A stretch of 33,144 nt of DNA from Octopus bimaculoides. Taxonomy: Eukaryota. Shown here piece after piece: positions 1 through 33,144 of the stretch. The stretch is from NCBI RefSeq assembly GCF_001194135.2, contig NC_068994.1, forward strand, positions 27,707,151 to 27,740,294. The letters are read 5' to 3'. The position numbers and the translations under genes are program-made. Within the stretch, counting starts at the first letter, position 1; each line of letters starts with the position of its first letter. The notes below the pieces were generated by a model. That model was given only the letters and a program-made list of their open reading frames with translations. It searched no databases and was not told the origin of the DNA.

Positions 1-12300: not shown

Positions 12301-12523
12301 AAAAAGCGTTTATTATGTGTGTATGTGCATCCATAGATTTCTAATGAAATAATAGGCAGTGAAGAGAAGCCGTCATAAGAAAACTTTTAACTACCTCTAT
12401 TCCTTTCTCCCCCTCTCTCTACCTCTTCCTCTCTCGCTCTCTCAAACGCATACACGTGCAAGTACACAATCATTCAGTAAAATATAACTCATGTTCATCA
12501 ATGTTTTGTAAATATACCATGAT

Positions 12524-13293
12524 NNNNNNNNNNNNNNNNNNNNNNNNNNNNNNNNNNNNNNNNNNNNNNNNNNNNNNNNNNNNNNNNNNNNNNNNNNNNN
12601 NNNNNNNNNNNNNNNNNNNNNNNNNNNNNNNNNNNNNNNNNNNNNNNNNNNNNNNNNNNNNNNNNNNNNNNNNNNNNNNNNNNNNNNNNNNNNNNNNNNN
12701 NNNNNNNNNNNNNNNNNNNNNNNNNNNNNNNNNNNNNNNNNNNNNNNNNNNNNNNNNNNNNNNNNNNNNNNNNNNNNNNNNNNNNNNNNNNNNNNNNNNN
12801 NNNNNNNNNNNNNNNNNNNNNNNNNNNNNNNNNNNNNNNNNNNNNNNNNNNNNNNNNNNNNNNNNNNNNNNNNNNNNNNNNNNNNNNNNNNNNNNNNNNN
12901 NNNNNNNNNNNNNNNNNNNNNNNNNNNNNNNNNNNNNNNNNNNNNNNNNNNNNNNNNNNNNNNNNNNNNNNNNNNNNNNNNNNNNNNNNNNNNNNNNNNN
13001 NNNNNNNNNNNNNNNNNNNNNNNNNNNNNNNNNNNNNNNNNNNNNNNNNNNNNNNNNNNNNNNNNNNNNNNNNNNNNNNNNNNNNNNNNNNNNNNNNNNN
13101 NNNNNNNNNNNNNNNNNNNNNNNNNNNNNNNNNNNNNNNNNNNNNNNNNNNNNNNNNNNNNNNNNNNNNNNNNNNNNNNNNNNNNNNNNNNNNNNNNNNN
13201 NNNNNNNNNNNNNNNNNNNNNNNNNNNNNNNNNNNNNNNNNNNNNNNNNNNNNNNNNNNNNNNNNNNNNNNNNNNNNNNNNNNNNNNNNNNNN
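12524..13293. other. Assembly gap (N run); others at 5856-6052, 6619-6718, 25085-25416, 28520-28600, 31004-31013, 32144-32169
   Basis: Runs of N, mostly adjacent to microsatellites. Confidence 1.
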
Positions 13294-13360
<67 letters not shown>

Positions 13361-13651
13361 ATACATTACTTGTTTGCAATGAAGCGATAAGGTGTTACTC
13401 AGGCACTCAACTATGAGTGCATCTTATGGTGGAAACAGCTGTAAGCTTATAATAAAGTTCATAAGATAATTGTTTATTCCTTTGTCATCTAATTTTCATA
13501 TATATATGTATATATACATAAATGTCAAACGATGAAAATGAGTACTCAACACTGCATTGGTGGATATAATTTCTTTAGTTGTGAGTTAAGGTTATCTTTG
13601 GTTTCTTGTTAAGAAAAGTAAGAATGTATCCTAGTGTCTTAACAATTTTTT

Positions 13652-14625
13652 GAGGCACAACAGTGAGGTAAGAAGTTTGCTTCCCAATCACTTGGTCTTG
13701 AGTTCAGTCCCTCTCAGGCAAGTGTTGTTCACTATAGCCCTAGGTCAGCCAAAATCTTTGGATTTGGTTGGTGGAAACTGAAAGAAGCCTGGGATCTTTC
13801 TGAATTGACGGGCACCACTTGTTTTCCTAATGAAACACTTTCAAACTTGGGATACTGGTAGAATGCATCATATAAAACATCTTTTTCTCTTAGCCTTCTT
13901 AACAAAAATTTTTATATTGCAAGTTATTTCATGTTAAAGTTGTCGTATTTCTGTAATTTCAACCAATCACTGACGTCTATTCAGCTGAAAACAGTTACTG
14001 CTGTTTTTGTAAAAATAATTTTTGCCGGTGTCAAGGTCGATATTCCCTGGTAATTATATTGTTATTCCCTAGTAAGGGTTTAGGGTTTTAGAGTTAGGGT
14101 TAGGGTTAGGGTTATGAATTAGGTTATGGCAAAAATAATCATAACCCTAACCCTAACCCTAACTCTAAAACCTGAACCCTAACCCTAAAACCCTAAAGCT
14201 AAAACTAGTACAAACACACGAACGATGTTATAAATAACTGTACCGCTGATAGTTGTTGTTGACAAACAACGGCACTAATTTTATTCAAGGGAAAAGATCC
14301 CATTACACCGCACAACGTGTGGTGTTCACAATTCACAGCAGTAATTGTTTTCACCTCAATAGACGTCAGTGATTGGTTGAAATTACCGAAATACGACAAT
14401 TTTTTACATGAAATAACTTTGAATACAAAAATTTTTATCTGTTCTATAACACAAAATATACAAGTATACAAAGTTTGAAAGTGTTTCGGTACCAAAAACA
14501 CTACATAAAACATAAATGAAAAGTGGTGCCCATCAATTCAGAAAGATCCGAAGCCTGTTGTATTTGTTTATATATATATAAGTATGTGTGTGTCCTTGTA
14601 TCTTTGTTTCCCACTACTGTTTGGA
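13652..14625 (+). mobile_element. tRNA-type SINE split by the MITE at 13792-14549
   Basis: Head gtttgcttcccaatcac...ttcagtccc and 3' end ggaaactgaaagaagcctg | ttgtat... rejoin seamlessly when the MITE and one TSD are removed. Confidence 0.75.
13792..14549. mobile_element. Foldback MITE, copy 2, with head-to-head (TTAGGG)n/(CCCTAA)n core
   Basis: TIRs GGATCTTTCTGAATTGACGGGCACCACTT / AAGTGGTGCCCATCAATTCAGAAAGATCC. Perfect 8-bp TSD GAAGCCTG (13784-13791, 14550-14557). Arms homologous to copy 1. Confidence 0.92.
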
Positions 14626-14687
14626 GAAACATTATCTCACTTGGAAACAGGTGAGGTTTGGTGTTAAGAATATACATATACATATAC

Positions 14688-14727
<40 letters not shown>

Positions 14728-15129
14728 AAACAGTGTGCATTTCCATTGTTGGTGGGATCAGCAGAAAAATACTTCATCTAGCAGGAGATAAATCTCCTTT
14801 ATTAAATTCAGGCTTTAAAAGTTCTGATAGTACAATAGTCTGAGAGCTTGTTCAGCATGTTGTGTACCTTCTTGCAATTTATTACAATAGTCGGCTGAGC
14901 TTGTGTAGCATGGTGTGTACTATCTGGCAGTATTTCTGGCTCAAAATGAAACATTGCTGCTCTCTGAAAAAAAACAAGGAAGAATGAGTCAAAAATGGAA
15001 ATGAGAAAAGGAAGAAAGACAAGAATTGTGTACCTTTGGTCTGTTAGAATGTTTGCAAAACTGTATGCTTAATCTTGAGATGATGGTGTTCAATAATAGA
15101 AACTTGTCGAGATGCTTGCATTTTGTGAA

Positions 15130-15640
15130 AATTTCAGATCTAGAATTCAATAGGTCAGTGGAGTTCTTTGATTTAAAGAGGATATGAGTTCTTTCACCTA
15201 TACAAAGCCTGCACCTCCAAAGTATAGTGTGGGTTGTTCCATGTTGCCCACTTCATGGTGTGTGGTAGGTATTTTTAGTTTTCAAGTCCTAGATATAGCT
15301 AGCTAACTGAGTAGAGTTTTCTTCATGTGTATGTGCCAGAAAGAAGACTGTTGGTTATACATTTTGTTTTGAGTTTGTAGAACTGAGGTGACCTCAACTT
15401 CATATACTTTTGAGCTAACCATGCATGCCTGGTCAAGTGGGCAGGTATTTGGGTTTCTGAAGTGGGCACTTGATGTGACTTATATTTAATAATATTCTTC
15501 ATGTTAGGGCAGCAGCTGTAAGAAACTTTCATTGAACGTCTGTTAAAAATTTTCTTATATCTATAGCTACATGGGAAATACTTATTTATCAAGGCTAGGA
15601 ATTTTCTATCTATGTTTATCTTACTATTCAATGACACAGC
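15130..15640 (-). mobile_element. Second Naiad-like PLE fragment (post-RT/EN region)
   Basis: ORF 15323-15649 (INIDRKFLALINKYFP..YKKIFNRRSMKVSYSCCPNMKNII) parallels the 10081-10845 ORF (IFLKLRDKHF..YRPIFNRHNIRVLFNCISNIKRI). A CRLC motif lies downstream in another frame. Confidence 0.65.
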
Positions 15641-15816
15641 CAAGAGCAAACTATATAATCTTCCTAGGTCTATTTTTAAGCTTTGTACTTTATATGGTAA
15701 AGATGCAAGCTTTCTTCTTCATGCCACTGTTATCCAAGGTTGTTATTATAGTAGGAAGCTGCCTTATTGAATATTCCCTTAGAGGAAGAGAGATAAAATA
15801 ATCTATTACTAACATT

Positions 15817-15864
<48 letters not shown>

Positions 15865-17022
15865 TTATATATATCTGGGTTTGTATGATTGTGTATAGAC
15901 GAATATATTAATCAATAGAATTCCAACTAAGTCTGATTTTCACATTTTATTATTTGCGCTTTTTACAATATTGAAATAAGCCAATATTTTCATGCATTAT
16001 GCAATCATCAGGTTTATGTAGTGAGTCATGTTCCACAAATTGTGAGACAGTTTCTGTTTACCAAATGCCTCTTATAAGATATTGATGAATTGAAGGCTAT
16101 GGAATAAGACACATTTGTAAAGTAGTATTGATTGGAACCTAATAGTTGCAGGATGAACAACTTCTTAACTAAACACAGCCACACCTGAAGACGTTTTGGC
16201 TATTTATGGAACGTTTAGAAATGCCTCATTTATTTTACTTCCATGATATTCCTCTTTTTATAAAACTGAAAGCTTTTATACTAGACCAAAGTAATGGGTT
16301 TTGATGTTGTTTAGCCTCCAAGTCAACCTGATCCAGCAGAGTTCCAGCTATACTCATGCTTTTTTTTTTTTTTTTGTAGACAATGTAGCTAGAGTTACAT
16401 TAGAATTACATTATACAGTGTATTCTTTTTTAGTAAAACAGCAGAGTATGACTTCAGAATATTTGGTTGTTTTTTATAGCAAGTTAAGTGATCACTTAGA
16501 GATCTTGTTCAAGAATTCTTTTGACAATATGAGGCAGTGTCATCTAGAAGTATCTTCCTTTTACAATATTTAAAGAATGAAGGTATTCAATAATGAAGTT
16601 GACTGGATTCATGCCATAGTGCCAACTTGTCAGGAGTGTCTTCTCATAAGGTTCTGCAGTAATCTTGAAAGGTCATTTTAGGAGTAGAATATCTCTTTTG
16701 CAATCTTTCATATTCTTTCAATGGGTTGACTACAAAGTAAAACTTGACATACATGGATGGTTAGGAGGGAGGTGGAGTGGGGTGGAATGCTGGACATAGT
16801 TTTGTATGGAAAGAATTGGTTTTCTATAGAAGAAGACATTTATCCAAGATGTCCCACTGTGATTGTACACTGAACTTCTTAAACACTTCCTGCCAGCAAT
16901 TTGAAGACTTCAGGATGCTGCTGATAATATATCATCTCTTCATTGCTGGGTTTTCATCAACATTTCATGTAAAATTTTATGTTAATATGATTGCAGGAAG
17001 AAGACATATCCAGAAAATAACC

Positions 17023-17788
17023 ATGGCAGTGAACTCCAGAGAGAAAACTATAACCTGGAATGAAATCGACAAACTTCTATATTTCTTTTATGAAGAAACG
17101 ACATCTTTAATTCCTGATCTTTGGGAACAAAAGTCAAAATCAAATAATGAGGTGTCTCTTACTCATTGTTTCTATTTGGGATTGAGTCAATTATTAGCAA
17201 AAATCCATTCCAAACATGTAAAAATTGATTCCAATCAAGATGATGACCACCTTAATAACATTCTGTCTGATATCATTGGTAATTTCCCTGAAGTAAAAGT
17301 CAGTATTATGGCACAAGATAATAATATTCTACTCGAGAGTTTAGTTAAGGAACAACTTGACCTTTGTGAGAATTTTGTTCATTTACAATTATCCGGAGTA
17401 GGACCTCCAAGATTTCAACCTGAGGCTTTCACACAAATATCAGGTGCTTCAGGCAATGACATTTTAAACATTAATGAGCAAGACCAAGTTGTTGCATCTT
17501 TCCATCTACCATGCAAGCTGAAACTGGACATTTATTCTGAAAATGTAAATATGTGTGATGTTGGTGCTGTCATAACAGTTCAGAATCATGGAAACTACAA
17601 TGAAGATGTGATGGCAGTGTGCAATAACGACTCAAAGTACTTACTCTGTGTCAAAGAACCAAGTAGAGACATCTATTCTGGTGATCAAAATAGCATCCAA
17701 AAATATGTTGCTAACATATTTTACCAATGTTTTGATAAAGCTGTGTATTTAAAGATTAAGTCAGTGGCCACCACATTGATTTTTACAG
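17023..17788 (+). CDS. Macrodomain-RING protein, coding exon A (N-terminal region + N-terminal part of a divergent macrodomain)
   Basis: Long open frame (16777-17805). Acceptor ttgcag| at 16996, ATG in ACCATGG context at 17023, donor ACAG|GTGAGT after 17788 (phase 1). Ends AVYLKIKSVATTLIFTG, like the macrodomain SIAFPAISTG motif. Upstream coding exons cannot be excluded. Confidence 0.8.
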
Positions 17789-19367
17789 GTGAGTCATTAT
17801 TTTGATTGTTTATTGAGTCTGTAAATTTACCATATCTTTTGGATTCAACATGAGCTAATGAGGGGTTCTGTACATGAGCATTTATTAGCTAGAAACAGCA
17901 GCCAAATCTTCCTCATCACACCCTGCTGTGTTAAGGAAGTGCTTTTAGAATAGTGCTGATGGATCTTCATTGATTTCAGCAATGAATGTTTTGTTTTTCA
18001 AACCGAACCTCCTACTCATTGAATTATAGTGAGTATTCCACAAACATACGTACTCTTAATATAATCATCAGAGTCAGTGTGACACTGTGTGACAAGGCTA
18101 ACTTTAATTGAGCAAACCAATGATTTAAAGCATTTCAACCATGACCATCCTCTCTTTTTTTTAAGCTATCTTGAAATACATTTTCTAATATATCCTATAA
18201 GATGGTACAGTGTGACTGGATGAAGATTTTGCTGCTATTTTTAGCAGGTCAAGTGAGCAACCACATATAATATTTCTTAACTAGAGTGCATGACCATTTT
18301 GTACAATATATTTTGAATCTATTTTAGGCTAATTCTTTGATTTGAATGATAATTTTTTTCTTACAGTTTTCCATCTATGCTAAAATAAATAAACCCAATT
18401 AAAATTTGTTCCAATTATATTTCCTTTTGTTTTGTTGAAATAAAAAATGTTTTTTTATTATTTTGTAATTTTTAATTAACCTGGTATTGTTATTTTAAAA
18501 ATAAAACAATACCTGATTATAATGGCTGTAGGTTCAATTATTTGATCAGATAACACACATTGCTCCCATCTATTTATCTGAAAAGGAGTACTGCCTCACA
18601 GACTATTTGCTCAAAATCTTGCAAAGACATGTTGATGTTTATCATACACTATATGGATGGTGGGAAGGATATGGTGCAAATTCACGTTCATGAAGAAGGA
18701 ATTTCAAGTAGAATTTTGAGAAATCCTGTTACAAAGTTTCTATTGTTAGAGTGGTGTGAGATAGCAGAAGATTCCCACTCTCTCAGGCTGAATTTTCTTG
18801 ATATTTTATGTGGAGTTGACATGTTCAGTGATGAGTTAATGACTCAGTGGATTGTAGGAGATATTGCTCAGTCTTGAGTTAATATAATTCGGTATTTTCT
18901 TTCATTATTTGTTGAGTCCAAAAGAAGCACTACCCATGTCCTTGGCAGGCTTTCCAAGATTTGTGAGGTTGATGCCACTAATGTTCTGTTGCAGGTCAAC
19001 TCCTGCAAGAAAGACAAAAACACAGAGAAAATCCTAAATGGAAGATATTCTAGAGGTATGAGACCATCTAGTTGTGAAGAACAGAGACCATTGTAGTAGT
19101 ATAAAGCAACAGTATACATAAAGAGTTGAATAATACAACAAAGTATACTGCACTGTGTCTGGTTTAATTACTCCTTAAATTTAAGTAACTAATTCATTAT
19201 TTAAATGTTTCTTCATCACAGAAATTATCTTTCATGTTGGTAAAGTTCTGTTTATGATAAAACCAGAGTGTTATGTGTGTTAGCATAGATAGCAAACAAA
19301 ACTGGCATGGAGAATGGCGTGAAAAATATCATAAAAACTTGTTAATTATTATATTTCTTCAATAAAG

Positions 19368-19551
19368 GTCAACTTGGCATCCCTATGGACACTGTTCTAT
19401 TCTCCATTGTACAAGCATTGAACCAGTTTATGGATAAACAAGTAACAGAGAGCTGTCTCAAGGAAATACACATTGTTGATTATTCTCCTGAAACTTGTAA
19501 AGTCATGGAACAGTTCCTCACTATATACTGGCCAAAGAAAATATCACCAAG
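19368..19551 (+). CDS. Macrodomain-RING protein, coding exon B (C-terminal part of macrodomain)
   Basis: 184-nt exon missed by the ORF track. Acceptor aataaag|, donor CCAAG|GTAAGA, phases 1 and 2 match both neighbours. Translates GQLGIPMDTVLFSIVQALNQFMDKQVTESCLKEIHIVDYSPETCKVMEQFL..., matching the macrodomain TGxxGxP...LKEIHIV pattern. Confidence 0.85.
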
Positions 19552-19570
19552 GTAAGAGAGTTATACAAGG

Positions 19571-20087
19571 TGTAGTAGTGTAGGTAGCTAAATAGTTGAA
19601 TGATTTCCCTTGCAAGAAAGATCATAGAGTAACCTCCCTTTCCTAAGTTTCTCGAAGCATCTGTGTCATGAAACATGATTCTTAATTATTCAAGAAGCTT
19701 AACAGTTCTCTTGGAAGGTTCTAGAATGTCTATCATTCTATTAATAAAAACAGCTTGCTAACCCAGCTTTTCACTTATTAATCGACTAGACTTAGAGCCA
19801 TTCACATCATTACTATGTCCGTCTATTTCTCTATGCCACATGACTGAAAACCACCACTTGGCTGTTATTTCTACATTTTCTATCTCTGAACTTTCTTGCA
19901 TAGATTACTTCATTCAACTAGATTCTGTAATTTGGTTCTATGTATCATCATCAACCAGTAAATAAGATATAATTTTATGTAGTAAATATATAGATCTTGA
20001 ATTTATTCTTTCATCTCTTTATAAATTCATGTATTAACATATATGAACCACATCAATACCTTGAACTGACTATATATTCCCACTCCA
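19571..20087 (+). repeat. Candidate 5' LTR of the intronic Gypsy element
   Basis: Begins TGTAG, ends ...CTCCA just before the PBS-like motif, contains AATAAA at 19743-19748. No second LTR in the window to confirm the ends. Confidence 0.5.
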
Positions 20088-22805
20088 TTAATTGGTGACC
20101 AACCGATGTGGACTCCGAATTCTACCCTGGAAAATAATCACAAACTAATTGGTTACCACCTGACATATTCAGTTATATTCTACTATTTTTCATGTCACAA
20201 TTTTCTTCAACTGAATTATTTTCAACTCAAACGATGATGCTATCTGCTATGGATCATCCTGTATCATCAATTTTCACAGGAGACATCACTGTCTAGTTTG
20301 CCCAGTTAGAAGCATTTTTCTCTTCAAACAAACATAATTCAGACCAACAGCAGCTCTACATTTTACTTAGCTCTATACCCCCATCATTAACTGGAGAATT
20401 GTAAGATATTATTACAGCTCCACCGGCAGATGCAGCGTATTCATCAATTAAAAATGAAATTTTAAGACGAACCTCACTCTCTTCTGTAAAGAAGTTTCAA
20501 AAACTTTTCAGTGATGAGCATTTAGGAGACAACATCATTGAAAATGCTCAGAAAAATGTGGCAGCTCACAGAGGACAATTGTGCTGAAAGTAAGTTGCTG
20601 AAACAACACTTTGTCTCCAGATTACCACAGTATGTTCAAGATATTCTCACCCATTTGACCGATGTTAGCACAGTCAACCAACTTGCAACATTGCCAGATA
20701 AAATTTTGGAGTATACAAAATCCACTCCAGAACAAAACAACTCTCCTTTCCCAGTTGCTACAGTTTCCTCTGAATTTAAAGAATTTCATGAATCTACACA
20801 GAGGACTATAGACAAGCTAGTCACAGAAGTTCAGCTCTTGCATATCAACAATTCAAAAAGTTCTTCACTATGTTGCTATCGTTGTTCTAATTCCCGTTCT
20901 CTTAGCAGATCAAAACCTTTCTGCTGGTATCATTATAAGTTTGGCTCTGCAGCTAAGGAATGTATTTCACCTTGTACATTTAAAACTCAGGAAAACTAAA
21001 AAGCCGAACTCTGAGTGTGACAGCAGTTCCAAGAAAATTTTCTCCTTACCGTGAGTTAACAAATTTAACTTTTGGTATTAATGCTTCAACTCATACAACT
21101 ACTCATCATATAACCACCAATGGATCTCCCGTTTTCTCGCGTCCTCGACAATTACCACCTGAAAAACTTAAAGCAGAGTTCAGTCACACACCTCAAAAAG
21201 TAGCTGATCCATTACCACTCCATTTAGTGAAAAAGAAATCTGGTGATTTTAGACCTACTGGTGACTATAGACAACTCAATGCTATTACCACTCCAGATAA
21301 GTATCTTATACTACATAATCAAGATTTTGCATCTTCTCTGCATGGTTGCAATATTTTCTCAAAAATAGATTTAATACAAGCATATTATCAGATTCCTGTA
21401 AGCCCAAATGATATTCCAAAAATGGCTATTGCAACTCCGTTTCGGTCATTTGAATTTCTTACCATGCCCTTTCATTTAAAAAATGCCACCAGTACTTTTC
21501 AGAAATAATACATGGATTAGATTTCGTCTCTGCCTATACTGATGATCTTCTCATCGCTAGTTCTTCCAAGAAAGAAAATGAGATTCATTTGAAGCAACTT
21601 TGCGAAAGGCTTTCTCAATACAAAATTCGTGTCAATGCTACCAAATGTATTTTCAGTGTGCCTTCTCTCACTTTCCTTGGACATACCATTGATAAGAATG
21701 GAATTAGACCTTTGCCAGAAAAGTTTGAAGCTATCGTAAAAATTCCAGTTCCTGTTTCATTAAGTCAGCTCAGGCAATTTCTTGGATTAGCTAATTTCTA
21801 TTGACACTTTATACCTCATTGTGCTGAAATTTTATACCCTCTCAACAAATTGCTGCAACACCACAAGAAGAAAACAGAAAGATCACTTTAACTTCTACTG
21901 AAATACAAGCTTTCAACAATATTAAACAGAAACTCTCTCATGTCTCCATGTTGGCTCACCCCATTCCTGAAGCTGAAATTTCTCTTGTAGTCAACATGTC
22001 CAAAATTGGCATTAGTGCAGTCATTCAACAACTCCACCATGGCGAATGGCAACCTCTGGTATTTTACTCTAAGCAGTTAAAACCAGCTGAAACTAAATAT
22101 AGCACACTCAGTCGTGAACTGTTAGCTATTTACCTCTCAGTTAAACACTTCCAACACATTTTAGAAGGGAGGAACTTCACAATATTTGTGGACAATAGGC
22201 CGTTATCTTTCGCTTTACACTGCAAACCAGATAAATTTTCCCCTGAGAGACATTCGGCATTTGGATTACATTTCACAATTCATGAGTGATATATGACACA
22301 TCCCAAGTTCTGAGAGCATTGTTGCAGATTCTTTATCCCGTTTACCTGTCAATGCATTATTTTCAACTGCAGAAATTAACTTGGATGAAATGTCTGAAGA
22401 TCAACCATCCATTGATTTGAATAATATACAGCAACCAGAACTAATTCCTTTTGACATCCAATTTTCCCCAGTTGCGACATCAAACAAACAGATCCTTTGC
22501 GATATTTCTTCTGGTAAACCTTGCCCTTTAGTTCCTGAAAAGCATCGCTGTGTCGTTTTCTCAGCACTACACAATATTTCACATCCAGGTATAACAGCAA
22601 CATTAAAGCTTATTTCTGCTCGTTTTGTTTGGCTGAACATGCGTCGAGACATAGCTAATTGGACTCGTACCTGTGTCGATTGTCAAAGATCCAAGGTACA
22701 TAAATATATTTGTGCACTGTTATGTACTTTCTCCACTCCAGATGCACTATTCCAGCACACACATGTTGATATAGTAGGACCTTGGCCTGTGAGTCAGGGC
22801 TACAT

Positions 22806-23255
22806 CATCATCATCATTGAACGTCTGTTTTCCATGCTAGCATGGGTTGGACGGTTTGACCGGGGTCTGGGAAGCCAGGAGGCTGCACCAGGCTCCAGTC
22901 CTATCTGGCAGTGTTTCTACAGCTGGATACCCTTCCTAACACCAACCACACTGTGAGTGTAGTGGGTGCTTTTTACATGCCACCAGCACAGGGGCCAGAG
23001 GAGGCTGGCAACAGCCATGATCAGTTAGTGGTTTTTACATGCCACTGGCACGGAAGCCAGTCAAAGCGGCGCTGGCATCGGCCAGGCTCGGATGGTGCCT
23101 TTAATGTGCCACTGGCACAGGTATCACAGCTACAATTTCCATTTGATTTTCATTTTGATGTTGATGTACTTGACTCAATAGGTCTCCTCAAGCACAGCAG
23201 GTCGCCCTATGATCCAAGGTACTTTTGAATGGGCAGGGGCTGGTTATGTGAAACT
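22806..23255 (-). mobile_element. RTE-tail SINE-like/5'-truncated non-LTR insertion inside the Gypsy integrase
   Basis: (CAT)n tail on + strand and 8-bp TSD GGCTACAT (22798-22805, 23256-23263). Removal restores integrase GPWPVSQGY|MFLLTCINHF. Homologous to 32827-33144. Confidence 0.85.
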
Positions 23256-24091
23256 GGCTACATGTTTTTATTAACCTGTATCAACCATTTTTCCTGCTGG
23301 TCAGAAGTCATTCCACTCACAGACATCTCTTCTTTAACTGTGGCACAAGCTTTAGTCACAGGATGGATTTCTTGTTTCAGAACACCCGTAAAAATAACAA
23401 CAGACTGCAGATGTCAATTTGAAGCTAAGCTTTTCCAGGAGCTTACCGAGATTTTAGGAAGTAAACACATCCATTCAACTAGTTACCACCCAGCTTCGAA
23501 TGATATGATCGAAAGATTTCATCAACAGCTTAAAGTTGTGTTGTGTGCTTCTGCTGATTCATATCAATGGATTGAATTTCTTGCTACTGTTCTCTTGGGT
23601 CTCTGCTCTTCTATCAAAGAAAATATTTGATATTCTCCTGCAGAATTACTTTATGGTTCTTCCTTGATGCTGCCTGGTCAGATGATTGTTCCTGCAAACA
23701 CACAAGATATTGACACTACAAGTTTCGTTGAACGCTTTCATGATTATTCGTCAAAGTTACTATATATGAACACCAGAAAACAAGATGTTACTTGATTTGT
23801 CATGGCATTATCTTAATTGATATTTACTTGATCCAGTTATCATTTAATTATAATCTTAAGAACAGTTCCAGAAATTTGATTAAAGAAATGTTTTTTCCTC
23901 ATCACATAAATATTATAGTATTATTAAATCATTCCATCGCCACTACTTTAATTATGATATCAGGAACTTGACATATCCTTTTGTGTAGATGGCAACCCTA
24001 GGTAATGTTCCTGAGTCACAGTAATGTTAATAGTGACAATAATGTTGATATTGTAATTAACACACATAAAGAAATTCCTTTTATTTTTCAG

Positions 24092-24425
24092 AAAAACTTA
24101 CCAGCCACACTCAATAAATAGGGTCCCAAGATTCCAAAATACTTCAGTGAATCCAGCTGTCCAGAGTTTGGATTATTCCACACATCAGCTAAACAACCTT
24201 AGTTTGCATGGAAACCGCAGGTCAGTAGCAACTCCTAAAGGGTTAAGAAACAGAAATGTGAATGCTTCTGGGGAACGCAGTGATCAAAATCAAGAATGTC
24301 AAATTTGTTTCCAGACATTAACATTTAAAAAGACACTGAAATGCAAGCATAGTTTTTGTCAACATTGTTTAGACACCTGGTTACACATCAAGAAATCTTG
24401 TCCTTTATGTCGTGCACCAGTATAA
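24092..24425 (+). CDS. Macrodomain-RING protein, terminal exon C (linker + C3HC4 RING finger, stop)
   Basis: Acceptor ttatttttcag| at 24091, phase 2 matches exon B. CQIC-x11-CKHSFCQHC-LDTWLHIKKS-CPLCRAPV*: RING-HC spacing with the E2-contacting Trp. Confidence 0.88.
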
Positions 24426-24485
24426 TAAACTATACAAGAATTGGTCCTGAAATACTTGCATACTTCTATCTATAAGTTTGTGATT

Positions 24486-24491
24486 AATAAA
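24486..24491 (+). terminator. Candidate polyadenylation signal of the macro-RING gene (second AATAAA at 24612-24617)
   Basis: AATAAA 60 nt after the stop codon, followed by a U/GU-rich stretch. Confidence 0.5.
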
Positions 24492-25416
24492 TATGTCAAT
24501 ATTTATCTCTTTCTACATGTTGTTGTTGAGTGCACATATGATCCAAGGTGACATCATAGGATATTTGAGAAGACCAACCACCATAAGCTTTGAGCTCTTT
24601 ATCTGAGAGTGAATAAAATATAGATGTTGAGGTTACTTTAGCTGTAGATTGTGCTCTATTCTTGCACTTAGTCTGAAAGAGAAAGTCTTGTTAAGTTAGT
24701 TATAACTTGGCAAGAAAAACACTTCAGATTTCATTTTACACTCCTCATGGTGACCTAACTCATCAAGCATTTCCTATGAACTAATTGTTACTGGCATAAA
24801 TCTTTAGCTGTTTCTTTAGATTCTGAAATTTACCCTCATGATTAAAGGTATTCCAGTCACAACCATGTCACGTTTAATTCCAAGGAGAGAAAATGTCTTG
24901 CAGCATTTATTATGATTTCATATTCACTGCTCATCTCATGAATTTTGATGAACTTTCACTTTCATCCTTCTAACATAGAACTGCTGATAAAATAAGTACT
25001 GGTCAACAAATACTGGGCTGGGCCAGTTAAAAAAGTAAAATAATGTTTGTTATGGATGTGTGTATGTGTGTGTCTGTGTATATANNNNNNNNNNNNNNNN
25101 NNNNNNNNNNNNNNNNNNNNNNNNNNNNNNNNNNNNNNNNNNNNNNNNNNNNNNNNNNNNNNNNNNNNNNNNNNNNNNNNNNNNNNNNNNNNNNNNNNNN
25201 NNNNNNNNNNNNNNNNNNNNNNNNNNNNNNNNNNNNNNNNNNNNNNNNNNNNNNNNNNNNNNNNNNNNNNNNNNNNNNNNNNNNNNNNNNNNNNNNNNNN
25301 NNNNNNNNNNNNNNNNNNNNNNNNNNNNNNNNNNNNNNNNNNNNNNNNNNNNNNNNNNNNNNNNNNNNNNNNNNNNNNNNNNNNNNNNNNNNNNNNNNNN
25401 NNNNNNNNNNNNNNNN

Positions 25417-25452
<36 letters not shown>

Positions 25453-25699
25453 GATTAAGAAGCGTTTTTTGTATTAGGTAAAGACTGCATCCAGCCATCA
25501 ACATCATTCAATGCATCACTGCATTTTCGTACTCAATACAGAATATGATATCTATATTTTTATCTCCTATTTACTATTGTAGAAAGGAATTAATGATAGA
25601 ATATTATAATTCATAACAGTCTTCCCTGCTGAGAAAAGTCAGTCCCAATGCATTTAAAACATATAGTCTTTTAGATAAGGGGTCCTGATCTCAGTTTTC

Positions 25700-27960
25700 T
25701 CGTCTCTTTTTGTCCTTGAATAGCTGGTGTTTTGTTACCCATATTATTCTTATTCAGGTACTCTTCATCAGTTGCTAATCTGCTCATGTTTTCATGTGCT
25801 GGACTGTGAACTCTGTTTCTTTGTAGATACGTTGATTCTATTGGTGTACTGCCAGGGTTGGTTCCCTGTTGATTGATTATTTGTGAGTCTTGTAGTTCTG
25901 TGTTGAACTCTGTTGAGTTAGCTCTGGTTGTGTTTGTGTGCTATTGTTGCTTCCTTGAATGAAAGAGAGTCCTGGTGGAGCGAGATTGTGTGTTGACACT
26001 GTATCCACTCATCTGTTTCCAAATTGTACGCAGGCAAAGTGGGGAGAAATCATCTCCAATAATTTAACATTTTCTACAAATGGATCCCACTTATTTCTGA
26101 GATGTCAGCAATGCAGGATTAAGCTTCCAGTATTCTAGAGGAATTCAGGTAGAATAGTTCTTACTGTTGATGATATTGAAGGTTTGAATATTCATTCATG
26201 AGTAGTTGTGTTGGTATCTGTACAGAGGAGTCCTCTCATGGCTGATAGTGCCATGGGAAGGGCCATCAACCATTGTCTTTTATTGAGTTGTAGAGAACAT
26301 AGTGCTAGATTTACGGTCTTCATGACGGTGCCCTTGGTCCTTTCATATTGGCCGTTGCCTTGACATTGATAGGAAGATGTTTGAGTTTTCATTGTCCCAT
26401 TAGTGTGAAGAAAGTCCTGGAGCTTCTTACCATCAAATTGGGTTCCTCTGTCAGAATGGATACATCTTGGTGATCCAAATAGTGAAAAGAGGTTGAGCAA
26501 GTGGGAAATTAGTTTTGGTACTCATGTCTTCACATGGGTATGCAAATAGGTACCTTGAGTACTCATCGACTGTTACCAATAGGTAGCGATATTGTGTGGT
26601 TGATGTCAGGGTACCAACAAAGTCGATTGAGAGGCATGATCTCAATGCCTGTATCAACTGATCCTTAAGGGGCTTATGGAAGCTGGGTTTGAGTTAGTTG
26701 CATGTAGAGTAAGTGAGTGTCATTTCACAGATTTTGTTAACAGAGAATGGCAGGTTTTTTACTTTACAGTAGTGAAGCAGCCATATCACTCTTGGGTAGT
26801 ACAGTTGTGTGTGAAGAGTTATCAGTGTTGTCATATCTCTTGTGGCTGCATATCTTGATAGTACATCTGCTGCTTTGTTTTAAATTCCTGGTGTGTACAA
26901 GATTGTATAATTTATGTCTGATAGGTCCAAGCGCCAGCATATAAGTTTTTCATTTTTGGTCTCCTTTGTTTGTTGAAGATCATTGCTACTGTGTATTGAT
27001 TGGTGACAATGTTGCAGTAAAAGGAAGCATGTATTAGGTGGCACTATTTGTGGCAACATTCTACAATTGCACAGGCTTCTCTCTCTACAATGACTTGGTG
27101 TTTTTCTGTCTTTGAAAGGGGTGTTGAATAGAAGGCTACTGGTCTTCCTTATTGTGACAGTGCCCCTCCCAAGGCTTACTTGGAAGCATCTGTTAGTGGA
27201 AAGCAGATAGTGGAACTGCAAGTTCGAGCATATCTAGTAGAGCTTATTACCTTTTAGGATCAGGTACTGCTGAATTTTCAATAATGTGTCTGAGGAAACT
27301 GATTTGCTTCTGAGAGAATTAGCTCTTGCCCTTGTTGATGGTCATGTCAGATGTTTCAGCTGCCTGGATAAATCTCCTGAGGTTATTGTCATATTTGTAT
27401 TACTCTGGGAAATTGTGGCAGCATTGGTACAACCAAAGGGGAGGCATTCAAACTCATACAGTCTCCCCACTGCTTCGATCACTGTCAGTTTATAGTCTTT
27501 GGGTAGAAGTTCCACCTGGTGACATGCAGGTGTCATGTCTATGTTGCTGAAAACCTTGTTTGCTGCTATTTCATTTAGAAGATCATTGATCCAGGGAGTA
27601 GGGTCTGTATCCAGTTGTGTGTAGATATTTATAGTGTTTGAGAAGTTGATCACCAGTCTTTTCTTCTTTTCATTAGATGTCACGAAGCTTTGAACTTGCC
27701 AAGAGCTATGGCTTTTCTAAATTATCTTCTCTGAAAGCAACCTGTCTATTTCATGCTTAATAAACTCTGCATCTCTAGGACTGCATCTTGAAGTTGTGAT
27801 TGGTTTGAGCTTAGAGGTCTTAAAGACTGGAAGTAGTTCATATGCAGTGCATTTGAGGCTTGACATGGACATGCAGAATGACACAGGCTTGTGCATGTCC
27901 TTGAATCTTGAAGTCAATTGTGACTGCTGAGTGTTGACTGAAGGTATCGATTCTGATGAT
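25700..27960 (-). mobile_element. Second, distinct Ty3/Gypsy pol relic (RT-RNaseH-integrase)
   Basis: KKRLVINFS..INIYTQLD, LPFGCTNA, TDASK.ALGG..SQ.GRPVAFYS, LSIDFVG...VDEYSRY, IHSDRGTQF, GNGQYER. Many stops; the catalytic RT motif appears deleted. Boundaries approximate. Confidence 0.85.
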
Positions 27961-27979
27961 GATTCAGTTCCAAGCAGTT

Positions 27980-29570
27980 GATCATTTTGCAAGCATCTGC
28001 CAACATCTTGTGGACTGGTTCAACTTTCGCAGGTGTCCCCAACATTTTAGCATCTCCCTGGCTGAACTCTCGGCTCTTCGATGTCTCCGATACCGCAAAG
28101 ATATTATCATAAAACCAGCCAACAAGGGTGGAGCCATGGTGGTGTGGCACACAGACCTCTGCAAGGCTGAAGCTCTCTGCTAACTTCAAGACACCTCTTT
28201 CTATAGCCCTCTGCCCTCCAATCTCATGCCTAACTACCAACAGATTGCATCCTCCACTATCCATGACCTCATTTCCTCCCACCACTTCCAACTTCATTGT
28301 CCACACTCCACACACCCCCACCATTTACTTCCAAAATCCACAAGCCCAACAATCCTGACCGCTCCATTGTCTCTGTCTGCAGCTGCCCTAAGGAATTGAT
28401 CTCTAAATACCTCAACCATGTCCTCCTTCCCCAGTGGCTTCCCTCCCCTCCCACATCAACAACACTAACTATGCTCTCCATCTTTTTAACTCCTTCTCCT
28501 TTCCTTCTGGCCCATCTAANNNNNNNNNNNNNNNNNNNNNNNNNNNNNNNNNNNNNNNNNNNNNNNNNNNNNNNNNNNNNNNNNNNNNNNNNNNNNNNNN
28601 NTTGATATCGAGTTTATATATGGTGATCCCACACAGCAAAAGACTTCTTGCATTGAAACACTTTCTGGACCTTCAACCCAACCCCCAATCTAACATCTCC
28701 ACACTTCTTTGTCTGGTTGAACTTGTTCTCTCCCTCAACTGCTTCTTGTTTGCAAGGAATTTTTACCAACAGATCTCAGGAGTGGCCATGGGAACGAAAA
28801 TGGGCCCCAACTATGCGAAACTGTTTGTTGGCTACGTTCAGGCCCAAATATTCTCACGATTCACTGGTCCCACTCCTGAACTATACAGTCATTATATTGA
28901 TGACTGTATCGGTGAAACCTCACTCTCCTGCAAACAGCTAGACTCCTTCCTCACTTTCGTCCAATCATTCCATCCTGCCCTTGAATTCTTCTGCATGATT
29001 TCTAACTCTTCCATCACATTTCTCGACATTTCTGTCAGTTTACACCATTCCGCTCTCACTACCTCTATCCACTACAAACACACTGACTTGCACTCTTACC
29101 TTAACTTCTCCTCCTCCCACCCTACCCACACCAAGCTCTCCACCCCCTACTCTCAATTCCTCCATCTGTGTAGGCTCTGCAGTGACAACCATGAATTTGA
29201 GACTCAGTCTCAACTCATGGTTCGCCACTTCATCCTTTGTGGATATCCCCTCACCACTATTCACACTGCCCTTGCCAGGGCACGTTCCATGGACCACCAT
29301 TGCCTGTCTCCTATTTCCCCTCACCTATCACCCCTCCAACACACCATTCTCCGAGCCTTCTGGTGATTCCAGTCTGACCCCTCCACCTCACACATCTTCC
29401 CCAACCTATTCCTTCCCTCCTTCAAATGAGCCCACAACCTGCATGAGCTCCTGGTCCACAGTTTCTTCCCTAACTCCATCTCCCAGCCTGGCTCATTCCC
29501 GTGCTTCCATCCATACTGATGTACTTGCCCCTACCTCTCCAACACCACCCTCTTCACATTTTCACTCCAC
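27980..29570 (+). mobile_element. Penelope-like retroelement RT, Neptune-like, truncated before the endonuclease
   Basis: IIIKPANKGG, KIHKP, QQISGVAMGTKMGPNYA, YIDD, FLDI, SYLNFSSSHP..PYSQFLHLCRLCS, followed by a Cys linker GSFPC....CTCPY. Confidence 0.85.
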
Positions 29571-29616
29571 CCTAACACACATGTATGTGTGTGCAGGTGT
29601 ATAGATTGTTTTGATC

Positions 29617-29884
29617 TGGGGTGGAGTGAAAATAAAAAATTGTGGAAATTGAAAATGCCTGAGGCCTAAAATCTTGCTATATATGATTACTAGAAAAATG
29701 CAAATTTTTGCTTAGATCAGTCAAGGGCATTTACTCCCTCAAGTAAATGCCCTTGAGGGAGTAAATAAATGCCCTTCATTGATCTCAGCAAAAATTTAAG
29801 CATTTTTCTAGTAATCAAATATAGCAACATTTTAGCCCTCAGACATTTTCAATTTCCACAATTTTTTATCTTCACTCTACCCTA
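29617..29884. mobile_element. 268-bp near-perfect hairpin MITE
   Basis: Arms 29617-29743 and 29752-29884 are reverse complements around an 8-nt loop (TAAATGCC). Termini TGGGGTGGAGTG/CACTCTACCCTA. No TSD detected. Confidence 0.8.
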
Positions 29885-30339
29885 ATACATATTTATAGAA
29901 AACAATTATTTTATTCCACACAGGTAGAAATATAGGGAAAATAGAAGTGGAAAATGTACTGAGAATAGTTCAAATATGTTTTATTAATATATTTAAAGAT
30001 AGAAAGATAGAAATATATTTAAAGATAAAAAGACATGGCTAATGTCACAGCTGTCTTGCTTCTGACTTTGAAGTTTGCCCTATTTTTATAGGGAGTTCAT
30101 GGCTCCTAATTAGTATATGTTTTGAATAGGATTTGATTGGTAGAGGATAGTCACATGACTGGTCTTGGAAATTTTTGTAGGTTCCCTGCTACATCCATGT
30201 GTTAGAATCAAGTGACAATGCTTGATGTAGTAAGTTAAGGCTGACATGGTTGACTGAACATGTCCAAGCAATCAATGCTCTGAATGTTTTCTGTCAAGTG
30301 TCAGTAGAGAATGAACACACAATTAAGTTTATAACCTTC

Positions 30340-30677
30340 TGTATGTTTCCCACTAAATCCTTGCATTAGTGTCGCATGACATAATATATTGCGCCTAAAA
30401 AGAAGGTTGAAACAGTTGAGTGGACATGTTTGGTTATAATCAAGGCACTCCAAATTTAATCTGTCTGTTTATGAAGTTATAAACTTAATCATGTGTTCAT
30501 TCTCTAGAGTCAGAAGCAAGACAGCTGTGACATAAGACATATCTTTCTATTTGAACTTTTTGAAAATCAGTGTAAACTGTAAAACTAGTTTAAGCTTTAA
30601 ATATATTGATAAAAAATATTTTAAATATTCTCAGTGCATTTTCAACTTCAATTTTTCCTATACACACATATGTGTAT

Positions 30678-30711
<34 letters not shown>

Positions 30712-31135
30712 ATATGTATAGTCCGTTCTGTCTGTCTGTTTGTGAGCTTATAACTGGAGTATTGCTCACCCAATCGCACTGAAATTTAAAACATGGATAC
30801 GTGACAGAGCTGGCCGTTCCGTAATCTAAGAACATTTTCAAAATAGTTAGTTTCAAGGTGAGAATCGCTATTTTTGTAATCTTTTTGTCCTGTTTGTTCC
30901 GCCATTAAAATCAATCAGTTGCATACACATGGAGTGCCTTGATTATAACCAAACATGTCCACTCAACTGTTTCAACCTTCTTTTTAGGCGCAATATATTA
31001 TGTNNNNNNNNNNGCATACACATGGAGTGCCTTGATTATAACCAAACATGTCCACTCAACTGTTTCAACCTTCTTTTTAGGCGCAATATATTATGTCATG
31101 CGACACTAATGCAAGGATTTAGTGGGAAACATACA
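30340..31135. repeat. Perfect 113-bp inverted repeat pair (30340-30452 and 31023-31135)
   Basis: Base-by-base comparison shows the two segments are exact reverse complements. Confidence 0.92.
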
Positions 31136-31994
31136 CAACCGGCACATACACATGCACACACACACACAAGCACATGCACGTCCATTTCATATAGACATAT
31201 ACACATCTTTCACTTTCTTTCTCTGTTCTTTTCGCTTATCTTCAATCAACTATTGTAAAAATTTTATACTATTACATCACATTTTCCATGTGTGTGTACC
31301 TTCACTCACTCACTCCATCTCTCTTTCTCACCCTCTTTCCCTCTCACATACACATGCGCAAGCACGCATGTATGCGCGCGCACACACATACACACACACA
31401 CACACGTCCATTTCATATAGACGAACATACACCTTTCACTTTCTTTCTCTGTTCTTCTCGCTTTCTCTTCTTTTGAAAGTTTGAAAGAAGTCTGTCCTCA
31501 ACAGACACATACACGTCCATTTCATATAGACGTATATACATCTTTCACTTTCTTCTCTGTTCTTTTTGCTTATCTTCAATCAATTCTCGTAAAAATTTTA
31601 TACTATTACGTCACATTTTCTATAGGTGTGTGTACCTTCACTCTATCCCTCTTTCTCACCCTCTTTCTCTCTCACATACACACACACACAGGCATGCACA
31701 CATGCTCACACACACACATCCATTTCATATAGACATACATACGTCTTTCACTTTCTTTCTCTATTCTTCTCGCTTTTTCTGTTCTTCTCGCTTTCTCTTC
31801 TTTTGAAAGTTTGAAAGAAGTCTGTCCTATACATATATATTCCTCATGCATTTCAAAAACGGATTACAGATTTTGATGTATGGAGTAAAAGTAACAACCT
31901 CATACACTAACCAAACATCTCCACAACTTAACACAGTCCAAGTTAACTCTCTTCACCTATACAAACTGTCCAATGGACGGGGTGTCGTTTGCTA

Positions 31995-31995
<1 letters not shown>
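30709..31995 (+). mobile_element. Non-autonomous Helitron-like element with internal tandem repeats
   Basis: A|TC 5' junction in a (TA)n tract, ctgtctgtctgt subterminal motif, 3' ...GCTAG|T with a weak GC hairpin. Internal units start at GTCCATTTCATATAGAC (~31180, 31406, 31515, ~31718). Confidence 0.55.
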
Positions 31996-32033
<38 letters not shown>

Positions 32034-32034
<1 letters not shown>

Positions 32035-32143
32035 TAGCAGCTAAGCCCGGTTTCACCCGGTCTGTTTGGATGATGTGGCTGTGATCGTTTTTGGGTTCTC
32101 TGTTTCGATTGGAGCCTCCAGCTGTATGAAAATTTTCTGACAT
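32034..32143 (-). mobile_element. 3' end of a second Helitron-like element
   Basis: Minus strand reads CCGGGTGAAACCGGGCTTAGCTG-CTAG|T: GC-rich palindrome-like stretch followed by CTAG. The remainder is lost in the N gap. Confidence 0.5.
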
Positions 32144-32379
32144 NNNNNNNNNNNNNNNNNNNNNNNNNNCCCCAGCAGAAAACAGCTTCAGGAGTTGTGA
32201 AGAACAAATTTGTATAGTCTAATCATTAAAACATTGATTTAATTATGAACATAGAAAGAAATTATACATTAATCCCTATTTTTGTAAGCAGTTGTATCCG
32301 TAAAAATTTTATTTACAGAGAGCAGAAATTGAAAGAAGATATATGAAATGGATGTGTGTATGTGTGTGTTTCCGGCTAA

Positions 32380-32389
32380 TTTGGCGGGA
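32380..32389 (+). promoter_or_regulatory. Candidate E2F site upstream of the UNG-like exon
   Basis: TTTGGCGGGA ~75 nt upstream of the ATG, in a locally CpG-containing stretch of an otherwise AT-rich region. Confidence 0.4.
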
Positions 32390-32462
32390 GTTTTGCAGTG
32401 AGCATGAGGTGGTTTGTGTTTATCTCTCGAGTCGAATTGTTGTTAATTTGTCTGTAATAACA

Positions 32463-32537
32463 ATGCCCGGACAAGTCAAAATATCTTCGTTTTTTACTCC
32501 TTCGCCTGCAGTAAAAGGAGCCAGGAGCCCTTCTCCG
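32463..32537 (+). CDS. UNG: First coding exon of a probable nuclear uracil-DNA glycosylase (UNG2-type N-terminus with PCNA PIP box)
   Basis: ATG..CCG|GTAAGT (phase 0) encodes MPGQVKISSFFTPSPAVKGARSPSP. QxxIxxFF is a PIP box, and the peptide parallels human UNG2 MIGQKTLYSFFSPSPARK. Catalytic exons lie outside the window. Confidence 0.65.
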
Positions 32538-32826
32538 GTAAGTTGAAGAAACAATAAGAATATTTTAATATGTTTCAGCTTCAGTTTATATTTTATATGT
32601 TACCAGACAGTGTGTTTATAGTTAATAAAGTATATTAACACAGGTGCCTCTCTCCTAACTTCCAGAAAAATTGATATTTTTTAATGAAATTTTCCACAAA
32701 TACATTTTAGATGGTGTGGATTCCGATTATATCAGAATTTGTCGTGAAAAATATTTCCGTGGTTGCAGAGAAAAGTTTCGGAAATTTTACAAACACACAC
32801 ACACACGTGTGTATATATATATATAT

Positions 32827-33144
32827 CATCATCATCATCATCATCATCGTCGTTTAACATCCACTTTCCATGCTAGCATGGGTTGGACGATTTGACTGAG
32901 GACTGGTGAAACCGGATGGCAACACCAGGCTCCAGTCTAATTTGGCAGAGTTTCTACAGCTGGATGCCCTTCCTAACGCCAACCACTCAGAGAGTGTAGT
33001 GGGTGCTTTTACTTGTCACCCGCACGAAAACGGTCATGCTCGAAATGGTGTCTTTTATGTGCCACCTGCACAAGCCAGTCCAGGGGCACTGGCAACGATC
33101 TCACTCGAAAATCCTACGGGAGCCAGTCAGGCGGTACTGGCAAC
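32827..33144 (-). mobile_element. RTE-tail SINE-like repeat (same family as 22806-23255), extends past window end
   Basis: (CAT)n tail and shared ttccatgctagcatgggttggac...ctggatgcccttcctaacgccaacc core. Confidence 0.8.

What the first reader, a model, noticed from the sequence alone, without database searches (positions are those of the whole stretch)
16997..24425. Host gene encoding a divergent macrodomain fused to a terminal RING-HC finger
Three phase-compatible exons give a 427-aa protein: ~140-aa N-terminal region, macrodomain-like fold, basic/polar linker, C3HC4 RING, then stop. In mammals, ADP-ribose reading and ubiquitin ligation are coupled across separate proteins (PARP9 macrodomains with the DTX3L RING) or through WWE in RNF146. 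A compact single-chain macro+RING with no PARP catalytic or Deltex C-terminal domain is an architecture I do not recognise from human proteins. It could be a lineage-specific ADP-ribose- or nucleotide-sensing E3 ligase, possibly in innate immunity (inference). The macrodomain is split across two exons, one missing from the ORF track, so automated annotation could miss it.
Basis: partly seen in the sequence, partly recalled or inferred. Interest (0 to 1): 0.72.

Follow-up and report, generated by a model that had tools for sequence, protein, structure and literature searches.

The report
Octopus RING ligase with shrunken macrodomain
This is a real, already annotated octopus gene for a RING ubiquitin ligase that carries a hidden, cut-down macrodomain; it looks like an octopod-only, fast-evolving offshoot of the invertebrate DTX3L-type ligases that lost its Deltex C-terminal domain, so it is a variant of a known kind.

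Summary
The window is Octopus bimaculoides or a very close relative. The gene is annotated as UniProt A0A0L8GS77 (483 aa).

The RING-HC is clear-cut. The macrodomain is real by homology and fold but degenerate:
- Pfam Macro scores below threshold.
- About 35 residues are missing, including the catalytic Asn and the glycine-rich loop.
- Foldseek and PDB matches go to PARP14, PARP9 and macroH2A macrodomains.

Every non-octopod protein checked that matches both domains is an invertebrate Macro-RING-DTC protein, the ancestral DTX3L-type architecture. These share the phase-1 intron in the macrodomain loop-2 glycine with Patella and Tegillarca genes. No DTC is encoded in the window or in the 47-kb O. 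vulgaris locus.

Orthologues were found only in octopods (Octopus, Argonauta). dN/dS is about 1, yet the reading frame has no indels. The best reading is a DTC-less DTX3L-type RING E3. Canonical ADP-ribose reading is doubtful.

The parts
10978..11017 (+). Putative 5' leader exon; only its 3' part is defined and the exon start is unknown. The donor is AAG|GTTCGT at 11017|11018. It splices to the acceptor at 16996|16997. In this genome the ATG is followed by an in-frame TGA, giving a 5-codon uORF.
   Evidence: It matches the first coding exon of O. sinensis LOC115219124 isoform X1 (MVLLHQKSLGWRK) at 11 of 13 residues. The surrounding block 10449-12125 is 88.7% identical to the O. vulgaris locus.
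16997..17788 (+). Exon 1. The acceptor AG is at 16995-16996. ATG 17023 sits in the context ACCATGG. An alternative unspliced start, ATG 16987, is used by the UniProt model. The exon encodes the N-terminal domain and the first part of the macro-like domain. The donor is CAG|GTGAGT, phase 1.
   Evidence: (99.6% identity to A0A0L8GS77).
17044..17391 (+). N-terminal alpha/beta domain (aa 8-123 of the 427-aa form), tentatively a tandem KH-like fold.
   Evidence: The AF2 model has pLDDT 80 and pTM 0.69. The top Foldseek matches in both PDB and BFVD are KH domains, but only at E of about 0.02. There is no sequence-level match.
17518..17788 (+). Macro-like domain, first part (aa about 166-255). It includes the site of the roughly 35-residue deletion and the lost NAAN/GGG motifs. 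It ends inside the loop-2 glycine codon.
19368..19551 (+). Exon 2: the C-terminal part of the macro-like domain (QLGIPMDTV...IHIVD...IYWP). The donor is AAG|GTAAGA, phase 2.
   Evidence: (100% identity to A0A0L8GS77), plus (matches to PARP14 MD1/MD2).
24092..24425 (+). Exon 3: copy 1 of a duplicated terminal exon. It holds the 44-aa polar linker unit, the basic linker, the RING and the stop codon. An internal alternative donor, CAG|GTCAGT at 24220|24221, leads to copy 2, which lies outside the window.
   Evidence: Plus-strand AATAAA motifs lie at 24424, 24486 and 24612 (the motif is at chance density across the window).
24297..24410 (+). RING-HC (C3HC4) finger, aa 386-423. It has I388, W413, P421 and R424 at the usual E2-contact and linchpin positions.
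   Evidence: Pfam zf-C3HC4_2 E = 3e-9 and zf-RING_2 E = 7e-9. PDB RING matches are. dN/dS is 0.1 against O. vulgaris copy 1 (2 non-synonymous, 4 synonymous). The roles assigned to these residues come from general RING knowledge, not from a test here.

Best explanation
This is a protein-coding gene found so far only in octopods. Its order is a KH-like N-terminal domain, a cut-down macrodomain, a polar repeat linker and a RING-HC, followed by a stop.

It most likely descends from the invertebrate DTX3L-type Macro-RING-DTC ligases. The descent involved truncation after the RING (loss of DTC) and an internal deletion of about 35 residues in the macrodomain.

Proposed mechanism (inferred):
- The RING recruits an E2~ubiquitin and acts as a conventional E3.
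- The KH-like and macro-like modules serve as substrate- or partner-binding surfaces rather than a canonical ADP-ribose pocket.
- Without DTC it cannot perform the ADP-ribose-linked ubiquitin chemistry of Deltex ligases.

Alternative 3' processing gives three isoform types: read-through to the RING of copy 1 (427 or 439 aa), splicing to a duplicated exon with a second linker unit and RING (483 aa), or a RING-less form.

Shown here: the gene model, the domain homologies, the absence of DTC, the shared intron, and the evolutionary rates. Inferred: E3 activity, loss of ADP-ribose binding, and any role in immunity.
For: Gene model and annotated orthologues and isoforms.

Macro homology:
- PDB sequence matches go only to PARP14 MD1/MD2 and PARP9 MD1 (E = 2.6e-8 to 0.07).
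- Foldseek on the AF2 model gives macroH2A, PARP14 MD2, PARP9 MD2 and Af1521 (E about 1e-6, TM 0.6-0.69).

Link to the Macro-RING-DTC family:
- hhalign of the octopod family against it gives probability 99.5%, E = 1.6e-22. The alignment is collinear from macro through RING and ends where DTC begins.
- A phmmer search of 1.84 billion representatives was run. All 17 non-octopod hits checked that match macro plus RING carry PF18102 DTC or are fragments.
- The macrodomain intron has the same position and phase 1, in the loop-2 glycine codon, in octopus, the Patella gene and the Tegillarca gene.

Absence of DTC: none by tblastn in the window or in the 47-kb O. vulgaris locus, which runs up to the neighbouring tRNA-synthetase gene.

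Selection (O. bimaculoides vs O. vulgaris):
- There are 0 indels and 0 stops in 984 coding nt, against 8 gap openings in 1.6 kb of intron. About 5 would be expected, so P(0) is about 0.007.
- dN/dS is 1.05 for aa 1-328 and 0.1 in the RING.

Literature: ancestral DTX3L carried a macrodomain (10.64898/2026.04.23.720386).
Against: - The RING alone is generic. Small unrelated RING proteins outscore DTX3L-type RINGs. The closest solved RINGs are RNF165/Arkadia and RNF8.
- A collinear hhalign hit would also arise from independent domain fusion.
- The shared intron could be common to all macroPARP-type macrodomains. PARP14-like genes were not checked.
- The N-terminal domain shows no sequence homology to the N-termini of Macro-RING-DTC proteins.
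- The full-length AF2 model is of low confidence (mean pLDDT 50.7, built from 3 sequences).
- No expression or biochemical data could be consulted.
- dN/dS of about 1 is also what relaxed constraint gives.
Confidence: 0.6

Rival explanations
1. One reading: a functional single-chain ADP-ribose (or nucleotide) reader coupled to a RING E3. The macrodomain still binds ADP-ribosylated targets and directs their ubiquitination.
For: - The macro fold is retained.
- The loop-2 motif TG-x-x-G is kept in Octopus (IFTGQLGIP).
- The adenine-contacting Asp column is kept in O. vulgaris and Argonauta (ED).
- Conserved blocks surround the pocket: SKYLL, EP, FYQCF, ATTLIFTG, LHIVD.
- Some readers, such as PARP9 MD2, bind ADP-ribose without the full glycine-rich loop (10.64898/2026.08.12.744356).
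Against: [quoted passage not shown]
- No Asn or Gly is conserved at these positions across the three orthologues. That Asp is Asn in O. bimaculoides, and the second loop-2 Gly is lost in Argonauta.
- Pfam Macro matches only model positions 68-114 of 118, at 15-17 bits against a threshold of 22.
Confidence: 0.2
2. An independent, lineage-specific exon-shuffling fusion. A PARP14/PARP9-type macrodomain fragment was joined to an unrelated RING exon, with no descent from a DTX3L-type gene.
For: - The RING is generic by sequence.
- The linker and RING sit on their own exon, which has itself been duplicated.
- The best solved-structure matches of the macro part are PARP14 MD1/MD2.
Against: - All 17 non-octopod hits checked that match both domains in the same order are Macro-RING-DTC.
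- The best single-domain macro match is to the Owenia Macro-RING-DTC protein, not to the PARP14-like 2,100-aa proteins.
- The macro intron is shared with two molluscan Macro-RING-DTC genes.
- Both the octopod RING and the DTX3L-type RINGs in these proteins are C3HC4. Spacing is identical from C3 onward, and C2-C3 is 11 vs 12 residues in P0034 and P0108.
Confidence: 0.15
3. A decaying or functionless gene drifting neutrally. The annotated isoforms would be transcriptional noise.
For: - dN/dS is 1.05 over aa 1-328, with dN (0.065) about equal to dS (0.062) and to intron divergence of roughly 8%.
- The macrodomain is degenerate.
- One annotated isoform lacks the RING.
Against: - There is no indel or stop in 984 nt, although introns carry about 5 gaps per kb.
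- The open frame and motif blocks are conserved out to Argonauta at about 37-40% identity.
- All eight RING ligands are kept in both exon copies in two species, with RING dN/dS of 0.1.
- Splice sites are conserved.
Confidence: 0.05

Closest known systems
Invertebrate DTX3L-type Macro-RING-DTC ligases, e.g. Patella vulgata LOC126816685, Tegillarca granosa KUTeg_005431, Owenia fusiformis CAH1781385, Branchiostoma belcheri LOC109486858 and Antedon mediterranea XP_071946686
   Same: The order macrodomain, long polar linker, C3HC4 RING is collinear (hhalign 99.5%). The phase-1 intron in the macro loop-2 glycine codon is shared. The macrodomain is of the macroPARP type.
   Different: There is no Deltex C-terminal domain and no PARP14-type RRM. 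The macrodomain is shortened by about 35 residues and lacks the Asn/Gly-rich loop. The protein is much shorter: 427-483 aa against 700-1,500 aa.
Human DTX3L-PARP9 heterodimer
   Same: It couples macrodomain(s) and KH-type modules with a RING-HC E3. Components are fast-evolving (preprint 10.64898/2026.04.23.720386).
   Different: In humans the functions sit on two chains. DTX3L has RING plus DTC, which carries the ADP-ribose/ubiquitin chemistry. PARP9 has two intact macrodomains and an ART domain. The octopod protein has none of DTC, ART or an intact macro pocket.
RNF8 (the name given to the O. vulgaris orthologue by annotation)
   Same: It has a C-terminal C3HC4 RING with detectable similarity (PDB 4ayc, E = 4e-7, RING only).
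   Different: There is no FHA domain and nothing outside the RING matches. The name is a RING-only transfer and is misleading.
Non-binding or reader-only macrodomains (macroH2A1.2, PARP9 MD2)
   Same: They are the top structural neighbours of the model. They are examples of macro folds with altered glycine-rich loops.
   Different: Those domains keep the full-length fold of about 180 residues. The octopod domain has lost a helix/strand segment.

Membership tests
Macro domain (Pfam PF01661) | Scores above the Pfam gathering threshold over the whole domain | tested here: not met
   The score is 15.4 bits for the full protein and 17.2 bits for the domain alone, against a cut-off of 22. Only model positions 68-114 of 118 are matched.
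Macro domain (Pfam PF01661) | Three-layer alpha/beta/alpha macro fold | tested here: met
   Foldseek on the AF2 model returns macroH2A1.2, PARP14 MD2/MD3, PARP9 MD2, Af1521 and MacroD2, at E = 6e-7 to 2e-5 and target TM 0.55-0.69. Local pLDDT is only 60-80.
Macro domain (Pfam PF01661) | Catalytic or ribose-contacting Asn and the glycine-rich loop (N-x6-GG[VLI]) | tested here: not met
   The MAFFT and hhalign alignments place a 5-residue gap at NAAN, followed by a gap of about 33 residues. No Asn or Gly is conserved among the three orthologues. The motif definition is taken from 10.64898/2026.08.12.744356.
Macro domain (Pfam PF01661) | Diphosphate-binding loop 2 (S/T-G-[IV]-[FY]-G) | tested here: inconclusive
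   Octopus has IFTGQLGIP and IFTGQFGIP, which keep G-x-x-G. Argonauta has IFTGPGQVS, which does not.
Macro domain (Pfam PF01661) | Binds ADP-ribose or a derivative | not testable with these tools
   This needs a binding assay.
Deltex / DTX3L-type E3 ligases | Deltex C-terminal (DTC) domain directly after the RING | tested here: not met
   The protein stops 4 residues after the last RING cysteine. There is no PF18102 hit. tblastn with three DTC domains finds nothing at E below 0.1 in the window or in the 47-kb O. vulgaris locus.
Deltex / DTX3L-type E3 ligases | RING-HC (C3HC4) as in the DTX3/DTX3L subgroup | tested here: met
   The C3HC4 pattern is present, with Pfam E = 3e-9. The RING sequence itself is not specifically Deltex-like. 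The RING-HC subgroup assignment comes from my own knowledge.
Deltex / DTX3L-type E3 ligases | Macrodomain N-terminal to the RING (non-tetrapod DTX3L architecture), with shared gene structure | tested here: met
   The hhalign alignment is collinear. The intron position and phase are identical in the octopus, Patella and Tegillarca genes. Literature.
Deltex / DTX3L-type E3 ligases | N-terminal RRM and/or KH-like domains | tested here: inconclusive
   There is no RRM hit. The N-terminal model has KH domains as its top Foldseek neighbours in two libraries, but at E of about 0.02. There is no profile match to the family's N-termini.
macroPARPs (PARP9/14/15) | C-terminal PARP/ART catalytic domain (and WWE in PARP14) | tested here: not met
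   There is no PARP or WWE hit in the protein. The protein ends at the RING.
RNF8 | N-terminal FHA domain plus C-terminal RING | tested here: not met
   There is no FHA hit. Similarity is confined to the RING.
RNF146 (Iduna) | WWE domain reading poly(ADP-ribose) next to the RING | tested here: not met
   There is no WWE hit. Only the RING matches (2d8t, E = 9.5e-5).

The most novel reading that the evidence does not exclude
The shortened macro-like domain may still be a working ligand sensor for ADP-ribose, a related nucleotide or a viral factor. Joined to a plain RING, it would make a minimal 'read-and-ubiquitinate' effector. Alternatively it could act as a dominant regulator or decoy of the octopod DTX3L-macroPARP axis. 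It would be diversifying under pathogen pressure, with alternative RING exons adding isoform variety.
Probability: 0.15. Interest if true: 0.55.

Novelty: new variant of a known kind. Interest (0 to 1): 0.35.

Why it matters
If the descent is right, this gene is a natural experiment on the DTX3L module. It shows what remains useful when both the DTC domain and the macro pocket are removed and only the KH-like, macro-scaffold and RING parts are kept.

It also shows a practical gap in annotation. Public domain annotation of the octopus proteins lists only RING families, and one orthologue is misnamed RNF8-like. The macro-like domain and the Deltex kinship are therefore invisible to routine pipelines.

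The gain is modest. The gene is already annotated. The macro-plus-RING coupling is known from invertebrate DTX3L-type proteins. No function has been tested.

Tried and rejected
- An exact look-up of A0A0L8GS77 in the assembly index found nothing. The O. bimaculoides second terminal exon could therefore not be placed. I used the O. vulgaris locus instead.
- tblastn for a DTC domain in the window and in the O. vulgaris locus gave nothing.
- Ranking by the RING alone, to show Deltex ancestry, failed because generic RINGs score higher.
- For the N-terminal domain, profile-profile comparison with Macro-RING-DTC N-termini gave probability 0.2%. A PDB sequence search gave nothing meaningful. Foldseek gave only weak KH neighbours.
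- A third homologue search, seeded with the Patella Macro-RING-DTC protein, aimed to find an intact octopus paralogue. It returned no cephalopod hits. The search is limited by its word index, so this says nothing either way.
- Literature searches for the gene identifiers returned no papers.
- AATAAA motifs after the stop codon are at chance density in this AT-rich window. They are only weak support for polyadenylation there.
- The name RNF8-like was rejected (no FHA domain). RNF146-like was rejected (no WWE domain). macroPARP was rejected (no ART domain).


Full report
**The observation**

The window is AT-rich eukaryotic DNA with assembly gaps and much transposon debris. I searched all GT/AG combinations around the three reading-frame pieces. 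The splice sites are:
- donor CAG|GTGAGT after exon 1;
- donor AAG|GTAAGA after exon 2;
- a strong acceptor, TTTTATTTTTCAG|A, before exon 3.

The product is not a chance ORF chain. A search of 5.8 billion proteins returns Octopus bimaculoides A0A0L8GS77 (483 aa, 'RING-type domain-containing protein') and an O. vulgaris protein named 'RNF8-like isoform X3'. By tblastn, exons 1 and 2 are 99.6% and 100% identical to the O. bimaculoides protein. The window is therefore that species or something nearly identical to it.

First, it starts at ATG 16987, 12 codons upstream. That upstream exon lies in the window at about 10978-11017, with donor AAG|GTTCGT. In this genome it has an in-frame TGA after five codons. 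It is therefore a leader here, and ATG 17023 (context ACCATGG) would be the first usable start on the spliced transcript.

Second, the 483-aa form has a second 44-aa linker unit and a slightly different RING. In the O. vulgaris locus the terminal exon exists twice, 14.5 kb apart, and each copy is an intact frame of linker unit, RING and stop. The long form uses a donor inside copy 1 to reach copy 2; in the window this donor is CGCAG|GTCAGT at 24220|24221. Copy 2 is not in the window and presumably lies beyond its end.

O. vulgaris CAI9732818.1 (441 aa) is the read-through form. A further annotated isoform lacks the RING.

**The domains**

RING. The RING is unambiguous: C386-x2-C-x11-C-x-H-x2-C-x2-C-x10-C-x2-C423, with Pfam E = 3e-9. 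It carries I388, W413, P421 and R424 at the positions that usually contact E2~Ub. That last point rests on general RING knowledge and was not tested.

Middle region. Pfam Macro reaches only 15-17 bits against a threshold of 22, and covers only the last third of the model. Other evidence supports a macrodomain:
- PDB sequence searches hit nothing except PARP14 MD1/MD2 and PARP9 MD1 (E = 2.6e-8 to 0.07).
- A modest AF2 model was built from three sequences. Its overall pLDDT is 50.7, and 60-80 in this region.
- Its top structural neighbours are almost all macrodomains: macroH2A1.2, PARP14 MD2, PARP9 MD2, Af1521 and MacroD2, at E about 1e-6 and target TM 0.6-0.69.

So it is a macrodomain by homology and fold. 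Alignment with canonical macrodomains shows what is missing:
- a five-residue gap at the NAAN motif;
- a gap of about 33 residues after the position of the glycine-rich loop;
- no Asn or Gly conserved there among the three orthologues.

The loop-2 motif TG-x-x-G survives only in Octopus. According to 10.64898/2026.08.12.744356, the glycine-rich loop and its Asn hold the distal ribose. A canonical ADP-ribose pocket is therefore unlikely, though not excluded.

N-terminal domain. The first 135 or so residues model well on their own (pLDDT 80, pTM 0.69). The secondary-structure order is beta-alpha-alpha-beta-alpha, then beta-alpha-beta-beta-alpha. In two independent structure libraries the top neighbours are KH domains: vigilin KH4, MEX-3C KH1, the Krr1/Pno1/Dim2 tandem KH proteins, and giant-virus KH proteins. 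These matches are only at E of about 0.02. No sequence-level support was found. I call this domain KH-like, tentatively.

**Relatives**

A phmmer scan of 1.84 billion representative proteins finds only one further orthologue, from Argonauta hians (419 aa, 40% identity, same architecture without the long linker).

The next hits that match both the macro and the RING parts are Macro-RING-DTC proteins. They come from a crinoid, amphioxus, an annelid, a limpet, a clam and an oyster. Some carry a PARP14-type RRM at the N-terminus. Of the 17 such proteins scanned, 16 carry the Deltex C-terminal domain, three of them truncated within it. The remaining one, P0009 (321 aa), shows no DTC and may be a fragment.

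Further evidence on descent:
- Profile-profile comparison of the octopod family with this family gives 99.5% probability. The alignment runs from the start of the macrodomain to the end of the RING and stops where DTC begins.
- The preprint 10.64898/2026.04.23.720386 states that DTX3L orthologues carried a macrodomain until PARP9 arose in vertebrates. This is therefore the ancestral DTX3L-type architecture.
- Gene structure agrees. The octopus intron 1 splits the loop-2 glycine codon after its first base (TLIFT|G QLG). The Patella and Tegillarca Macro-RING-DTC genes have an intron at the same aligned codon and phase (ISS|A IFG and ISS|G IFG).
- No DTC is encoded anywhere in the window or in the 47-kb O. 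vulgaris locus, which extends to the next gene.

Caveats:
- The RING alone is generic and does not point to Deltex.
- A collinear match would also follow from an independent fusion.
- I could not check whether PARP14-like genes share the intron.

**Evolutionary rate**

Comparing O. bimaculoides with O. vulgaris over residues 1-328:
- There are 49 non-synonymous and 12 synonymous differences.
- dN is 0.065, dS is 0.062 and omega is 1.05. This is about the same as intron divergence (about 92% identity).
- The 984 coding bases have no indel or stop, while 1.6 kb of aligned intron has 8 gap openings. About 5 would be expected, so P(0) is about 0.007.
- The RING of copy 1 has omega of about 0.1, based on only six differences.
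- The frame and several motif blocks persist in Argonauta.

Together these point to a maintained but rapidly diversifying protein rather than a pseudogene. This fits an immune role, as with vertebrate DTX3L and PARP9, but does not demonstrate one.

**Most likely function**

The protein is most likely a conventional RING E3. Its KH-like and macro-like modules probably act as binding surfaces. KH-type domains mediate the DTX3L-PARP9 and PARP14 contacts in vertebrates (PMC13224862; the preprint). Pairing with an octopod macroPARP or DTX3L-like partner is therefore a reasonable guess.

Without DTC it cannot carry out the Deltex-specific ADP-ribose/ubiquitin chemistry. I put 0.6 on this overall reading. 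The rivals are:
- a still-functional ADP-ribose reader, 0.2;
- an independent fusion, 0.15;
- a decaying gene, 0.05.

**Verdict**

The architecture is not new in kind. It is a DTC-less, macro-degenerate, octopod-restricted variant of the invertebrate DTX3L-type ligases, and the gene is already annotated, though its macro-like domain is not.

Interest is moderate to low (0.35). Novelty: a new variant of a known kind.

Noticed in passing
window 20538-23630 (+), inside intron 2 (19552-24091): A decayed LTR-type retroelement on the same strand as the gene. Its broken ORFs carry RVT_1, RT_RNaseH, Integrase_H2C2 and rve, plus a gag-like ORF with a Cys-rich knuckle. The orthologous O. vulgaris intron is of similar length but does not align here, so the insertion is lineage-specific.
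   Followed up: partly
window 23785-24663; L001 17479-18528 and 32295-33185: The terminal exon and about 0.3 kb of flank on each side form a duplicated block. The window copy is 93.7% identical to O. vulgaris copy 1 and 82.7% identical to copy 2. Within O. vulgaris the post-donor parts of the two copies have dS of only 0.065, lower than between the orthologues (0.185). This may indicate gene conversion.
   Followed up: partly
window 10978-11017 and L001 8060-8099: The upstream exon is an open N-terminal extension in O. vulgaris and O. sinensis (MGLLCQKSLGWRK / MVLLHQKSLGWRK). In the window it carries TGA at codon 6, so the species differ in their predicted N-terminus.
   Followed up: yes
window 22801-23221 and 32810-33094; at least five copies in L001: A dispersed repeat of about 250-420 bp, at 76-90% identity and in both orientations. 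It overlaps the retroelement's integrase region. It is possibly a SINE or an LTR fragment.
   Followed up: no
window 10000-11600: This is the most GC-rich part of the window (GC 0.42-0.46). It has long overlapping low-complexity ORFs on both strands (10012-10602 on +, 10081-10845 on -) and is 82-89% conserved with the O. vulgaris locus. It surrounds the 5' exon and could be a promoter region or an old mobile element.
   Followed up: no
window 478-891 (-), 26192-27683 (-), 28434-29366 (+): Further transposon debris: a DDE_3 transposase fragment, RVT_1 and rve fragments on the minus strand, and a 310-aa ORF interrupted by an N run with no Pfam hit.
   Followed up: partly
window 5856-6052, 6619-6718, 12524-13293, 25085-25416, 28520-28601, 31004-31013, 32144-32169: Seven assembly gaps totalling 1,517 N. 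Most are flanked by TA/CA-type microsatellites, which appear as YIYIYI/HTHT in translations. The 332-N gap lies 660 bp downstream of the gene's stop codon.
   Followed up: no
L001 44016-46214 (-): In O. vulgaris the next called gene downstream is a class-I tRNA synthetase (PF01406, cysteinyl-type) on the opposite strand. This bounds the locus and is useful for synteny tests.
   Followed up: no
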